From: an uncultured Mucilaginibacter sp.
GTDB lineage: Bacteria; Bacteroidota; Bacteroidia; Sphingobacteriales; Sphingobacteriaceae
Direction: 5' to 3'
Assembly (NCBI RefSeq): GCF_903893715.1
Contig: NZ_CAITNG010000094.1
Coordinates: 28,560 to 92,559 of the forward strand
DNA: 64,000 nt
The notes under the pieces were generated by a model. That model made no database searches. It saw only the letters and a list, made by a program, of their open reading frames with translations, and was not told the origin of the DNA. The position numbers and the translations under genes were made by a program. This document shows, piece by piece, positions 1 through 64,000 of the stretch. How positions within the stretch are numbered: the stretch's first letter is position 1; the number at the start of each line of letters is the position of its first letter.

Positions 1-2
1 CC

Positions 3-311
3 GATTGGTACCCTAAAAATTCGGGTGGCAAAGGTGTTGGCTTTTTCCAAATAGGTGGGGGCATAGCCGGGGACTTCCCAATATGCGTGGTGCCGATGCT
101 TTATCAGGATATGGAAATGCCGGAAATACCCTTTTGGAGTTATTTCTGTCAGATCTCCGATTCCACTACCTCTTACGGTTCCTATTCGGGCGCGGTACCT
201 AACGAGAAGATTACCTGGGGTAAATTAGATATCCATACGCCTAAGTTCATCGTTGAGTCCGACGCTACCATCGTGGTGCCGTTGATATTCGCATGGTTGC
301 TAAAACAATAA
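3..311 (+). CDS. Deoxyhypusine synthase-like protein, 3' part (5' end lies outside the window)
   Basis: Frame is open from position 3: DWYPKNSGGKGVGFFQIGGGIAGDFPICVVPMLYQD...QISDSTTSYGSYSGAVPNEKITWGK...VESDATIVVPL, the C-terminal DHS-family motifs including the WGK lysine. Confidence 0.88.
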   Translation, partial: DWYPKNSGGKGVGFFQIGGGIAGDFPICVVPMLYQDMEMPEIPFWSYFCQISDSTTSYGSYSGAVPNEKITWGKLDIHTPKFIVESDATIVVPLIFAWLLKQ

Positions 312-494
312 TCAACTTGCAAATTTGGCCGCATAAATTTTTGTGCCAGTTTGCACAAATATGACGAAAATCACAATCGCCGTTCAAAAAAAAGCCTGTT
401 AACAATAAAATAAAGGCATTTTTAATGATAGTTTAGAATGATTATAAATTATAGATTGCTGTCATTAAATTGTCAGCGGTTGTCTAATAAATTA

Positions 495-502
495 TACTTT
501 TG
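495..502 (+). promoter_or_regulatory. Bacteroidota sigma70-type -7 promoter element (TACTTTTG) upstream of actA
   Basis: Matches TAnnTTTG; TTG at 470-472 is a possible -33 element; 82 nt upstream of the actA ATG. Confidence 0.55.
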
Positions 503-584
503 TGGACTGTAATAGCGCGATTGTTGTCAATTTCGCAATTATTGATATCGGTTAACTAAACATTATTCAGCATACATATACTTT

Positions 585-1865
585 ATGAGAAATATCTCAT
601 TCATTTTAAAACAATTTTCCAGGTCTGTACTACTTGCTATAGGGTTTGCATTGCTTGGTTCTGCAGTTTATGCACAAACTGATGCCGCGAAAGGCGAAGC
701 GCTGTTTAAAGCCAATTGTACAGCTTGCCATAAGGTAGATCAGAAATTGGTGGGGCCTGCATTAGGACCTGTGGTTACTGCCGAAACTGACGACAAGTGG
801 TTGTACAAATGGGTGCAAAACAATCAGGCATTGATGGCAACTAAAGATGCCAAAGCGATGAAGGTGTTTAACGACAATGGCCAACAAGCCATGACGGTTT
901 TTGCCAGCTTGAGCGATGCCGACGTAGGTAATATTTTAACTTATGTACGCGCCGAATGGAAGAAAGACCAAACGCCCGTTGCATCAGTTGCTGGTGGAAC
1001 TGCTGCTGAATCGGGCCCAAGCAATCTGGTAATTTTTGGTTTGATAGCCGTTATCATCATCGCGTTTCTGGTTATCCTGATATTGAATAAGGTGATAGGC
1101 ACTTTAGAGCGCCTGTTATTGAACCGGAAAGATATTCCGGCTGAAGAAGTTGAGCCATCAGAAGATAAATCGGCAGCCCGCAAAGCCGAATTTAAAAAGC
1201 TGCTTAAAAACAAGCGTTTGGTAGGTTTCTTTGTGGTTTGTGCCGTTTTATGCGGCGGTACATGGCAATGGGTTACCTTGTGGAACACCAATGTTCACCA
1301 AGGCTATCAGCCGGTGCAACCTATCAAGTTCCCGCATGATTTGCATGCCGGTGTAATGAAGATACAATGCCAATATTGCCACGCGGGTGCATACAAGTCT
1401 AAAAATGCTACCATCCCTTCGTTAAACGTTTGTATGAACTGCCACAAAGCGGTCGACAGGCGTTTGGGCGCGAAAGAGCCATCGACTGAAATCGCTAAGA
1501 TTTACACCGCATTGGGTTACGATCCGCAAACTTCAAAATACGACAGCACCAAGGCAACACCTATACAATGGGTACGCGTTCACAACCTGCCCGATCTGGC
1601 TTTTTTCCCGCACTCGCAACACGTAAAGGTTGCCGGCATAAAATGCCAAACCTGCCACGGTCCGGTTGAAACCATGAGCGAAGTTTATCAATACTCTCCG
1701 CTTACCATGAAATGGTGTATCCAGTGCCACAAACGCACCGAGGTTAACTACAAAGGCAACGCTTATTACGACAATATGATTGTTGTACACGATAAGATAA
1801 AACGCGGCGAAAAAGTTACTGCGGCATCATTGGGCGGTATCGAGTGCGGTAAGTGCCACTATTAA
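585..1865 (+). CDS. actA: Alternative complex III multiheme cytochrome c subunit A (hexaheme: N-terminal monoheme domain plus pentaheme domain)
   Basis: Six CxxCH motifs (CTACH, CQYCH, CMNCH, CQTCH, CIQCH, CGKCH), signal peptide, internal TM helices; first gene of the act cluster. Confidence 0.93.
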   Translation: MRNISFILKQFSRSVLLAIGFALLGSAVYAQTDAAKGEALFKANCTACHKVDQKLVGPALGPVVTAETDDKWLYKWVQNNQALMATKDAKAMKVFNDNGQQAMTVFASLSDADVGNILTYVRAEWKKDQTPVASVAGGTAAESGPSNLVIFGLIAVIIIAFLVILILNKVIGTLERLLLNRKDIPAEEVEPSEDKSAARKAEFKKLLKNKRLVGFFVVCAVLCGGTWQWVTLWNTNVHQGYQPVQPIKFPHDLHAGVMKIQCQYCHAGAYKSKNATIPSLNVCMNCHKAVDRRLGAKEPSTEIAKIYTALGYDPQTSKYDSTKATPIQWVRVHNLPDLAFFPHSQHVKVAGIKCQTCHGPVETMSEVYQYSPLTMKWCIQCHKRTEVNYKGNAYYDNMIVVHDKIKRGEKVTAASLGGIECGKCHY

Positions 1866-1905
1866 TAATAAGAATTTAAAACACGATCACAGTTAGATAG
1901 CTTAA

Positions 1906-4900
1906 ATGGAAAGCAACAAAAAATACTGGAAAGGTTTAGAAGAGCTGAACAATAGCCCCGAATTTGTTGAATTAAACAAAAACGAATTTGCTGAGCCTAT
2001 ACCTATCGAAGAAATATTGAGCGGAACAGGTTTAATGACCAAAACACCGCGCCGTAATTTCTTAAAGGCATTAGGTTTTGGCGTGGGTGCCGTATCGCTG
2101 GCAGCATGCGAAAAAGTGCCGGTGCATAAATCTATCCCATACTTAATAAAACCTGAAGAAATTACCCCGGGCATAGCCAACTACTATACCTCGAGTTTTG
2201 ACGGGCACGCCATTTTGGTGAAAACCCGCGAAGGTCGTCCTATTAAAGTAGAAGGTAACCCGACAGACATTTTAGCGGGTGGTGGTTTGACCGCGCAGGC
2301 GCAGGCATCCGTTTTGGAATTGTATGATGTTAACCGTCTACAAAACCCTGTAAAGGACGGTGAACAAACTTCTTGGGATGCCGTCGATTACTTTGTTAAA
2401 TCGCAATTGGCAACCATAAAGGCAGCCGGCAAACAAATACGTATCGTATCTTCAACCGTTAACAGCCCTTCAACTTTGGCTGTTATTGCCGATTTTATAA
2501 AGGCTTATCCTACAGCTAAACATTTTAACTACGATGCCGTATCGTATACCGGTATCATACAGGCCAACCAAAACAGTTTTGGTAAAGCAGTATTGCCGCA
2601 CTACCGTTTTGATAAAGCCGATGTAATTGTAAGTTTTGGTGCCGACTTTTTAGGCTCATGGATATCGCAAGCCGAGTTTATGAAACAATATGTTTCAAAC
2701 CGTAACTCAAAATCGCTGGCAGGCAAAAAAATGTCGCGACATATACAGTTTGAAACAGGTATGAGCGTAACAGGCTCAAACGCTGACGTACGTATTCCTA
2801 TCAAACCATCCGAAGAAGGTATCGCGCTTATCGCTTTATATAATGCCATATCGGGCACAACCTTACCGGGCACCCAAAAACTGAATAACGACGTAGCTGA
2901 GAAATCGATTATGATTGCAGCTAAAGAGTTACAGGCAGCAAAAGGAAAAGCCCTGGTGGTTGCCGGTTCAAACGATGTTGCTACACAAGTATTAGTTAAT
3001 GCTATCAACTCGCTTTTAGGCAGCTATGGCACTACTATCGATCTGGATAACACTTCGAACCAATTTGCAGGTAACGACCATGAAATGGCCGACCTGGTTA
3101 CCGAAATGAAGAGCGGCGCTGTTGATGCCATCTTCTTCTTAAACGCTAACCCGGCTTATGATTATTATTTAGCTAAAGATTTTAAAGATGCTTTGGCAAA
3201 AGTAAAATTGAAAGTTTCCTTCTCCGACCACGGTAACAACGGCGAAGGTGTGAGCACATTAGGAGATGAAACATCTTCATTGTGTAACGTTATCGCTCCA
3301 AACCATCACTACCTCGAATCGTGGGGTGATGAAAACGTACTGGAAGGTTACTATACCATTGTACAACCCGCCATTAACCCGGTTTATAATACCCGCCAGG
3401 CCGAGCAAAGCTTATTGATTTGGAGCGATGCACCGGTTAAAGATTACTATACCTACGTGCGCAATGTATGGGATAAGGAATTATTGGCAAAAGGTGGTTT
3501 ATCAGGCCAAAAGGGTTGGGAAACTTTGTTACAAACCGGTTCTGTTAAAGCCGCAGAGAAAACAGCATCAAGCTATACCTTTAGCAAAGACCTGACTGCC
3601 GTAGTTCAAAAAGTATTAGACCATAGCAAAGAAGTTACCGCCGATGGCGATAAAGTGGAGTTGCAGGTTTACCAAAGCTCGGTAATGCGCGATGGTAAAA
3701 AAGCAAATAACCCCTGGTTGCAGGAACTGCCTGACCCGGTATCGAAAGTTACCTGGGAAAACTACGCAGCCATCGCACCAAAATTTGGCGAGAAATTAGG
3801 TTATAAAGAAGGTGATGTATTAAAGGTTACTGTTAATGGTTACTCGGTTACATTGCCTATATTGTTCCAGCCGGGACAGGCTCAAGGTACTGTTTCGGTA
3901 GCTGTGGGTTATGGCCGCACATTGGCTGGTCCGGTAGGTAACGGCGCGGGTCAAAACGCATTCCCTTTCTATTCGTACCGTAACGGCACTATGCAAACTG
4001 CCGCTGTTGCTTCGATAGAAAAAACAGGCGACGTTTATACGCTCGCTCAAACACAAACGCACCACTCATACGAAGGCCGTACTGTTATACAGGAAACTAC
4101 TTTCGATAAATATGTGAAAGACGCTTCATCGGGCAACCGAAGCGAACGCGAGCATAAAACTTATACCTTATGGGATGAGTACGAACGCCCGCAATACAAC
4201 TGGGTAATGGCTATCGACCTGAACGCCTGTACCGGTTGCGGTGCCTGCGTGGTTGCTTGTAACGCCGAAAACAACGTGCCTGTTGTAGGTAAAGACGAAG
4301 TTCGTCGCCGCCGCGAAATGCACTGGATACGTATTGACCGTTACTACAGCTTTAACGAGAACGTAACTAAGGAAAAGGAAATCGATAAATTAGATAACCT
4401 TGACCATGTATCGGTTGTTTACCAACCCATGCTGTGCCAACATTGCGACCATGCACCTTGCGAAACTGTTTGCCCGGTATTGGCAACCGTTCACTCGAGC
4501 GAAGGTATCAACCACATGGCCTATAACCGTTGCGTAGGTACACGTTACTGCGCTAACAACTGCCCGTACAAAGTGCGCCGTTTTAACTGGTTCAACTACT
4601 GGAACGACAGTCGCTTTGACAACTACCTGAACAACGAGCATACACAATTGGTATTAAACCCGGATGTGGTAACACGTTTCCGTGGGGTAATGGAAAAATG
4701 CTCTATGTGTATCCAACGTATACAAGCCGGCAAATTGAAAGCTAAAATTGAAAAACGCCCCGTTAAGGATGGCGACATCAAAATGGCTTGCCAGCAAACC
4801 TGCCCAACAAACGCTATCGTGTTTGGTAACCTGAACGATGAAACATCGGAAGTTGCCCGTGCATTGAAGAGCGAAAGGACTTATTACGTATTGGAAGAAC

Positions 4901-4965
4901 TAAACGTACAGCCGGGTATTGGTTACCAGGTTAAGGTAAGGAATACCAAAGAAACTGAAGCTTAA
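1906..4965 (+). CDS. actB: Alternative complex III subunit B (molybdopterin-oxidoreductase-like domain fused to an Fe-S ferredoxin domain; TAT-variant signal)
   Basis: N-terminal KKYWKGLEEL; delayed twin-Arg PRRNFLK followed by LAAC; C-terminal Fe-S motifs CTGCGACVVAC, CQHCDHAPCETVC, CVGTRYCANNCP, CSMC...CQQTCP. Confidence 0.93.
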   Translation: MESNKKYWKGLEELNNSPEFVELNKNEFAEPIPIEEILSGTGLMTKTPRRNFLKALGFGVGAVSLAACEKVPVHKSIPYLIKPEEITPGIANYYTSSFDGHAILVKTREGRPIKVEGNPTDILAGGGLTAQAQASVLELYDVNRLQNPVKDGEQTSWDAVDYFVKSQLATIKAAGKQIRIVSSTVNSPSTLAVIADFIKAYPTAKHFNYDAVSYTGIIQANQNSFGKAVLPHYRFDKADVIVSFGADFLGSWISQAEFMKQYVSNRNSKSLAGKKMSRHIQFETGMSVTGSNADVRIPIKPSEEGIALIALYNAISGTTLPGTQKLNNDVAEKSIMIAAKELQAAKGKALVVAGSNDVATQVLVNAINSLLGSYGTTIDLDNTSNQFAGNDHEMADLVTEMKSGAVDAIFFLNANPAYDYYLAKDFKDALAKVKLKVSFSDHGNNGEGVSTLGDETSSLCNVIAPNHHYLESWGDENVLEGYYTIVQPAINPVYNTRQAEQSLLIWSDAPVKDYYTYVRNVWDKELLAKGGLSGQKGWETLLQTGSVKAAEKTASSYTFSKDLTAVVQKVLDHSKEVTADGDKVELQVYQSSVMRDGKKANNPWLQELPDPVSKVTWENYAAIAPKFGEKLGYKEGDVLKVTVNGYSVTLPILFQPGQAQGTVSVAVGYGRTLAGPVGNGAGQNAFPFYSYRNGTMQTAAVASIEKTGDVYTLAQTQTHHSYEGRTVIQETTFDKYVKDASSGNRSEREHKTYTLWDEYERPQYNWVMAIDLNACTGCGACVVACNAENNVPVVGKDEVRRRREMHWIRIDRYYSFNENVTKEKEIDKLDNLDHVSVVYQPMLCQHCDHAPCETVCPVLATVHSSEGINHMAYNRCVGTRYCANNCPYKVRRFNWFNYWNDSRFDNYLNNEHTQLVLNPDVVTRFRGVMEKCSMCIQRIQAGKLKAKIEKRPVKDGDIKMACQQTCPTNAIVFGNLNDETSEVARALKSERTYYVLEELNVQPGIGYQVKVRNTKETEA

Positions 4966-4996
4966 TTTATACATCAATACAAAGAGATAAATATAT

Positions 4997-6469
4997 ATGG
5001 CATCTCATAGCGAATCGATAATCAGGGAACCGTTAATTACCGGCACAGATATAACCTATGCCAAGATAACTGACGATGTATTGGCCCCGGTTGAAAATAC
5101 ACCTACCAAAGCCTGGTGGATTGGCTTTATCATCTCATCAATAGCAGCATCGCTGTGGGTGTTTGCTGTAAGCTGGACATTTTGGTTCGGTATCGGCGAA
5201 TGGGGTTTGAACAAAACAGTAGGCTGGGCCTGGGATATCACCGGTTTCGTGTGGTGGGTAGGTATCGGCCACGCCGGAACCTTGATTTCGGCCGTGTTAT
5301 TGCTCTTCCGTCAAAACTGGCGTAACTCCATTAACCGCTCGGCCGAGGCGATGACCATCTTCGCGGTTATTTGCGCGGCTACTTATATCGTAGCGCACAT
5401 GGGCCGCCCGTGGATGGCTGTTTATTCGTTACCATTGCCCAACCAATATGGTTCGCTTTGGGTAAACTTTAACTCACCATTGATTTGGGACGTATTCGCT
5501 ATCTCGACATACTTCTCTGTATCATTAGTATTCTGGTACACCGGTTTATTGCCAGATATCGCTACCATCCGCGACCGTGCAAAAGGCTGGCGCCAAAAAA
5601 TTTATTCTACCTTGTCTTTCGGTTGGACAGGTTCGGTAAAAACATGGCAACGTTTCGAAACCGTGTCGTTGATTTTGGCCGGTATATCAACACCGCTTGT
5701 ACTTTCTGTTCACACTATTGTATCGATGGACTTTGCCACATCGTTGGAGCCGGGCTGGCATACCACTATTTTCCCGCCATACTTCGTTGCGGGTGCTATC
5801 TTTTCGGGTTTTGCCATGGTGCAAACGCTGTTATTGGTAACACGTAAAGTATTAGGATTAGAAAACTATATCACCATGTTCCACATCGAGTCGATGAACA
5901 AGATCATCATCCTGACCGGTTCGATAGTAGGTGTGGCTTATTTAACAGAGTTCTTCATCGCCTGGTATTCGGGTGTGGAATATGAGCAATACGCGTTCAT
6001 CAACCGTGCTACGGGTCCGTACTGGTGGGCATACTGGAGTATGATGAGCTGTAACGTGATATCGCCGCAGTTGTTCTGGGTAAAAAAATGGCGTACCAGC
6101 ATTCCGTTCTCGTGGGTATTATCTATCGTGGTAAACATTGGTATGTGGTTCGAGCGTTTCGTAATTATCGTAACCTCGCTGCACCGCGATTATATCCCAT
6201 CGAGCTGGGCAATGTTCCATCCAACATGGGTTGAGGTAAGTATTTTCATCGGTTCTATCGGTGTGTTCTTTACCTTGTTCCTGTTGTTTATCCGTGTGCT
6301 GCCCTCTGTAGCTATGGCTGAAGTTAAATTGCTGCTCAAATCATCGAGCGAGCAAGCCAAAAAGAAAATCCTGACCGATGGGCACCAGGACGCTGAACAG
6401 GTTCAATTTTACAAAGAATCGTTAGAGAAGTTTGATAGTGTGGAAATGGCAGATTACCAAAAAGTATAA
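4997..6469 (+). CDS. actC: Alternative complex III subunit C (NrfD/PsrC-family quinol-binding membrane subunit)
   Basis: Polytopic membrane protein with WWVGIGHAGTLISA, HMGRPW, PLVLSVH and WFERF motifs; position after actB. Confidence 0.93.
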   Translation: MASHSESIIREPLITGTDITYAKITDDVLAPVENTPTKAWWIGFIISSIAASLWVFAVSWTFWFGIGEWGLNKTVGWAWDITGFVWWVGIGHAGTLISAVLLLFRQNWRNSINRSAEAMTIFAVICAATYIVAHMGRPWMAVYSLPLPNQYGSLWVNFNSPLIWDVFAISTYFSVSLVFWYTGLLPDIATIRDRAKGWRQKIYSTLSFGWTGSVKTWQRFETVSLILAGISTPLVLSVHTIVSMDFATSLEPGWHTTIFPPYFVAGAIFSGFAMVQTLLLVTRKVLGLENYITMFHIESMNKIIILTGSIVGVAYLTEFFIAWYSGVEYEQYAFINRATGPYWWAYWSMMSCNVISPQLFWVKKWRTSIPFSWVLSIVVNIGMWFERFVIIVTSLHRDYIPSSWAMFHPTWVEVSIFIGSIGVFFTLFLLFIRVLPSVAMAEVKLLLKSSSEQAKKKILTDGHQDAEQVQFYKESLEKFDSVEMADYQKV

Positions 6470-6471
6470 GC

Positions 6472-7008
6472 ATGAGTAGTACAAAATTTATATTAGGCCT
6501 TTTTGATGATCCCGACGAAATGATGAACGGGATCCATAAATTACAGGAAAACAGCGTCCCTATTTACGATGTTTATACGCCAATGCCTATCCACGGTATC
6601 GACGCTAAATTGGGTATCAAAGACTCGCGTTTAGGTTATGCGGCATTTATGTTTGGCTGTACCGGCGGTACGGTAGCTTTCAGTATGTTGTATTACATGC
6701 TGGTGCACGATTGGCCTCAAAACATCGGCGGTAAGCCACACTTCGCTATTCCGGATTTTGTTCCAATCACTTTCGAGTGGACCGTATTGTTTACCGCCTT
6801 TGGTATGGTGGCCACGTTTTTTTACGCAACGCACCTGTTCCCGGGCCGCACGCCGAGGGTAATGGACCTAAGGGCAACCAACGACAGGTTTGTGATTGCG
6901 ATAGATGCTAAAGGAAACATCCCCCACGAGGATATTACGAATATATTAAAAGAAGCAGGTGCTGTAGAAGTTAAGCACAACGACAGAAAATATGTTAGCT
7001 ATGAATAA
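6472..7008 (+). CDS. actD: Alternative complex III subunit D (DUF3341)
   Basis: DVYTPMPIHG, NIGGKP and PITFE motifs; two TM helices; synteny. Confidence 0.9.
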   Translation: MSSTKFILGLFDDPDEMMNGIHKLQENSVPIYDVYTPMPIHGIDAKLGIKDSRLGYAAFMFGCTGGTVAFSMLYYMLVHDWPQNIGGKPHFAIPDFVPITFEWTVLFTAFGMVATFFYATHLFPGRTPRVMDLRATNDRFVIAIDAKGNIPHEDITNILKEAGAVEVKHNDRKYVSYE

Positions 7009-7576
7009 AATTAAAATATTGGGTGCAGCGGTCATTACTGTTACCGTTTCGTTGTTTGTTACCTCGTGTAAAGATAAACGGAGCACGGGATGGGAATATG
7101 CCCCTAATATGTATGAACACATTGCATACGACCCTGACCAAAAAAATCCAAACTTTAAGGATGGTAAAACCGCGCAATTGCCGCCGGCTGGTACAACCCC
7201 AGTTGGTTTTGTAAGGTTTGATTACCCGAATACCAAAGATGGGTACGAGTTGGCCGGCACCGAGGTTAAAAGCCCATTGCCGCAAACCGCGCAAAATTTT
7301 GCCGATGGTAAAGAGTTGTTCATTACATTTTGTTCACCTTGCCACGGCGAGAACGGACAAGGCGATGGTATAGTAACACAACATGGCTTTCCGCCGCCGC
7401 CATCGTATTCAAAAGGTATGTCATCGCGTGGTGGTGCTATGAAAGACCTTACCGATGGGAAAATTTACCATACAGTTACTTATGGTGTTAATGCAATGGG
7501 GTCGTACGCTTCGCAGCTAAACCCCGACGAGCGTTGGAAAGTGATCATGTATGTTCATCATTTACAAACTTTATAA
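7001..7576 (+). CDS. actE: Alternative complex III subunit E, monoheme cytochrome c lipoprotein
   Basis: Lipobox VTSC, EYAPNMY, single CSPCH, GVNAMGSYA. ATG 7001 is preferred over 6992. Confidence 0.9.
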   Translation: MNKIKILGAAVITVTVSLFVTSCKDKRSTGWEYAPNMYEHIAYDPDQKNPNFKDGKTAQLPPAGTTPVGFVRFDYPNTKDGYELAGTEVKSPLPQTAQNFADGKELFITFCSPCHGENGQGDGIVTQHGFPPPPSYSKGMSSRGGAMKDLTDGKIYHTVTYGVNAMGSYASQLNPDERWKVIMYVHHLQTL

Positions 7577-7590
7577 GATTATTTATATTA

Positions 7591-8853
7591 ATGGGAACTC
7601 ATCATAGTAGTTTTGACGAAAAGTTCGAATTTGGAGGCAGGGCCAAAAACTTGAGCTTAATAGGTATTGCCATAGGCATTGTTGCCATAGCTTATGGTTT
7701 TTTCATGGGACATACCGAACGTACGTTTTCCAACCTGTTATTAATGGGTTATTACTTTGCCTGCGTTTGTATGGCCGGCGTGTTCTTTTGCGCTGTACAG
7801 TATGTTGCGCAGGCCGGTTGGTCGGCATCGTTGTTGCGTGTTCCGCAGGCATTTGCCAAGGTATTGCCTATAGCGGCTTTGGTATTGATATTGATAGCCG
7901 CCGCAGGTTTATATTTTACCCATCCTTTTGTTAACGAAGAAGGCAAAACGGTTATCGTGCCATACCTATATAAAATATGGGCTGCAAAAGGGGTAACAGA
8001 TCCGCACAGCGAGGTTTACGATAAAATTATTGCCGGTAAATCATCGTTCTTAAATATCCCTTTCTTTTTTGGTCGTTTAATAGTATTTCTGGGCGTATAT
8101 AGCATTTTTGGTTGGTTGCTGGTAAAATACTCGAACAACGAAGACACGTTGGGCGGTATGTTTAACTACAACAAGAGCTTTAAAATGGCTTGTATATTTT
8201 TGGTGATATTTGGTTTTACCACCCCGATTTTCGCTTTTGATACCATTATGTCGTTAGAAGCGCGTTGGTTCTCTACCATGTTTGGCTGGTATAACTTTGC
8301 GGCCATGTGGGTGAGCGGTTTGTGCGCCATAACCTTGGTGCTCATCTTGTTAAAACAAAAGGGCTACTTTAGCTGGGTAAGCGAAGACCATATCCACAAC
8401 TTAGGCCAATTGATATTCGGTTTCTCTATCTTCTGGACGTACGTATGGTTCGCGCAGTTCCTGTTGATTTACTACGCCAACTTACCCGAAGAAGCTGTTT
8501 ATTTTTACAAACGCTGGGAGCCTGAGTTTAAACCATGGTTCTGGTTAAATATTATCATCAACTTCCTGGCCCCGATATTATTGTTGATGGCAAGGGATTA
8601 CAAACGCATGATACCGCGTGTAAAATATGTTTGTATATTGCTGTTGTGCGGTCACTGGTTAGATTATTATATGATGATTATGCCGGGTACAGTAGGTGCC
8701 CAGGGCCGTAGCTTTGGTGTAGAAGAAATCGGAATCGCATTGGGCTTCGCTGGTTTGTTCACCTTCCTGATGTTGAACGCGCTGAGCAAGTTCCAATCAA
8801 CTATACCCAAAAAGCACCCTTTTTTACAAGAGAGTCTTCATCACCACATTTAA
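7591..8853 (+). CDS. actF: Alternative complex III subunit F (ActC paralogue, membrane)
   Basis: Polytopic; DTIMSLEARWFSTMFG, WTYVWFAQFLLIYYANLPEE and GHWLD motifs. ATG 7591 avoids overlap with actE. Confidence 0.88.
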   Translation: MGTHHSSFDEKFEFGGRAKNLSLIGIAIGIVAIAYGFFMGHTERTFSNLLLMGYYFACVCMAGVFFCAVQYVAQAGWSASLLRVPQAFAKVLPIAALVLILIAAAGLYFTHPFVNEEGKTVIVPYLYKIWAAKGVTDPHSEVYDKIIAGKSSFLNIPFFFGRLIVFLGVYSIFGWLLVKYSNNEDTLGGMFNYNKSFKMACIFLVIFGFTTPIFAFDTIMSLEARWFSTMFGWYNFAAMWVSGLCAITLVLILLKQKGYFSWVSEDHIHNLGQLIFGFSIFWTYVWFAQFLLIYYANLPEEAVYFYKRWEPEFKPWFWLNIIINFLAPILLLMARDYKRMIPRVKYVCILLLCGHWLDYYMMIMPGTVGAQGRSFGVEEIGIALGFAGLFTFLMLNALSKFQSTIPKKHPFLQESLHHHI

Positions 8854-8893
8854 TTAAAGGTTATACATATCAGGATACCAAAAAAACGATAGA

Positions 8894-10081
8894 ATGGCAT
8901 TCAAAAATATATTCAGGTTTAAAACATTATCAGCTGCAGCTGCAATGCTTTTGTTTGGTACAGCTACCGCGATGGCACAAACTGCGCCTGCCGCTCCCGC
9001 CGCAGCAGATGGCGACAGTGCCATGTGGATTGGTGTAGGTTACTATGTGCTGCTTTTTGTACTGGTAGCCATTATTGTTGGCATTGTAGGTAAAATACTG
9101 CGTGTTTACGATTTAACATCACAAATACAAGGTAAAAAGCCGATCAACTGGAACAATATAATGGGCATCCTGTTCATAGTGTTCCTGATAGCAGGGCTTT
9201 ATGGTGCATATTGGGAGTTTACCGTACAAGGCACCATGACATTGCCCGAAGCAGCATCTAAACACGGTGTTGATATCGATAACATGTTTATGGTAACCTT
9301 TGGTATTACGGTAATCGTTTTTGTACTTACCCAGATATGTCTGTTCGGTTTTGCTTTCATTTACCGCGGGTCGGATAAACGTAAAGCCTACTTTTACCCC
9401 CATAACAACACCATCGAAAAAATATGGACCGTTATACCGGCCATCGTTTTGACCGTGTTGGTGATTACCGGCTTTTTTACCTGGAAAACCATTACCAACA
9501 GCAATGATGTAAAAGGTGATATGCCCGCCATGAACATTGATATTACCGGCCATCAGTTTGCATGGGAAATACGTTATCCCGGCAAGGATGGCAAATTGGG
9601 TGCAAAGGATTACAAACTTACTACAGCCACGAACAAAATTGGTGTTGATTTTAAAGATCAGGCCAGCTTTGACGATTTGGTTGCCGATACCATTGTATTG
9701 CCCGTTAACAGGCCGGTAAGGTTAAACATTATTGCGCAGGATGTGATACATAGCGTGTACATGCCGCACTTCCGCGTGCAGATCAACGCGGTACCGGGCT
9801 TGCCTACCTACTTTAAATTTACACCAACCATTACCACAATGGATATGCGCAGCAGGTTAGATGACGGTAAATTTGAGTACCTTTTATATTGCAACAAAAT
9901 TTGCGGAGGCGCCCACTATAACATGCAAAAAATTGTGCGTGTGGTTACCGAGTCGGAATACGAAGCGTGGCTTGCCCATCAAAAACCTTATTTGAACGAT
10001 GCTTTGAAAAAGGAACTAAAGATGGTGGATGCAAACCAACCACAAGCACCGGCCCAAAACAGATTAGCATTAAATAATTAA
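8894..10081 (+). CDS. ctaC: Cytochrome c oxidase subunit II (no fused cytochrome c, i.e. aa3-type)
   Basis: WTVIP helix, GHQFAW, DVIHS and CuA motif CNKICGGAHYNM; no CxxCH. Confidence 0.93.
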   Translation: MAFKNIFRFKTLSAAAAMLLFGTATAMAQTAPAAPAAADGDSAMWIGVGYYVLLFVLVAIIVGIVGKILRVYDLTSQIQGKKPINWNNIMGILFIVFLIAGLYGAYWEFTVQGTMTLPEAASKHGVDIDNMFMVTFGITVIVFVLTQICLFGFAFIYRGSDKRKAYFYPHNNTIEKIWTVIPAIVLTVLVITGFFTWKTITNSNDVKGDMPAMNIDITGHQFAWEIRYPGKDGKLGAKDYKLTTATNKIGVDFKDQASFDDLVADTIVLPVNRPVRLNIIAQDVIHSVYMPHFRVQINAVPGLPTYFKFTPTITTMDMRSRLDDGKFEYLLYCNKICGGAHYNMQKIVRVVTESEYEAWLAHQKPYLNDALKKELKMVDANQPQAPAQNRLALNN

Positions 10082-10099
10082 TATACTAAGATAGCGATT

Positions 10100-11986
10100 A
10101 TGTCAACATTAGCAGTTCACGATCATGGGGTTGAAAGTCATGATCACGATCACGAACATCATCACCACGATACTTTTTTAACTAAATACGTATTTAGTCA
10201 GGATCATAAAATGATCGCCAAACAATTCCTGATTACAGGGATTACCATGGCGTTTATTGCGATGACATTGTCTATCCTCTTCCGTATACAGTTGGCTTAT
10301 CCCGATAAAACATTCCCTTTATTGCACACCCTGTTGGGGCGTTTTGCTCCGGAAGGCCGCATCGACCCTAACTTTTACATGTCGCTGGTTACCATACACG
10401 GTACCATCATGGTGTTCTTTGTATTAACGGCCGGTTTGAGCGGTACTTTTAGTAACCTGCTCATCCCATTGCAATTAGGCGCAAGGGATATGGCATCGCC
10501 ATTTTTAAACATGCTTTCGTACTGGGCGTTCTTTTTGGCCAGTGTGATCATGCTATCCTCATTCTTTGTACAAAAAGGTCCTGCAAGCGGTGGCTGGACT
10601 ATTTATCCTCCCTTATCAGCATTGCCAAAAGCTATGCCGGGTTCGGGCGAAGGTATGACCCTATGGCTCATCAGTATGGTATTGTTCGTAGCATCATCGC
10701 TAATGGGTGGTATCAACTATGTAAGTACTGTATTGAACATGCGTACCAAAGGCATGGACCTTTGGAAAATGCCATTGACCATCTGGGCGTTCTTTTTAAC
10801 AGCTATATTAGGAGTATTGTCTTTCCCGGTATTGGTTGCTGGTGTAGTATTGCTGATATTCGACCGTAGTTTTGGTACAAGTTTCTACCTGTCCGAAATT
10901 GTTGTTCAAGGGCAGGTAATGCCTTTCGAAGGTGGTAGTCCGATATTGTTCGAACACTTATTCTGGTTCCTGGGCCACCCCGAAGTATACATCGTAATTA
11001 TGCCTGCATTGGGTATATCATCCGAAATTATCTCGACCAACTCGCGTAAGCCGATTTTTGGTTATCATGCCATGGTTTACTCGTTGATCGGTATATCGGT
11101 TCTATCGTTCATAGTATGGGGGCACCACATGTTTGTTACGGGTATGAACCCGTTCCTGGGCGGTGTGTTCATGATAACGACCCTGATCATCGCGGTACCA
11201 TCGGCTGTAAAAACATTCAACTATTTGGCTACCCTGTGGCGCGGTAACATCAGGTTTACGCCTGCCATGCTATTCGCAATCGGTTTGGTGTCATTCTTTA
11301 TATCCGGTGGTTTAACCGGTCTGTTTTTAGGTAACGCCGCTTTGGACATTAACCTGCACGATACTTACTTTGTGGTTGCCCACTTCCACCTGGTAATGGG
11401 TTCGGCTGCTATATTTGGTATGTTGGCCGGTGTTTACCATTGGTTCCCTAAAATGTTTGGTCGTTTAATGGACGAAAAATTGGGATACCTGCACTTCTGG
11501 TTAACCTTTATAGGTGCTTACCTGGTGTTCTTCCCGATGCACTTTATGGGCCTTGATGGCGTGCCACGTAGATATTATGCCTTTACGGAGTTCCCGTCGA
11601 TGGCACGCTGGTTGTCGGTTAACGTATTTATCACATGGGCAGCAATCATGTCGGGAGTGGCACAAATAGCTTTCCTGTTCAACTTTGTTTATTCGATATT
11701 CTGGGGTAAAAAAACAACGCAAAACCCATGGGGTTCGAATACTTTGGAATGGACAGCCCCTGTAGAGCATTTACATGGGAACTGGCCGGGCGAAATACCA
11801 ACCGTTTACCGTTGGCCTTACGATTACAGCAAGCCGGGACATCATGAAGATTTTATCCCTCAAACCGTACCCTATTCGGAAACAATGAGTTCGAATTTGT
11901 CGCACGATTTTGAGGATAACGAGGCCGGTCTGGAGGCATTCAAAAAATGGCAAATAGCCAATCCGCCCCGCGAAGAAGTAAAATAA
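10100..11986 (+). CDS. ctaD: Cytochrome c oxidase subunit I, A1-type heme-copper oxidase
   Basis: HGTIM, GHPEVY, WGHHM and LHDTYFVVAHFH motifs; D-channel Asp (ARDMA) and K-channel Lys (PSAVK) retained. Confidence 0.96.
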   Translation: MSTLAVHDHGVESHDHDHEHHHHDTFLTKYVFSQDHKMIAKQFLITGITMAFIAMTLSILFRIQLAYPDKTFPLLHTLLGRFAPEGRIDPNFYMSLVTIHGTIMVFFVLTAGLSGTFSNLLIPLQLGARDMASPFLNMLSYWAFFLASVIMLSSFFVQKGPASGGWTIYPPLSALPKAMPGSGEGMTLWLISMVLFVASSLMGGINYVSTVLNMRTKGMDLWKMPLTIWAFFLTAILGVLSFPVLVAGVVLLIFDRSFGTSFYLSEIVVQGQVMPFEGGSPILFEHLFWFLGHPEVYIVIMPALGISSEIISTNSRKPIFGYHAMVYSLIGISVLSFIVWGHHMFVTGMNPFLGGVFMITTLIIAVPSAVKTFNYLATLWRGNIRFTPAMLFAIGLVSFFISGGLTGLFLGNAALDINLHDTYFVVAHFHLVMGSAAIFGMLAGVYHWFPKMFGRLMDEKLGYLHFWLTFIGAYLVFFPMHFMGLDGVPRRYYAFTEFPSMARWLSVNVFITWAAIMSGVAQIAFLFNFVYSIFWGKKTTQNPWGSNTLEWTAPVEHLHGNWPGEIPTVYRWPYDYSKPGHHEDFIPQTVPYSETMSSNLSHDFEDNEAGLEAFKKWQIANPPREEVK

Positions 11987-12005
11987 CATAACAATAATCT
12001 GATTT

Positions 12006-12057
12006 TTTGGGGTATCTGGCCAAGGATGTATTTCCTGAACAGGTACCCCAAATTTTT
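12006..12057 (+). terminator. Intra-operon stem-loop followed by a U-run (leaky terminator or mRNA-stabilising hairpin)
   Basis: 13-bp stem 12006-12018/12040-12052 with one G-U pair, inner AGGA/TCCT stem, then TTTTT at 12053-12057. Confidence 0.45.
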
Positions 12058-12069
12058 AGAAAGGACCTG

Positions 12070-13134
12070 ATGAATATATCGCCCGAGAAAAAGAGGTTTC
12101 AAAAAGTCAATCTGCTCACTATTTTATCGCTGTTTGTATTGATACTTGCAGGCGGTGTAGTACGAAGTACAGGTTCGGGAATGGGCTGCCCCGATTGGCC
12201 GAAGTGCTTTGACCAATACGTACCACCAACCGATGCATCGCAAATACCCAAAGATTACAAGGAGAAATACGTAGCAAAAAGGGTAGCTAAAAACCTGCGT
12301 TTTGCGCATACGCTCGATGTATTTGGCTTTACCGATTTGGCCCTTCGTATCCGTAACGACAAATCAATTTTAGTACCCGAAGATTTTAACGCTGCCCGCA
12401 CCTGGACCGAGTACATCAACCGCTTGATGGGCGTAACATCGGGTATATTTTTATTGCTTACGGCCTATTTCTCGTTCACATATTTTAAACAAAAAAAACG
12501 CATCGTTTTTGCCAGCGTCGGCAATATCTTCCTTGTTGGTTTTCAGGGATGGCTGGGTGGTATCGTGGTATCTACCAACTTGGTGGAGTGGATAGTTACC
12601 GTGCATATGCTGCTTGCTTTGGCTATACTGGCTTTAAGCATATACACCTACTATGCCGCAAACATTGCGGGTAACAGTGTGCCTGTTAAAACTCAAGGTA
12701 TAGTACGTTTTGTGGCAGTGATCGTGTTGCTATTAAGCATTGTGCAAATCACCATCGGCACGGGTGTGCGCGAGGTAATTGATACTGTTTCGGGCAGGCT
12801 GCAAGGTCAGGGTCGCGATACCTGGATAACCGAAGCCGGAAATATTTTTAACAACCACCGCAATTTGGCCATTTGGGTAATGATAGCCAATGTGGTGTTG
12901 TATGCTTTGATACGCCGGGGTTTTAGTCGCCATTCGGTGCAGCAACAGGTAATGAGTTTCAGCTTTTTAGCTATTATGTTGCAAATTGTATCGGGTGTTG
13001 TTTTGGAGCACCTCAGTTTGCCGCCCGCTGCGCAAGCCATACATATTATTTTGGCAAGCTTGCTTTTTGGGGCGCAGTTTTACCTGTTGCTTAATTTATG
13101 GCGCAGCGCTAAAGTTTGGGGGGAACCGGCATGA
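12070..13134 (+). CDS. ctaA: Heme A synthase (COX15/CtaA family)
   Basis: VRSTGSGMGCPDWPKC, WTEYINR, VTVHM; multiple TM helices. ATG 12070 is preferred over the 12007 start, which lies inside the hairpin. Confidence 0.9.
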   Translation: MNISPEKKRFQKVNLLTILSLFVLILAGGVVRSTGSGMGCPDWPKCFDQYVPPTDASQIPKDYKEKYVAKRVAKNLRFAHTLDVFGFTDLALRIRNDKSILVPEDFNAARTWTEYINRLMGVTSGIFLLLTAYFSFTYFKQKKRIVFASVGNIFLVGFQGWLGGIVVSTNLVEWIVTVHMLLALAILALSIYTYYAANIAGNSVPVKTQGIVRFVAVIVLLLSIVQITIGTGVREVIDTVSGRLQGQGRDTWITEAGNIFNNHRNLAIWVMIANVVLYALIRRGFSRHSVQQQVMSFSFLAIMLQIVSGVVLEHLSLPPAAQAIHIILASLLFGAQFYLLLNLWRSAKVWGEPA

Positions 13135-13997
13135 AGTTGAGCGATTTTTCTAAACTCATTAAATTCCGGTTGACCTTTTTGGTGGTCTTTTCGGCATCTA
13201 TATCCTTTTTGATAGGAAGCAAAGTAAACGGCGTTATCGAATGGAAAAGCTGGGGTATGTTGATTGCCGGAGGTTTTTTGGTTACAGCCGCTGCCAATTG
13301 TTTTAACGAGATGATAGAAAAAGACCTCGACAAGCTGATGAAACGCACCGCCGACAGGCCCCTCCCTTCCGGCCGCATGATGACCGGGCAGGCATTGGTC
13401 TTAGGTTTGCTGATGGGTATATCTGGCACGGCAATGTTGTTCAACCTCAACCCAACCGCAGGGTACTTGGCTATCTTTTCGATATTTTTATATGCCTTTG
13501 CTTATACCCCTTTAAAACGTAAATCGCCTATCGCAGTGTTTGTTGGCGCAATACCCGGCGCATTACCGCCACTAATTGGTTATGTTGCCGCCCATCCAAA
13601 AATTGATGAGATAGCACTGGTATTGTTCGGTATACAGTTTGTATGGCAGTTCCCGCATTTTTGGGCTATTGCCTGGGTGCTGGACGATGATTATAAACTG
13701 GCCGGGTTCAGGTTGTTGCCAACAGGTAAAAGAAACCTGGTGAGCGCTATAATAACTTTTATAATTACCGTAATTTTGGTGCCGGTAAGCCTGTTGCCAA
13801 CGTTCATGGGATTCGGCGGTTATGTAATAGGCGGTGTTTCGCTGATAAGCAGTTTGCTATTTTTATACCTCGCGTTTAATTTAATGCGCACTTTGGAAAT
13901 CCAATCGGCAAAAAAACTGATGTACGGTTCATTCTTCTATTTACCGTTGGTACAACTGGTTTTACTGTTCGATTTTATGGGGAAAATTAAATCATGA
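13131..13997 (+). CDS. cyoE: Heme O synthase (protoheme IX farnesyltransferase)
   Basis: NEMIEKDLDKLMKRTADRPLPSGR, YTPLKR, GAIPGALPPLIG and WQFPHFWAI motifs; ATGA overlap with the ctaA stop. Confidence 0.95.
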   Translation: MKLSDFSKLIKFRLTFLVVFSASISFLIGSKVNGVIEWKSWGMLIAGGFLVTAAANCFNEMIEKDLDKLMKRTADRPLPSGRMMTGQALVLGLLMGISGTAMLFNLNPTAGYLAIFSIFLYAFAYTPLKRKSPIAVFVGAIPGALPPLIGYVAAHPKIDEIALVLFGIQFVWQFPHFWAIAWVLDDDYKLAGFRLLPTGKRNLVSAIITFIITVILVPVSLLPTFMGFGGYVIGGVSLISSLLFLYLAFNLMRTLEIQSAKKLMYGSFFYLPLVQLVLLFDFMGKIKS

Positions 13998-14575
13998 TTA
14001 TGGCTCAAATACAACAAGAAGACAAGCTTGACCTTGCGCCCAAAAAATTTAACATGTGGTTATTCATCTTCACCTCATTTATGTTTTTTGCGGCCTTAAC
14101 CAGCGGCTTTATCGTTTACTCGGGCGGGTCGGGCAAGGGGATCAAAATTATCCTGCCTCATGCCTTTATGTATAGCACCGCCGTCATCATTATCAGCAGT
14201 GTTACGTTGTTCATTGCATCGCGGGCAGCCAAACAATTGCAGTTTGAAAAGCAACGGCTCTTTTTATGGCTAACGGCTATATTGGGCATCGCTTTTTTGG
14301 CCATACAGATATACGCATGGGTTCTTTTGGTGAATATGAAGGTATACCTGGTAAACAGCAATGCCTCGCAAAGCTTTATTTACATGTTTACAGGGATGCA
14401 CCTTTTGCATGTTATTGCAGGCCTTGGTTTGTTGTTTCGTGCCCTTTCGGGGAGTTATAAGAACATTCCGCAGGTTAAAAATCTGTTCCGCATGGAGTTT
14501 GCCGGTATTTTTTGGCATTTTATTGATATTATATGGATTTATCTCTATGTTTTTTTACTTTTGAACCAATACTAA
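13994..14575 (+). CDS. ctaE: Cytochrome c oxidase subunit III-like protein (first of two)
   Basis: FTSFMFFAALTS, SSVTL, FTGMHLLHV and FWHFIDIIW motifs. Confidence 0.9.
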   Translation: MIMAQIQQEDKLDLAPKKFNMWLFIFTSFMFFAALTSGFIVYSGGSGKGIKIILPHAFMYSTAVIIISSVTLFIASRAAKQLQFEKQRLFLWLTAILGIAFLAIQIYAWVLLVNMKVYLVNSNASQSFIYMFTGMHLLHVIAGLGLLFRALSGSYKNIPQVKNLFRMEFAGIFWHFIDIIWIYLYVFLLLNQY

Positions 14576-14594
14576 AAATTACAAACTAATTGCA

Positions 14595-15311
14595 ATGAGT
14601 ACAGCAGTTTCAGAAATCGACGAAGTTAAAACAACTCCATGGGCCGGCGGACATTCTCCGTTTAACGTGGAATACGGAAAGATCATGATGTGGTTTTTCC
14701 TGTTATCAGATGCCTTTACCTTTTCGTCGCTATTAATAGCATACGGTGCGCTACGTTTCAGTTCGAACGCGTGGCCTGCTGCCGATAAAATTTTCCAATC
14801 TGTACCTTTTGTAGTTGACAAAGGCTATCCGCTGGTTTTTGTTGGTATCATGACGTTTATCCTCATCATGAGCTCGGTAACCATGGTATTAGCCGTTGAA
14901 GCCGGCCACCGTAATGCCAAGAAAGAAGTAGCCTGGTGGATGGTGGCAACCATCATTGGTGGTTTTATGTTTCTGGGGTGCCAGGCTGCCGAATGGACGC
15001 ACCTACATGGCGAAGGGTTTTGGTGGGGAAGTATCCCTAATATGGAAAAACTGAAAGAGTTTTTTGAAGGGCAGGCGGTTGTTTCTACTGCTTATTCGCA
15101 ACAATTTGCAAACTTATTCTTCACCATCACAGGTTTCCATGGTTTCCACGTATTTAGCGGGGTTATCATCAATATCGTTATCCTTATCAATGTGTTAAAA
15201 GGCACATATGAAAAACGCGGGAGCTACTTGATGGTCGAAAAAGTGGGCTTGTACTGGCACTTTGTAGATCTTGTTTGGGTATTCGTATTTACATTCTTCT
15301 ATTTAGTTTAA
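14595..15311 (+). CDS. Cytochrome c oxidase subunit III-like protein (second of two)
   Basis: YGKIMMWFFLLSDAFTF, FFTITGFHGFHV and GLYWHFVDLVW motifs. Confidence 0.9.
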   Translation: MSTAVSEIDEVKTTPWAGGHSPFNVEYGKIMMWFFLLSDAFTFSSLLIAYGALRFSSNAWPAADKIFQSVPFVVDKGYPLVFVGIMTFILIMSSVTMVLAVEAGHRNAKKEVAWWMVATIIGGFMFLGCQAAEWTHLHGEGFWWGSIPNMEKLKEFFEGQAVVSTAYSQQFANLFFTITGFHGFHVFSGVIINIVILINVLKGTYEKRGSYLMVEKVGLYWHFVDLVWVFVFTFFYLV

Positions 15312-15332
15312 TTTATTAATCTGATTTTATTT

Positions 15333-15683
15333 ATGTCATCAGAAGCAGCACATACACACGCCGAGGGCGAAGTTCACGAAGAAACAATGACCAAATCAAA
15401 AATTTGGAATGTATTCTTCATCTTATTGGGTATTACGGCGGTAGAGTTTATCATCGCTTTGTACCTGGTGCCGCACGGTATTTTTACATACCATGCCGCT
15501 AACCCTATCTATATTGTTTTAACATTAGCTAAAGCGTTTTTTATTGTAGCCTACTTTATGCACTTAAAATTCGAAAAAGTAGCGCTCATCTATACCATCA
15601 TCGTACCGATACTGTTCATTATCGGTTTGATTTTGGTATTGACCAACGAAAGCCATCATTGGATAGACGTTTGGAGGCCATAA
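15333..15683 (+). CDS. Cytochrome c oxidase subunit IV family protein
   Basis: LTLAKAFFIVAYFMHLKFE motif; three TM helices. Confidence 0.88.
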   Translation: MSSEAAHTHAEGEVHEETMTKSKIWNVFFILLGITAVEFIIALYLVPHGIFTYHAANPIYIVLTLAKAFFIVAYFMHLKFEKVALIYTIIVPILFIIGLILVLTNESHHWIDVWRP

Positions 15684-15694
15684 TTGGTTAATCA

Positions 15695-16402
15695 ATGAAA
15701 CCATCGCGGGCAATTGCTGCGCTAAAAAAGATTATAGTCCTGGTATTGATATTAGCAGTACCGGCATTTTTATATTATTTACTCACCGTTAAAGGTAAAA
15801 ACCGCTATAAACCGCTGCCTGTTTACGGGCCAAAAGCGGTGGCTAAAACCTTTCACAAATTTCACGGGCAGGTAATATACGATACCATTTACCACACCAT
15901 TCCTGATTTTACGCTGACAGACCAAAACGGTAAAAAGGTTAACTTTGAAACTCTGAAAGGTAAGATACTTGTGGTGAGCTTTTTTTATACGCATGGCCCG
16001 CAGATGTGTGATAATGTGAACCGGAACATCGATTCACTGACAAAGGATTACGCGAAAAACAAATTGCTGCGCTTTGTATCCATCACCATCGACCCGCTAC
16101 GCGATGGTGTGCCGGTAATCAGTAATTACGCCACCCGTTTAAAAGCCGACCCGGAGCATTGGAAGTTTTTAACCGGCGATACAACACAGGTTTATAACCT
16201 GGCACGCAACGGTTTATTAGTGAATGAATTTAAAACGGGCGACGATTTTATATATAGCGATAAAGTGGTGTTAGTTGATGCCGACAGACGGATTAGAGGT
16301 TATTATTCGGGCACATCGATAACCGACATGCTGCGGCTCAGCGACGAAATAAAAGTGCAAATAGCCGAAGAGTTGCGGAAGGTGAAAGCCCCCGAAATGT
16401 AA
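15695..16402 (+). CDS. SCO1/SenC-family protein with a degenerate copper-binding motif
   Basis: N-terminal TM anchor; PDFTLTDQNG, VSITIDP.RD, WKFLTGD, LVD...IRGYY. The CxxxC motif reads GPQMC and the distal His position is Tyr. Confidence 0.85.
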   Translation: MKPSRAIAALKKIIVLVLILAVPAFLYYLLTVKGKNRYKPLPVYGPKAVAKTFHKFHGQVIYDTIYHTIPDFTLTDQNGKKVNFETLKGKILVVSFFYTHGPQMCDNVNRNIDSLTKDYAKNKLLRFVSITIDPLRDGVPVISNYATRLKADPEHWKFLTGDTTQVYNLARNGLLVNEFKTGDDFIYSDKVVLVDADRRIRGYYSGTSITDMLRLSDEIKVQIAEELRKVKAPEM

Positions 16403-16424
16403 TAGACACGTTTACAATTTTTTT

Positions 16425-16997
16425 ATGACAGATAAATTTATTTTTCGTTTTGTGGCGGGCATATCCGTCTTCGTTTTTTTAGTGGTTTTAATATTGAACC
16501 GTAAAATCATCCCCGCACCGGCGGTGTTGCCTTCGTTTACCTACTTTTTGCCCAAACTCAATGCCATATTGAATGGTACCTGCAGTATTTTATTGCTGAT
16601 ATCGCTCTATTTTATCATGCAGAAAAACATTGCCATGCACAAACGGGTAAATATATTGGCTTTTATCTTGTCGTCGTTGTTTCTGGTATCGTACATTCTT
16701 TTCCATTACCTGGCCCCCGAAACCAGATATGGTGACCTGGACGGTGATGGCGTGTTATCGGCCTCCGAGATTGATGCGGCAGGGTTTATGCGATATTTTT
16801 ATTATGTTATCCTCATTTCACACATCATACTGGCTGCCGCCGTATTGCCTTTGATTTTACTGAGCTTTTATCGCGGTCTGCAAATGCAGGTAGAAAAGCA
16901 TAAAAAGCTGGTGCATTGGGCATATCCCATTTGGTTGTATGTTACCGTAACTGGTGTAATTGTGTATCTGATGATATCACCCTATTATCATTTTTAA
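16425..16997 (+). CDS. DUF420 family membrane protein
   Basis: LPKLNAILNG, ILISHIILA and HKKLVHWAYPIWLYVTVTGVIVY motifs; usual position at the end of cox clusters. Confidence 0.88.
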   Translation: MTDKFIFRFVAGISVFVFLVVLILNRKIIPAPAVLPSFTYFLPKLNAILNGTCSILLLISLYFIMQKNIAMHKRVNILAFILSSLFLVSYILFHYLAPETRYGDLDGDGVLSASEIDAAGFMRYFYYVILISHIILAAAVLPLILLSFYRGLQMQVEKHKKLVHWAYPIWLYVTVTGVIVYLMISPYYHF

Positions 16998-17009
16998 CTT
17001 TAATTTGAG

Positions 17010-17017
17010 TAAATTTG
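17010..17017 (+). promoter_or_regulatory. -7 promoter element (TAAATTTG)
   Basis: Matches TAnnTTTG; 4 nt before ATG 17022. Confidence 0.45.
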
Positions 17018-17021
17018 CCCT

Positions 17022-17297
17022 ATGAAATTGCTAAGGATATTGGTGCTTTTTGTAGTATTCGCCATTGTGGTATCGGGCGCTTTACCTGCAATGGCGCAGT
17101 GTTCGGTATGCTCAACCAATGTGGCTACCAACGCTCATAGCGGCGCTAACACAACTAAAGGCTTAAACAATGGTATTGTTTACCTGCTTGCGGCACCTTA
17201 CCTTGCAGTAGGTGCTATTGGCTTTTTATGGTACAAAAAATACCGCCGTAAAAATGTGAGCCTTAACATGCGCAACGACAAGATACATCTGAATTAA
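17022..17297 (+). CDS. Small exported/membrane protein with a CxxC motif (hypothetical)
   Basis: Signal peptide ending AMA-Q, then QCSVC, GLNNGIVYLLAAPY, a TM helix and a basic tail. Confidence 0.75.
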   Translation: MKLLRILVLFVVFAIVVSGALPAMAQCSVCSTNVATNAHSGANTTKGLNNGIVYLLAAPYLAVGAIGFLWYKKYRRKNVSLNMRNDKIHLN

Positions 17298-17334
17298 AAC
17301 ATCCCGGTATACCCCGGACAGTAATACATATAAA

Positions 17335-17742
17335 ATGCCCCAAACTCCGAAATCATGGGCTATGCTCCATTGCAAATGCCCCCGCTGCCGCCGCGGCGAT
17401 ATGTTTAAGGGCGGCATGTACAGTTTCGGCACCAATAAAATAAACGAGAACTGCCCGCATTGCAACATGAAGTTCGAGATTGAGCCGGGCTATTTTTACG
17501 CAGCTATGTATGTAAGCTACGCGCTGAATGTAATGTATGCCGGAATATTATGGACGCTTACCTACCAGATAACCCATAACACCACTTCGCCCTGGTTGTA
17601 CATCGGTGTAATTTTGGGTGGATGTTTTATATTGGCCCCTGTTTCGTTCAGGTATTCGCGGGTGTTTTTGTTATACTGGCTATCGCCCAAAGTGCACTAT
17701 AACCCAAGTTTAGATACCGATGATTCAATCAGCCACACTTGA
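17335..17742 (+). CDS. DUF983 domain protein
   Basis: CKCPRCRRGDMF, CPHC...FEIEPGYFYAAMYVSYA; two TM helices. Confidence 0.85.
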   Translation: MPQTPKSWAMLHCKCPRCRRGDMFKGGMYSFGTNKINENCPHCNMKFEIEPGYFYAAMYVSYALNVMYAGILWTLTYQITHNTTSPWLYIGVILGGCFILAPVSFRYSRVFLLYWLSPKVHYNPSLDTDDSISHT

Positions 17743-18382
17743 TTTTTTAAAAGATCTGGCCGAGAATAATAACCGCGAGTGGTTTGCCGATAATAAAGCC
17801 CGGTTTGATAAAGCCAAAGACAATGTTGTTGACTTTACAGCCGAGCTGATCAAAGAACTAAAAGCGATCAATCCGGCTTTATCTACAGACATCGACCCCA
17901 AAAAATGTGTGATGCGGATATACCGCGACATCCGGTTCAGTCTCGATAAAACACCCTACAAAAACAACTTCGGGATAGGCAAACTTCAACCGGGCAATAA
18001 AAGCGAAAACATCGGCTTTTATGTACAAGTACAACCCGGCCGCTGCCTGGCTGGTGGTGGATATTGGATGCCGGAAGCTGCCGATCTCAAAGCCATCAGG
18101 CAGGAAATTGATTATAATGCCGAAGAGCTAAAAAAAATAATCGATGCGCCCGCGTTTAAAAAACTGTTTGGTGAGTTTCGCGATCAGGAGCAGTTAAAGA
18201 CCTTGCCCCGTGACTATGATGCCGATAACGAAAATATCAGCCTGCTAAAATTAAAAAGCTTTGCAGCATTACATATAATTTCGGATGAAGATATGATGAA
18301 AAAGGATTCGCCAAAGCTGGTGGCTGGCGTGTTAGCTAATATTTATCCGCTAACGGTGTTTTTAAATAGTGCAATTGTTTAA
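17720..18382 (+). CDS. DUF2461 (TIGR02453) family protein
   Basis: FLKDLAENNNREWF, RIYRDIRFSLDKTPYK and GGGYWMP motifs. Confidence 0.9.
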   Translation: MIQSATLDFLKDLAENNNREWFADNKARFDKAKDNVVDFTAELIKELKAINPALSTDIDPKKCVMRIYRDIRFSLDKTPYKNNFGIGKLQPGNKSENIGFYVQVQPGRCLAGGGYWMPEAADLKAIRQEIDYNAEELKKIIDAPAFKKLFGEFRDQEQLKTLPRDYDADNENISLLKLKSFAALHIISDEDMMKKDSPKLVAGVLANIYPLTVFLNSAIV

Positions 18383-18453
18383 CTTTAGTGTCAACTAAAA
18401 CCATCGCCGCCTAAAGATGTTAATTTTTAAACGGCACACAATATTAACAGTAT

Positions 18454-19323
18454 ATGAAATTTAAACACGTATTACTTTTAGCGCTCCTCTGCGCCACTTT
18501 ACACTCTTGCCAGATACTATCCAACAAAAAATATAAAGCGCTGCTTGCCACACAAGATTCGCTGCGTAACCGCACCGTTTCCTTAGAAGACCAGGTGGCA
18601 AAACTACAGGCCGACACCGCCAGGCTACACCGGCAGATAGCTGACCTGAAAGGCAATATTGATGCGCTGAACGGAAAGATAGCCGACCAAAATGCCAAAT
18701 ACGCCGACTTAGACAAAAAATACACCGATCTGAACAGCACCTATAATACTACCACCAGCAAAGTGAGTCAGCTATCCAGCGACCTGCAAAAGCGCGAAGC
18801 CCGTTTAAAGGAAGTGGAAGAGATTTTGCGTAAACGCGATGAGGCGACCAATGCGTTAAAAGAAAAACTACAGGCAGCCTTGTTAGGCTTCCAGGAAAAA
18901 GGCTTAACGGTGGATATCCGTAACGGAAAGGTGTATGTTTCGTTGACCGATAAGCTGTTGTTCCCATCAGGTAGTATAACCATCGACGAGAAAGGCAAAG
19001 CCGCACTCAAACAACTGGCTGTGGTGCTCAATAAGGAAACTGACATCAATATTTCGGTAGAGGGGCATACCGACAATAAAAAGGTGGTGAGCCTTGGTCA
19101 GATAAAAGATAACTGGGATTTGAGCGTATTGCGCGCTACCTCAGTAACACGTTACCTAACCGAGGTGGAGAATGTCGCCCCCGAGCGTTTAACCGCAACG
19201 GGCAAAGGGCAGTATCAGCCAATAGATACCGGAACCACGGCAGATGCCCTTGCCAAAAACCGGAGGATAGAGATTGTGCTCTCGCCAAAGCTCGACGAGT
19301 TGTATAACCTCATTTCAAAATAA
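18454..19323 (+). CDS. OmpA/MotB-family lipoprotein with a long coiled coil
   Basis: Lipobox LHSC, heptad-rich segment, VEGHTDN, NWDLSVLRATSV and KNRRIEIVL. Confidence 0.88.
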   Translation: MKFKHVLLLALLCATLHSCQILSNKKYKALLATQDSLRNRTVSLEDQVAKLQADTARLHRQIADLKGNIDALNGKIADQNAKYADLDKKYTDLNSTYNTTTSKVSQLSSDLQKREARLKEVEEILRKRDEATNALKEKLQAALLGFQEKGLTVDIRNGKVYVSLTDKLLFPSGSITIDEKGKAALKQLAVVLNKETDINISVEGHTDNKKVVSLGQIKDNWDLSVLRATSVTRYLTEVENVAPERLTATGKGQYQPIDTGTTADALAKNRRIEIVLSPKLDELYNLISK

Positions 19324-19327
19324 ATTT

Positions 19328-19364
19328 AAGAGCTCCCCGAGAACTATCGGGGAGCTCTTTTGTT
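19328..19364 (+). terminator. Rho-independent terminator
   Basis: Perfect 13-bp stem AAGAGCTCCCCGA / TCGGGGAGCTCTT with a GAACTA loop, followed by a T-rich tract. Confidence 0.85.
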
Positions 19365-19385
19365 ATTGAGATATTTAATGCTGAT

Positions 19386-20147
19386 ATGAAAACCTACGCT
19401 GTCATTTCGGATATACATGGCAATTTGCTGGCACTGCTTGCGGTATTAAAAGATATCAAGTCGCGCGGGATAGACATCGTTATTAACCTGGGCGACCATC
19501 TTTTTGGAGCGCTGGAGCCCGAAGGTGTTGCCGAGATCATTCGCGAAAACCCGATGCTGTGTATTAGCGGCAATACCGACCGGGAGATTTTGGAAAGCCT
19601 TGGGCAAATATCCCAAAAGGAAAATATGGAAAGGGTTAAAAGCCAGTTGTGTGACGAGACTATTGAATGGCTGAGAAATCTGCCCCAAACACTAACTGTT
19701 GACGACTTTTTTTTTGTTTGCCACGGCACACCCGAAAGCGATAATGAGTACCTGTTGGAAAAGGTTACCCCACATGGTGTATTTGTGCATAATGATGAGG
19801 AACTGGTTAAGAAGACTCGTCATATTGCAGAGCGCGTTATTTTGTGCGGGCACTCGCATGTAAACAGGGTGGTTTACCTATCGAACGATAAGATCATCCT
19901 TAATCCGGGCAGTGTAGGCTTGCCGGCCTATTTGGACAAAGGCGAATACAGCTTTGCCATGGAATCGAACACGCCACACGCCAAATACGCCATTGTAACT
20001 GCGGAAAGCAGCCACATTAATATTGAGCAGGTATTGGTTACTTACGACTGGCATGCCGCATCGGCAGCAGCTAAAAGCAATGGCAGCGATAACTGGGCAA
20101 AATACTTATTGTACGGCCGTATGCCTAAAGATTTACGGGTTGCTTAG
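19386..20147 (+). CDS. Metallophosphoesterase (calcineurin-like, YfcE/YmdB-like superfamily)
   Basis: SDIHGN, NLGD, SGNTD, CHGTP, CGHSH and NPGSVG motifs. Confidence 0.88.
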   Translation: MKTYAVISDIHGNLLALLAVLKDIKSRGIDIVINLGDHLFGALEPEGVAEIIRENPMLCISGNTDREILESLGQISQKENMERVKSQLCDETIEWLRNLPQTLTVDDFFFVCHGTPESDNEYLLEKVTPHGVFVHNDEELVKKTRHIAERVILCGHSHVNRVVYLSNDKIILNPGSVGLPAYLDKGEYSFAMESNTPHAKYAIVTAESSHINIEQVLVTYDWHAASAAAKSNGSDNWAKYLLYGRMPKDLRVA

Positions 20148-20692
20148 TACGGGCTCACAAAATCTTTAAAATCGGGTAATACCTCATCTTTTGGCGAGAG
20201 GATAATATTCTTAGCCGAATCGGGCCAAACAAAGCCAAATGACGGGTCGGTTATCTTGGCTCCAATTTCCGATTCTTTATTATAAAAGTTGGTAATCTTG
20301 TAGGCAAAAACGGTATCATCTTCCAGCGTAAAAAAACCGTGTAAAAAACCTTCAGGTATCCAAAACTGCAGGTGGTTTTTGGCACTCAGTTCAACGGCGT
20401 AATGCTGCCCGTATGTTGGCGAGCCTTTGCGGATATCAACCGCCACATCGATCACGCTGCCTTGTGTTACCCGTACCAATTTGCCTTGCCCGTATGGCGG
20501 CGCTTGCGCGTGCAGGCCACGCATGGTGCCTTTTGACGACATGGATTGGTTGTCCTGAACAAATGTTACATTAATACCGGCATCGCGGTATTTTTTTTCG
20601 CTATAGCTCTCGTAAAAGTAGCCGCGGTCGTCGGGGAAAATACGTGGTTCTATCAATAATAGCCCTTCAATGGGCAGTGTGGTTACTTTCAT
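20144..20692 (-). CDS. rfbC: dTDP-4-dehydrorhamnose 3,5-epimerase
   Basis: DDRGYFYE, QDNQSMS, RGLH, KLVRV, DIRKGSPTYG and GFLHGF motifs. Confidence 0.95.
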   Translation of the reverse strand: MKVTTLPIEGLLLIEPRIFPDDRGYFYESYSEKKYRDAGINVTFVQDNQSMSSKGTMRGLHAQAPPYGQGKLVRVTQGSVIDVAVDIRKGSPTYGQHYAVELSAKNHLQFWIPEGFLHGFFTLEDDTVFAYKITNFYNKESEIGAKITDPSFGFVWPDSAKNIILSPKDEVLPDFKDFVSPY

Positions 20693-20693
20693 G

Positions 20694-20996
20694 TTAGTCT
20701 ATGGTTTGCATAACGCTTTCAAACGCCACAAATTTATTCTCAAACTTTTTAAAATGGATATTTTTTAAATGTACCGAATGTTTGGCTTCAAAAGCCTGGT
20801 AGTGTTCCATGGTATTGGCCGTGTATTGTACGCAGTACGTAATCCCTTCGTTTGGCGAACTTAAAATATGTAATATTCTGTAATCGCTAAAGTGTCCCGT
20901 AGCCAAAACCGCCGGGATGTGCACGGTTTTCATCCAGTTAAGCCATTCATCGTTTATACTTTCGTCGATAATGATGGTTTCGTTAAAAATGATCAT
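20694..20996 (-). CDS. DUF4286 family protein
   Basis: NETIII...EWLNWMKTVHIP...TYCVQY...F.NKFVAF pattern; TACTTTTG promoter element on the minus strand at 21001-21008. Confidence 0.82.
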   Translation of the reverse strand: MIIFNETIIIDESINDEWLNWMKTVHIPAVLATGHFSDYRILHILSSPNEGITYCVQYTANTMEHYQAFEAKHSVHLKNIHFKKFENKFVAFESVMQTID

Positions 20997-21017
20997 GCGG
21001 CAAAAGTACCGATTTAT

Positions 21018-22823
21018 TTAAGATGACGGCTTCAAATCGCCCCGTAAAGTTCTAAAACGTTTACGCGCTTCGTTTATCCACAAGCTCGAAGCGTAATCGG
21101 TAATTATTTTCTCGTAGTAAGTTTGGGCTTGCTTTTTATCGTCCAGGTGTTTTTCGTAAATATCGCCCAACATAAACACGGCATCATCGGCCCAAAGGTC
21201 AAATTTACCATCCTCGGCAATTTTCTTTAAGGCGATAACAGCCCCCGCGTAGTCATTTTTTTGGATCATGATGCGGGCCTTGGCCATCAATATGTCGTTC
21301 ACCATATTGTTGCCGGGGTATACCCTGTCAATACTATCGAGAGTAATCATAGCTTTATCAGGCTCCTCTTTAAATATCAGCAAATCGGCACGGGCATACA
21401 TTTTCAGCGGATTGCCCACACTATCTTTCGCGGTATGGTCGAAAATCAATAGCGACAGGTTTAATGCATCGTTAGCTATCAGTTCAGATGTTGCCGCTTT
21501 CAATACATCCAGCTGACCTTTGGCCCAAACAAAATCGCCGGTATAGTAAGCCATTTTTGCATTGCGGTACTGGGCATCGTTACCAATAGCGGTGCCAATA
21601 TTGTCTTTTTCTACCTGGCTGTAAATCAAAGTAGCTTCCCATGGTTTATTGTTCATCATGTATACATCGCCCAGGTCAAGTTTGCATTCGGCCAATAAAT
21701 TGGAACGAAGGCCCGGTATGTTGATGGTTTGCTCCAATAGTTTCTCCGCATCGTCCAATTTGTGGAGTTTAAATGCCTGCAACCTCGCCAGCTTTTCCAT
21801 AGCAAAGGCTGTGCTTTCGTTACGACCAATTTCGTCCAGCAAGTCGGTATAGTTTTTTTCGAGCCCGACCAAATCAGCCTGATCATATTTACCCGAAGTA
21901 ATCTTGAGTCCTTTGGTATCTATCAGCGCCATCTTGGCGGGAATGTACAGGTCCTGTTCTTTGCCTTTGTTTACAATATACTCGTAACCACGGATGGCCT
22001 CATCATAAGCCTGATTAGCCGTTAAGGTTTGGCACAGATCGTAAATGCTGTTGCCGCCATCATTTTGCCTGCGGCTCAATGCCAGGGCCTGGTTTAGAGC
22101 CATGTCGAACTGTTTTTGCTGTAAAAACTGCCAGGTAAGCAGGTCGGCAAATACGGTTAATTGCGGTTTTTGCTGTATTACTTTTAGCAAAGCCACTTTC
22201 AGCATATCGTAATCGTTGCCGTTTTCAAAAACAGTGGCTAATATTGATTTTGCCTGGAAAACATACTCCGGATTGGTTTGCAACAAGTTGAGGTATTCGT
22301 TTACCAAATTCACCTTGTCGTGTTTAAAACGATAAAGGCTGATGAGTTCGGAGCTGAAAACCTGATCGCTGTGCAGTGTTTTGCGGCCTTGCTCAAATAC
22401 CTTTATGGCCAGGTCGAGGTTCTCCGATTGGTAAAACTGCGTGGCAATACTGCTGATTTCGCCTTGGTCGGGCGGCAGGTTTTTTAAAATGTCGTTGTAA
22501 ATTTCCTCGGCTTTGTCCTTATCACCTTTTTCGGTATAAACATGGGCAAGGGCAATATTGTACTGGTACTCATGCGGGTGCTGCTTCACCATTTTTTTGC
22601 TGATGCTTTCGGCCTCATCAAATTTTTTAAGGTTGAGCAGGCTTTTTACATACAAACTGTAATAGGCCACGTTATTTTGCTTGTAAAGCTTTAAATAAAT
22701 GTCAGCCGCTTTCTGGTACTCGCCGTTGGTGCAGAACTGTTGGGCAAGTTGGAGGTCTTCGGTTTGGGCGCTAACCGTTAAATGAAATAGTATCGCAAAT
22801 AATATGGTGGCCGCTATTTTCAT
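21018..22823 (-). CDS. Tetratricopeptide-repeat protein (exported)
   Basis: Signal peptide; repeated helical TPR-like units; C-terminal WADDAVFMLG...YEKII.DY..S.W..EARKR. Confidence 0.85.
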   Translation of the reverse strand: MKIAATILFAILFHLTVSAQTEDLQLAQQFCTNGEYQKAADIYLKLYKQNNVAYYSLYVKSLLNLKKFDEAESISKKMVKQHPHEYQYNIALAHVYTEKGDKDKAEEIYNDILKNLPPDQGEISSIATQFYQSENLDLAIKVFEQGRKTLHSDQVFSSELISLYRFKHDKVNLVNEYLNLLQTNPEYVFQAKSILATVFENGNDYDMLKVALLKVIQQKPQLTVFADLLTWQFLQQKQFDMALNQALALSRRQNDGGNSIYDLCQTLTANQAYDEAIRGYEYIVNKGKEQDLYIPAKMALIDTKGLKITSGKYDQADLVGLEKNYTDLLDEIGRNESTAFAMEKLARLQAFKLHKLDDAEKLLEQTINIPGLRSNLLAECKLDLGDVYMMNNKPWEATLIYSQVEKDNIGTAIGNDAQYRNAKMAYYTGDFVWAKGQLDVLKAATSELIANDALNLSLLIFDHTAKDSVGNPLKMYARADLLIFKEEPDKAMITLDSIDRVYPGNNMVNDILMAKARIMIQKNDYAGAVIALKKIAEDGKFDLWADDAVFMLGDIYEKHLDDKKQAQTYYEKIITDYASSLWINEARKRFRTLRGDLKPSS

Positions 22824-22867
22824 TTGTCACTCGTTGTTTTTTGTTAATTTGCGTTAAAAATCCTTAT

Positions 22868-24154
22868 ATGCCATTGAATCAGTTGCTCACCATCGATGAA
22901 GTAGCGCAAACTTTAAAGATAACAAGGCAAACATTATCTAAACTTATCAATAACAAAGATATTGTTGCCATCAAGATAAATAAAAGTTACCGTATACCAA
23001 GTGAGGCTTTGGAGAATTTTTTTAAACGAAACTCTTCGAAGCAAGACCTAAGCCATACTTATTTGAAAGAGACCCGTGGTTGCACGTTGACGTATCCCGA
23101 CAAGGATGCCGAAGAGGAAATACTAAATACGGCTGCTAATGCGGCGTTAAAGCAAGTTGTTAATGCGCACAATGAACTGTACAATGCTGTTTATTTTGGC
23201 GATAACCTGGAAGTGACGCGCGCGCTGCTACCTGAACTAAAGGGCAAAGTTGACCTGATTTATATCGACCCGCCATTTGCTACCGGAAGGGATTTTAACA
23301 GTATCGACCAAAACCACGCTTACTCGGATAAATTATTGAACGGCGAGTTCTTAGAATTTATCCGGAAAAGGCTCATCATCCTGCGCGAACTTTTGTCGGA
23401 CAAGGGCAGTATTTATCTCCATATTGATAAAAAAATAGGGCACTACGTTAAAATTATAATGGACGAGGTTTTTGGCTTCGATAATTTTATCAACGATATT
23501 ACCCGTATAAAATGTAACCCTAAAAACTTTGCCCGCAATGCCTACGGCAACTATTCGGACATGATATTGTTTTACGCCAAGCAAAGGGACCAAAATATTT
23601 GGAACGATGTGAAAGACGATTTCACAAATAAAAAACGCGACGAACTATTCGCGAAAACACACCCTGTACACGGGCAATACACTACTCACCCCTTGCATGC
23701 CCCCGGTGTAACTTTAGATGGCGACACCGGGAAAGAATGGAACGGTATGTTGCCGCCGCCCGGCCGGCACTGGCGCTATAGTCGCGAGGAATTAACGAGA
23801 TTAAATGAATCGGGATTCATCGAATGGTCTGACAAAGGTAACCCACGGAAAATTGTGTTGGCAAAAGAGCATAAAGGGATTAAAATACAGGACGTATGGG
23901 AGTTTAAAGATAAAGGGCTCTCCTTTGTGGACTATCCCACACAAAAAAACCACGATTTGTTGAAGCGCATTATTCTTAATTCTTCAAACCCCGGTTCGCT
24001 GGTATTAGATTGCTTTGCCGGGTCGGGCAGTACTTTATACATCGCCAATGAGTTGGTCAGGAAATGGGTCGGTATTGATAATTCGCCGGCCTCATTAGCC
24101 GTTATCAAAGCTAACTTTGCCAAAAATGATATTAAATGCAATTTTTTTGAATGA
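22868..24154 (+). CDS. Site-specific DNA methyltransferase (N6A/N4C, beta class, Mod-like) with an N-terminal excisionase-type HTH domain
   Basis: LLTIDEVAQTLKITRQTL...KSYRIP (HTH_17-like); GDNL, IYIDPPF (motif IV), YPTQK, LDCFAGSGST (motif I). ATG 22868 is preferred over 22841. Confidence 0.88.
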   Translation: MPLNQLLTIDEVAQTLKITRQTLSKLINNKDIVAIKINKSYRIPSEALENFFKRNSSKQDLSHTYLKETRGCTLTYPDKDAEEEILNTAANAALKQVVNAHNELYNAVYFGDNLEVTRALLPELKGKVDLIYIDPPFATGRDFNSIDQNHAYSDKLLNGEFLEFIRKRLIILRELLSDKGSIYLHIDKKIGHYVKIIMDEVFGFDNFINDITRIKCNPKNFARNAYGNYSDMILFYAKQRDQNIWNDVKDDFTNKKRDELFAKTHPVHGQYTTHPLHAPGVTLDGDTGKEWNGMLPPPGRHWRYSREELTRLNESGFIEWSDKGNPRKIVLAKEHKGIKIQDVWEFKDKGLSFVDYPTQKNHDLLKRIILNSSNPGSLVLDCFAGSGSTLYIANELVRKWVGIDNSPASLAVIKANFAKNDIKCNFFE

Positions 24155-24326
24155 GCTGTTTTCAATAATGCATCGATTTTTATAAATTTAAAGTGGAATT
24201 AACTGACCTAATGCTTTCGTTTATCATCAAGGGACTTGGTAAAATTGTAGTGACAATGCTGTTAATTACCTACGTTTTCATAATTTAACCTGATTCTACT
24301 TTACAAGGAGGGATTGTTGACCAAAG

Positions 24327-26207
24327 ATGTTAAACCGGTTTAAAATTTTATTGTTTGCTGTTATGCTCGTCTCGGCACTTTCGTGCCATCGCAAGCAAGA
24401 ACAAATACCTGTTGAAGCTTTTTTTAACGCGCAGGTTAGCAACTTTCACATCTCGCCAAACGGTAAATACATCTCTTATTTTAAAAGGGATAAAAAAAAG
24501 CAAACCCTCATCTTAAGGAATATCGCTACCGGTGTCGAAGACACGTCGGTTATTGACCAGGGCAGTCGCGGCGATCACTTTTGGACCTACAATAACCAAA
24601 TCGTCATCACAAAATACTCGCGCAAACGCGGGGGTTTTCAACTATCTGCCATTGATGCGGCCACTTTGAAAACGCGCACACTACTTTCCATTGATAATGA
24701 ACGGGTAAGTTTTAGGCTATTGGGCCGTAGTGTTAAACATCCCGATATTTTGACGTTCATTATGAATCAGCGCGATTCGACCATCCTCGATGTTTACCGC
24801 TTGAATATCACCACCGGCGAGTTGAAAATGTATATCAAGAATCCCGGTAACGTAACCCAGTTTTATACCGACCCGGACGGTGGCATACGGCTCGAAAAAT
24901 CATCAGATGGGGTGAATGAAACCATTTTGTACAGGCAGAACGACAATAGTGATTTTAAACCTATTTTAAGTAATAATTTTAAGAACCTGGTTGAGCCGAT
25001 AGCTTTTACAGGTGTCGGCAATTATTTCTACGCTAAATCAAACGTTAACCGTGATAAAATAGCCCTGGTGGATATCAATGCCGATAACGCGAAAGAGGAA
25101 AAAGTGATATTCTCGAGCGACAAGGCCGATATTGATGAGGTGAGCTATTCGAAATACAAACAGCGACTCGAAATGGTTACCTGGCAGGAGGCCAAACCTA
25201 AAAGGCATATTTTAGATGCCCGGATGAACGCCATCTACGCGGACCTGGAACAGCAATTGCCCGGCGATGAGATCAGGATATCCGACAGGGATACAACCGA
25301 ACAAAATTTCCTGATCAATACCTCGAGCGACCGTAATCCGGGGTCGACTTATCTTTATACCGCCGGCTCCAAAAAATTGGTAAAACTGGCCGATATGAAC
25401 CCGGGCATTAACCAGGGCGACCTGTGCGAAATGAAGCCTATATCGTTTAAGGCCGGCGACGGAACGTTGATTAATGGGTATTTGACTTATCCAAAAAACA
25501 CCGACTCCGTAAACTTGCCGGTGGTGGTAATGCCGCACAGCGATTTTTGGAACCGCAACAAATGGGGTTATAATGCAGAGGTGCAATTTTTGGCCAACCG
25601 AGGGTATGCCGTTTTCCAGGTAAACTATCGCGGCTCTACCGGGTATGGTAAAGAATTTTATAGCGCCGGATTTAAACAGGTAGGAGGTAAAATGCAGGAT
25701 GACATTACCGACGGCGTAGAATGGCTTATTGCCCAAAAAATAGCCAATCCTAAAAAAATAGCCATTTTTGGTTCACGCTTTGGCGGATTTTCGGCATTGT
25801 ATGGCGCATCTTTCCACCAAAGCTTGTATGCTTGCGTTGCGGTACAATCGCCTTTGCTTAATATGTTCACTTATTTTAGCGATGTGCCGCCTTTTTTGAA
25901 ACCCAAGTTGAGCATGCTTTACGAAATGGTGGGCAATCCCGAAACGGATGCCGATCAGTTTAGGGCCATATCCCCCATTTTTAATGCCAATAAAATCAAG
26001 GTTCCGCTTATCGTTTTTCCGGGCCCGCGAGAGCTTAACGCCAATGAATTGGCTACCTTTATCAGCGAAGTGAAAAAGAATGGTGTGCATGTAACCGATA
26101 TAAGCGGCAAAAAAAATAATGACAGCAACTTTTTACCCCGCGAACACCGGCTTGATATGTATAAGGACCTAGAAAAATTCCTCGAAACCAACTTGGGCCA
26201 AAAGTGA
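24327..26207 (+). CDS. S9 (prolyl oligopeptidase/acylaminoacyl peptidase) fold lipoprotein, predicted catalytically inactive
   Basis: Lipobox ALSC; propeller-like N-terminus; QFLANRGYAVFQVNYRGSTGYG and MQDDITDGVEWL as in S9C peptidases, but the nucleophile elbow is GSRFGG and the Asp/His motifs are absent. Confidence 0.88.
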   Translation: MLNRFKILLFAVMLVSALSCHRKQEQIPVEAFFNAQVSNFHISPNGKYISYFKRDKKKQTLILRNIATGVEDTSVIDQGSRGDHFWTYNNQIVITKYSRKRGGFQLSAIDAATLKTRTLLSIDNERVSFRLLGRSVKHPDILTFIMNQRDSTILDVYRLNITTGELKMYIKNPGNVTQFYTDPDGGIRLEKSSDGVNETILYRQNDNSDFKPILSNNFKNLVEPIAFTGVGNYFYAKSNVNRDKIALVDINADNAKEEKVIFSSDKADIDEVSYSKYKQRLEMVTWQEAKPKRHILDARMNAIYADLEQQLPGDEIRISDRDTTEQNFLINTSSDRNPGSTYLYTAGSKKLVKLADMNPGINQGDLCEMKPISFKAGDGTLINGYLTYPKNTDSVNLPVVVMPHSDFWNRNKWGYNAEVQFLANRGYAVFQVNYRGSTGYGKEFYSAGFKQVGGKMQDDITDGVEWLIAQKIANPKKIAIFGSRFGGFSALYGASFHQSLYACVAVQSPLLNMFTYFSDVPPFLKPKLSMLYEMVGNPETDADQFRAISPIFNANKIKVPLIVFPGPRELNANELATFISEVKKNGVHVTDISGKKNNDSNFLPREHRLDMYKDLEKFLETNLGQK

Positions 26208-26220
26208 GGCATATTGCTGA

Positions 26221-27861
26221 ATGACCAAGCAAAAATATATATACCGCAAAAACCTTCTACTGATTATTGCATTCATTGTGCTATTGTCGGGTATTTTGGC
26301 TGCGGCCTTACTCATTACCTTTGGGCTTACCCGTAAATTTGTAGAAAGTGAATTTTCTACCCGCACCATCGCCGTAATGGAGCGCACTATGCGACCATAT
26401 GATGACCTGTTTAGAAATAAAATACCCGAAATCAATAACTACCGAGGTTTTTTTACAAAAAAATCAGCTTCCGAGTATGCTGATTCCGTGTTCAGCGATT
26501 ACCCTTTTGTTAAACGCGTCGACTTTTATCATTTCACTATCAGTAACCACACCAACGGCCATTCAGCAAAAGCGGAAGGGAAGGATATCGCGATAAGCTC
26601 GGCTTATCATTTTAGCCCTGATAGCGGTGGTAAGATAAAAAGCAGTCCGAATGTAGAAGCGAAAAGCAGCGACGATTTTAAATTGATGAAGGCGAAAGTG
26701 GGTGGTTTTATCAAAACTGCGGATACCTCAAGGTTGTACTCGGTCGAAGAAACCTACGGGATATCGTACGATATCAAACCCGGTAAAATAAGCTATCTCA
26801 ACATACCGCGGCTCGAAGAATTGAAGGACCTGCTATCAAATACATCTACATTGTCTGTTTACCAGCACGATATGATGACCTTTTACCTGGATCCCAATAA
26901 ACTGGTTATCAGAAATACCCGCCCCGAGCTTTACCAAAAAATCAGTATCAAGCAAATCATTTACGACCCCCTGCAGGACGACAATGACCAAAACTTATTC
27001 CGTGAAATTCCCTTGCCCGGTGCATTCTCAGAGTATAAGCTGTATTTTCAATCGTCGAAAGCTTTTATTACCGCCGAGGTAATACGTAACTTTTTGCCCA
27101 TCGGGGCAGCCGTGCTGGTGGTATATTTGTTTATAGTTTGCATCGGCTGGCTTATTTACCGTAACCTGAACGTAAACCATAAACTGTTTAAGTTGCAGTA
27201 CGATTTCATTAATAACTTTACACACGAGTTTAAGACGCCCGTGAGCGTGATAAAAATTGCCGGGTCCAATTTGCGCAATGCCGAAACTGCTATTACCGAA
27301 AGGCAGCAAAGGCATTACGGCAAAATACTGGATGAAGAGGCTGATAAGCTGAACGACTTGATGAACCGCCTGCTCTCGTTTACACAACTCGAAAACAAAT
27401 CGATACAAATAAAAAAGGAAGAAATTGTGTTGGATGAATTTGTTCAGAAATATATCGATACCTTTAAAATTAAGTATCCGAAGTTTAAATTGACTTGCAG
27501 GATAAAAAATGTAGGTTCGTTCGAGTCGGACCCAGTGCTATTGGGCAGTATTTTTCAGAACATGATCGAGAATGCCTATAAATATTCGCCGCCCGACAGG
27601 AAAGAACTGAACATCGATATTGAGGGTACGAAAAAAGACATCGTTTTTTTGTTTACCGATAAAGGCATCGGCATTCCGAAAAATGAGATAGATAACATAT
27701 TTAAAAAGTTTTACAGGATAGAAAGCCAATATAACCAGAATGGCAGCGTGGGATTGGGTTTGGCTTTTTGCAAAGAACTGGTTAATTTTATGAATGGCGA
27801 GATCAGTGTTAAGAGCAAACTGAACCAGGGCTCCGAATTTAAGATAGTATTACCATATTAA
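26221..27861 (+). CDS. Sensor histidine kinase (two TM helices, large periplasmic domain)
   Basis: H-box THEFKTP, N-box NMIENAYKYS, DKGIGI, IFKKFYR, GLGLA. Confidence 0.95.
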   Translation: MTKQKYIYRKNLLLIIAFIVLLSGILAAALLITFGLTRKFVESEFSTRTIAVMERTMRPYDDLFRNKIPEINNYRGFFTKKSASEYADSVFSDYPFVKRVDFYHFTISNHTNGHSAKAEGKDIAISSAYHFSPDSGGKIKSSPNVEAKSSDDFKLMKAKVGGFIKTADTSRLYSVEETYGISYDIKPGKISYLNIPRLEELKDLLSNTSTLSVYQHDMMTFYLDPNKLVIRNTRPELYQKISIKQIIYDPLQDDNDQNLFREIPLPGAFSEYKLYFQSSKAFITAEVIRNFLPIGAAVLVVYLFIVCIGWLIYRNLNVNHKLFKLQYDFINNFTHEFKTPVSVIKIAGSNLRNAETAITERQQRHYGKILDEEADKLNDLMNRLLSFTQLENKSIQIKKEEIVLDEFVQKYIDTFKIKYPKFKLTCRIKNVGSFESDPVLLGSIFQNMIENAYKYSPPDRKELNIDIEGTKKDIVFLFTDKGIGIPKNEIDNIFKKFYRIESQYNQNGSVGLGLAFCKELVNFMNGEISVKSKLNQGSEFKIVLPY

Positions 27862-27873
27862 TTGATACCGATT

Positions 27874-28563
27874 ATGAACAAAGAAATTAAAATAGCCTTA
27901 GTTGAAGATGACGAAAACCTGCGGTTTTTAGTTGCCGAACGGTTAGAACTGGAAGGTTACAAAGTATTGGAAGCATCGAACGGCGAAGACGCCGAAAAAA
28001 TGATACTCGACGAAAAACCCGATATTGTTTTGTTGGATTGGATGCTGCCCGGCAAGCAGGGATCGGAAGTATGTACTGCCATCCGCGATAAAGGCTTTGA
28101 TAAACTGGTGATTATGATGACCGCCAAGGCACAGGACATCGATAAAATTGAGGCCTACCAGTTCGGCGTGTCCGACTATATCACCAAACCTTTTAATATG
28201 GATGTGCTGGTGGCGATGATAGACAATAAGATAAAATTTACTCTCAACAGCGAAAAGCCAGAATCATACAAATTTGCCAATATGGAGCATCACCCAAATA
28301 CCCACACGCTGTTGCGCGATGGCAAAAGGGTAGAGCTGACCATTTTGGAGAACCGTATTTTGTTGTACTTCCTTAAAAACGAGAACAAGGTAATTAACCG
28401 AGACGAACTGATGATGGAAGTTTGGGGTTATAATGCCGATGTAAATACCCGCACGCTGGATATGCACATTGTGCGCCTGCGTAAAAAGATAGAAGTAAAT
28501 CCCGATTCGCCTTTGTACCTGCAAACCGTAAGGGGGGTTGGTTATAAGTTTACCAGCAGCTAA
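27874..28563 (+). CDS. OmpR/PhoB-family response regulator
   Basis: VEDD, LLDWMLP, MTAK, DYITKPF; winged-helix TRTLDMHIVRLRKKIE...TVRGVGYKF. Confidence 0.95.
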   Translation: MNKEIKIALVEDDENLRFLVAERLELEGYKVLEASNGEDAEKMILDEKPDIVLLDWMLPGKQGSEVCTAIRDKGFDKLVIMMTAKAQDIDKIEAYQFGVSDYITKPFNMDVLVAMIDNKIKFTLNSEKPESYKFANMEHHPNTHTLLRDGKRVELTILENRILLYFLKNENKVINRDELMMEVWGYNADVNTRTLDMHIVRLRKKIEVNPDSPLYLQTVRGVGYKFTSS

Positions 28564-29207
28564 AAATCAGAAGCAAGAATCAAGAGGCAAGACTTTTGAT
28601 ATTCGGTAGAGATTATAAAATCAGCGAAAAATGTTTTCGCTGATTTTTTTTTGTACCCCTTGCCGTTGAATTGCGCTTCGATGTTGGGCATGGTGGTGGT
28701 TTCTATCCTGCAAAGGAGCTTAAAGAAAATGTACATGGTTTTGAGCAATGCGCGTTGCCACAATGCTCCCGTTATTTGAAAATCGCTACAGAGCCATATC
28801 CCATCGGTTTTAAGCAAGCTATTAATGTGATTGAATACGGTCTGAAGCGTTTTCTCGGTAAAATTATCGAACAAAAACGGCGTTATCACTACATCAAAAG
28901 ATAGACTGAAGGGTACATTTTCAACCGCCTCATTAATAAAGGTTACCCGGTTATTACCGTGGTTTTTCTTTTTTGCGATGGCCATCATCTTAGCAGATAT
29001 CTCCACGTAAGTAATGTTTAAACCGCTTGGGTATATTTTGGCAATCTCTTCCAATAAGCGGCCGGTGCCACCGCCGACAATGAGTATAGTTGCATTGGAG
29101 GGGATAAATTGCAGCAAATAAACCTGCGAACTAATCAAAGCATTACCATACACTACGCGCGATAGGCCATCATAGAACCATGCTGAATTATCGTAGTTCG
29201 AGGCCAT
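28560..29207 (-). CDS. Class I SAM-dependent methyltransferase
   Basis: YD..AWFYD, ILIVGGGTG, YVEIS.KM and DVVITPFLFD motifs; start at 29207 (MASNYD). Confidence 0.87.
   Translation of the reverse strand: MASNYDNSAWFYDGLSRVVYGNALISSQVYLLQFIPSNATILIVGGGTGRLLEEIAKIYPSGLNITYVEISAKMMAIAKKKNHGNNRVTFINEAVENVPFSLSFDVVITPFLFDNFTEKTLQTVFNHINSLLKTDGIWLCSDFQITGALWQRALLKTMYIFFKLLCRIETTTMPNIEAQFNGKGYKKKSAKTFFADFIISTEYQKSCLLILASDF
28567..28594 (+). repeat. Short heptamer array (CAAGAAT CAAGAGG CAAGACT)
   Basis: CAAGA at 28574, 28581 and 28588 (7-nt period), preceded by CAGAAG. Confidence 0.6.
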
Positions 29208-29211
29208 GCGA

Positions 29212-30093
29212 TCAGGGTATGAATTTAAAGGCCAACAAAATGACATATTGCAATATCAATATGCCATCCATGTAAAAAAAGTAATAGTACTCATCCTTTT
29301 CCCATTCCGATTTAAAGATGAGCCAGCCGGTCAGGATGGTGGTGAGCCCCAGTGCGAAGAAATCGGGACTAAAGCCGTTGCCCCTGAACAAAAACAACAG
29401 CACCATGTAAATAGCCAATAAGGCCTGGCAAAAAAGGTAGGCTTTTTTCTCTCCAAAAATAACCGGGATTGTTTTTACGCCTTCAATGCTGTCCTGAAAG
29501 AGGTCGCGGATATCGAAGGGGATGGTCAACGCGAAAATGAAGACGAATCGTTTGGCGAACAAGATGGCTTCATCTGAAAATGACAGACGGACCAATTGCG
29601 CCCGTTCGGCTTCAAATATGGGCAACAGCACGCCGCTTACGGTCCAAACCAGGGCAATCATCAACGATTTGATGCCGGGCACACTACGTAAGCCGAACTT
29701 TTTACCACGGATGGAAAATATGGGTAAACCATACCCTATGGACAAAACAGAAAGGAATACCAGCAATATTTGTGAAACCGGCGATAGCAGGAAAAACAAA
29801 GGCATCAACACAATGCCCGAGATGATGGTGATAAGCACCATAACTTTGTTGTGTTTAAAAAACCATCGCACACGCAAAAAAGGCGATGCTTGGGGCTCTT
29901 TCGGCTTGCCCGCAAAAACATTGAGATTGTAAGTAAAAATGGTGGATACAAAGAGGAGCACAAAAAGTGGATAAGTGGTGGGCCGCGCACCGATAAGCTG
30001 TAAAGTTACCAGGGCCTGTGCCACCGCGCACAGTGCCATAAACAGATTGCTGAACAGCAAAGAATCGAAAAATGGCTTAAAAAACGTTTTCAT
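29212..30093 (-). CDS. UbiA-prenyltransferase-like membrane protein
   Basis: About 8 TM helices; second Asp-rich motif FDIRDLFQDSIEGVKTIP is present; the first motif is degenerate (TYNLN). Confidence 0.7.
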   Translation of the reverse strand: MKTFFKPFFDSLLFSNLFMALCAVAQALVTLQLIGARPTTYPLFVLLFVSTIFTYNLNVFAGKPKEPQASPFLRVRWFFKHNKVMVLITIISGIVLMPLFFLLSPVSQILLVFLSVLSIGYGLPIFSIRGKKFGLRSVPGIKSLMIALVWTVSGVLLPIFEAERAQLVRLSFSDEAILFAKRFVFIFALTIPFDIRDLFQDSIEGVKTIPVIFGEKKAYLFCQALLAIYMVLLFLFRGNGFSPDFFALGLTTILTGWLIFKSEWEKDEYYYFFYMDGILILQYVILLAFKFIP

Positions 30094-30127
30094 AGCGGCA
30101 AATTAAAGCCCTTGCCCACTATGTAGA

Positions 30128-31408
30128 TTATGAAATGATATTCTTAAGCGCAGGATCGGCTGAGGCTTTGAGTGTAAATATCGTTATTTCGGGCAATATT
30201 CCAACCCGGCCGGGATAACCTAAAAAGCCGTATCCGGTATTTACATATAACTGCTGATTTCCTTCGCGATAAAAACCGGCCCATTCTTTATACACATATT
30301 GTATAGGGCTCCATTGAAAGTATTTGGTTTGTACGCCAAACTGCATGCCATGGGTATGCCCGGCAAACATCACATCGATATCCTTATGGTCCAGCACCTG
30401 CGCGCGCCAATGCGATGGGTCATGCGAGAGTAGCAGTTTTACAGGCAGGCCATCCGTTCCTTTTTCGGCCAGGTCTATCCGTCCGTATTTTGGGAAACGG
30501 CTTAAACTCCCCCAGTTTTCCACGCCTAATATGCCTATTTCTTCATTGTCCACTTTTAAACGGCGGCTGTCGTTCAATAGTAAATCCCAACCCATATTTT
30601 TATGGGTAGCCTTTAAATCATCCAGATTTCTCTTTTTAGCTTCGAGGCTATCCCAATGCGCATAATCGCCATAATCATGGTTGCCCAACGATGAATATAC
30701 GCCCAGCGGAGCTTTCACCTTGGCAAAGATGTCCTGGTATTCGCGCATCTCACTGGCCATGTCGTTTACCAGGTCTCCGGTAAAGAAAATGAAGTCTGGC
30801 TTTTCCCGTAACAACATTTCTACACCACCTGCTACCGCTTTCTTATTATAAAAACTGCCCGAATGTATGTCGGATAGTTGCCCGAGTTTTATCCCGTCAA
30901 AGGCTTTGGGTAGGTTTGGCAGGTACAGCACACGATGTTTGACCCGATAATCGTAAACGCCGGATATAACGCCGTAGCCCATAGTTACCAAGGGTAATGA
31001 ACCTGCCAGTAAACCGGCTTTCATTAAGAACTCGGAACGGGGTATACTGTCGGGCTTGGGGTGGCTGGCCGGAAATTCGGGTTCTGCGGTTTTGTTCTTT
31101 CTCGCCCTAAATAAAATTAGCCTGCGTATATCGTCGACAACGATAAAGGGCAAAAACAGCACCTTAGCCATTAATACTAAAAAGAACACCAATAAAAACG
31201 CAGCTTTAACGCCAACGCCAAACTTAAGGTAGATACTCGCTAAAACACCAGCTATCAAAAATATCGATACGCCCCAATACCACCTTGTAAACGACTTTTT
31301 TTTAGGAAATTTCCATTTTTTTGAAATTCCCTTTATGCCACTGATGATATATACGTCGGCTATCAATAAGCCGATACAAACGATTAATATGGTTACAATC
31401 TGTCCCAA
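30128..31408 (-). CDS. Membrane-anchored metallophosphoesterase (YkuE-like)
   Basis: Three N-terminal TM helices; SDIHSG, FTGDLVN, LGNHDYG, LLSHDP, AGHTHG, YVNTGYG. Confidence 0.9.
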   Translation of the reverse strand: MGQIVTILIVCIGLLIADVYIISGIKGISKKWKFPKKKSFTRWYWGVSIFLIAGVLASIYLKFGVGVKAAFLLVFFLVLMAKVLFLPFIVVDDIRRLILFRARKNKTAEPEFPASHPKPDSIPRSEFLMKAGLLAGSLPLVTMGYGVISGVYDYRVKHRVLYLPNLPKAFDGIKLGQLSDIHSGSFYNKKAVAGGVEMLLREKPDFIFFTGDLVNDMASEMREYQDIFAKVKAPLGVYSSLGNHDYGDYAHWDSLEAKKRNLDDLKATHKNMGWDLLLNDSRRLKVDNEEIGILGVENWGSLSRFPKYGRIDLAEKGTDGLPVKLLLSHDPSHWRAQVLDHKDIDVMFAGHTHGMQFGVQTKYFQWSPIQYVYKEWAGFYREGNQQLYVNTGYGFLGYPGRVGILPEITIFTLKASADPALKNIIS

Positions 31409-31417
31409 AATAAAAAA

Positions 31418-32911
31418 TTAGTAACGGTCGTCGTCCATGTCCTCGTCGGGTTCCATGTTGAACAAACTGTTGAACATATCCGAGAACGCGAAACCGTTGT
31501 TTAAAAATCCTTTATTCAACTGCGAAAACTCTGCCAAACCGTGCAGTACAAATTCCATCAGTAATAATTGCTGGTTTTCTGCCAGTTTAGGATGGAAAGT
31601 TTTTACCAGCGCTTTAAGCCCCGTTACCGAATTGAGTACCTTTTTATAATCGGGCAAAGGCAGGTCGTCAATCACCGATAAAGTGTTCCCATTGCCAAAC
31701 CACTCAATAATTTCGGCATACGGGTTGGCTTTTTTCGATTTTTTTGCTTTCTCCGGATCGGGGAAATATTGCAGCAATAAAGTCTTGATAGCCTTGCCGA
31801 TGAGGATGTTTGCCACTTTGGCAGGCCCTTCCAGTTCGCCCTCGTAAACCAGCTCAATTTTGCCTGTTATGGCCGGGATAACGCCCAGAAAATCGGAAAT
31901 GCGTACAAAAGTGTTCTTTTCACGGTTGATGATCATGCGGCGCTCGGCATTGCTGATCAGATTCTCGTAAGCCGAAATGGTGAGCCTTGCCGATACACCC
32001 GATTTTTTGTCTATATACTCGGAGTTGCGCGCCTCGAAAGCGATCTGCTCCACCAGGTTCTTCACCAAACCATCTGCTTCGATGGTCGCCTTTTGCGAAG
32101 CCGTTAATGATGCTTCCTGCTGGGTAATCTTCCTTGAAATTTCTACAGAGTGCGGGTAGTGTGTCAGTATCTGGCTCTCGATACGATCCTTCAATGGTGT
32201 TACGATGGAGCCACGGTTGGTATAATCCTCGGGGTTGGCAGTAAATACAAACTGGAGATCCAAAGGCAAGCGTAATTTAAAACCGCGGATTTGGATATCT
32301 TTTTCCTGCAGGATATTAAAGAGTGCAACCTGTATGCGCGCCTGCAAATCGGGCAGTTCGTTGATGACGAAGATACCCCTGTGCGCGCGTGGTATCAAAC
32401 CAAAATGCAGTACCCGCTCATCCGAATAGGTCAGCTTGAGCGTAGCGGCTTTGATGGGGTCCACATCGCCTATCAGGTCGGCAACGGTAACATCGGGTGT
32501 GGCCAGTTTTTCGGTATAGCGTTCGGAGCGGTGCAGCCAGGCAATCAGTGTGTCATCACCTTTGGTCAATACTTCGTTATGCCCGAACCAGGATATCGGG
32601 TTGAAGGGATCGTCATATAATTCCGAACCTTCGATATAAGGAATGTACTCATCCAGCAAATTAACCAGCAGCCTGGCGATACGGGTTTTTGCCTGTCCGC
32701 GTAAGCCCAACAACAAAATGTTGTGGCGCGACAGGATAGCGGTTTGCAGGTCGGGTATTACGGTATCCTCGTAACCAATGATGCCTTCAAAACCGCCTTC
32801 ATGTTTCTGTAATTGCTCAATTAAATTGCCGCGCAGCTCGTCTTTTACCGACCGGCTTACGTAGCCGCTTTGTTTTAACTGGCCTAATGTTTTTATGTTT
32901 GGTATGCTCAT
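31418..32911 (-). CDS. AAA+ ATPase, Mg-chelatase/MoxR-like, paired with the VWA protein
   Basis: Walker A GLRGQAKT, Walker B FVINELPDL, TANPEDYTNRG, PLKDRI. Confidence 0.85.
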   Translation of the reverse strand: MSIPNIKTLGQLKQSGYVSRSVKDELRGNLIEQLQKHEGGFEGIIGYEDTVIPDLQTAILSRHNILLLGLRGQAKTRIARLLVNLLDEYIPYIEGSELYDDPFNPISWFGHNEVLTKGDDTLIAWLHRSERYTEKLATPDVTVADLIGDVDPIKAATLKLTYSDERVLHFGLIPRAHRGIFVINELPDLQARIQVALFNILQEKDIQIRGFKLRLPLDLQFVFTANPEDYTNRGSIVTPLKDRIESQILTHYPHSVEISRKITQQEASLTASQKATIEADGLVKNLVEQIAFEARNSEYIDKKSGVSARLTISAYENLISNAERRMIINREKNTFVRISDFLGVIPAITGKIELVYEGELEGPAKVANILIGKAIKTLLLQYFPDPEKAKKSKKANPYAEIIEWFGNGNTLSVIDDLPLPDYKKVLNSVTGLKALVKTFHPKLAENQQLLLMEFVLHGLAEFSQLNKGFLNNGFAFSDMFNSLFNMEPDEDMDDDRY

Positions 32912-32915
32912 GCTA

Positions 32916-33013
32916 AGTTCTTGGTCCGGAGTTTTTAGTTCAGAGTCCGGATAGTTTGTTAATATTGTTATTTTTTCTTGACTCCCGACTTAGGACTCGC
33001 GACTCAAGACTTA
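32916..33013. repeat. Inverted pair of five-unit heptamer arrays
   Basis: (A/G)GT(C/T) at 32916, 32923, 32930, 32937, 32944 and GACT at 32980, 32987, 32994, 33001, 33008; both arms have an exact 7-nt period. Confidence 0.75.
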
Positions 33014-34108
33014 TCTCACCGTCCTTCTCCGGTTCCTGATGTAATCTTCAAAAATATATTCACCTAAACCGTTCAGTGAGCTGTAAAATGCTTTGCCGCC
33101 GTTGGTTTCGGTAAAGGTGCGCACAAACTGCTGCAGGTAAGGGTCCTTCGCTATCATAAACGTGGTGATGGGTATTTTCAACCGCTTGCATTGCGCAGCC
33201 ATGTTCAATGTTTTGTTCACCACCTTTCTATCCAAACCGATGCTGTTTTTATAATATTTTGTACCTTCTTTCAGGCAGGTTGGCTTGCCGTCGGTAATCA
33301 TAAATATCTGCTTGTTATGCGTTTTACGGCGGCGCAGCAGGTCGGTAGCCAGTTCCAGGCCGGCATATGTATTGGTATGATACGGGCCAACTTGTAAGTA
33401 TGGCAGGTCCTTCAGTGTGATAGGCCAGGCATCATTACCAAACACCACAATATCCAAAGTATCTTTGGGATATTTGGTTTTGATGAGTTCGGCTAAAGCC
33501 ATAGCTACTTTTTTGGCCGGGGTTATCCGGTCTTCGCCATACAAGATCATGGAGTGCGATATATCGATCATCAGCACGGTTGAGGTGAGGGTTTTAAAGT
33601 CCATTTCCTCTACTTCCAGGTCTCGCTCGGTGAGGTGGAAATCATCAATACCATGATTGATCTGCGCGTTGTGCACGCTTTGCGTCATGTCGATACGGTC
33701 GAGGCTGTCGCCAAACTCAAACTCGCGGCGCTCTGAGTTTTTCTCTTCGCCCTGCCCGCTTTTTGGCGAACGGTGGTTGCCCTTGCCTGATTTTTTGAGT
33801 TTGCCGAATATCTCTTCCAATGCCGACTGGCGTATGCCCTGTTCCGTTTTGGCGGTGATGTTAAATTCGCCGCTTTGCTCGTCTTCGCCCAGGTAGCCTT
33901 TTTGTTTCAGTTCGTCTATAAAATCGCCGATGCCGTATTCGTCGTTGGTGAGTTTGTATTGTTTATCGAGTTCGTTGAGCCATTGCAGCGCTTCACCGGC
34001 ATCGCCGGCGGTATAGTTGAGCAATTCCATAAACAGTTTCAACAATTCGTCGAAACTGCCTTTTGTAAATTGCTGTGGAGTAAATTTTGAGAAGCCAAAA
34101 CCGCGCAT
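33011..34108 (-). CDS. VWA domain protein (partner of the AAA ATPase)
   Basis: MIDAS motif DISHSM, YHTNT, MITDGKP. Confidence 0.9.
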   Translation of the reverse strand: MRGFGFSKFTPQQFTKGSFDELLKLFMELLNYTAGDAGEALQWLNELDKQYKLTNDEYGIGDFIDELKQKGYLGEDEQSGEFNITAKTEQGIRQSALEEIFGKLKKSGKGNHRSPKSGQGEEKNSERREFEFGDSLDRIDMTQSVHNAQINHGIDDFHLTERDLEVEEMDFKTLTSTVLMIDISHSMILYGEDRITPAKKVAMALAELIKTKYPKDTLDIVVFGNDAWPITLKDLPYLQVGPYHTNTYAGLELATDLLRRRKTHNKQIFMITDGKPTCLKEGTKYYKNSIGLDRKVVNKTLNMAAQCKRLKIPITTFMIAKDPYLQQFVRTFTETNGGKAFYSSLNGLGEYIFEDYIRNRRRTVR

Positions 34109-34241
34109 AATATCCTTTCGTGCTAAACTAACGCCGAATTTAAGACATTAGTTTTAAACATGCCTGTACGCCAAAGGCATTTTAGCTTTTTATGACGCGA
34201 TATTTACAACGCTTGTTGATAAGGTTGCGAATCGCCGATGC

Positions 34242-35480
34242 CTACGCTTTTTTCTTTTTCCAGTTACCGCCCTTGCCGCCACCACCTTTGCGGCGATTGA
34301 ATCCGCCACCACCTCCGCCGCTATGGGCGCTTACCGGTTTGAATACCGGTTTTTCGCCGAACTCCTCAGGTAGTTCGGTTTCGGGTACGGGGCGGCCTAT
34401 CATGGCCTCGATGGCCAGCAGCTTGCGCTGGTCGCGCTCATTCACCAAAGTAATGGCCGTGCCGGTAGTTGCGGCACGGGCTGTACGGCCTATGCGGTGG
34501 ATATAATCTTCGGGGTCGCCGGGTACATCGTAATTCATTACCAGGTCAATCCCTTCCACATCAATACCCCGCGAAAGCACATCGGTACCAACCAAAACCT
34601 GTAGTTTGCGGTTTTTAAAATCGAGCAAAATATCTTCGCGTTCCGATTGTTTCAGGTCGGAGTGGAAGGCCATGACCGAAAATTTCATTCCTTTCAGCAC
34701 TTTGAACACCTCTTTCACCTTTTCCTTCATCCCGCAAAAGATGATGACGCTGGTATAGTTGGAATCTTTTAGCAGGGACTGTATCAAAGGTGTTTTCTGA
34801 CTATCGAAAACTTTATATATCTGCTGGTCTATCCCAACAGCAGGCTGAGAAATCGCTAAGCTGATCTGTTCTGGCTCATGCAAAATAGATTTGGCCAATT
34901 TAAGTATGCGCCCCGGCATGGTGGCTGAAAACAGCAGGGTTTGCCTTTTTTCGGGCAGAAAGCTGATGATGCGCATAATGTCGTCCATAAAGCCCATGTC
35001 GAGCATACGGTCGGCTTCGTCCAATACCAGGTGTTTAAGATCATCCAGCTTTACTTTACCGCTCGATAGGTGGGCCAATAAGCGGCCAGGGGTTGCAATG
35101 AGGATATTGGCGCCATGCTCAATGCCTTTGCGTTGTTGTTCGTAAACCATACCATCGCCGCCGCCAAATATGGCAATGCTGGTAACGCCGGTAAAATAGC
35201 CCAGGCCTTGTATCTGCTGGTCTATCTGTTGAGCAAGTTCGCGGGTAGGGGCCAGTATCAGGGTATTGATTTTGGGGTTCTCCAGCTTGCTGATGTGCTC
35301 GATAACGGGCAGCAGGTAAGCGGCGGTTTTACCGGTCCCGGTTTGCGCGCAGGCGATGATATCGCGACCGGATAATATGATAGGGATGGCCTCAGCCTGA
35401 ACGGGCGTGGGCGTATCAAACCCCATGCTTGTTATACCCTCAAATAAGTGTTCGTTGAAATTAAAATCTGCGAAAGTCAA
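34242..35480 (-). CDS. DEAD-box RNA helicase (RhlE-like), TTG start
   Basis: Q-motif GFDTPTPVQ, AQTGTGKT, PTRELA, TPGR, DEAD, SAT, RGID, HRIGRTAR; Gly/Lys-rich tail. Confidence 0.95.
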   Translation of the reverse strand: MTFADFNFNEHLFEGITSMGFDTPTPVQAEAIPIILSGRDIIACAQTGTGKTAAYLLPVIEHISKLENPKINTLILAPTRELAQQIDQQIQGLGYFTGVTSIAIFGGGDGMVYEQQRKGIEHGANILIATPGRLLAHLSSGKVKLDDLKHLVLDEADRMLDMGFMDDIMRIISFLPEKRQTLLFSATMPGRILKLAKSILHEPEQISLAISQPAVGIDQQIYKVFDSQKTPLIQSLLKDSNYTSVIIFCGMKEKVKEVFKVLKGMKFSVMAFHSDLKQSEREDILLDFKNRKLQVLVGTDVLSRGIDVEGIDLVMNYDVPGDPEDYIHRIGRTARAATTGTAITLVNERDQRKLLAIEAMIGRPVPETELPEEFGEKPVFKPVSAHSGGGGGGFNRRKGGGGKGGNWKKKKA

Positions 35481-35671
35481 ATTGTAGATGCTGTTAAATA
35501 GCGCAAGGTAGCTTTTTTAAGCGAGAGTTAAAAGTTTTGTGCCGGGTGAGCCGGTATTAAGGATATAAATACCTTTTCCATGGAATAAGTTGGCCATATC
35601 GGTTTGGAAAGTAACGATTTTTAATCTCACCGGTATTTCTGTATATTTAGCCATTAACGCACCTCATAAAA

Positions 35672-36982
35672 ATGAAAAAAATCGTACTCACCCTGTTTTG
35701 CGGACTCACCATGTCTGCAATATATGCCCAAACCACCTCCAAAGCCGAAGTAGCCAAACGCGCCGACGCCATCGAAAAAAAGATCATCGCCTGGCGCGAG
35801 GATTTCCATGAGCACCCCGAACTGGGCAACCACGAGTTCCGCTCGGCGGATATTATCGCCAGGCACCTGCGTTCCTTAGGTATCGAAGTAAAAACCGGCG
35901 TAGCAACAACAGGCGTAGTAGGTTTATTGGTGGGAGGGAAGCCTGGCCCGGTGGTGGCCCTGCGTGCCGATATGGATGCCTTGCCCGTTATCGAGCGTAC
36001 CCCCGTGCCTTTCGCGTCGAAAGTTACCACCACCTATATGGGCAATACCGTTGGCGTGATGCATGCCTGCGGGCACGATTCGCACATGGCCATCCTGATG
36101 GGCGTTGCCGAGGTGTTGGCCTCGATGAAAGCCGATATTCATGGCACCGTTAAATTCATCTTCCAGCCAGCCGAAGAAGGTCTGCCTCCCGGCGAAAAAG
36201 GCGGCGCCGAAGAAATGGTGAAAGAAGGCGTAATGGAAAACCCCAAGGTGGATGCTGTTTTTGGCCTGCACATACAATCGTACCAGCCCGTGGGCACCAT
36301 CACCTACCGTGCCGGCGGCGATATGGCCTCAGTTAACGATATGCAGATCATCGTAAAAGGCCGCTCATCGCACGGGGCCTACCCATGGTCCAGCGTGGAC
36401 CCGATCGTTACCTCCGCCGAAATTGTAAGCGCCCTGCAAACCGTAGTGAGCCGCAACCTGCACATTACCGATAACCCTGCCGTGGTAACCGTTGGCGCCA
36501 TCAACGGCGGCAACCGCTCCAATATCATCCCCGAACAGGTAACCATGCTCGGCACTATCCGCACCTTTAGCGATGGCGACGAAAAAATGATCATCGACAG
36601 GGTAAAAACCATCGCTACCAAAATAGCGGAAGCCAACGGCGCCACGGCCGAAGTGAAGATACCTTACAGCAGTCATTACCCCGTAACCTATAACGACCCT
36701 GCCCTGGTAGCCAAAATGCTGCCCACGCTACAAGCCACAGCCAGTGCCGATAACATCATTATGCGCCACGCCGAAACCGGCGCCGAAGATTTTAGCTTTT
36801 ACGAGCAAAAAGCGCCGGGTATATTTATCCACCTCGGCGGCCTGCCCAAAGGCGGCGACCCGCTAACAGCACCCGCCCACCATACCCCCGATTTTTTTAT
36901 CGATGAAAGCGGGTTTACATTGGGCGTGAAAGCGCTTTGCAATTTGGCTTTGGATTATATGGCGATGCAGACTAAGAAATAA
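35672..36982 (+). CDS. M20D amidohydrolase (N-acyl-amino-acid amidohydrolase-like), exported
   Basis: Signal peptide; HEHPEL, LRADMDAL, MHACGHD, FQPAEEG, GAEDF, HHTPDF. Confidence 0.92.
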   Translation: MKKIVLTLFCGLTMSAIYAQTTSKAEVAKRADAIEKKIIAWREDFHEHPELGNHEFRSADIIARHLRSLGIEVKTGVATTGVVGLLVGGKPGPVVALRADMDALPVIERTPVPFASKVTTTYMGNTVGVMHACGHDSHMAILMGVAEVLASMKADIHGTVKFIFQPAEEGLPPGEKGGAEEMVKEGVMENPKVDAVFGLHIQSYQPVGTITYRAGGDMASVNDMQIIVKGRSSHGAYPWSSVDPIVTSAEIVSALQTVVSRNLHITDNPAVVTVGAINGGNRSNIIPEQVTMLGTIRTFSDGDEKMIIDRVKTIATKIAEANGATAEVKIPYSSHYPVTYNDPALVAKMLPTLQATASADNIIMRHAETGAEDFSFYEQKAPGIFIHLGGLPKGGDPLTAPAHHTPDFFIDESGFTLGVKALCNLALDYMAMQTKK

Positions 36983-37074
36983 TGTGCAAATGATTTGAAT
37001 TACAAACATTTAGACGACAATGAAAAAGTAAGATAGGCAAGTTTGCCCGGTAGGGGCATATTTAAAAGTTCATT

Positions 37075-37611
37075 ATGAGATATTTAACATTAGTTATCGT
37101 TTCATTTTTTGCAGCATGTAATTCGCCAAAGAAAGGCTCGAAAATTGAATATATAGATCCAAACAGTATTACTATAAATGGTGTATTGAAGTTTCATGAG
37201 AGCTATAGTAATGTCGCAGCTAATTTAGGAGTTGTTGATAGCATGGCATATTCTGTTCTTCCACAATATCAGGTTATCAAATCAAATAATTGTTATTTCA
37301 AAAATTTGGCTTTTATAAAGCGAGGCGACTCTCTTTATTTCAATAATGCTTTATTTAGGAACACAAAGATCAATTATTTGCAAAGTCCTAAAATGAGATT
37401 TGACGGTTCGACGAAGATCGACGACGTTGAAAAAATGTTTGATACAGAAGAATCAACACGCGGAACTGATATGGATATCAGAACAACTTTGTTTATTAAA
37501 ATCGAACATACCGATACAGACAAACCCAATGACGGGCACTGGATGCTTGACTTTGATACCAATACAGGTAGGTTATATCGAATGACAATCCTTGGCGCTC
37601 AAAAAGATTAG
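37075..37611 (+). CDS. Hypothetical lipoprotein, low GC
   Basis: 178-aa ORF with lipobox FAAC; no recognised family; visibly AT-rich. Confidence 0.7.
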   Translation: MRYLTLVIVSFFAACNSPKKGSKIEYIDPNSITINGVLKFHESYSNVAANLGVVDSMAYSVLPQYQVIKSNNCYFKNLAFIKRGDSLYFNNALFRNTKINYLQSPKMRFDGSTKIDDVEKMFDTEESTRGTDMDIRTTLFIKIEHTDTDKPNDGHWMLDFDTNTGRLYRMTILGAQKD

Positions 37612-37619
37612 CTGAATCC

Positions 37620-37686
37620 CCCTTGCCCCACCTCCTCTTCATCTGTAGCAAAAACCAATGGCGCAGCCCTACGGCTGTGTTGTTGT
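37620..37686 (+). pseudogene. Truncated duplicate of the 5' end of the LMW phosphatase gene (direct repeat copy 1)
   Basis: 61/67 nt identical to 38274-38340; reads LPHLLFICSKNQWRSPTAVLL-stop. Confidence 0.85.
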
Positions 37687-37705
37687 AAATAATGTTTGTT
37701 ATTAG

Positions 37706-37713
37706 TAAATTTG
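37706..37713 (+). promoter_or_regulatory. -7 promoter element (TAAATTTG) of the antitoxin-doc module
   Basis: Matches TAnnTTTG 3 nt before ATG 37717; TTG at 37683-37685 (inside repeat copy 1) is a possible -33 element. Confidence 0.5.
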
Positions 37714-37716
37714 AAT

Positions 37717-37905
37717 ATGAGTACGGCAGAAATTAAATTGGAAATACAACAGGTACTTGATAGGGTACCGGAAGATGCCTTAGTTTATATTTTAAATCAA
37801 GTAAAAGAGATTGAAGCGAATACAGCAGATAGGTCTAAGCTGGAAAAAAATATAGACAAGATCTTTTCGGAAAACAAAGGCTTATTGGAAAGATTGGCCC
37901 AATGA
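37717..37905 (+). CDS. Small putative antitoxin upstream of doc
   Basis: 62 aa, helical; ends in the ENKGLLERLAQ-type tail seen in Doc partners; ATGA overlap with doc. Confidence 0.7.
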   Translation: MSTAEIKLEIQQVLDRVPEDALVYILNQVKEIEANTADRSKLEKNIDKIFSENKGLLERLAQ

Positions 37906-38273
37906 TCAGCTTGGCAAATGCCCTAAGAGTTCATGAGAGGTCTATAGAACAATTTGGAGGAGGTATGGGCATTCGCGACATTGGGGCCTTGCAAGCGGCC
38001 ATTGCCCGCCCCTATGCAACTTTCGGAGATATCGATCTTTATCCGACAGCCATTGAAAAAGCCGCTTCCATACTCGAAAGTATTTTGATCAATCATCCGT
38101 TTATTGATGGTAACAAGCGTACTGGTTATGTATTAATGGAGTTGATGATAATTGAAGAGGACAAGATGATTTTTGCTACGGAGGATGAAAAATATGCACT
38201 GGTAATTTCGGCCAGCACAGGTGAGTTTCGTTTCGACGAGATCAAACAGTGGTTGACTACTCACATAAAATAG
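37902..38273 (+). CDS. doc: Type II toxin, death-on-curing (Doc/Fic) family
   Basis: GIRDIGALQAAIARP, AIEKAA, HPFIDGNKRTG (Doc-type motif with Lys). Confidence 0.92.
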   Translation: MISLANALRVHERSIEQFGGGMGIRDIGALQAAIARPYATFGDIDLYPTAIEKAASILESILINHPFIDGNKRTGYVLMELMIIEEDKMIFATEDEKYALVISASTGEFRFDEIKQWLTTHIK

Positions 38274-38340
38274 CCCTTGCCCAACATCCTCTTCATCTGT
38301 AGTAAAAACCAATGGCGCAGCCCAACGGCAGAGTTGTTGT
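38274..38340 (+). repeat. Direct repeat copy 2 (the intact 5' end of the phosphatase gene)
   Basis: 61/67 nt identical to 37620-37686, 654 nt apart. Confidence 0.85.
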
Positions 38341-38597
38341 TTAAAAACCACCCAAACCATACCGCCCGCTCTGCCGGCACCGGCGACAAGGCCCGCGTTA
38401 AGGTCAACGAAAAACTGCTGGCCTGGGCCGATGTCATCTTTGTGATGGAACGCAAACACCGGGATATGTTAAAGCAACGTTTCACATCGACTATTGCCGG
38501 AAAAGAAATGGTGGTACTGGATATTGAAGACCACTATCAATTTAACGACCCGGAACTTGTGGTCATTTTGCAGGTGGCTTTAGCCAAATATCTCTGA
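38277..38597 (+). CDS. Low-molecular-weight protein-tyrosine-phosphatase-like protein, TTG start
   Basis: P-loop CX5R motif ILFICSKNQWRSPTAE; ARSAGT; WADVIFVME; LDIEDHY. Confidence 0.88.
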   Translation: MPNILFICSKNQWRSPTAELLFKNHPNHTARSAGTGDKARVKVNEKLLAWADVIFVMERKHRDMLKQRFTSTIAGKEMVVLDIEDHYQFNDPELVVILQVALAKYL

Positions 38598-38617
38598 AAT
38601 TTCTGGTAAAATATCCT

Positions 38618-39076
38618 CTACCCGGCCTGCTCACTCGCGGCTAAACGGCTGGTGCTGCGGTACACAAACTCGTTGTAAATATGCCTGCGGGCAAACCTAC
38701 CCGGCGAATCGGCATTTACCAGTTTAACATAAACGGCTTTGGGCACATCAAAGTACTCGTAGGTATTGCCATCGGTAAACTGTATGGTAAGGGTTTGCTG
38801 CTTAAATTCAAAATCCAAAATAGCAGCGGTAGTAGTAGTAGTGATATAGTCGGGCAACGAAGCCGCAATGGTTTCAGGCGCTATGCTTACCAAAAAGTGG
38901 TAGGCCTCAATAATGTACTTGCTTTTGTGTTCGGCATCTAATTTCAGCTCATGGTCGTCGTTAAACTTATCGGGGTGCCAGGTTTTCATGAGGCTGCGGT
39001 ATACGCTTTTTAATTCTTGCAATGGGGCAGTTTCGGTTACGCCCAAAAACTTACGGTAGTCAACAATTTTCTTCAT
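38618..39076 (-). CDS. J-domain plus KTSC-domain fusion protein
   Basis: DYRKFLGV...YRSLMKTWHPDKF (J-domain HPD) and TLTIQFTDGNTYEYFDVP..VY..LVNA.SPGRF (KTSC); start at 39076. Confidence 0.87.
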   Translation of the reverse strand: MKKIVDYRKFLGVTETAPLQELKSVYRSLMKTWHPDKFNDDHELKLDAEHKSKYIIEAYHFLVSIAPETIAASLPDYITTTTTAAILDFEFKQQTLTIQFTDGNTYEYFDVPKAVYVKLVNADSPGRFARRHIYNEFVYRSTSRLAASEQAG

Positions 39077-39154
39077 TGGCGCAAAAATGCCTGTAATTTT
39101 TGGATTTACAGGCATTTATATTTTTTTTAACAATATGATAACTTTCAATCCGGC

Positions 39155-39682
39155 TTACTTTTCCAGCAGGGTTTTCAAGTTGTCCAAACTGGTCTGCATA
39201 TCCTTGCCCAGCATTTTATCCAAATTGAACAGAACGTGCATCACCTTCATCGGGTATTTTTTATGACCGCTAAAGCTCCATTTTACAGCCGTTTCGGTGG
39301 GGTTGATGGCTTCTGTTTTAAAGGTAGCGTACGATGTGCCGTTCCAGGGTTTCAAAAAGCGGATCTCATTGTCTATCTGTTCACCATCAATCAATTTAAT
39401 AATTTCCTGCTCGCCATGGCCCACCTGTTTATTTTCGCTTTGCCAGGCGTAAACAAAGCCAACGGTGCCATCGGTGCCTTTAAACTGTTTGGTCATGGCC
39501 GGGTCGGTCATCACCCACTTGTTATAGTAATCCTGGTTTTTGATGGTTTTTAAATAGTCGTAAACCTGTTGGTTAGGCTGGTGAACGATCACTTCTTTTG
39601 CTATCGTAAAATCAGCGGGGATAAATATCGCCATTACAAACGGGATGGCGATAATGGCGAGTATGATGTAGAGGACAGTCAT
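39155..39682 (-). CDS. SRPBCC (polyketide cyclase/START-like) family protein
   Basis: N-terminal TM; WVMTDP, GTVGFVYAW, VGHGEQEI, GKDMQTSLDNLK. Confidence 0.88.
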   Translation of the reverse strand: MTVLYIILAIIAIPFVMAIFIPADFTIAKEVIVHQPNQQVYDYLKTIKNQDYYNKWVMTDPAMTKQFKGTDGTVGFVYAWQSENKQVGHGEQEIIKLIDGEQIDNEIRFLKPWNGTSYATFKTEAINPTETAVKWSFSGHKKYPMKVMHVLFNLDKMLGKDMQTSLDNLKTLLEK

Positions 39683-39961
39683 AACCTTGGTTTTTAGGGG
39701 TTTTCAAAAATTATCAATAAAGGTATATATCTGTTTTTTGATTTTACAAGGTCAGCTAAAATTTTTGATCGGGTAAATCCCTGTCAAACTTCTGTTATAT
39801 TTTTTCGTTGCATTAGGCAATAACATCTTTAAAGCATTTATTTACGTAATTACAGCAAAATTATGTACTTTTATAAGCCGTCCGGCTATATATAAACTTA
39901 AGGCTGTTGTTGTTTTTATTTTGGGTTTTACACTGTTGTGCTGATCGATAGATTATTGTTT

Positions 39962-41563
39962 ATGAAGCTTTTTTTGTTTGTACTGCTTATTTCCTTTTTT
40001 CCTTTGTTCGGCTTTTCGCAGTCTGAGAGCCTCGACGAATTAAAAGCCGAACTCAATAAAAAAGCAGATTACGATAAAGACAAAGAGAATAAGATACTTC
40101 ACTTAAAAGCAGCACTCGCGGGCACTTCCGATATCAACAAGCAATTTAACTTATCCGTTAAACTGTATGACGAGTATAAATCATACCAGTTCGATTCGGC
40201 TTATGTGTTCGCCGTAAAACTGCAGGACCAAAGCAGGCTGTTGAACGACAGGCCAAAAGCGTACTTCAGTAAAATAAAAATGGCCTTTATCCTGCTTTCA
40301 TCGGGCATGTTTAAAGAGACCTTTGAAAGTTTAAAAGGTATAGATGTACGTGAACTGGATGCCAATACCAAACTCGAATACTACTCATTGCTTACACGCG
40401 CTTATTACGATGTGGCCAGTTACGATAATGATAAATACTACGCCCCCTATTACAATAAACTCGCCAACCAGTACATCGATTCGGCCATAGCCCTAAGCCC
40501 CGCCGACTCTTACGACAAAATATACCTTACCGGCTTTAAAAAGCTCAACAACGGTAAAAAAGACGAAGCCGCTGTCGATTTCCTCGACCTGCTTAACCAT
40601 CACCAGCTCACCACGCACCAGTATGCTATCGTTGCTTCAACGCTCAGTAATATTTATACCAACAGTGCCAAACGTATCGATCTGTTGGCCAAAGCTGCCA
40701 TCAGCGATATCAAATCCTCCACCAAAGAAACCGTGGCTTTGTTATGGCTTTCACAACTGTTGTATAAAGAAGGCGATAACGAAAACGTGTACCTGTTTTT
40801 GCAGGAAGCCCTAAAAGATGCAGAGTTTTACGGCGCACGTCAGCGTAAAATACAGATAAACACCCTGTTGCCCATTGTGGCGTCCGAAAAGGTAAATTAT
40901 ATAGAGCGCGAGAATACCCGTTTCCAAATATTCCTGGCAGCCATATTGGTGTTAACCGGTTTAGTTGTTTGGTTTGCCATCGCGCTATCCAAACAGCTTA
41001 AAAACTTAAAGGCTAAGGAAGTCATCATTGATGAAAAGAATGTGCAACTGGAGCGTATCAACGAAAAGTTGTTGGAAGGCACCAAGATTAAAGAGGAGTA
41101 CATCGGCTATTTCTTTAACGTGATATCAGGTTATATCCTGCAACTCGAAAAACTCAAGCGCTCTATCGATACCAAACTGTCCATCAAAAAGTATGATGAT
41201 ATCCACCTCATCATCGATAAGATAAACATCAAAGAAGACAGGGATAAGCTGTTTTACACCTTCGATCACGTGTTTATCAAAATATTCCCCAACTTTATCG
41301 ACGAGTTCAATTCCCTGTTTAACAAGGAAGATCAGATATGGCCCAAAGAGCATGAAGTGCTCACAACCGACCTCCGCATTTTCGCACTCATACGCATGGG
41401 CGTAAGCGATACCGAAACCATCGCCAAGATCCTCGAGTACTCCGAAAAAACAATTTACGTATACAAAATGCGTATCAAAGCCAAAGCCCTCATCCCCGGC
41501 GATCAGTTCGACCACCGTATTATGGAAATCAAGGCCGTCGATCTGCAAAGCAAATCATCGTAA
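39962..41563 (+). CDS. SusR-like membrane-spanning PUL regulator (DUF6377-type)
   Basis: Signal peptide, TPR-like periplasmic region, one TM helix, coiled coil, C-terminal HTH (DLRIFALIRMG...IAKILEYSEKTIYVYK); directly upstream of susC. Confidence 0.8.
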   Translation: MKLFLFVLLISFFPLFGFSQSESLDELKAELNKKADYDKDKENKILHLKAALAGTSDINKQFNLSVKLYDEYKSYQFDSAYVFAVKLQDQSRLLNDRPKAYFSKIKMAFILLSSGMFKETFESLKGIDVRELDANTKLEYYSLLTRAYYDVASYDNDKYYAPYYNKLANQYIDSAIALSPADSYDKIYLTGFKKLNNGKKDEAAVDFLDLLNHHQLTTHQYAIVASTLSNIYTNSAKRIDLLAKAAISDIKSSTKETVALLWLSQLLYKEGDNENVYLFLQEALKDAEFYGARQRKIQINTLLPIVASEKVNYIERENTRFQIFLAAILVLTGLVVWFAIALSKQLKNLKAKEVIIDEKNVQLERINEKLLEGTKIKEEYIGYFFNVISGYILQLEKLKRSIDTKLSIKKYDDIHLIIDKINIKEDRDKLFYTFDHVFIKIFPNFIDEFNSLFNKEDQIWPKEHEVLTTDLRIFALIRMGVSDTETIAKILEYSEKTIYVYKMRIKAKALIPGDQFDHRIMEIKAVDLQSKSS

Positions 41564-41574
41564 CAACTTCTTGT

Positions 41575-41597
41575 TTTTGTAACCATTGGTTACAAAA
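41575..41597. promoter_or_regulatory. Perfect 11-bp inverted repeat (terminator of the susR-like gene or an operator)
   Basis: TTTTGTAACCA-T-TGGTTACAAAA, 11 nt after the stop codon. Confidence 0.5.
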
Positions 41598-42070
41598 GGC
41601 CTTTATTTATGATCCTAAACACTTTTTTATTTAAAAAAGCGCTAAAAAGCATTATATTTTTTTGCACTACTAACTTAGCAAGTAATTGAAAATCAAATAG
41701 TTGATTTTTAAAAACACGATATTTTTTTAAATTCTTTTTAAAGAAATAGGGTATGGTAAATATCCTGCTTTACTTTGTATTGTCGCAAGAATGTGACACT
41801 TGTAAAAACCAATTAGTACCGATTCGTAATCTCTTTTTAATGTAACAGCTTTTTGTTGATGCGCAGTTTTTGTGCAACAATAAATTGTGGCACATCATTT
41901 TTTAGGGATAAATTTTTAGGATACACACGCTAAACCAATTTATGAACATATGAAGACATTTTACCCAACGTAAACTTCGCGCAAGGTAACTACTCGTTAC
42001 AACCGCCTCCTTAATTGTTTAACAACTTAATAAGCTTTCTTAAAAATCTTAACATACCAATTATAACATA

Positions 42071-45000
42071 ATGAAAGTTTTTTATTCCCAAATCTTAAAT
42101 TATATGAGAAATAATTATTTAAAAAAATTCATGCTGTTATGTTCATTGTTCATTATATCAACAATGGCATTTGCACAAACAGGCAGCATCAGCGGTAAAG
42201 TGGTCGACGAGACCAACCAACCCCTCCCTTCGGCCACTGTACAGATACAGGGCACACAAAAGGTTACAAATACCGACATTAACGGTAACTACAAACTCAC
42301 AGGCCTTGTAAACGGCAAAGTAACGCTCGAAATTCGTTTCGTAGGTTACCAAACTTTAACTCAGGTTGTAAACGTGGCCGGAAGCACTGTTGTAAATGTT
42401 GGCCTTAAACTCGCTTCATCCGCTTTGAACGAAGTTGTGGTGATTGGTTACGGTACAACAAACAAAAAGGACCTTACCGGTTCTGTAGCAACAGTAACAT
42501 CAAAGGATTTTAACACCGGCGCAGTAACTTCTCCCGAGCAATTGATTCAGGGTAAGGTTGCCGGTGTTTCTATCACATCAAACAGCGGTGCGCCTGGTTC
42601 GGGTAGTACCATCCGTATCCGCGGTGGTGCTTCTATCAACGGTAGCAACGCACCATTGATTATCATCGATGGTGTGCCTTTGAGCCCTGATGGTATCGGT
42701 GGTGTTGCAAGCCCTCTGGATATGATTAACCCGAATGATGTAGAATCTTTCTCGATATTGAAAGACGCGTCAGCTGCTGCCATTTATGGTAACAGGGCTT
42801 CAAACGGCGTAATCATTATCACTACTAAAAAAGGTCAGGCGGGTAAACCTGTCGTTAACTTTACCACCCAGCTTTCGGTATCAAACTTGCCAAAAGAAGC
42901 TCCGGTATTGAGTGCTGATCAGTTCCGCGCTTACGTTAATGCAAACGATACTACCAAAGCAGGCAAATACAAAGCCCTGATGGGAACGGCCAGTACCGAT
43001 TGGCAAAACGAAATTTACCAAACATCTGTAAGCACCGATAATAACATCAGTGTGTCGGGTACAGCCGGTAAATTACCTTATCGCGTTTCTTTAGGTTATA
43101 CCGATCAAAATGGTATTTTAAAAACAACATCGTTACAACGTTACTCGGGTGGTGTAAACTTAAACCCAAGTTTATTTACCGATCACCTGAAAATCAACTT
43201 TAGCTTTAAAGGTTCACAGGTTCAACAAAGGTTTGCGAACGAAGGTGGAGTTATCGGCTCTGCTGTCGATTTTAACCCTACCGTTCCCGTTACTTCAGCA
43301 GCGTCAACTTATGCGCCGTACGGTGGTTACTGGCAATGGACCGACCCTGCAAATACTCCAAGCGGCCTTAAAGCACTTGCGCCTTTAAACCCGGTTGGTA
43401 TTTTAAATCAAACCAACAATACCAGTACAGTATACAGGGCTATTACCAGCCTTGCATTGGATTACAGGGTTCACTTTTTCCCCGACCTGCATGTTAATGT
43501 GAACATGGCATACGATGCTTCTAAAGATTCGGGTGGTACTACCATACCATCAAACGCCGCTACCAATATTGACGTTTTGCAAAATGGTCAATACTACAGC
43601 GGTAGCTACAGCCCTTATAACGGTAATCAGCAAAACAAACTTTTTGAAGGCTTTTTAAGCTACAGTAAAGATATAAGAAGTATCAAGAGTCATTTTGATG
43701 CCGTAGCCGGTTATTCTTATCAGGATTTTGTGAATACAGCCTCAAACGGATTGTTCTCTTCGGGCGGGTTGTATTATAGTTCACAGTTCTCTAACGGTAC
43801 AGTAAACACCGCTTCAGCAAACAATTACAACAACTACGAGTACCTTTCCAATGAATATCTCCTTGCGTCAGTTTACGGAAGGTTCAATTATAATTTCGAT
43901 CAGCGTTATTATTTAACAGCGTCTATTCGTAGCGATAACTCAACCAAGTTTGCACCGGGCACACGAACCGGCACATTCCCTTCAGCAGCGTTAGCATGGA
44001 AGATTAACAATGAAAGCTTTTTGAAAGATAACAAAGTGTTGTCGAACTTGAAACTACGTCTCGAATACGGTGTTACAGGCAACCAGGACGGTATCGGCGA
44101 TTATGACTATTTATCGCAATACAGCTTGAGTAACAGTAATGCCCAATACGCGTTTGGTAATACCTATTACAACTTGTATCGTCCGGGTGCTTACTACCCT
44201 GGCCGTACCTGGGAAACAACAAACGCCGCTAACGCAGGTTTGGATTTTGGTTTCCTGAATAATCGCATCACAGGTACAGTTGATTATTACTATAACAAAA
44301 CCAAAAACTTGTTGGTAACCATTCAACAACCGGCTGGTACTAACTTTAGCAATACCATTGTCGGCAACGTTGGTAACATGGAAAACGACGGTGTGGAAGT
44401 TAGTCTTACCGGTAACATCATCGATACCAAAAAAATCGGCTGGACTGCCAACTTCAATGTAACCTTCGCCCATAACCAAATCACTAATTTAACCGCCATT
44501 CCTACCTCGAGCTTCCCGGGCATCGCTGTAGGCGGCATTTCTGGTGGTACAGGTAACAATATCCAAATCGACCAACCAGGTTACGCCCGTAACACCTTCT
44601 ATGTTTACCAACAGGTATATGGTGCAAACGGTTTACCAATTGATGGTGCTTTTGTTGATAGAAAATCAGATGGTATTACAAACAACCAGGATTTGTACCA
44701 GGATCATGATCCCGCTCCGAAAGAATTTTTCGGATTCAGCTCTGATTTCAGGTACCAAAAATGGAACGTAGGTTTTGTGGCCCGTGCCAGCTTAGGCAAC
44801 TACGTGTATAACAACGTAGCTTCAAGCACAGGTATTCAACGTAATATACTTAACCCCATTGGTACCATTAACAACGGCTCAACCGATGTGTTGGCAAGTG
44901 GTTTAACCGGTAACGGAAGTAACGATTTGTTGTCGGATTATTATATCCAAAACGCTTCCTTCTTAAGGATGGACAACGTCCACCTGGGATACAACTTTGG

Positions 45001-45169
45001 CAGCTTGTTTAATGGTAAAGCTAATTTGGCTATTACAGCAAACGTTCAAAACGTATTCATCATCACAAAATATACAGGTGTAGATCCTGAAGTATCGAGC
45101 GGTATAGATAATAATTTTTACCCACGACCAAGGACTTACTCTATAGGCTTAAACCTGAACTTAAAGTAA
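42071..45169 (+). CDS. susC: SusC/RagA TonB-dependent outer-membrane transporter (alternative start at 42104)
   Basis: Carboxypeptidase-like N-terminal domain, LNEVVVIGYGT, IRIRGGAS, PLIIIDGVP, ILKDASAAAIYGNRASNGVIIITTKKG; C-terminal YPRPRTYSIGLNLNL. Confidence 0.96.
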   Translation: MKVFYSQILNYMRNNYLKKFMLLCSLFIISTMAFAQTGSISGKVVDETNQPLPSATVQIQGTQKVTNTDINGNYKLTGLVNGKVTLEIRFVGYQTLTQVVNVAGSTVVNVGLKLASSALNEVVVIGYGTTNKKDLTGSVATVTSKDFNTGAVTSPEQLIQGKVAGVSITSNSGAPGSGSTIRIRGGASINGSNAPLIIIDGVPLSPDGIGGVASPLDMINPNDVESFSILKDASAAAIYGNRASNGVIIITTKKGQAGKPVVNFTTQLSVSNLPKEAPVLSADQFRAYVNANDTTKAGKYKALMGTASTDWQNEIYQTSVSTDNNISVSGTAGKLPYRVSLGYTDQNGILKTTSLQRYSGGVNLNPSLFTDHLKINFSFKGSQVQQRFANEGGVIGSAVDFNPTVPVTSAASTYAPYGGYWQWTDPANTPSGLKALAPLNPVGILNQTNNTSTVYRAITSLALDYRVHFFPDLHVNVNMAYDASKDSGGTTIPSNAATNIDVLQNGQYYSGSYSPYNGNQQNKLFEGFLSYSKDIRSIKSHFDAVAGYSYQDFVNTASNGLFSSGGLYYSSQFSNGTVNTASANNYNNYEYLSNEYLLASVYGRFNYNFDQRYYLTASIRSDNSTKFAPGTRTGTFPSAALAWKINNESFLKDNKVLSNLKLRLEYGVTGNQDGIGDYDYLSQYSLSNSNAQYAFGNTYYNLYRPGAYYPGRTWETTNAANAGLDFGFLNNRITGTVDYYYNKTKNLLVTIQQPAGTNFSNTIVGNVGNMENDGVEVSLTGNIIDTKKIGWTANFNVTFAHNQITNLTAIPTSSFPGIAVGGISGGTGNNIQIDQPGYARNTFYVYQQVYGANGLPIDGAFVDRKSDGITNNQDLYQDHDPAPKEFFGFSSDFRYQKWNVGFVARASLGNYVYNNVASSTGIQRNILNPIGTINNGSTDVLASGLTGNGSNDLLSDYYIQNASFLRMDNVHLGYNFGSLFNGKANLAITANVQNVFIITKYTGVDPEVSSGIDNNFYPRPRTYSIGLNLNLK

Positions 45170-45200
45170 TTAGGAATTGATTATTACAGAAAGGAATAAT

Positions 45201-46814
45201 ATGAAAAGAAATTCAATTAAAACATTAGTAATTACAGCGATATTAAGCACCGGTTTAATGTCTTGCGAGAAGAATACCATTCTTGCACCAAATTACGAAG
45301 TTACATCGCAACAGGTGTATAGTACACCTTTGGGATACACAGAAGCAATGGCCAAAGTTTACGGTGCCTTTGCGTTAACCGGTAATCAGGGCCCTGCGGG
45401 TAGCGGCGATATCGCCGGTATTGACGAAGGTACCTCCGACTTTTTCAGGTTATACTGGTACGCGCAAGAATTGCCTACCGACGAAGCCGTAATAGCATGG
45501 GGCGACCCGGGCGTGCCTGATTTGCACCAAATGAACTGGTCATCATCAAACGTTATCCTAACGGGTTTGTACGAACGTTGCTTATACCAAATCACCTTGG
45601 CTAACGATTTCATCCGCCAGTCGAGCGATGCTAATCTATCGGCCCGTGGTATTTCAGGGGCTGATGCGACCAAAATTCGATACTATCAGGCTGAAGCCCG
45701 TTTTTTACGCGCTTATCAGTACTCAGTGTTAATGGACCTGTTTGCTCAACCGCCTTTTATAACCGATGCTAACGCTGTTGGTTCTATTATCCCTCCGCAA
45801 ACAACCCGCGCTGCATTGTTCAGCTATGTTGAAAGCGAATTGAAAGCGATAGACCCCTTAATGGTAGCACCTCAACAAAACCAATATGGCCGCGCCGATC
45901 AGGCCGCAGTTTGGGCATTGTTGGCACGTATTTACTTAAATGCACAGGTTTATACCGGCACAGCACGCTATACCGATGCCATTACCTATGCATCCAAAGT
46001 AATTGGCGCTGGTTATACGCTGATTCCTAAATATGATAACCTGTTTTTGGCCGACAATAACTTAAATACAAGCGAGAATATCTTTTCTATTGAGTACGAT
46101 GGTAACAACATACAAGGTTATGGCGGTACAACGTTTATGACACACGCGCCTGTTGGCGGTTCAATGCCTTCATCTTCCTTCGGTATATCCGGTGGTTGGG
46201 CAGGTGTCCGTACAACAAGTAGTTTGGTAAACCTTTTCCCGGCCAATACCAACACTACTTTCCCTGAAAACGGCAACCCTGATTATCGTGCTGAGTTTTA
46301 CACCGTTGGCCAAAACCTTACCATTAACGATGTGACCAGCTTTACCGATGGATACGCCGTAAACAAATGGAGGAACGTAACCAGTACCGGCGCCCAGGGC
46401 CAAAGCAACAGCTTTTCGGATGTTGACGAACCTTTGTTCCGTTTACCCGAAATGTACCTGATTTATGCTGAAGCCGTATTACGTGGTGGCTCAGGTGGCA
46501 CAGCCGCTCAGGCATTAATCTATATCAATAACATCAGGACACGCGCTTATAATGGCAGCTTGGCAGGCAACATTACAGCAGGCCAATTAACAACCCAATT
46601 TATTTTAGATGAGCGTGCACGCGAATTGTATTGGGAAGGCTTCCGTCGTACCGATTTGATACGTTACGGATTGTTTACCAGCAGCAGTTATCTGTGGCCA
46701 TTTAAAGGTGGCGTAAAAGCCGGCGCAGGTGTGCCCGATTTCCGCAACCTGTTCCCAATACCTGATGCAGATCGGTCGGTTAACCCGAATCTGGCTCAAA
46801 ACCCGGGATACTAA
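45201..46814 (+). CDS. susD: SusD/RagB glycan-binding lipoprotein
   Basis: Lipobox LMSC; ELPTDEA, EARFLRAY, WALLARIYLNA, FRLPEMYL, ERARELYWEGFRRTDLIR, QNPGY. Confidence 0.95.
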   Translation: MKRNSIKTLVITAILSTGLMSCEKNTILAPNYEVTSQQVYSTPLGYTEAMAKVYGAFALTGNQGPAGSGDIAGIDEGTSDFFRLYWYAQELPTDEAVIAWGDPGVPDLHQMNWSSSNVILTGLYERCLYQITLANDFIRQSSDANLSARGISGADATKIRYYQAEARFLRAYQYSVLMDLFAQPPFITDANAVGSIIPPQTTRAALFSYVESELKAIDPLMVAPQQNQYGRADQAAVWALLARIYLNAQVYTGTARYTDAITYASKVIGAGYTLIPKYDNLFLADNNLNTSENIFSIEYDGNNIQGYGGTTFMTHAPVGGSMPSSSFGISGGWAGVRTTSSLVNLFPANTNTTFPENGNPDYRAEFYTVGQNLTINDVTSFTDGYAVNKWRNVTSTGAQGQSNSFSDVDEPLFRLPEMYLIYAEAVLRGGSGGTAAQALIYINNIRTRAYNGSLAGNITAGQLTTQFILDERARELYWEGFRRTDLIRYGLFTSSSYLWPFKGGVKAGAGVPDFRNLFPIPDADRSVNPNLAQNPGY

Positions 46815-46895
46815 AAAAATAAATAGCAGCAGGGGGTTCTGCCCCTCGCTGTTACATTATAAAAACAGCTTTTATAAAACTTAAAAAAAATTATA

Positions 46896-47993
46896 ATGAA
46901 AAACTTGATCACTAAAATGCTAACGTTCGGCGGCCTTTCGCTGCTGGCGCTCGCGTCATGTAAAAAGGATGGGGTTTTAACAACCGCCAACCTGACCAGT
47001 AGTTCGGCAAGCACACTTACTGTTTCGGCACCAACCGCTACCCTAAGCCCTTCCAAACTAACCGACCCGACAATTGTCGAAACTTTCTCCTTTACCGCAC
47101 CATCTTTTGGTTATGCGGCCGCGGTGGTTAACATCCTCCAATTGGACGCACCCGGCGATAACTGGGCTCACCCTTATTCGGTTACCATGAGTACCAATGT
47201 GCTTAGCCAAGGCTATAACACCAGCGATTTTAACACCATTTTATTAAAAATGGGCTTAAAAGGTGGTACAGCCGCAACTATTAACGCCCGTATCCAAAGC
47301 ACTATTGGTGTTAACACATCAGTATATTCGGCTGTAGTGCCAATTACTGTTACGCCGTTCAACTTAAAATCGTGGTTATACGTTGCCGGCGCTTACGAAG
47401 GCTGGGCTAACCCAGGTCCGCAGGAAGATAGCTTATACTCAGCTACAAGCAATGGTATTTATATAGGTATTATCAATTTTACGGCCGGTAACAACCAGTT
47501 TTTGGTTTTGCCAGCTAAAAACTGGAACAATAAATACGCGACAAACGACCCTACAGGTTCAACAAGCTCAACGGTTACCTACAATGCTAACAACAACTTT
47601 TACGCGCCAAGCACTGCAGGCCAGTATTTGGTAACCCTGAACCTAAACCTGAATACCATATCCTTCCAGGCCGTAAATTATTACAGCTTGATTGGTAGCG
47701 CGCCTCCGGGCACTGCATGGTCTACAGACAGCGACATGAAATACCTCAACGATGGTACGAGCACATGGGTTGCTACCGTACCGATGATAGTTGGCCAGTT
47801 CAAGGTTCGTCAAAATCATGATTGGACTTATAGCTGGGGCGATATTTCTCCCGCTGATGGGGTAGATGCGACTGACAATAATGGTGGTAACATCAACATC
47901 ACAACAGCCAAAACTTATACTATAGGCTTTACTATCCCTATAACTGCTGTAGGTGTTACGCCGTCGGTTACAGCTACCTACTCAATACACTAA
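46896..47993 (+). CDS. SusE/SusF-like starch-binding lipoprotein
   Basis: Lipobox LASC; N-terminal Ig-like region; LYVAGAYEGW, LIGSA..GTAW, FKVRQNHDW..SWG CBM-like repeats; position after susD. Confidence 0.82.
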   Translation: MKNLITKMLTFGGLSLLALASCKKDGVLTTANLTSSSASTLTVSAPTATLSPSKLTDPTIVETFSFTAPSFGYAAAVVNILQLDAPGDNWAHPYSVTMSTNVLSQGYNTSDFNTILLKMGLKGGTAATINARIQSTIGVNTSVYSAVVPITVTPFNLKSWLYVAGAYEGWANPGPQEDSLYSATSNGIYIGIINFTAGNNQFLVLPAKNWNNKYATNDPTGSTSSTVTYNANNNFYAPSTAGQYLVTLNLNLNTISFQAVNYYSLIGSAPPGTAWSTDSDMKYLNDGTSTWVATVPMIVGQFKVRQNHDWTYSWGDISPADGVDATDNNGGNINITTAKTYTIGFTIPITAVGVTPSVTATYSIH

Positions 47994-48016
47994 ATACTAT
48001 TGACTGACTTCAATTT

Positions 48017-48050
48017 AACCAACCTGCAAAATAATTGCAGGTTGGTTTTA
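48017..48050 (+). terminator. Rho-independent terminator after susE/F-like
   Basis: 13-bp stem AACCAACCTGCAA / TTGCAGGTTGGTT with an AATAA loop; T-tract follows. Confidence 0.8.
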
Positions 48051-48130
48051 CAAAAGCTATAGCTTAATTTAAGCCAATAAATACATGTTGACAATGGTTT
48101 TTTCCATTGCCTGGATGCTAACACACTAAT

Positions 48131-50581
48131 ATGAACATCAAACACACCTGTTTATTATTATTTATACTGTTTTTGGGCCATACCACTTTGCAGGCCCAGG
48201 TAAAAGGTATCGGCAATGTCAACAGCGTTGATGTACAGGGCCAGCAGGTTAATGTAGTTACCGATAATGCCTTTGCCCAAATTACTGTTTATACCCCCGG
48301 GGTAATCAGGGTGAGGATAGATAAAAAGAAACTGGGCGACGATTTTTCATACGCCATCATCGCTACCCCACAAAAAACCAATACAAACATCACCCAAAAC
48401 GCCCAGGAAGTAACCATCCTTACCGACTCGCTCAAAGCCGTCATCAAAAAAAGCCCGTTCTCTTTAAGCTTTTATAATAAGGACGGCGCGTTAATAAGTG
48501 AGGATGAAACCGGTTTAACCACCTCATGGGTAAACGAATCGGTTACCACCTACAAAAAAATGCAAGACGGCGAGCGCTTCATCGGCCTCGGCGAAAAAAC
48601 CGGTAACCTCGACCGCAGGGGAACAGGTTATACCAACTGGAATACGGATGCCTTTGGTTACTCAGATACCCAGGACCCTATTTATTCCACCATACCGTTT
48701 TACATCGGTATACACCACAACATCAACTACGGTATATTTTTAGACAATACCTATCAAACCGACTTCAACTTTGGTGCAAGTAATAACCGCTTCTCATCAT
48801 TCGGCGCACGTGGCGGCGAAATGAACTATTACTTCATCTACAACAAACATATAGCCGATATTATCACGGCCTACACCGCCCTTACAGGCCGCATGAAAAT
48901 GCCGCCACTATGGAGTTTGGGATATCAGCAAAACCGCTACAGCTATTATCCCGAAACCGAGGTGTTCCGCATAGCGCAAACCTTACGGGAGAAAAAGATA
49001 CCTGCCGATGGTATCACCCTCGACATCCACTACATGGATAAATACAAGGTGTTTACCTGGGACAAAACACGTTTCCCCGACCCTAAAGCCATGACGGCTA
49101 AACTAAAGGACATGGGCTTTAAACTAACCGTGATTGTTGACCCCGGCGTTAAAGTGGAACCCGGATACGGCGTTTACGACCGCGGAGTGAAAGCCAACAT
49201 CTTCGCCAAATATCCCGATAGCACCAACTACCAGGGCGAAGTTTGGCCCGGCTGGTGTAACTTCCCCGATTTTACAAACCCCAAAGGTCGTGCCTGGTGG
49301 GGAAATGAGATAAAGAAGTATGGCGATGATGGCATCAGCGGGCTATGGAACGATATGAACGAGATTGCCACCTGGGGCCAAAAAATGCCCGATAACATCA
49401 TTTTTGATTATGAAGGCCACAAGGCATCGCACCTGCAAACCCGCGATGTATACGCCATGCAAATGGCCCGCGCCAGCTACGAAGGTGCCAAGGCCGCCTT
49501 CGGCAAACGCCCTTTTATATTGACCAGGGCAGGATATGCGGGATTTCAACGCTACTCGGCCATCTGGACAGGCGATAACCGCGCCGAAGATAGCCACATG
49601 CTGCTCGGCGTTCGTTTGTTGAATAGCTTAGGCCTAAGCGGTGTTGCCTTTACGGGAATGGACATTGGTGGTTTTGCGGGCAACGGTACACCCGCGCTTT
49701 TTGGCCGCTGGATGCAGATTGGCGCCTTTAACCCATATTTCCGCAACCATACCGCTGTTAATACCAAATCGGCCGAGCCCTGGACCTTTGGCGAAGAGGT
49801 GCTCGAAACATCGCGCAATTACGTTAACCTGCGCTATATGCTGATGCCTTACCTGTATTCCGCATTTTATCAAGCCACACAAAACGGTCAGCCCTTAATG
49901 CGTTCGCTGGCTATCGATTATACATTCGACCCCAATATTTATAACACCCAATTCCAAACCCAATATCTGTTTGGCAGCGCGTTTCTGGTTGCTCCTTTCG
50001 ACGGCACGGCAGGTTTTGGCAAAGTGTATTTCCCGCAAGGTAAATGGTATGATATGTACACCGGTGAGGTACAATCCGGAGGCCAATCAAAAATCATCGA
50101 GCTATCAGCTCACAAGTTACCGGTTTATGTAAAAGAAAGCAGCATTATCCCGATGCAATCGCTGGTGCAAACTACCGCTCAACTACCTACCGATACCCTG
50201 GTGGTGCATATCTACAATGGTGCTGTAAACAACCAATATGTGTATTATGAGGATGATGGTGAGAGCTTTGGTTATGAAAACGGAGCTTACTTTAAACGAG
50301 CCATTAGTTATGATGCCGCTAACCGAAGCATCACTTTCGGAAGTGTTGAGGGTTCCTTCAAATCAAAATTCAATACCATTAAATTGGTGATGCATGGTTT
50401 CGATGGCAATGCCTCATTTAAAATAAACAACAAGGCAGCTGCTTTCAACAACGACTTTGTATCGTACCTAACCCCCGTGTCAAAATTCGACCCGCAGGGT
50501 AACAGCCACAATGTAGAAGGCGACCGTGTAAAGAGCGCCTTTGTTAAAAACGATAACACGCAGTTTTCAATCACTTACTAA
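48131..50581 (+). CDS. GH31 alpha-glucosidase
   Basis: GLGEKTG, PPLWSLGYQQ, LDIHYMD, WNDMNE (nucleophile), AIWTGDN, DIGGF, FRNH. Confidence 0.93.
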   Translation: MNIKHTCLLLFILFLGHTTLQAQVKGIGNVNSVDVQGQQVNVVTDNAFAQITVYTPGVIRVRIDKKKLGDDFSYAIIATPQKTNTNITQNAQEVTILTDSLKAVIKKSPFSLSFYNKDGALISEDETGLTTSWVNESVTTYKKMQDGERFIGLGEKTGNLDRRGTGYTNWNTDAFGYSDTQDPIYSTIPFYIGIHHNINYGIFLDNTYQTDFNFGASNNRFSSFGARGGEMNYYFIYNKHIADIITAYTALTGRMKMPPLWSLGYQQNRYSYYPETEVFRIAQTLREKKIPADGITLDIHYMDKYKVFTWDKTRFPDPKAMTAKLKDMGFKLTVIVDPGVKVEPGYGVYDRGVKANIFAKYPDSTNYQGEVWPGWCNFPDFTNPKGRAWWGNEIKKYGDDGISGLWNDMNEIATWGQKMPDNIIFDYEGHKASHLQTRDVYAMQMARASYEGAKAAFGKRPFILTRAGYAGFQRYSAIWTGDNRAEDSHMLLGVRLLNSLGLSGVAFTGMDIGGFAGNGTPALFGRWMQIGAFNPYFRNHTAVNTKSAEPWTFGEEVLETSRNYVNLRYMLMPYLYSAFYQATQNGQPLMRSLAIDYTFDPNIYNTQFQTQYLFGSAFLVAPFDGTAGFGKVYFPQGKWYDMYTGEVQSGGQSKIIELSAHKLPVYVKESSIIPMQSLVQTTAQLPTDTLVVHIYNGAVNNQYVYYEDDGESFGYENGAYFKRAISYDAANRSITFGSVEGSFKSKFNTIKLVMHGFDGNASFKINNKAAAFNNDFVSYLTPVSKFDPQGNSHNVEGDRVKSAFVKNDNTQFSITY

Positions 50582-50583
50582 GC

Positions 50584-52443
50584 ATGTTAAAAATGAAAAT
50601 TAGAATATACATCATTACCTGTTTGCTGCTTTTATCGGCAACCGTTTTTGCGCAGGTACCGGCTTTGGAACGTGTTGAGCCAATGTTTTGGTGGGTAGGT
50701 ATGAAGAATACCAAACTGCAGCTTATTGTGCATGGTAACAACATTGCCGGCCGCACGGTTAAAATGAACTACGCCGGTGTAAAATTGGTACAGGTGCACA
50801 AGGTGGAAAACCCGAATTATCTGTTCCTTGATCTGGATATTTCACACGCTGCCAAACCCGGTTCCTTCGCTATCAGCTTTATAAAAGCAGGTGATAAAAA
50901 CCTGACCTATACCTATAACCTTTTAAAACGCGACCATGCCATTCGCGCACAGGGTGTAACGGATAAAGACTTTATTTACCTCATCATGCCCGACCGTTTC
51001 TCTAACGGCGACCCAAGTAACGATTCTTTCGCAAACATGCGCGAAACCCGCGTTAACCGCGATTCGATGTACTCCCGCCACGGTGGCGATATACAAGGTT
51101 TGATGAACCATTTGGATTACCTGAAAGACCTGGGCGTTACCACCATTTGGATGACGCCTGAAATTGAGAACGACGAACCACATGCTTCATATCATGGTTA
51201 CGCCGTTACCGACCATTATAAAACCGACCCACGCTATGGTACCAACGAATTGTACAAACAATACGTTGAAAAATGCCATGCCATGGGCTTAAAAGTGATT
51301 AAAGATTTGGTGCACAACCACGTAGGCACCGAGCATTGGTTCATCCGCGATATGCCCATGAAAAGCTGGGTGCACCAATGGCCAAAATATACCAACTCCA
51401 ACTTCAGGTACGGTGCCGTTACGGACCCGCATGCTGCAGCATCCGATACCAAGCAAATGCTCGACGGCTGGTTCGACCGCCATATGGCCGATATGAACCA
51501 GAACAACCCCTACGTTCAAAATTATCTTACCCAAAATCACATCTGGTGGATCGAATACGCCGGTGTAGATGGTTTCCGTCTGGATACCTACCCGTACAAC
51601 GATGCCCCTTACATGGCCGATTGGGCTCAAAAAGTAAAAGCCGAATATCCTCATTTCTCCATTTTTGGCGAAGTATTGGATCAGGCACCGGTGAATGAAG
51701 CCTATTTTGAAGAGGGCAATACGGTTAACCGCGGTTTTGATACCCATTTGCCCGGCATTACCGATGCGGCCGTTAAAGACGCCATTGCCGAGGCCTTGAA
51801 TGGTAAAGACGGTTGGGATGGCGGTGTAAATCGTTTGTACGGTATTTTGGCCCAGGATTTTGTGTATCACGACCCGACCAAAAACGTGGTGTTTTTAGAT
51901 AACCACGATATGGACAGGTTCTTCTCGGTGGTCGATGAAGATTTCAACAAATACAAGGTTGGCATGACCATGCTGCTCACGCTGCGTGGCATACCGCAAA
52001 CCTACTACGGCGATGAGATACTGATGAAAAACCGCTCACGCCCCGATGGCTTGGTACGCTCCGATTTCCCCGGCGGTTTCCCCGGCGATAAGGTAGACAA
52101 GTTTACTGCCGCGGGTAGAACTGACAGGGAAAACGAAGCCTTTAACTATGTACGCACGCTGGCAAATTACCGCAAAAATACCACCGCCTTGCAAACCGGT
52201 AAAATGATGGAGTACATACCCCAAAAAGGCATATTCGTTTATTTTAGGTACGATGCCAAAAGCACCGTAATGGTAATTTATAACAGCGGCGATAAAGATG
52301 CTACCCTAACTACCGACAGGTTTGTTGAGCGCATGGCCGGGTTTACAAAAGCAAAAAATGTGATGACGGGCGAGCAATTGCCGGCCATAACAAACATAAA
52401 TATAAACAGCAAAGGTGCCCTGGTGCTCGAGCTGGCCAAATAA
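50584..52443 (+). CDS. GH13 neopullulanase/cyclomaltodextrinase (SusA-like)
   Basis: RVEPMFWWVGM N-terminal domain, YLIMPDRFSNGD, HGGDIQG, YHGYA, DLVHNH, GFRLDTY, FGE, FLDNHD. Confidence 0.92.
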   Translation: MLKMKIRIYIITCLLLLSATVFAQVPALERVEPMFWWVGMKNTKLQLIVHGNNIAGRTVKMNYAGVKLVQVHKVENPNYLFLDLDISHAAKPGSFAISFIKAGDKNLTYTYNLLKRDHAIRAQGVTDKDFIYLIMPDRFSNGDPSNDSFANMRETRVNRDSMYSRHGGDIQGLMNHLDYLKDLGVTTIWMTPEIENDEPHASYHGYAVTDHYKTDPRYGTNELYKQYVEKCHAMGLKVIKDLVHNHVGTEHWFIRDMPMKSWVHQWPKYTNSNFRYGAVTDPHAAASDTKQMLDGWFDRHMADMNQNNPYVQNYLTQNHIWWIEYAGVDGFRLDTYPYNDAPYMADWAQKVKAEYPHFSIFGEVLDQAPVNEAYFEEGNTVNRGFDTHLPGITDAAVKDAIAEALNGKDGWDGGVNRLYGILAQDFVYHDPTKNVVFLDNHDMDRFFSVVDEDFNKYKVGMTMLLTLRGIPQTYYGDEILMKNRSRPDGLVRSDFPGGFPGDKVDKFTAAGRTDRENEAFNYVRTLANYRKNTTALQTGKMMEYIPQKGIFVYFRYDAKSTVMVIYNSGDKDATLTTDRFVERMAGFTKAKNVMTGEQLPAITNININSKGALVLELAK

Positions 52444-52454
52444 ATAGACTAAAT

Positions 52455-53879
52455 ATGACGATGAGAAAAGTTGTAGAAAGGCCCAGGCTAACCTTCTGGC
52501 AAATTTTTAACATGAGCTTCGGCTTCCTGGGCATCCAGTTTGGTTTTGCTTTACAAAACGGCAATGCATCGCGCATACTGCAAACTTTCGGTGCCGATGT
52601 CGAGCATCTTTCGCTTTTTTGGTTGGCAGCCCCTATAACGGGCATGATTATTCAACCGCTCATCGGGCATTACAGCGACCATACCTGGAACCGTTTAGGC
52701 CGTCGTAAACCTTATTTTTTGGCAGGTGGTATCTTGTCTGGTATCGCGTTGCTTTTTATGCCCAATGCTTCTGTTTTGTTGTTTTTGCCACCGGTAATGA
52801 TAGGAGCGGGTATCCTGATGATTATGGATGCCTCGTTCAATGTAGCCATGGAGCCTTTTCGCGCGCTCATCGCCGATAATTTGCCCGATAGCCAACGTAG
52901 CCTGGGATTCTCTATTCAAACTGCGCTGATAGGTGTTGGTGCTGTTGCCGGTTCGGTTTTCCCCTGGGTGCTTACGCATTTTATGGCCCCCGAAAAAGCT
53001 GTTGCCGGTCATGTACAGCATAACGTAATCTACTCGTTCTATGTAGGTGCTGTCGTAATGATTGCCTGCTTGTTATGGACGATATTCAAAACCAAAGAAT
53101 ACTCTCCCGAAGAAAACGCCAAATTTCATCCTGAAGAAGAAGAAACACAGCAAAAGGAGAGCGTGATGGTGATATTCAAGGACTTTGCTAAAATGCCCGC
53201 AACAATGCGTCAGTTAGGCTTGGTTCAGTTCTTTTCATGGTTTGCCTTATTTTCCATGTGGGTATTTGCTTTTCCTGCAATTTCGCAACACGTATACCAT
53301 GTTCGCGCCGGCGATACAACCTCCGTAAATTTTGCAAAAGCGGGCGATTGGGTTACGCTGATGTTTGGGGTATACAATGGCGTATCTGCCATATACGCGG
53401 CTTTCTTTTTGCCTGCTCTGGCGCGTGCAATCGGTCGTAAAATGGCTCATGCTATTTCATTGTCTATTGGTGGAGTTGGCTTGGTTTCCATATTCTTTAT
53501 CCAAAACCCAACGATGCTTATCCTGTCAATGATAGGGGTAGGCTTAGCCTGGGCGAGTATTTTGGCCATGCCCTACGCTATCTTATCAGGCTCCATCCCC
53601 GCCAAAAAAATGGGCGTGTACATGGGAATTTTCAACTTCTTTATCACTTTCCCGCAAATTATTAACGGCTTTTTTGGTGGCTGGATAGTGAAAAACATCT
53701 TTGGTGGCGAAGCCATTTACGCCATTGTGTTGGCGGGCATATTTATGCTTTGCGGCGCGGTTTCTGTACTTTACGTGCAGGACAATAAGGATATAAAATT
53801 TTTACCCGTAGAAACCGTTGAATCTGACCATACTGAATCATTTGAACCGGCCAAAAACATTGAACATCATACTATCTAA
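52455..53879 (+). CDS. MFS transporter, maltose/maltodextrin (MalT/SLC45-like)
   Basis: MSFGFLGIQFGFALQ, SDHTWNRLGRRKPY, MEPFRALIADNL, MGVYMGIFNFFITFPQI; about 12 TM helices. Confidence 0.9.
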   Translation: MTMRKVVERPRLTFWQIFNMSFGFLGIQFGFALQNGNASRILQTFGADVEHLSLFWLAAPITGMIIQPLIGHYSDHTWNRLGRRKPYFLAGGILSGIALLFMPNASVLLFLPPVMIGAGILMIMDASFNVAMEPFRALIADNLPDSQRSLGFSIQTALIGVGAVAGSVFPWVLTHFMAPEKAVAGHVQHNVIYSFYVGAVVMIACLLWTIFKTKEYSPEENAKFHPEEEETQQKESVMVIFKDFAKMPATMRQLGLVQFFSWFALFSMWVFAFPAISQHVYHVRAGDTTSVNFAKAGDWVTLMFGVYNGVSAIYAAFFLPALARAIGRKMAHAISLSIGGVGLVSIFFIQNPTMLILSMIGVGLAWASILAMPYAILSGSIPAKKMGVYMGIFNFFITFPQIINGFFGGWIVKNIFGGEAIYAIVLAGIFMLCGAVSVLYVQDNKDIKFLPVETVESDHTESFEPAKNIEHHTI

Positions 53880-53890
53880 ATAAAAACATA

Positions 53891-55786
53891 ATGAAAAGGA
53901 CATATTTATTACTGATTGCAGCCGCGTTATTAGTGAGCTTGGGTTGCAGCAAAAAAAGCGTCGACCCCGGTACAGGTGGTGGAGGCGTGCCGTTCCCAAA
54001 TGGTAAAGACCTCCCGGCTGGTGTTGCCGATGGCGTTACCATACTTAACTCAGGCACTTCTGTTATATTCGACCTCACCGCGCCCGGCAAAAGCTCGGTA
54101 AGCATTATAGGCGAATTTAATAACTGGCAGCCTGCCGCCATGACCCCAACACCCGATGGCACACATTGGTGGATACAGATTGACGGCTTGACCCCCACTA
54201 CAGAATACGCCTATCAATACCTAATCGATGGTACCATCAAGGTGGCCGACCCCTATACCGAAAAGGTGCTCGACCCGGCAAACGACCCCGGCATACCGGC
54301 CAGCGTTTATCCCAATCTGAAAGCTTACCCGGCAGGGCAAACAGGTATAGTAAGCATTGTACAACCCGTACAACCGGCTTATACCTGGACAACCACTAAC
54401 TTTACCCGCGCCGCCCCCAAAAACCTGGTAGTATATGAGTTGCTGGTGCGCGATTTTGTAGCCACACACAGCTACAGCACTTTGAAGGATACCATAAGCT
54501 ATCTTGCCAACCTTGGCGTTAACGCCATCGAACTGATGCCCGTAAACGAGTTTGAAGGCAACGACTCATGGGGTTATAATACCAACTTCGGTATGGCGTT
54601 GGATAAATATTACGGCACAAAAAATGCCTATAAAGCTTTTATTGATGCCTGCCACGCAAAAGGTATAGCTGTTATACAGGATTTTGTATTGGAAGACCAG
54701 TTCGGCTCATCGCCGATGGTGCGGATGTATTGCGACGCAAATGGTGTGCCGACGGCCGATAATCCCTGGTTTGATGTCGCCAATATGCACCCTGATGCAG
54801 TTGGCTATCAGCTCAACCACCAGAGTGCCTATACGCAGTATTATACCGAAAGAGTAATGAAGTACTGGATGCAGGAGTACCATATTGATGGTTACAGGTT
54901 CGATGAGGCTAAAGGTTATACCCAAACCTACTCTGCCGACGAAGCCAGTTGGGCCAATTATGATGCCGGCAGGGTTGCTACATGGAAAGCATATAACAGT
55001 TATATGAAAGGCATCGACCCTAATTTTTATGTGATATTGGAATATTTTGCCGGTAACCAGGAAGAATCGGAATTGGCAAACCAAGGCATGATGATGTGGA
55101 ACAACTTAAGTGGCAGCAGCGAGCAGGCTACTATGGGTTATGCTACCAATCCATCCTGGGATATATCCGGGCTATTTTATAACCAGTTCAGTTTTACCGC
55201 ACCTTACGCGCTTATATCATACTTTGAAAGCCACGACGAAGAACGGCTCATGTATAAAAACGAACAATTTGGTAACAGTTCGGGCTCGTACACCACAAAA
55301 GACATCCCAACCGGTTTAAAACGTAACGAAATGGGTGCCGTATTCATGTTCTCGTCCCCCGGGCCTAAAATGCTGTGGCAATTTGGCGAGTTGGGTTACG
55401 ATTATAGTGTAAACTATAATGGCCGCCTGGGCGATAAACCTATCGTTTGGAATTACACATCCGATGTTAACCGCAAACACCTGCAAACCATTTACAGCAA
55501 AATGATAAAATGGAAGATCAATAATCCGGTTTTTGCCACCACCAACTTTAGTTATAGTCTGGCTGGTCCGGTTAAATGGATACAGTTGTTAGACCCATCA
55601 ACCAATGTAGAGGTAGTCGGTAATTTCGATGTGGTTTCGCAGCCAACCAGTATCAACTTCCCGGCGGCGGGCACGTATTATGATAACATTACCGGCACCA
55701 GCATTACCGTGCCGTCATCAACATCGTACGCCATCACATTGGCACCCGGCGAATACCATGTATACAGCACAACAGCATTAAAATAA
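53891..55786 (+). CDS. GH13 alpha-amylase-family lipoprotein with a CBM48-like domain
   Basis: Lipobox SLGC; APGKSSVSIIGEFNNW, ELMPVNEF, WGYN, GYRFDEAKG, ILEY, ESHDEER. Confidence 0.88.
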   Translation: MKRTYLLLIAAALLVSLGCSKKSVDPGTGGGGVPFPNGKDLPAGVADGVTILNSGTSVIFDLTAPGKSSVSIIGEFNNWQPAAMTPTPDGTHWWIQIDGLTPTTEYAYQYLIDGTIKVADPYTEKVLDPANDPGIPASVYPNLKAYPAGQTGIVSIVQPVQPAYTWTTTNFTRAAPKNLVVYELLVRDFVATHSYSTLKDTISYLANLGVNAIELMPVNEFEGNDSWGYNTNFGMALDKYYGTKNAYKAFIDACHAKGIAVIQDFVLEDQFGSSPMVRMYCDANGVPTADNPWFDVANMHPDAVGYQLNHQSAYTQYYTERVMKYWMQEYHIDGYRFDEAKGYTQTYSADEASWANYDAGRVATWKAYNSYMKGIDPNFYVILEYFAGNQEESELANQGMMMWNNLSGSSEQATMGYATNPSWDISGLFYNQFSFTAPYALISYFESHDEERLMYKNEQFGNSSGSYTTKDIPTGLKRNEMGAVFMFSSPGPKMLWQFGELGYDYSVNYNGRLGDKPIVWNYTSDVNRKHLQTIYSKMIKWKINNPVFATTNFSYSLAGPVKWIQLLDPSTNVEVVGNFDVVSQPTSINFPAAGTYYDNITGTSITVPSSTSYAITLAPGEYHVYSTTALK

Positions 55787-55828
55787 CAGCCGGTTAAAAC
55801 CTGTGGTTTATAAAAGTATCGGCATAAC

Positions 55829-57811
55829 ATGACGAGAGCAGTATTGATTTTAGCGTTCCTCAACTTCTTTATCGGGCCTTTTCGCCAAATGCCCGTTGCC
55901 AATGAAGTGCCCGTTTACGCGGGCAAAGACCTCGGAGTTACCTATGCCCCGAAGGCGACGACGTTTAAAGTATGGGCACCAGGCGCTGCCGAGGTAAGGC
56001 TCAGGCTATACGATGCCGGCGATGGTGGGCAACCCGCTTTTACCAAAAGCATGATGCCAAAGGATAATGGCCTGTGGGCAATAGGTGTTGTAGGCAACAT
56101 CAAAAACAAATACTATACCTTCCAGGTTAACCGGGATGGTAAATGGCCTGACGAAGCGCCCGATATTTATGCTAAAGCGGTAGGGGTAAACGGGCACCGC
56201 GGTATGGTGGTCGACCTGAAAGCCACCAACCCACTAAACTGGGCATCAGATAAGCGCCCGCCGCTGAAAAACTTCACCGACATCGTCATTTACGAAACCC
56301 ACATCCGGGATATTTCTGTGAGCCCCAATTCGGGCATCCAACATAAAGGCAAGTTTTTAGGCCTGGCCGAGACGGGTACTAAAAATCCCGACGGGCAGTC
56401 AACCGGCCTCGACCATATTAAAGAGCTCGGCATCACCCATGTGCACATCTTGCCTTCATTCGATTTTAACAGTGTTGATGAGACCAAACGATCTGGCACC
56501 CAATACAACTGGGGATACGACCCACTCAACTATAACGTACCCGAAGGCAGTTACTCCACCAACCCTCACGATGGCAACGTGCGCATCAGAGAATTTAAAC
56601 AGATGGTGCAAGCCCTCCATAAAAACGGGTTAAGGGTAATATTGGATGTAGTCTACAACCATACCAGCGATATCCAACACTCCAACTTTAACCAGTTTGT
56701 ACCGGGCTACTTTTACCGTACCAATACCGATGGCACCTACAGCAATGGCACAGGTTGCGGCAACGAGGTCGCTTCCGAACGTACCATGGTCCGTAAGTTT
56801 ATGATAGAATCGGTTGTGTACTGGGCGAAGGAATATCATCTGGACGGTTTTCGGTTCGACCTGATGGGTGTGCACGATATAGCGACCATGAACGCTATCA
56901 GCGATACCCTGCATAAAATTGACCCTACCATATTTATCTACGGAGAAGGCTGGACGGCAGGCTCAACCCCGCTGCCCGAAAACCAGCGCGCCATAAAAAA
57001 GAATGTGCCCCGGCTCAACAAAATTGCCGCCTTTAGCGACGACCTGCGCGATGCTCTAAAAGGTGGTTGGAGTGACGTGAAAGCCAAAGGCTTTGTAAGC
57101 GGTGCACCCGGCATGGCCGAATCAATAAAGTTTGGTATTGTAGCATCAACCCAACATCCGCAAGTTAATTATGCCATGGTAAATTACTCCAAAGTACCTT
57201 GGGCGGCACAGCCTTATCAAACCATTAGCTATGTATCCTGCCACGACGATAATACCCTGTTCGATCGCCTAAAAATAAGCAACCCCGATGCCACCGAAGC
57301 TCAGCTGATACAAATGGATAAGTTGAGCAACGCGGTGGTACTCACATCGCAGGGCGTGTCGTTCCTGCACTCGGGCGTCGAACTGTTGCGCACCAAACAT
57401 GGAGTCGCCAATTCTTACGTATCGCCCGATAGTATCAATGAGATAGACTGGAGCCGCAAAACAAAATATGAGGCCGTATTTAACTATTATAAATCTTTGG
57501 TTTGGCTGCGTCGCAATCACCCCGCTTTCAGGATGCCCTCAACGCAGATGATAAGCAGCCATTTGGAGTTTATGGATACCGCGAATCCCAACCTAATTAT
57601 GTACCGGCTGAAAGAACATGCCAATGGCGATGCCTGGAAGGATATCCTTGTCATCATCAATGGCAATACCACAGCCCAAACGGTTAAGCTGCCACCGGGT
57701 AACTGGGATTTGGTAGCCAATGAAAATAAGGTGCAGCAAAAGCCGTTAAATAAAGGGATTACGACAGGGCTTACTATCCCGGCAACGGCGCTTTATATCT
57801 TACACAATTAA
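55829..57811 (+). CDS. pulA: Type I pullulanase (GH13)
   Basis: FKVWAP, IYETHIRD, YNWGYDP, LDVVYNH, GFRFDLMG, YGEGW, YVSCHDD. Confidence 0.93.
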   Translation: MTRAVLILAFLNFFIGPFRQMPVANEVPVYAGKDLGVTYAPKATTFKVWAPGAAEVRLRLYDAGDGGQPAFTKSMMPKDNGLWAIGVVGNIKNKYYTFQVNRDGKWPDEAPDIYAKAVGVNGHRGMVVDLKATNPLNWASDKRPPLKNFTDIVIYETHIRDISVSPNSGIQHKGKFLGLAETGTKNPDGQSTGLDHIKELGITHVHILPSFDFNSVDETKRSGTQYNWGYDPLNYNVPEGSYSTNPHDGNVRIREFKQMVQALHKNGLRVILDVVYNHTSDIQHSNFNQFVPGYFYRTNTDGTYSNGTGCGNEVASERTMVRKFMIESVVYWAKEYHLDGFRFDLMGVHDIATMNAISDTLHKIDPTIFIYGEGWTAGSTPLPENQRAIKKNVPRLNKIAAFSDDLRDALKGGWSDVKAKGFVSGAPGMAESIKFGIVASTQHPQVNYAMVNYSKVPWAAQPYQTISYVSCHDDNTLFDRLKISNPDATEAQLIQMDKLSNAVVLTSQGVSFLHSGVELLRTKHGVANSYVSPDSINEIDWSRKTKYEAVFNYYKSLVWLRRNHPAFRMPSTQMISSHLEFMDTANPNLIMYRLKEHANGDAWKDILVIINGNTTAQTVKLPPGNWDLVANENKVQQKPLNKGITTGLTIPATALYILHN

Positions 57812-57815
57812 GCCC

Positions 57816-57823
57816 TATATTTG
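57816..57823 (+). promoter_or_regulatory. -7 promoter element (TATATTTG) upstream of the GH53 gene
   Basis: Matches TAnnTTTG, 22 nt before ATG 57846. Confidence 0.45.
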
Positions 57824-57845
57824 AACCACCAAACCAATTATAACC

Positions 57846-58895
57846 ATGACGAAGTTTAGATATATCAGCCTGCTGGCTGCATTGTTTGTGGTAACAGCTT
57901 GCAGCAAGGGCGGCTCAACGGGCGACAATGGTTCAACCAATACAACTACCACTATTGGCTTGCCCGCAAGTTTTGCCAAAGGGGCCGACATCAGTTGGGT
58001 TACCCAAATGGAATCGGCAGGATATAAGTTTTACAATAACTCGGGTGCGGTTGAAGACTGTTTTCAACTGATGAAAGATAAAGGTATGAATGCCATCCGC
58101 TTGCGTGTATGGGTAAACCCATCCGATGGTTGGTGCAACAAAGCCGACCTGCTTGCCAAAGCCATCCGCGCCAATAATCTGGGTATGAAAATCATGATCG
58201 ACTTTCATTACAGCGATGTTTGGGCCGACCCGGCCCATCAAACCAAACCCGCAGCCTGGGTTGGGCAAAATATCGCCACACTGCAAACCTCGGTTTATAA
58301 TCACACGGTCGATGTATTGTCTACCCTGAAGACCAACGGCATAACACCTGTTTGGGTACAGGTTGGCAACGAAACCAACGATGGTATGCTTTGGGAAGAT
58401 GGCCGTGCATCCACCAATATGGCAAACTTCGCGCTGCTGGTCAATGCGGGCTACAATGCGGTAAAGTTTGTCAATTCTTCCATAAAAGTAATCGTCCATA
58501 TTTCGAATGGTTACGATAACAGTTTGTTTCGATGGATGTTCGATGGTTTAAAGGCTAACAACGCCAATTACGATATTATCGGGATGTCTTTATATCCATC
58601 AACATCAAACTGGGCAACCTTGGATGGCCAATGCCTCACCAACATGAACGATATGGTGAGCCGTTACGGCAAACCCGTTATGATATGCGAAATAGGCATG
58701 GATGTCAACTCGCCGGCCATTACCAATTCCTTTATTACCGATATAATCACCAAGGTAAATTCTGTCCCCAATGGCAATGGCCTGGGCGTGTTTTATTGGG
58801 AGCCCGAAGCGTATAACTGGCAAAGTTATTCTATGGGGGCGTTTGATAATTCCGGCCGTCCCACAACTGCAATGGACGCTTTTTCAATCAATTAG
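57846..58895 (+). CDS. GH53 endo-beta-1,4-galactanase lipoprotein
   Basis: Lipobox VTAC; KGADISW, IRLRVWVNP, DFHYSDVWADP, VQVGNE, IGMSLYP, ICEIG, GVFYWEP. Confidence 0.92.
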   Translation: MTKFRYISLLAALFVVTACSKGGSTGDNGSTNTTTTIGLPASFAKGADISWVTQMESAGYKFYNNSGAVEDCFQLMKDKGMNAIRLRVWVNPSDGWCNKADLLAKAIRANNLGMKIMIDFHYSDVWADPAHQTKPAAWVGQNIATLQTSVYNHTVDVLSTLKTNGITPVWVQVGNETNDGMLWEDGRASTNMANFALLVNAGYNAVKFVNSSIKVIVHISNGYDNSLFRWMFDGLKANNANYDIIGMSLYPSTSNWATLDGQCLTNMNDMVSRYGKPVMICEIGMDVNSPAITNSFITDIITKVNSVPNGNGLGVFYWEPEAYNWQSYSMGAFDNSGRPTTAMDAFSIN

Positions 58896-58968
58896 GCATA
58901 AATTTCCATCCAATTTTTGTAAGCAAATAAAAATACATTTATTTAAATTTGTTCATAAACTTTGACTT

Positions 58969-59313
58969 ATGAGAAACATCTTCCTGATCCTGTCGCTGGT
59001 CATGCTGTCAGCTATGGCCTTTAGCCAAACAAAGCCGGCAAAAAAAGTAAAGAAACAAGACACCCTCACCGTTGCCGATAAATCGGTAAGGCAGCCAATC
59101 GTCGTAAGGTTTTTCTCTGTTTTTAAGGAAGAAGAAAATGGCGACATAGTGGCTTTATACCCTTTCAAAATAAAATATTATACCATCAATAAGGGCGCGG
59201 CGTTTCCAATCGATGGTTCAATAGGCGGCGTAAGGCTTGATGATATAAAAGGCCACGACCTGCTCGTCGATACGGTACAAGGCGCGGTAATTTATAAAGG
59301 GGTGTTCCATTAA
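58969..59313 (+). CDS. Hypothetical exported protein
   Basis: 114 aa with a signal peptide ending AFS-Q; TAAATTTG element at 58944-58951. Confidence 0.65.
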   Translation: MRNIFLILSLVMLSAMAFSQTKPAKKVKKQDTLTVADKSVRQPIVVRFFSVFKEEENGDIVALYPFKIKYYTINKGAAFPIDGSIGGVRLDDIKGHDLLVDTVQGAVIYKGVFH

Positions 59314-59318
59314 CAAAC

Positions 59319-60308
59319 CTATTTAAACGCCTCCCACCATTTATTGGTATAACCCTTGCCGTTAAACGTATAGGTCTCGCCTGGTGCAGGCAGCAAAAGT
59401 TCTACGCCCTTTTCCGTGGCCACTTCCATCACCCTTTCAACCGGCTGTGTCCACGCGTGGAAAGCCAGGTTAAACGTACCCCAATGTATCGGCATCAATA
59501 CCGCGCTCTTCAACATCAGCTGCGCTTCGATGGCGCGGTCCGGGCCCATATGTATGTCTTTCCATAACTCGTCCGAAGCGCCAATCTCCAGCATCGTGAT
59601 GTCAAACGGTCCGAGCCTTTCCGCTATCTCCGCAAACAAAGGGTGCAAGCCCGAGTCAGCGCCATAATAAACATTGTGTACAGGTCCTTTTATGGCAAAT
59701 GAAGCCCAAAGCGTTTGCATACGGTTAAACAGGCTACGCCCCGAAAAATGCCTGGCAGGTGCTGAGGTAAGCGTAAAGCCATCACCCAAATCAACCGATT
59801 GCCACCAGTCCAGTTCCTTTATTTGTGTTGCCGGGATGCCCCATTTGTTCAATATCGCGCCCACGCCAGGCGAAGTATATATCGGCGTCCCTTTTTTGGC
59901 CAGGGCGACGATGGTTTTATCGTCCAGGTGGTCATAGTGGTCGTGCGAGATGATAATGGCATCCAGCTCCGGCATTTCCTCAACCGAAACAGGGGTTGGG
60001 AAGAACCGCTTGGGTCCCATAAACTGAACAGGCGAAGCCCTCCTGAAAACCGGGTCGGTCAATATTCGCTTGCCGTCAATTTCTATAATTAAGCCCGAGT
60101 GTCCCAGCCAGGTAACACGCAAGGTGTCTTTTGGCAGTTTGTTCAGTTTTTCAAAGTCTGCCTTAAAAGGCCCCGGCGTTTTGGCCGGTGTCCGGTTAGG
60201 ATGTTTTTTAAATAGTTGGGCAATCAGCTTGCCTTTATTACCATCTCCGCCAACTTGTGTGGGTATGGGGTTGATATATATTTTTCCGTTATAATTTGAT
60301 GTCGACAT
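59319..60308 (-). CDS. MBL-fold metallo-hydrolase (NAPE-PLD/RomA-like)
   Basis: TWLGHS, ILTDPVF, ISHDHYDHLD, PARHFSGR, YYGADSG, HMGP, PIHWGTF. Confidence 0.92.
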   Translation of the reverse strand: MSTSNYNGKIYINPIPTQVGGDGNKGKLIAQLFKKHPNRTPAKTPGPFKADFEKLNKLPKDTLRVTWLGHSGLIIEIDGKRILTDPVFRRASPVQFMGPKRFFPTPVSVEEMPELDAIIISHDHYDHLDDKTIVALAKKGTPIYTSPGVGAILNKWGIPATQIKELDWWQSVDLGDGFTLTSAPARHFSGRSLFNRMQTLWASFAIKGPVHNVYYGADSGLHPLFAEIAERLGPFDITMLEIGASDELWKDIHMGPDRAIEAQLMLKSAVLMPIHWGTFNLAFHAWTQPVERVMEVATEKGVELLLPAPGETYTFNGKGYTNKWWEAFK

Positions 60309-60463
60309 GTGCTTTAGATGCGCGTTTGCCCGCGATGTTTCGAAAATAAAGTAATAAAATTGACATACGCGGTCACTTTAGTCATCCCAAAGTATTTATT
60401 CAAACTATCAAACATAAACATCCAAAATAGTGTTAAAATTGAGCAATAATTAGCCTTAAACAC

Positions 60464-61534
60464 ATGTCCAACTTATTCAGTCCCTTAACCATAAAGGGCA
60501 TCGAGTTAAAAAACCGTATCGCCGTATCGCCCATGTGCCAGTACTCCAGTATGGATGGTTTTGCCAACCCATGGCATACCGTACACCTGGGCAGCTTTGC
60601 CGTTGGCGGTGCAGCGTTAGTGATGACCGAAGCTACCGCCGTATCGCCCGAGGGCCGCATTACCGCATCCGACCTCGGCATCTGGAAAGACGAACACATC
60701 GACCAGCTTAAGCAAATAACCACCTTCATCGAAAAACAAGGTGCAATTCCCGGCATACAACTGGCGCACGCCGGCCGCAAAGGCAGCCACAGCGAACCAT
60801 GGAATGGCGGCACACAAGTACCCGTTTCGGCCGAAGGCGGCTGGCTCACCGTAGCCCCCAGCGCCATCCCTTTTAAGGAAGAGACCGAAGCACCCGAAGC
60901 ACTGGATGCCGCGGGCATAAGCAAATTGACCGGCAACTTTGAACAGGCCACCTTGCGCGCCCTGAAAGCCGGCTTTAAAGTGATCGAGATCCATGCTGCC
61001 CACGGGTACCTGCTCCATGAGTTTTTATCGCCTTTAAGTAATCACCGTACAGATGAATACGGAGGTACTTTCGAAAACCGTATACGCCTGCTGCTCCAAA
61101 TTACCGATGCCGTTCGTTCGGTATTGCCCGATGAAAACCCGCTCTTCGTCCGCATATCGGCTACCGACTGGACCGAAGGTGGTTGGGATGCCGAACAGGC
61201 CATAAAATTATCCGCCATACTCAAACAGCATGGCGTGGACCTCGTCGATTGCTCATCAGGCGGTAATGTGCCGCACGCCAAAATACCCGTTGGCCCCGGC
61301 TACCAGGTGCAATTTGCCGAAAGCATCCGCAAGGAGACTGGCGTGCTCACCGGGGCAGTTGGCATGATAACCGAGCCGCAACAAGCAGACGACATCATTA
61401 AAAACGGTAAGGCCGATATCGTTTCGCTTGCGCGCGAGTTGCTGCGCGACCCGCATTTCCCGCTTCGCGCGGCTCATGCGCTCGGTGTCGATATCAAATG
61501 GCCGCTGCAATACGAGCGGGCCAAATGGTCATGA
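60464..61534 (+). CDS. NADH:flavin oxidoreductase, old yellow enzyme (YqjM/NamA-like subclass)
   Basis: VSPMCQYS, EATAVSPEGRI, QLAHAGRK, HAAHGYLLHEFLSPLSN, RISATDW, LARELLRDP, QYERA. Confidence 0.93.
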   Translation: MSNLFSPLTIKGIELKNRIAVSPMCQYSSMDGFANPWHTVHLGSFAVGGAALVMTEATAVSPEGRITASDLGIWKDEHIDQLKQITTFIEKQGAIPGIQLAHAGRKGSHSEPWNGGTQVPVSAEGGWLTVAPSAIPFKEETEAPEALDAAGISKLTGNFEQATLRALKAGFKVIEIHAAHGYLLHEFLSPLSNHRTDEYGGTFENRIRLLLQITDAVRSVLPDENPLFVRISATDWTEGGWDAEQAIKLSAILKQHGVDLVDCSSGGNVPHAKIPVGPGYQVQFAESIRKETGVLTGAVGMITEPQQADDIIKNGKADIVSLARELLRDPHFPLRAAHALGVDIKWPLQYERAKWS

Positions 61535-61588
61535 TAACAAACAAAAATCATCCTATATTGTACTCATTAAAACATCATCACAAAAACC

Positions 61589-62011
61589 ATGAAACGTACC
61601 GCAAAAGCCCATTGGACCGGCACTTTAAAAGACGGCCAGGGAACAATCTCGACCCAAAGCACCGTATTGAACAACACCCAGTACTCATTTAAAACCCGTT
61701 TTGCCGACGGCATTGGCACCAACCCCGAAGAACTGATAGCCGCCGCCCATGCCGGCTGCTTTACCATGGCCGTTGGCGCTACACTTACCCAGGCAGGCTT
61801 TACCCCCGGCGACCTGGAAACCGAAGCCATTTTAGACCTTGATATGGTTGCCCTGAGCATCACAGGCATCCATCTGGAACTAAAAGCATCGGCCATCGAA
61901 GGTGTTTCCGAAGAAAAATTTCAGGAAATAGCCGCGGGTGCAAAAGCAGGCTGTATCATATCAAAGGCCCTCAACGTGCCTATCACCATGACTGCTACTT
62001 ACGGCGCCTAA
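61589..62011 (+). CDS. osmC: OsmC family peroxiredoxin
   Basis: AHWTGTLKDGQG, GTNPEELIAAAHAGCFTMA, AKAGCIISKAL. Confidence 0.93.
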   Translation: MKRTAKAHWTGTLKDGQGTISTQSTVLNNTQYSFKTRFADGIGTNPEELIAAAHAGCFTMAVGATLTQAGFTPGDLETEAILDLDMVALSITGIHLELKASAIEGVSEEKFQEIAAGAKAGCIISKALNVPITMTATYGA

Positions 62012-62033
62012 TAAATACATTTGCCGCCTTTCA

Positions 62034-62066
62034 AAATAGCGATGGGTTTTAAACCCATCGCTATTT
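62034..62066. terminator. Long perfect inverted repeat after osmC (terminator, or 5' hairpin of the next gene)
   Basis: AAATAGCGATGGGTTT-T-AAACCCATCGCTATTT; promoter-like TACATTTG (62016-62023) before it and TACCTTTG (62070-62077) after it. Confidence 0.7.
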
Positions 62067-62084
62067 ATTTACCTTTGGGCACCT

Positions 62085-62726
62085 ATGTCAATCTTTAACC
62101 AGCTTATGATAGGTTCCGGCGTATGCTGGACCATTACTTACCTGCTTATCCTCAGGCGCGGCATACTCGATCTTACCTATGGCATGCCCGCCGCGGCCTT
62201 GTTTGCCAACCTGGCCTGGGAGATTATCTATTCCTTCATCCACCCGCATACCATGCCCCAATTGGCGGTCGACCGCATTTGGTTAACGTTCGATTTCCTG
62301 CTGCTGTTGCAGTACCTGCGCTTCGGCCCCTCGGTGCGTAAAGTACGCATCAACATTACCTTTTACCTCGAGTTTTTGCTTTCCTTCAGCGTAACCTTTA
62401 TCCTTATTCTGTTGGTGAGCGATGCCCTGCACGATGATAACGGCGCCTATGTTGCCTTCGGCCAAAACCTCATGATGTCGGCCCTGTTCATTGCCATCCT
62501 GCGCGACCGTAAATCCGCCTCGGGGCAAAGCATTTACATCGCATTGTTCAAGCTTGCCGGCACACTGTTGGCCTCAGTTGCCTTCTACACCCAAACCAAA
62601 ACCTACAGCCATTCGCCGCTCATGCAGTTCCTTTTTGTTGCCATTTTAGCTTACGATGTGGTTTACGTTTTCATGCTCGCCAACCAACTCAAACGCCAGC
62701 GTATCAAAGTTTTCGGGCGTTTTTGA
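62085..62726 (+). CDS. Integral-membrane terpene-cyclase-like protein (Pyr4/PaxB/XiaE family)
   Basis: About 7 TM helices; WxxxY (15-19), YGMP, NxxWE (Glu46), RxSxxGQS, KxxGT and YDVVY (Asp191) match Pyr4/PaxB hallmarks. Confidence 0.75.
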   Translation: MSIFNQLMIGSGVCWTITYLLILRRGILDLTYGMPAAALFANLAWEIIYSFIHPHTMPQLAVDRIWLTFDFLLLLQYLRFGPSVRKVRINITFYLEFLLSFSVTFILILLVSDALHDDNGAYVAFGQNLMMSALFIAILRDRKSASGQSIYIALFKLAGTLLASVAFYTQTKTYSHSPLMQFLFVAILAYDVVYVFMLANQLKRQRIKVFGRF

Positions 62727-62976
62727 GATTGCACTAATTGATATTCGATTTCACCGATTTGCTGTCAATTTCAAAAAAAGTCGTCGAACCATATGAGTAT
62801 TTATGGGTGTTGTACCAATGCATAAATGCGCCTATGTGCAAATTAAAAATGACCCAATGACCAATGACCTAATGACAAACTATATGGGTAATTATGGGTA
62901 CAATTTCAAAGAACTTTTTCTTCCGCTTTGCGCTCAGCTCTACGCGCTCTGCCATGCATATGGGTAAATATGGGTA
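62727..62976. repeat. Non-coding patchwork of several short direct-repeat families
   Basis: GATTGCACTAATT/GATTTCACCGATT; TATGGGTA-like doublets at 62792/62802, 62883/62893 and 62959/62969; AATGAC x4 (62848-62876); CGCT heptamer remnants (62924-62951). Confidence 0.7.
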
Positions 62977-63055
62977 TATGAAATTATCTGTTCATCCCAC
63001 CTTGCCAATCCATACAATATAAGAAAAATTGTTGAGATTTGGAGAAAATATAGCT

Positions 63056-63286
63056 ATGGATTGCGATTTATGCAAGGTCGGCACAACTACAAAAGGGGTT
63101 GTTTTGGTTACCTTAGAAAAGGGCAATTCCATTATCCTGATCAAGGATGTACCCGCAGATGTTTGCAGTAATTGCGGACATTATTACCTGTCGGAAGAAA
63201 TTACCGCCGAAGTGCTTCAAAAAGGCAATGAAGCCGTTGCCAATGGTGCTGAATTAGAGGTCATTAAATTGAAGGTAGCTTCCTGA
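63056..63286 (+). CDS. YgiT/MqsA-type zinc-finger protein (antitoxin-like, no HTH, no adjacent toxin)
   Basis: CDLC...IILIKDVPADVCSNCGHYY; start at 63056. Confidence 0.85.
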   Translation: MDCDLCKVGTTTKGVVLVTLEKGNSIILIKDVPADVCSNCGHYYLSEEITAEVLQKGNEAVANGAELEVIKLKVAS

Positions 63287-63312
63287 CACTTGGCCGATCC
63301 GTCAGTTTTTAT

Positions 63313-63507
63313 TTAGATCTGAGAATAAGCGAACACCGCCTGTAATTGCGTCTCGGTAAGATTTGGATAACTGTCAAACAACATTTGTTCAGTCCAACCA
63401 GTCGACAATAATTCCAGTATCAATTCTACCGACAAGCGCGTGCCTTTGATGGTTGGCTTAGCCAATAAAATGTTTTTATCCGAAACAATGTAATCTTGCC
63501 AATTCAT
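63313..63507 (-). CDS. DUF433 family protein (antitoxin-like, no adjacent PIN toxin)
   Basis: IVSDKNILLAKPTIKGTRLSVELILELL..GW....L..SYPNLT...LQAVFAY; TAAATTTG element on the minus strand at 63512-63519. Confidence 0.85.
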   Translation of the reverse strand: MNWQDYIVSDKNILLAKPTIKGTRLSVELILELLSTGWTEQMLFDSYPNLTETQLQAVFAYSQI

Positions 63508-63547
63508 ATCTCAAATTTACAAAATATATGTATAAATGCCATGTCAA

Positions 63548-63574
63548 CAAAAAAGCCTGCGAAATCCGCAGGCT
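63548..63574 (-). terminator. Rho-independent terminator of glyQS
   Basis: Stem AGCCTGCG / CGCAGGCT with a 5-nt loop; T-run follows on the minus strand. Confidence 0.75.
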
Positions 63575-63590
63575 CAAATACTTTTTCAAA

Positions 63591-63623
63591 AGTCTCCCCT
63601 ACCGGGGGAGATTTAGAGGGGGC
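63591..63623. repeat. REP-like palindromic element overlapping the glyQS stop codon
   Basis: TCTCCCC-TACCG-GGGGAGA hairpin followed by TTTAGAGGGGGC. Confidence 0.55.
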
Positions 63624-63999
63624 TTAACACCCTCTTCCAACTCACCATATCCCCAATAATCTTTTCCAATTGGTCGGCGGCAACACGCTCCTGGGCCATG
63701 CTGTCGCGGTGGCGTATGGTTACGGTATTGTCCTCCAAAGTTTGGTGGTCAACGGTGATACATATCGGTGTACCTATGGCATCCTGGCGGCGGTAACGTT
63801 TGCCGATGGTATCTTTTTCTTCGTATTGGATGTTGAAGTCGAACTTCAGTTTGTCCATTATTTCGCGTGCCTTTTCCGGCAGACCGTCTTTCTTCGTCAG
63901 CGGGAAAATAGCGGCCTTAACAGGCGCCAACGCCGGCGGGAAATGCAACACCACGCGACTGTCTTCGCGCTCCTCGGTGCTCAGGTCTTCTTCTTCGTA
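63613..63999 (-). CDS. glyQS: Glycine--tRNA ligase (homodimeric type), 3' part with the anticodon-binding domain; 5' end outside the window
   Basis: YEEEDL...RVVLHFPPALAPVKAAIFPL.KKDGL...IGKRYRRQDAIGTPICITVDHQTLEDNTVTIRHRDSMAQERV. Confidence 0.93.
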   Translation of the reverse strand, partial: YEEEDLSTEEREDSRVVLHFPPALAPVKAAIFPLTKKDGLPEKAREIMDKLKFDFNIQYEEKDTIGKRYRRQDAIGTPICITVDHQTLEDNTVTIRHRDSMAQERVAADQLEKIIGDMVSWKRVLSPL

Positions 64000-64000
64000 G

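Follow-up and report, generated by a model that had tools for sequence, protein, structure and literature searches.

What does a lipoprotein with a peptidase fold do beside a two-component system when its catalytic residues are gone? This question is raised by a locus in the window, by which we mean the whole stretch of 64,000 nucleotides of an uncultured Mucilaginibacter sp. that was analyzed. Three co-directional genes lie on the + strand. An S9-fold pseudo-peptidase lipoprotein of 626 aa (24327..26207) is followed by a sensor histidine kinase (HK) of 546 aa (26221..27861) and an OmpR/PhoB-type response regulator (RR) of 229 aa counted from its ATG (27874..28563). The gaps in the ORF list are 13 and 12 nt, in agreement with an earlier note on this DNA. 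The longest ORF of the regulator begins at TTG 27862, and the ATG at 27874 was taken as the start. The S9, HK, and RR genes are best explained as one transcription unit specific to Sphingobacteriaceae. A literature search found no paper on an S9-HK-RR operon.

We compared the lipoprotein with Pfam and with solved structures. Residues 413-625 matched PF00326 (E = 6e-31; 108 bits against a cut-off of 22.6), covering profile positions 1-212 of 213. The AF2 model (pLDDT 84.8) comprised a beta-propeller of all-beta blades at about aa 37-356 and an alpha/beta-hydrolase domain at about aa 369-626. Its top Foldseek match was 5l8s (TM 0.76-0.79), and the full-length matches 5l8s, 2bkl, 8wt1, and 4hxg ranged from TM 0.65 to 0.79. 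With both PF00326 and a propeller, the protein is a homologue of the S9 family. Its S9 pattern is not due to chance, and the predicted AF2 structure confirms the fold.

The earlier note had proposed an alignment to PF00326 to confirm residue equivalence. The profile match was nearly complete, and the equivalence itself was taken from a phmmer alignment to PDB 5l8s, the solved acylaminoacyl peptidase of Sporosarcina psychrophila and the best sequence match of the lipoprotein (E = 2.9e-24). This enzyme and other S9C enzymes share the two-domain architecture of the window's protein. Arg484 in GSRFGG (codon 25776-25778, where the note had placed it) stands opposite the nucleophile Ser458 in GGSYGG of 5l8s. 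The acid position, Asp540 in 5l8s, is occupied by Glu569 in GPRELN (codon 26031-26033), a conservative change that keeps the charge, and the position of His572 is occupied by Ser600 in NDSNF (codon 26124-26126). HGGP, present in 5l8s, is replaced by HSDF at aa 404-407 (25536-25547). In this alignment, the Ser (GxSxGG)-Asp-His triad and HGGP were absent from the window's lipoprotein, and the claim that every catalytic element of an S9 fold has been altered stands. From its sequence, the protein is a predicted non-peptidase homologue in the usage of MEROPS. Its origin is best explained by descent, through duplication or transfer, from an active enzyme of the S9C type (acylaminoacyl-peptidase-like).

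The N-terminus was analyzed for a lipid anchor. The sequence MLNRFKILLFAVMLVSALS-C20 agreed with a PROSITE-type lipobox pattern, and Cys20 (codon 24384-24386), which follows the signal peptide, was invariant among 50 aligned homologues. The protein is a predicted lipoprotein by its signal peptide and this Cys. The signal peptide ended in Cys in 66/66 S9 copies linked to the kinase, and the strict pattern was found in 47/66 linked copies vs 8/23 others (22 unlinked copies and L092).

The kinase contains two hydrophobic segments by hydropathy, TM1 at about aa 12-34 and TM2 at about aa 290-313. Between them lies a putative periplasmic domain of about 255 aa (about aa 35-289; 26323-27087), close to the size of about 250 aa claimed before. 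Pfam detected HisKA (PF00512) and HATPase_c (PF02518; 437-545) in the kinase and no match to HAMP. The phospho-accepting residue is His335 (codon 27223-27225) in the H-box FTHEFKTP of HisKA, and the N and G boxes of HATPase_c are NAYKYS, DKGIGI, and GSVGLGL. The AF2 model (pLDDT 89) showed the order of elements expected of a dCache sensor: between two TM helices, a long N-terminal helix leads into two PDC modules. Its top PDB matches were all dCache ligand-binding domains (9heh, E = 2.4e-5; 3lie, 5wbf, 6e0a, 9nj8, and 4jgo), at a TM of just 0.3-0.45 for the sensor and with no Pfam dCache match. On this model, the periplasmic domain may have a fold of the double-Cache/tandem-PDC kind. As a rule, double-Cache domains bind small ligands directly.

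The regulator combines Response_reg (PF00072) with a Trans_reg_C winged helix (PF00486), and is 62-83% identical across the family. Its receiver Asp55 (codon 28036-28038) lies in LLDWMLPG, the acidic pocket is EDDE, and the Lys is found in TAKA. By these domains and motifs, the pair is a predicted classical two-component system of a HisKA kinase and an OmpR-family regulator. Identity with PhoR and PhoB was rejected, as the kinase reached 90 of the 500 bits required by the Bacteroidota PhoR model of NCBIfam and the regulator 134 of the 270 required by the Bacteroidota PhoB model. Five other regulators of the same genome outscored it for PhoB. Automated annotations name the homologues of the kinase PhoR.

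A PWM search located a conserved direct-repeat box, TGGTAAAATTGTAGTGACAATG, upstream of the operon (24237..24258, + strand; match C94:52796 in a scan of the same genome). It consists of two TGTwAmA-like half-sites 11 bp apart, and was present upstream of the S9 gene in 63/66 family loci, at 54-177 nt from the ATG. The box is a candidate binding site for the operon's own OmpR-type regulator, and its conservation suggests that the operon may be autoregulated. A TAnnTT[TCA][AG] box follows the repeat box at 21-33 nt (mode 25-27) in most loci. In the window, TAATTTAA (24281..24288, + strand) is a promoter-like box resembling TAnnTTTG, which we take to be the Bacteroidota -7 consensus. At the other end, a consensus scan found a terminator-like hairpin with a 14-bp stem and a following T run (28617..28647, + strand), among terminator-like sites that were as numerous in the region as in shuffled sequence. 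The hairpin starts 54 nt past the stop codon of the regulator, inside the 3' end of a convergent methyltransferase ORF.

We then surveyed the locus in Sphingobacteriaceae. The order S9-HK-RR or S9-HK was found wherever enough flanking sequence was present, in 27/29 of the first family loci and 36/36 further loci of the main orthologue. The total was 63/65, and the remaining two loci stop at a contig edge. The fixed S9-HK-RR order spans about 34 genera. Both genes were present in 105 of 121 family genomes, HK-RR only in six, a linked S9 only in none, and neither in 10. Of the latter 10 genomes, six have a completeness of 98% or more. They come from genera g14, g19, g20, and g33, and all of these except g19 also have sampled members with both genes. 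A tight tie between the S9 gene and the two-component system is thus supported by synteny, by the lack of any linked S9 without the kinase, and by joint absence in high-quality genomes. The kinase does not strictly require the lipoprotein. Among genomes in which sequence ahead of the kinase is available, five (four small ones of one genus, and G101) keep HK-RR intact with no S9 match there, so the kinase can do without S9. The S9 gene is cleanly deleted in the single HK-RR locus that was read through, and the kinase lies at a contig edge in the sixth HK-only genome. No clear orthologue of the kinase sensor domain or of the regulator was found outside Sphingobacteriaceae, and S9 relatives in other families (29-41% identity) had no HK-RR within 4 kb in 19/20 loci. 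The S9-HK-RR trio is a hallmark of Sphingobacteriaceae.

The catalytic residues of linked and unlinked S9 proteins were compared. Ser-Asp-His was intact in 23/66 linked copies, all of which also keep HGGP, and at least one triad residue was lost in 43/66. HGGP, GxSYGG, DPRV, and EGHGF were kept in 22/22 unlinked copies. With the catalytic columns left out of the alignment, the linked proteins formed one clade in the tree (SH-aLRT 99), with at least 11 changes between the intact and dead states inside this clade and none outside. Linkage to the kinase arose once, before the repeated catalytic loss. Since the operon predates the loss, deadness is unnecessary for the partnership. The earlier note had proposed a survey of whether triad loss and HK-RR synteny occur together. 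Losses were found only in linked copies, but about a third of these copies are intact, and deadness is not the defining property of the module. The note had also held that retention of the triad beside the kinase would speak against its reading, and the 23 intact orthologues do so in part.

The proposal that the dead protein was repurposed rather than decaying agreed with the dN/dS analysis. Two unsaturated dead-dead pairs gave 0.050 and 0.048 at dS 0.33-0.66, and an intact outgroup pair gave 0.047, indicating purifying selection on the dead copies. Their hydrolase domain was highly conserved except at positions 484, 599, 600, 507, and 523. One linked copy, L087, has an in-frame stop and a long branch. 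As catalysis was lost at least 11 times under strong selection, the S9 protein most likely serves signalling by binding, not cutting.

We see roughly an even chance that the lipoprotein assists the kinase without catalysis, as an accessory protein or co-sensor in the manner of LuxP-LuxQ or DPP6/10-Kv4. The operon would probably be turned on by its own regulator through the upstream repeat box, and its first product would be a lipoprotein presumably facing the periplasm. After linkage to the kinase, the value of the S9 gene to the cell may have become independent of hydrolysis; the cage of propeller and hydrolase domains and most of the pocket would then have been retained while Ser and His were repeatedly lost. 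The lipoprotein may bind a peptide-like ligand, the double-Cache-like domain of the kinase, or both, and such binding could tune the kinase-versus-phosphatase output toward the OmpR-type regulator. We infer contact with the kinase, ligand binding, periplasmic orientation, and autoregulation from these observations. Distances among the S9 propellers tracked those among the HK sensors (r = 0.69, or a partial r of 0.54 once RR and HK core are controlled for) and were less correlated with the cytoplasmic parts (0.48-0.52); shared phylogeny or a generally faster periplasmic rate may contribute to this relationship. Conservation of the kinase sensor domain was 0.58 with an intact and 0.57 with a dead S9 partner, which fits a non-catalytic role of S9, but also a kinase sensing something unrelated. 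A narrower version, only tentatively entertained, is that the cage is a periplasmic peptide receptor. Propeller and hydrolase domain would trap the ligand between them, and in this loaded state the lipoprotein would dock on the kinase by its double-Cache-like domain.

Alternatively, the S9 lipoprotein may be an output of the system. It would be the first autoregulated product, with a binding or scaffolding function in the envelope (peptide capture, chaperoning) and no feedback on the kinase, which would sense its own small ligand by the double-Cache-like domain. This explanation, which we consider doubtful, draws on the typical direct binding of small molecules by double-Cache domains and the ligand-binding domains matched by the kinase fold, on the persistence of HK-RR in the five genomes that lack S9 in the sequence ahead of the kinase, and on sensor conservation that is independent of the S9 state. 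The repeat box suggests that the operon itself is a target of the regulator, and co-transcription alone could account for the synteny. However, a linked S9 never occurs without the kinase in 121 genomes, both are jointly absent in several lineages, and the propeller distances correlate better with those of the periplasmic sensor than with those of the cytoplasmic parts. The tiny gaps and the order fixed in about 34 genera also suggest stoichiometric co-production.

The working function could instead be peptidase activity that makes or destroys the ligand of the kinase; 23 linked orthologues do have the full triad and HGGP. Triad-less copies, including that of the window, would then sit where this input is unused and the gene is being lost, as the stop codon on the long branch of L087 and the deletion of S9 in some genomes might indicate. 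This is unlikely, given that purifying selection acts on the dead copies as it does on active outgroup enzymes, and that these copies are full length across whole genera and still conserve their non-catalytic residues. The His is missing in all 120 closest homologues of the window's lipoprotein. Hydrolysis by other residues, such as Ser483 beside the elbow or Glu569, is very improbable. Ser483 is one position ahead of the canonical nucleophile, an acidic residue (Glu569) still occupies the place of the Asp, and some relatives have a Ser at the nucleophile position without the His (GGSFGG), but residue 483 may be S, G, A, N, T, D, or W in homologues and the oxyanion motif HGGP is also missing in the window's copy. 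No alternative His is conserved, and the His loop varies in length and sequence among homologues and is modelled at pLDDT <50.

The proposed accessory or co-sensor role has partial counterparts in known systems. LuxP-LuxQ and TorT-TorS are pairs in which a periplasmic binding protein passes a signal to a sensor kinase, and LuxP docks on the periplasmic domain of LuxQ, a tandem PDC/PAS fold; the model of the window's kinase suggests a domain of the double-Cache/tandem-PDC kind. LuxP and TorT, like the lipoprotein as proposed, are separate co-encoded periplasmic proteins that bind a ligand and dock on the kinase. They have periplasmic-binding-protein folds without enzyme ancestry, whereas the partner here has a peptidase fold and its docking is suggested by synteny, phyletic pattern, and distance correlation only. 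DPP6 (DPPX) and DPP10 share with the lipoprotein the S9 fold of propeller and alpha/beta-hydrolase domain and the loss of the nucleophile Ser. As auxiliary subunits of Kv4 potassium channels, they assist a membrane signalling protein without catalysis, which is also the role proposed here. Fly DPP10 combines the role of a Kv4 channel subunit with S9 peptidase activity, which mammalian DPP6/10 lack (PMC4873792); intact and inactive states thus exist in this family as in the linked S9 family. DPP6 and DPP10 are eukaryotic type II membrane proteins of S9B with an ion channel as partner, whereas the window's protein is a predicted bacterial lipoprotein closest to S9C-type acylaminoacyl peptidases, and its presumed partner is a histidine kinase.

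Protease-fold (CPBP/Abi) proteins control histidine kinases by protein-protein contact in Abx1-CovS, SpdC-WalK, and CflP-CovS (PMC3578759, PMC5854430, PMC13692083); among the abstracts on Abx1, SpdC, and CflP, only that on CflP uses the term noncatalytic (PMC13692083). These Firmicutes proteins are polytopic, resemble intramembrane metalloproteases, and exert their effect inside the membrane, unlike the lipid-anchored, soluble-domain serine-peptidase fold predicted here for the Bacteroidota envelope. The lipoprotein NlpE feeds envelope information into the Cpx pathway. Likewise, the lipoprotein RcsF feeds such information into the Rcs phosphorelay (reviewed in PMC12189002). Both resemble the proposed role as lipoprotein inputs to a two-component or phosphorelay system, but have small unrelated folds, are encoded outside the kinase operon, and lack enzyme ancestry. 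Pseudoenzymes are well documented as moonlighting signalling partners in eukaryotes, with few examples from the bacterial envelope.

The case for a non-catalytic role comes from evolution and not from anecdote: linkage arose once, the triad was then lost repeatedly and independently under purifying selection, and every sampled unlinked relative is intact. If the peptide-receptor reading is true, the lipoprotein would represent a previously unknown class of bacterial co-receptor, and the family would be a natural series in which an enzyme became a pure receptor at least 11 separate times, with both states coexisting. Species with intact, Ser-less, His-less, fully dead, and deleted S9 genes form a comparative system for the role of an S9 fold at a sensor kinase, and could reveal the path from enzyme to receptor or regulator. 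They also offer a handle on an uncharacterised two-component system, labelled 'PhoR' by annotation pipelines, of most sampled Sphingobacteriaceae.

We examined the three-gene operon at 24327-28563 of the window. The S9-like ORF (24327..26207, 626 aa), the histidine kinase (HK) ORF (26221..27861, 546 aa), and the response regulator (RR) ORF (27874..28563, 229 aa from its ATG, with the longest ORF starting from TTG 27862) are co-directional and separated by 13 nt (S9-HK) and 12 nt (HK-RR). Residues 413-625 of the S9 protein matched the whole Peptidase_S9 profile of Pfam (PF00326, E = 6e-31), and its N-terminus carries a signal peptide that ends in a lipobox whose Cys20 was invariant in 50 homologues. 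Pfam assigned HisKA and HATPase_c to HK, and Response_reg and Trans_reg_C to RR. Judged from its sequence, the two-component system looks catalytically competent, because HK contains His335 within FTHEFKTP together with the N and G boxes, and RR contains Asp55. The earlier note had described three genes with these gaps and a lipoprotein with an altered triad, and it was correct in every detail that could be checked. HK was labelled as 'PhoR' by automated sources. The assignment of the pair to PhoR-PhoB was rejected, as the PhoR and PhoB scores were far below the curated model cut-offs and the same genome encodes five other regulators that are better PhoB candidates. Just beyond the RR gene, a hairpin (28617-28647) with a 14-bp stem and a subsequent T run lies within the 3'-terminal part of a methyltransferase ORF that converges on RR from the minus strand (28560-29246). 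This hairpin may be a bidirectional terminator; if so, the true end of the methyltransferase ORF may be upstream of it.

We aligned the window S9 protein using phmmer with 5l8s, an acylaminoacyl peptidase structure used as the triad reference. Ser458 in GGSYGG of 5l8s corresponded to Arg484 in GSRFGG, Asp540 to Glu569, His572 to Ser600, and HGGP to HSDF (404-407), so the residue alignment bore out the proposed alteration of the catalytic elements. The AF2 model (pLDDT 84.8) consists of a beta-propeller (37-356) and an alpha/beta-hydrolase domain (369-626), with the former His loop (596-602) as a low-confidence region, and its closest structural match was 5l8s (TM 0.76-0.79). The best 120 database homologues shared 54-72% identity with the window protein, and nearly all source-named proteins among them were from Mucilaginibacter. 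The His was absent in all of these 120 proteins, and the nucleophile position was occupied by Gly, Arg, or Ser. Some Mucilaginibacter copies (proteins P0023, P0031, P0032, and others; locus L004) carry Ser at this position (GGSFGG) without the His and nest among Gly-bearing relatives; the Ser was either regained or tolerated at an unconstrained site.

A single-copy, full-length S9 orthologue was found in 105/121 genomes of the Sphingobacteriaceae, covering 34/37 genera. At 27 of the 29 family loci examined first, the orthologous HK was located directly downstream of S9 on the same strand, with its orthology including the periplasmic domain from residue 1; the remaining two loci end at or just beyond the S9 gene. 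The order S9, HK, RR was found at all 36 further loci, picked to cover the remaining genera, with identities of 62-75% for RR, 43-52% for HK, and 32-44% for S9. Three genomes carry a second S9 copy (L058, L071, and L091), which is located away from HK-RR. At the Mucilaginibacter gracilis locus (L094), the neighbours are those of the window: upstream, a TPR gene in divergent orientation followed by DUF4286 and a dTDP-sugar isomerase gene, and downstream, a methyltransferase in convergent orientation, UbiA, and a metallophosphoesterase; DUF4286 and the three operon genes are all that Sphingobacterium lactis has in common with it. In the window, S9 is separated from the conserved divergent TPR gene by an HTH-fused DNA methyltransferase gene (22841-24154). 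This methyltransferase gene looks like a recent insertion, since it was absent at the M. gracilis locus and unmatched at the other loci where it was sought.

Among the 121 family genomes, 105 contained both S9 and HK, six contained HK without S9, none contained a linked S9 without HK, and ten contained neither; the genome sets are samples, and absence means not found among the genomes searched. Six of the ten genomes with neither gene are at least 98% complete. They come from genera g14, g19, g20, and g33, three of which (g14, g20, and g33) also have sampled members that carry both genes. The HK-only genomes are four small ones (1.7-2.0 Mb) of genus g13, genome G101, and one with HK at a contig edge. 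No S9 match was detected upstream of HK in the five that have sequence there (loci L095-L099; g13 and G101), and at L097 the start of HK is only 88 bp away from the conserved divergent TPR gene, representing a clean S9 deletion. These genomes show that HK can work without S9. The asymmetry between HK-only and never S9-only genomes is consistent with an accessory protein that serves a purpose only where the system is present. The HK-linked S9 copy at L087 (G117:C23) is apparently decaying, as it contains an in-frame TAA and has the longest branch in the tree described below. The same genome carries an unlinked S9 paralogue (L071, G117:C29) that retains the full triad.

We compared the catalytic residues of S9 copies adjoining the orthologous HK-RR (linked) with those of other relatives (unlinked). 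All 22 unlinked proteins (19 from outside the family and 3 paralogues inside it) have HGGP, GxSYGG, DPRV, and EGHGF. Among the 66 linked proteins, 23 retain Ser-Asp-His and 43 have lost at least one residue, most commonly by Ser to Gly or His to various residues, and the window copy is the most degenerate. Thus, of the co-occurrence of triad loss and HK-RR synteny raised in the earlier note, the synteny held, but triad loss is not general. A maximum-likelihood tree, built by a quick search on an alignment lacking the catalytic columns, placed the linked proteins in a single clade (SH-aLRT 99). At least 11 changes between intact and dead states occurred inside this clade and none outside it. 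Changes were also found inside single genera (L076 vs L057, L082 vs L066, and L015/L021 vs L028), so that deep branches are not the sole basis of the count. Measured from the same node, linked copies evolved approximately 2.3 times faster than unlinked copies, and the branch distance was 1.29 substitutions per site for dead copies vs 1.00 for intact copies.

Selection on the dead copies was evaluated by dN/dS (Nei-Gojobori). Two unsaturated dead-dead pairs gave 0.050 (dS 0.33) and 0.048 (dS 0.66), the remaining dead pairs gave 0.02-0.06 at higher dS, and an intact outgroup pair gave 0.047. Decay of S9 to a pseudogene was rejected by the values of approximately 0.05 in dead-dead pairs and by the full length kept across genera, in agreement with the earlier argument against decay. 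Dead copies retained long conserved blocks of the hydrolase domain, and only positions 484, 599, 600, 507, and 523 were less constrained than in the intact and unlinked proteins. This conservation pattern would be expected if the fold and pocket were still used and the chemistry were not.

Residues 31-295 of HK were modelled with 52 homologues (pLDDT 89). The leading PDB matches, MkcA (E = 2.4e-5), vpHK1S-Z8, TlpC, TlpA, CqsR, and KinD, were all double-Cache/tandem-PDC ligand-binding domains; we call the predicted fold double-Cache-like because the TM scores were only 0.3-0.45. A difference in the HK sensor according to the state of S9 was rejected, as its overall conservation was equal with intact (0.58) and dead (0.57) partners and merely a handful of sites differed. 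Pairwise distances of the S9 propeller correlated with those of the HK sensor (r = 0.69), the HK core (r = 0.48), and RR (r = 0.52), and the partial correlation between propeller and sensor was 0.54 when the HK core and RR were controlled for. The distance pairs are interdependent, and a trivial correlation may arise between rapidly evolving periplasmic proteins; the signal for co-evolution of the propeller and sensor is suggestive only.

A direct-repeat box (nGTAwwwwTwwwnGTTACA, half-sites 11 bp apart) was present upstream of S9 at 63/66 loci, and at most loci a Bacteroidota -7-like box came 21-33 bp after it. In the window, these are located at 24237-24258 and 24281-24288 (TAATTTAA), respectively. 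Such a repeat with this spacing to the -7 box is the geometry typical of OmpR/PhoB-type activators, and autoregulation of the operon by RR would therefore be the simplest reading. A matrix scan of the window's genome gave 33 matches of at least 16 bits vs 11-17 in shuffled sequences, a weak, roughly twofold enrichment. We claim no regulon from these matches, as the enrichment was weak and the downstream genes were heterogeneous and formed no coherent set. The strongest match (GGGTAAAATTAGTGTTACAGTA, 23.7 bits) lies outside the window, on contig C4 of the same genome (G000), 141 bp upstream of a gene whose product is a membrane protein of 119 aa. A 31-kb section of this contig (29352-60402) contains four matches of at least 16 bits, whose neighbours include an ECF sigma factor and a thioesterase; this cluster may be part of the regulon.

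In a class sample of 301 genomes, the N-terminal 320 residues of HK matched 9/9 family genomes and 0/292 others. RR matched 9/9 family genomes and 1/292 others (46% identity) at the 1e-60 cut-off. From these distributions, the module being common to other Bacteroidia was rejected for the sampled genomes. S9 relatives with 29-41% identity occur in many other families, and no HK or RR was found within 4 kb of them at 19/20 loci. Two genomes of one genus from another family of the class (L092, 7453-11728, in G358, and L100 in G413) encode a second dead S9 lipoprotein, with Phe/Asp/Arg at the triad positions and HGGP lost, head-to-head with and 113 bp apart from a different kinase-regulator pair; both genomes keep this arrangement. 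The kinase of this pair also includes a periplasmic domain, approximately 230 aa long. Distant orthology was rejected, because the sensor showed no similarity to that of the window HK (hhalign probability 0.3%) and the RR was 33% identical; given this dissimilar sensor, a dead S9 protein may here have become paired with a two-component system independently.

In fold and logic, the closest parallel to the window S9 protein is DPP6/DPP10 with Kv4 channels. Fly DPP10 is still an active peptidase, and mammalian DPP6 and DPP10 are dead (PMC4873792). In Firmicutes, the protease-fold proteins Abx1, SpdC, and CflP control kinases (PMC3578759, PMC5854430, PMC13692083). Our full-text literature search found no description of this operon or of a histidine kinase with an S9-fold partner, and PMC4522959, which surveys the prolyl oligopeptidases of prokaryotes, contained no text about kinase linkage.

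Processing of a substrate by the peptidase activity of S9 would fit the intact copies, but it leaves the strong constraint on dead copies unexplained, and we consider it improbable. In the main rival model, S9 is an output protein that is co-transcribed and whose binding function is unconnected with the input; we regard this model as rather unlikely, though less so than processing. The most economical mechanism suggested by the comparative data is that S9 acts by binding as an accessory or co-sensor of HK, for which LuxP-LuxQ is the model of a docking co-receptor; we hold the case for it to be evenly balanced. This co-sensor reading calls for caution because physical contact is inferred, a double-Cache domain may need no partner to sense a ligand, and HK survives without S9 in some genomes. 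We interpret the S9-HK linkage as having a single origin, from an active enzyme, with hydrolysis becoming dispensable after linkage and the S9 protein still needed. Under the co-sensor reading, S9 would have a binding role inside the signalling module.

Follow-up and report, generated by a model that had tools for sequence, protein, structure and literature searches.

A solitary homologue of the Pyr4-type membrane terpene cyclases in the genome of an uncultured Mucilaginibacter species

The window analysed here, a stretch of 64,000 nucleotides from the genome of an uncultured Mucilaginibacter sp. (contig NZ_CAITNG010000094.1), carries on its forward strand an open reading frame with an ATG start codon and a TGA stop codon that encodes a protein of 213 aa (Table 1). 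The gene is preceded, in order, by a starch/maltodextrin utilisation locus (SusC/D/E, GH31, GH13s, MFS, pullulanase), a GH53 gene, a small hypothetical gene, an MBL-fold gene on the opposite strand, and the genes of an Old-Yellow-Enzyme flavoreductase (OYE) and of OsmC. Downstream it is followed by two small toxin-antitoxin-like genes, glyS, an ABC/gliding-type transporter, dnaN and others. An earlier note on this DNA had described a stand-alone gene for a membrane terpene cyclase homologue with no prenyltransferase, epoxidase or polyprenyl synthase gene next to it, and this absence of terpenoid genes holds from 22 kb upstream to 9 kb downstream of the gene.

Table 1. Positions in the window of the putative cyclase gene, of the elements preceding it and of the codons of three acidic residues
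Feature	Position	Strand	Basis
Intrinsic-terminator hairpin, 15-bp stem followed by a T-rich run, ending the OYE-osmC unit	62034..62066	+	Fold energy
TACCTTTG, candidate Bacteroidota-type -7 promoter box (TAnnTTTG), 7 nt 5' of the ATG	62070..62077	+	Conservation in orthologues
Gene of the Pyr4-like transmembrane terpene cyclase homologue (PF25129)	62085..62726	+	Open reading frame, Pfam, AlphaFold2 (AF2)
GAG codon of Glu46 (N-L-A-W-E, TM2), presumed Brønsted acid corresponding to Pyr4 E63	62220..62222	+	Conservation, profile position 59
GAT codon of Asp70 (TM3), third buried acidic residue, family-wide	62292..62294	+	Conservation
GAT codon of Asp191 (Y-D-V-V-Y, TM7), presumed counterpart of Pyr4 D218	62655..62657	+	Conservation, profile position ~214

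The 73-bp gap 3' of osmC holds the terminator hairpin, the stem of which is perfect over its 15 bp. Its fold energy of -25.8 kcal/mol (z = -5.66) was reached by none of the shuffled sequences (0/200), and a matching hairpin with a T-run is visible at the orthologous loci. A promoter element belonging to the gene itself had also been claimed before, and the candidate box is indeed present; among five distinct upstream regions of orthologues, four have TAnnTTTG 3-7 nt 5' of the start codon, in each case after the hairpin and the T-run. As the motif by itself is not enriched across the window (62 found against 71 expected), the promoter role of TACCTTTG is a putative one. Codons 2-7 differ mostly at their third positions among the orthologues, and the start codon is GTG in one lineage. 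This third-position variation supports M1 as the start, which implies a presumably leaderless cyclase mRNA or one with a very short leader. The OYE-OsmC pair was considered as an operon partner and rejected, since it is conserved across the genus with or without the cyclase gene and the terminator lies between them. Conservation of the pair extends to most of the 41 Mucilaginibacter genomes that were sampled, and the cyclase gene lies 3' of it in none but the present genome and those of the two closest relatives. The cyclase gene is best described as an added, predicted separately transcribed unit outside the OYE-osmC operon.

The only significant Pfam family of the protein was PF25129 (Pyr4-TMTC), which was matched almost from end to end, positions 16-222 of its 227 aligning with residues 3-199, at 95.5 bits against a cut-off of 27 and E = 5e-27; the sole other listing at E <= 10, DUF6234 at E = 1.7, is noise. 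The seeds of PF25129 are solely fungal according to the supporting information of Kakumu and Helfrich (2026; PMC13307353), and the Mucilaginibacter protein therefore scores 95.5 bits against fungal enzymes alone. The lycopene cyclase domain PF18916 gave no Pfam match in the protein, neither NCBIfam, which has no model for the protein, nor PADLOC gave a hit, and sequence searches of the PDB with the protein and with a profile of 39 sequences returned nothing at E <= 10. The homology to Pyr4/PaxB proposed in the earlier note is borne out by these searches, in which no other family, such as the PQ-loop transporters, was better supported. The profile match identifies the gene as a genuine relative of the Pyr4 membrane terpene cyclases of fungi, and as a well-conserved one.

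The AF2 model of the protein, for which the alignment of 39 sequences was used as input, has a mean pLDDT of 94.6 and a pTM of 0.88 and consists of seven long helices (residues 3-29, 36-52, 59-85, 91-114, 121-142, 150-175 and 178-204). In this model the size and topology are typical of the family (213 aa within ~200-250 aa, seven TM helices). The motifs of the protein are W15-x3-Y19, Y32-G-M-P35, N42-L-A-W-E46, G147-Q-S149, K156-L-A-G-T160 and Y190-D191-V-V-Y194. In the alignment of 39 orthologues from Bacteroidota, Chloroflexota, Actinomycetota, Planctomycetota, Nitrososphaerota and Methanoperedens, 33 columns are invariant, among them W15, Y19, G33, P35, N42, W45, E46, W66, D70, Q127, N128, S132, R142, G147, Q148, K156, G159, D191 and Y194. 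Conservation of M34, S149 and T160 is at least 90%, and the variable motif positions are Y32, L43, A44, L157, A158 and Y190. Open reading frame, model and alignment together confirm the seven-helix protein with all motifs that had been listed for it. Among the Mucilaginibacter orthologues dN is 0.12-0.27 with dS saturated, and dN/dS is ~0.09-0.16 where dS was unsaturated and computable. As judged from the substitution pattern, the cyclase homologue is strongly constrained, with the focus on those residues that have a catalytic role in Pyr4.

A Foldseek search of the AF2 model against the PDB, in a library that contained no Pyr4-family structure, gave no match at E <= 1e-3. The best matches were cystinosin (E = 8.8e-3, TMq 0.61), SWEET (TMq ~0.5) and the KDEL receptor (TMq 0.55-0.65), with sequence identities of 9-15%. 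Proteins of this PQ-loop/SWEET/KDEL-receptor type (TOG superfamily) resemble the present protein in their seven-helix bundle topology (TM 0.5-0.65) but differ from it in sequence and profile, and the protein has neither PQ motifs nor a detectable repeat. An internal 3+1+3 duplication was not detected by hhalign of residues 1-88 against residues 116-208 (probability 1.1%). The likeness is taken to be one of topology only and to reflect at most a distant fold relationship. It is improbable that the protein is no enzyme but a PQ-loop/SWEET/KDELR-like seven-helix transporter, scramblase or receptor with a common ancestry with the cyclases. The fold matches and the solitary position of the gene, which is frequent for transporter genes, would suit such a role, but PQ-loop and MtN3/SWEET profiles gave no Pfam match even at E <= 10, the structural matches stay above the E-value given, no internal repeat was detected, and conservation in the protein is highest at the residues with a catalytic role in Pyr4.

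The active-site residues of Pyr4 are E63 and D218 (PMC6486709), and the conserved Glu is the proposed catalytic acid of bacterial and fungal members according to the legend of Fig. S1 in the supporting information of PMC13307353. Residues were mapped by fragment scans against the Pfam model, so that the correspondence is one of profile coordinates and not of a direct alignment with Pyr4. Residues 31-56 align gap-free to PF25129 positions 44-69, which places E46 at position 59, and the TM2 fragment of 31 residues by itself scores 28.3 bits against the profile; residue 199 lies at position 222, which places D191 at ~214. The spacing between Glu46 and Asp191 on the profile is 155, as is that between E63 and D218 in Pyr4, and the two profile positions share an offset of +4 from the Pyr4 numbering. 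From these consistent profile coordinates we infer that Glu46 and Asp191 are the presumptive equivalents of E63 and D218.

The retention of both acidic residues, claimed on the basis of the single protein, extends to the wider family. Among 141 representatives of 50%-identity clusters, position 46 is Glu in 133, position 191 is Asp in 131 and position 70 is Asp in 136, and E46, D70, D191, N42 and K156 are conserved in 89-97% of these representatives. In a second, divergent subfamily E46, D70 and D191 are each kept in 53/53 members, as is N42, and K156 is kept in 52/53. An hhalign comparison with a divergent marine subfamily of Acidimicrobiia type (A3) gave a probability of 99.6%, with N42/W45/E46, D70, N128, S132, K156/G159/T160 and D191/Y194 identical and with Glu46 and Asp70 paired with E77 and D103 of A3, respectively. 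The fungal enzymes of the family (Pyr4, PaxB, AndB, AscF, MacJ, AdrI; Pfam PF25129) have in common with the present protein the length of ~210-240 aa, the seven TM helices, the strong match to the fungal-seeded HMM, the motifs N-x-x-W-E in TM2 and D-x-x-Y in TM7 at profile positions fitting E63/D218 and, presumably, a chemistry initiated by protonation.

The orthologous group of the gene, defined by the motifs AFGQNLMM and AN[LI][SA]WE, was found in 214 species genomes. Among the carriers are Mucilaginibacter, Hymenobacteraceae, Cyclobacteriaceae, Nostoc, Planctomycetaceae, Chloroflexota, Rubrobacteraceae, Binatia, Myxococcota, Gammaproteobacteria, Trueperaceae, a Petroclostridium, Nitrosopumilus, Nitrososphaera and Methanoperedens, and the group is tightly conserved, with identities of 41-52% on the way from Mucilaginibacter to ammonia-oxidising archaea. 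Cultured carriers are, for example, Mucilaginibacter rivuli HMF5004 and Adhaeribacter aquaticus DSM 16391. A profile search among 1.84 billion representatives returned 1584 clusters at E <= 1e-3 and 371 at E <= 1e-30. The gene is present in 3/41 sampled Mucilaginibacter genomes. PF25129 was found in 2/36 genomes of the genus other than the present one, in none of 24 genomes from other families of the class, in 24 of 400 evenly sampled Bacteroidota (~6%; mostly other subfamilies, concentrated in one small-genome family), in 7/400 Actinomycetota and in 1/300 genomes of a phylum sample around Nitrosopumilus.

In a maximum-likelihood tree each taxon forms a separate clade. That of Mucilaginibacter, with a support of 100, sits on a long stem and stands apart from the clade of Hymenobacteraceae and Cyclobacteriaceae, with the Planctomycetaceae as weakly supported sister (89). 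The archaeal sequences all fall into one clade (support 99), with Methanoperedens inside it. The Nostoc copies are plasmid-borne, and of their three plasmids, which include pNPUN02 of N. punctiforme PCC 73102, two were typed as conjugative; the plasmid copy of this strain is NPUN_RS35860. An ancestral primary function, offered previously as one explanation of the gene, finds no support in view of the low frequencies in all four of these samples (Mucilaginibacter, Bacteroidota, Actinomycetota and the phylum around Nitrosopumilus) as well as of the conjugative plasmids and of the separation of the Mucilaginibacter clade from other Bacteroidota. The gene is, as far as its distribution tells, an accessory, horizontally mobile and patchy one, neither ancestral nor housekeeping.

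The survey of gene neighbourhoods covered the loci of 74 orthologues in more than 12 phyla, and the flanks included measured up to 10 kb per side, depending on the contig. Partner genes were searched for in two ways, by all-against-all BLAST of the open reading frames (74-80 loci) and by Pfam annotation of the 133 nearest neighbours. No conserved neighbour was found in the 74 loci; the 133 nearest genes comprised 142 Pfam families with at most three genes each. The recurrent families were generic and lay at scattered distances (ABC ATPases, aldo-keto reductases, histidine kinases and response regulators), the histidine kinases being located within ~250 bp in three of the 74 loci and within 1.6 kb in a fourth. 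An amine-oxidase-type flavoenzyme was not among the 25 commonest neighbour families of the 74 loci, and no terpenoid genes were present within 8 kb of the orthologues in Mucilaginibacter sp. PPCGB 2223, Adhaeribacter, Nitrosopumilus and Methanoperedens. The stand-alone status of the gene is borne out by the terminator, the -7 box and the lack of a conserved partner in the 74 loci, and the orthologous group as a whole appears to consist always of solitary, monocistronic genes.

The only direct link to isoprenoids seen was an isopentenyl phosphate kinase gene located 370 bp downstream of the orthologue in two related Nostoc plasmids. This gene is absent from 80 other loci and from the present genome, and it was rejected as a general partner as it is confined to the two plasmids.

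The isoprenoid inventory of the host was taken from its genome assembly (100% complete, 161 contigs), in which PF25129 is represented by a single gene. The host has one SQS_PSY gene (crtB), which adjoins crtI, and a gene for a two-domain PF18916 lycopene cyclase of 226 aa (C139:985-1665) two genes away from crtB in the same crtI-crtB cluster. Additionally, two polyprenyl synthases and three UbiA-family genes are present, one of the latter in the cytochrome oxidase operon of this window, and neither a squalene-hopene cyclase (SHC) nor a P450 was found in the genome. Carotenoid cyclisation is already provided for in the host, and nothing resembling a meroterpenoid pathway is present.

It is doubtful that the gene encodes the cyclase of an unclustered pathway to a meroterpenoid or terpenoid, with the remaining genes dispersed over other parts of the genome. 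Fungi do have pathways that are split over several loci, for instance that of ascofuranone (PMC6486709), and the polyprenyl synthases and UbiA-type prenyltransferases of the host as well as the isopentenyl phosphate kinase gene of the two Nostoc plasmids could be read in this sense. However, the prenyl genes of the host are at housekeeping number, with one UbiA gene tied to cytochrome oxidase, and P450 and SHC are missing; clustered loci amount to 0/74 across the phyla, and the carriers include archaea with small genomes (1.6-1.9 Mb) in which secondary metabolism is almost absent.

The substrates considered in the earlier note included carotenoids. Among 20 carrier genomes searched, SQS_PSY was absent from 17, including all 11 archaeal ones (two of which are single-chromosome assemblies), a 10.4-Mb Ardenticatenaceae genome and a complete Petroclostridium genome. 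It follows that squalene- or phytoene-derived lipids cannot be the common substrate of the group, and a carotenoid or squalene is judged unlikely in this role. For the host itself, cyclisation or modification of a carotenoid is very improbable and the least likely of the rival explanations: crtB and crtI are present and many bacterial carriers are pigmented (Hymenobacteraceae, Rubrobacteraceae, Trueperaceae, Planctomycetaceae), but the host has its dedicated lycopene cyclase, 38/41 Mucilaginibacter genomes lack the gene, and the SQS_PSY counts apply here as well. A carotenoid substrate is disfavoured by the lycopene cyclase in the crtB/crtI cluster together with these counts. UbiA prenyltransferases were found in all five bacterial carriers tested (5/5), so that a prenylated quinone as substrate is compatible with the data without being favoured by them. 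The same applies to a menaquinone tail and to a polyprenol, the further candidates of the earlier note.

The family membership, the conserved catalytic residues, the fold, the purifying selection, the solitary context and the patchy, mobile distribution described above were combined into one reading, to which we assign a probability of roughly 0.55: the gene probably encodes a functional, selectively maintained solitary Pyr4-like cyclase that would perform acid catalysis on a substrate dissolved in the membrane, likely a prenyl compound, with catalysis and substrate class being the conditional parts. The protein would be a seven-helix membrane enzyme that works as the characterised family members do. 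The buried Glu46 in TM2, with the help of Asp191 in TM7 and Asp70 in TM3, would donate a proton to a lipophile dissolved in the bilayer, most likely a prenyl chain, at either a C=C bond or an epoxide, and protonation would lead to cyclisation or possibly to hydration. As the group has no partner genes, the substrate would have to be one that is already in the membrane, and candidates are a polyprenyl quinone tail, another polyprenyl lipid or an exogenous terpenoid. Against this reading stands that the clusters of the characterised relatives supply the prenylated substrate and that no such genes are found at the present locus. The lack of P450 and SHC genes in the host counts against it as well, as does the finding that the nearest solved folds belong to transporters and receptors. 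In the literature searched, no member of the orthologous group has been characterised.

The members with 41-52% identity range from Bacteroidota, Cyanobacteriota, Planctomycetota and Chloroflexota to Nitrososphaerota and Methanoperedens. As a tentative extension with a rather low probability, the group might cyclise the end of a polyprenyl lipid that is common to bacteria and archaea, such as a respiratory-quinone side chain or a polyprenyl/dolichyl carrier. If this were true, a single mobile gene would confer an undescribed class of ring-terminated membrane isoprenoids.

Among the rival explanations, the modification of exogenous compounds ranks first, followed by a non-enzymatic role, a dispersed pathway and, last, carotenoids. 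In the first of these, the enzyme would use the same acid chemistry for modifying or detoxifying exogenous lipophiles that partition into the membrane, e.g. environmental terpenoids and epoxides, and would serve accessory protection or transformation instead of biosynthesis. We regard this as not very likely. The solitary, patchy and mobile nature of the gene, the lack of an assignable endogenous pathway and the origin of most carriers from soil, sediment, lichen or plants speak for it; there is, however, no conserved adjoining regulator (e.g. TetR) or efflux gene, and the very high cross-domain conservation, with its 33 invariant residues, suggests one defined substrate rather than a range of xenobiotics.

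Returning to the solitary cyclase acting on a membrane-dissolved substrate, the gene is a further member of a known family and probably encodes an acid-catalyst enzyme, which sets it beside systems of a different genomic setting. The fungal genes are clustered with PKS, prenyltransferase and epoxidase genes and their substrates are epoxidised meroterpenoid or triterpenoid precursors, whereas the present gene is solitary and prokaryotic. The characterised bacterial cyclases XiaE/XiaH, DmtA1, TylF, GroF and ZigF belong to the same family and have the catalytic Glu conserved, according to the supporting information of PMC13307353; their genes, mostly from Actinomycetota, are clustered with those of polyprenyl synthases, UbiA-type prenyltransferases and P450s. 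The biosynthetic cluster lacking here is a typical trait of the characterised members but not a strict criterion of the family.

Pyr4-type cyclases are known almost solely from natural-product clusters, and genome mining has set the solitary homologues aside on purpose. By the account given in PMC13307353, Kakumu and Helfrich (JACS 2026) collected 1107 bacterial Pyr4-like proteins and kept the 264 with terpenoid genes within 20 kb, 183 of them from Actinomycetota and 37 from Bacteroidota, including three from Sphingobacteriaceae. About 840 of the 1107 homologues were discarded for want of terpenoid neighbours, and a subset is stated there to be unlikely to take part in the biosynthesis of meroterpenoids, as its genes stand alone, with citation of Back et al. 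2023 and Tang and Matsuda 2024. With no terpenoid gene within 20 kb, the present gene would fall among the discarded homologues of that survey. The novelty assumed for it earlier is reduced, since stand-alone genes are already noted in the supporting information of that paper. In the literature searched, no paper was found that ties Pyr4-like proteins to archaea, Bacteroidetes or PQ-loop folds.

Most prokaryotic homologues are solitary, about three quarters of those in nr going by the numbers of PMC13307353. The present gene is a clean example of one such solitary group, which is highly constrained, mobile, bacterial as well as archaeal and untied to the synthesis of squalene or carotenoids. 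The identity of its substrate would reveal the role of the bulk of the family outside secondary metabolism and possibly a new single-gene modification of membrane lipids. Two homologues of other settings were seen besides. The homologue on pSCL4 of Streptomyces clavuligerus (31% identical) has a glycosyltransferase, TauD and a carbamoyltransferase as neighbours and no terpenoid gene among them. Moreover, one representative, from a high-GC organism and 34% identical to the present protein, is a fusion of a truncated P450 with the cyclase and is probably a relative of the cluster type.

The old yellow enzyme-type (OYE) flavoreductase and OsmC gene pair upstream of the cyclase gene was kept in most of the sampled Mucilaginibacter genomes, while the cyclase gene was located 3′ of this pair only in the host genome and its two nearest relatives. 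The cyclase gene thus looks like an insertion beside a conserved OYE-OsmC pair. In the alignment of orthologous upstream regions (A4), a TAnnTTTG box conserved among the orthologues ends just 3-7 nt 5′ of the start codon, which is GTG in one lineage. This spacing implies that the cyclase mRNA would be leaderless or nearly so.

Downstream, the cyclase gene is separated from glyS by a convergent pair of small genes, and the content of this interval was different at each orthologous Mucilaginibacter locus examined. In M. rivuli, the closest named relative, a gene for a multi-pass membrane PAS histidine kinase starts 156 bp 3′ of the cyclase orthologue; histidine kinases within approximately 250 bp of the orthologue were found at 3 of the 74 loci compared. 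Two related Nostoc plasmids carry a gene annotated as an isopentenyl phosphate kinase approximately 370 bp 3′ of the cyclase orthologue, and in N. punctiforme this kinase gene is split by an IS4 transposase. An isopentenyl phosphate kinase is unexpected in a cyanobacterium using the MEP pathway. It was the sole isoprenoid-related neighbour observed for the cyclase orthologue group.

Coordinates of the features in the window, in the host genome and at orthologous loci
Feature	Location	Size	Strand	Remarks
OYE flavoreductase-OsmC pair	window 60464-62011			orthologous loci L119-L148
TAnnTTTG box and start codon region	window 62070-62087
Convergent small-gene pair	window 63029-63507
YokU/MqsA-like zinc-ribbon antitoxin homologue	within 63029-63507	85 aa	+
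DUF433 protein	within 63029-63507	64 aa	-
PAS histidine kinase	L010:10798-12843	681 aa		M. rivuli
Isopentenyl phosphate kinase	L116:17862-18662			Nostoc plasmid p057_N
Isopentenyl phosphate kinase	L117:10011-10763			plasmid pNPUN02, N. punctiforme
Carotenoid cluster	C139:985-4625			host genome (G000) contig; fused two-domain PF18916 lycopene cyclase, 180-aa unknown gene, crtB, crtI

For the AlphaFold2 model (m5a4dac02c1c4) of the target protein, encoded at window 62085-62726, the closest solved structures were cystinosin, SWEET transporters and the KDEL receptor, with TM scores of 0.5-0.65. No mention of this likeness for Pyr4-type cyclases was found in the literature searched, and no internal repeat was detectable in the target protein at the sequence level.

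In the 527-aa protein P0190, from the representative sequences searched, a Pyr4-like cyclase domain with 34% identity to the target is joined to a partial cytochrome P450, of which the N-terminal two thirds are present and the haem-binding end is missing. This protein could be either a genuine fusion or a frameshifted pair of neighbouring genes of a high-GC organism. Of 86 genomes sampled from a single Bacteroidota family (f43; genomes of 2-3 Mb), 13 carried a distinct Pyr4-like subfamily (L097-L104) with the motifs ALNIAWE, AFLQNLLMS and KWLGT; one copy contains two in-frame stops. The host also possesses a carotenoid cluster, in which crtI is divergently transcribed, and an NRPS-like adenylation/thioesterase gene is located a few kb beyond this cluster.
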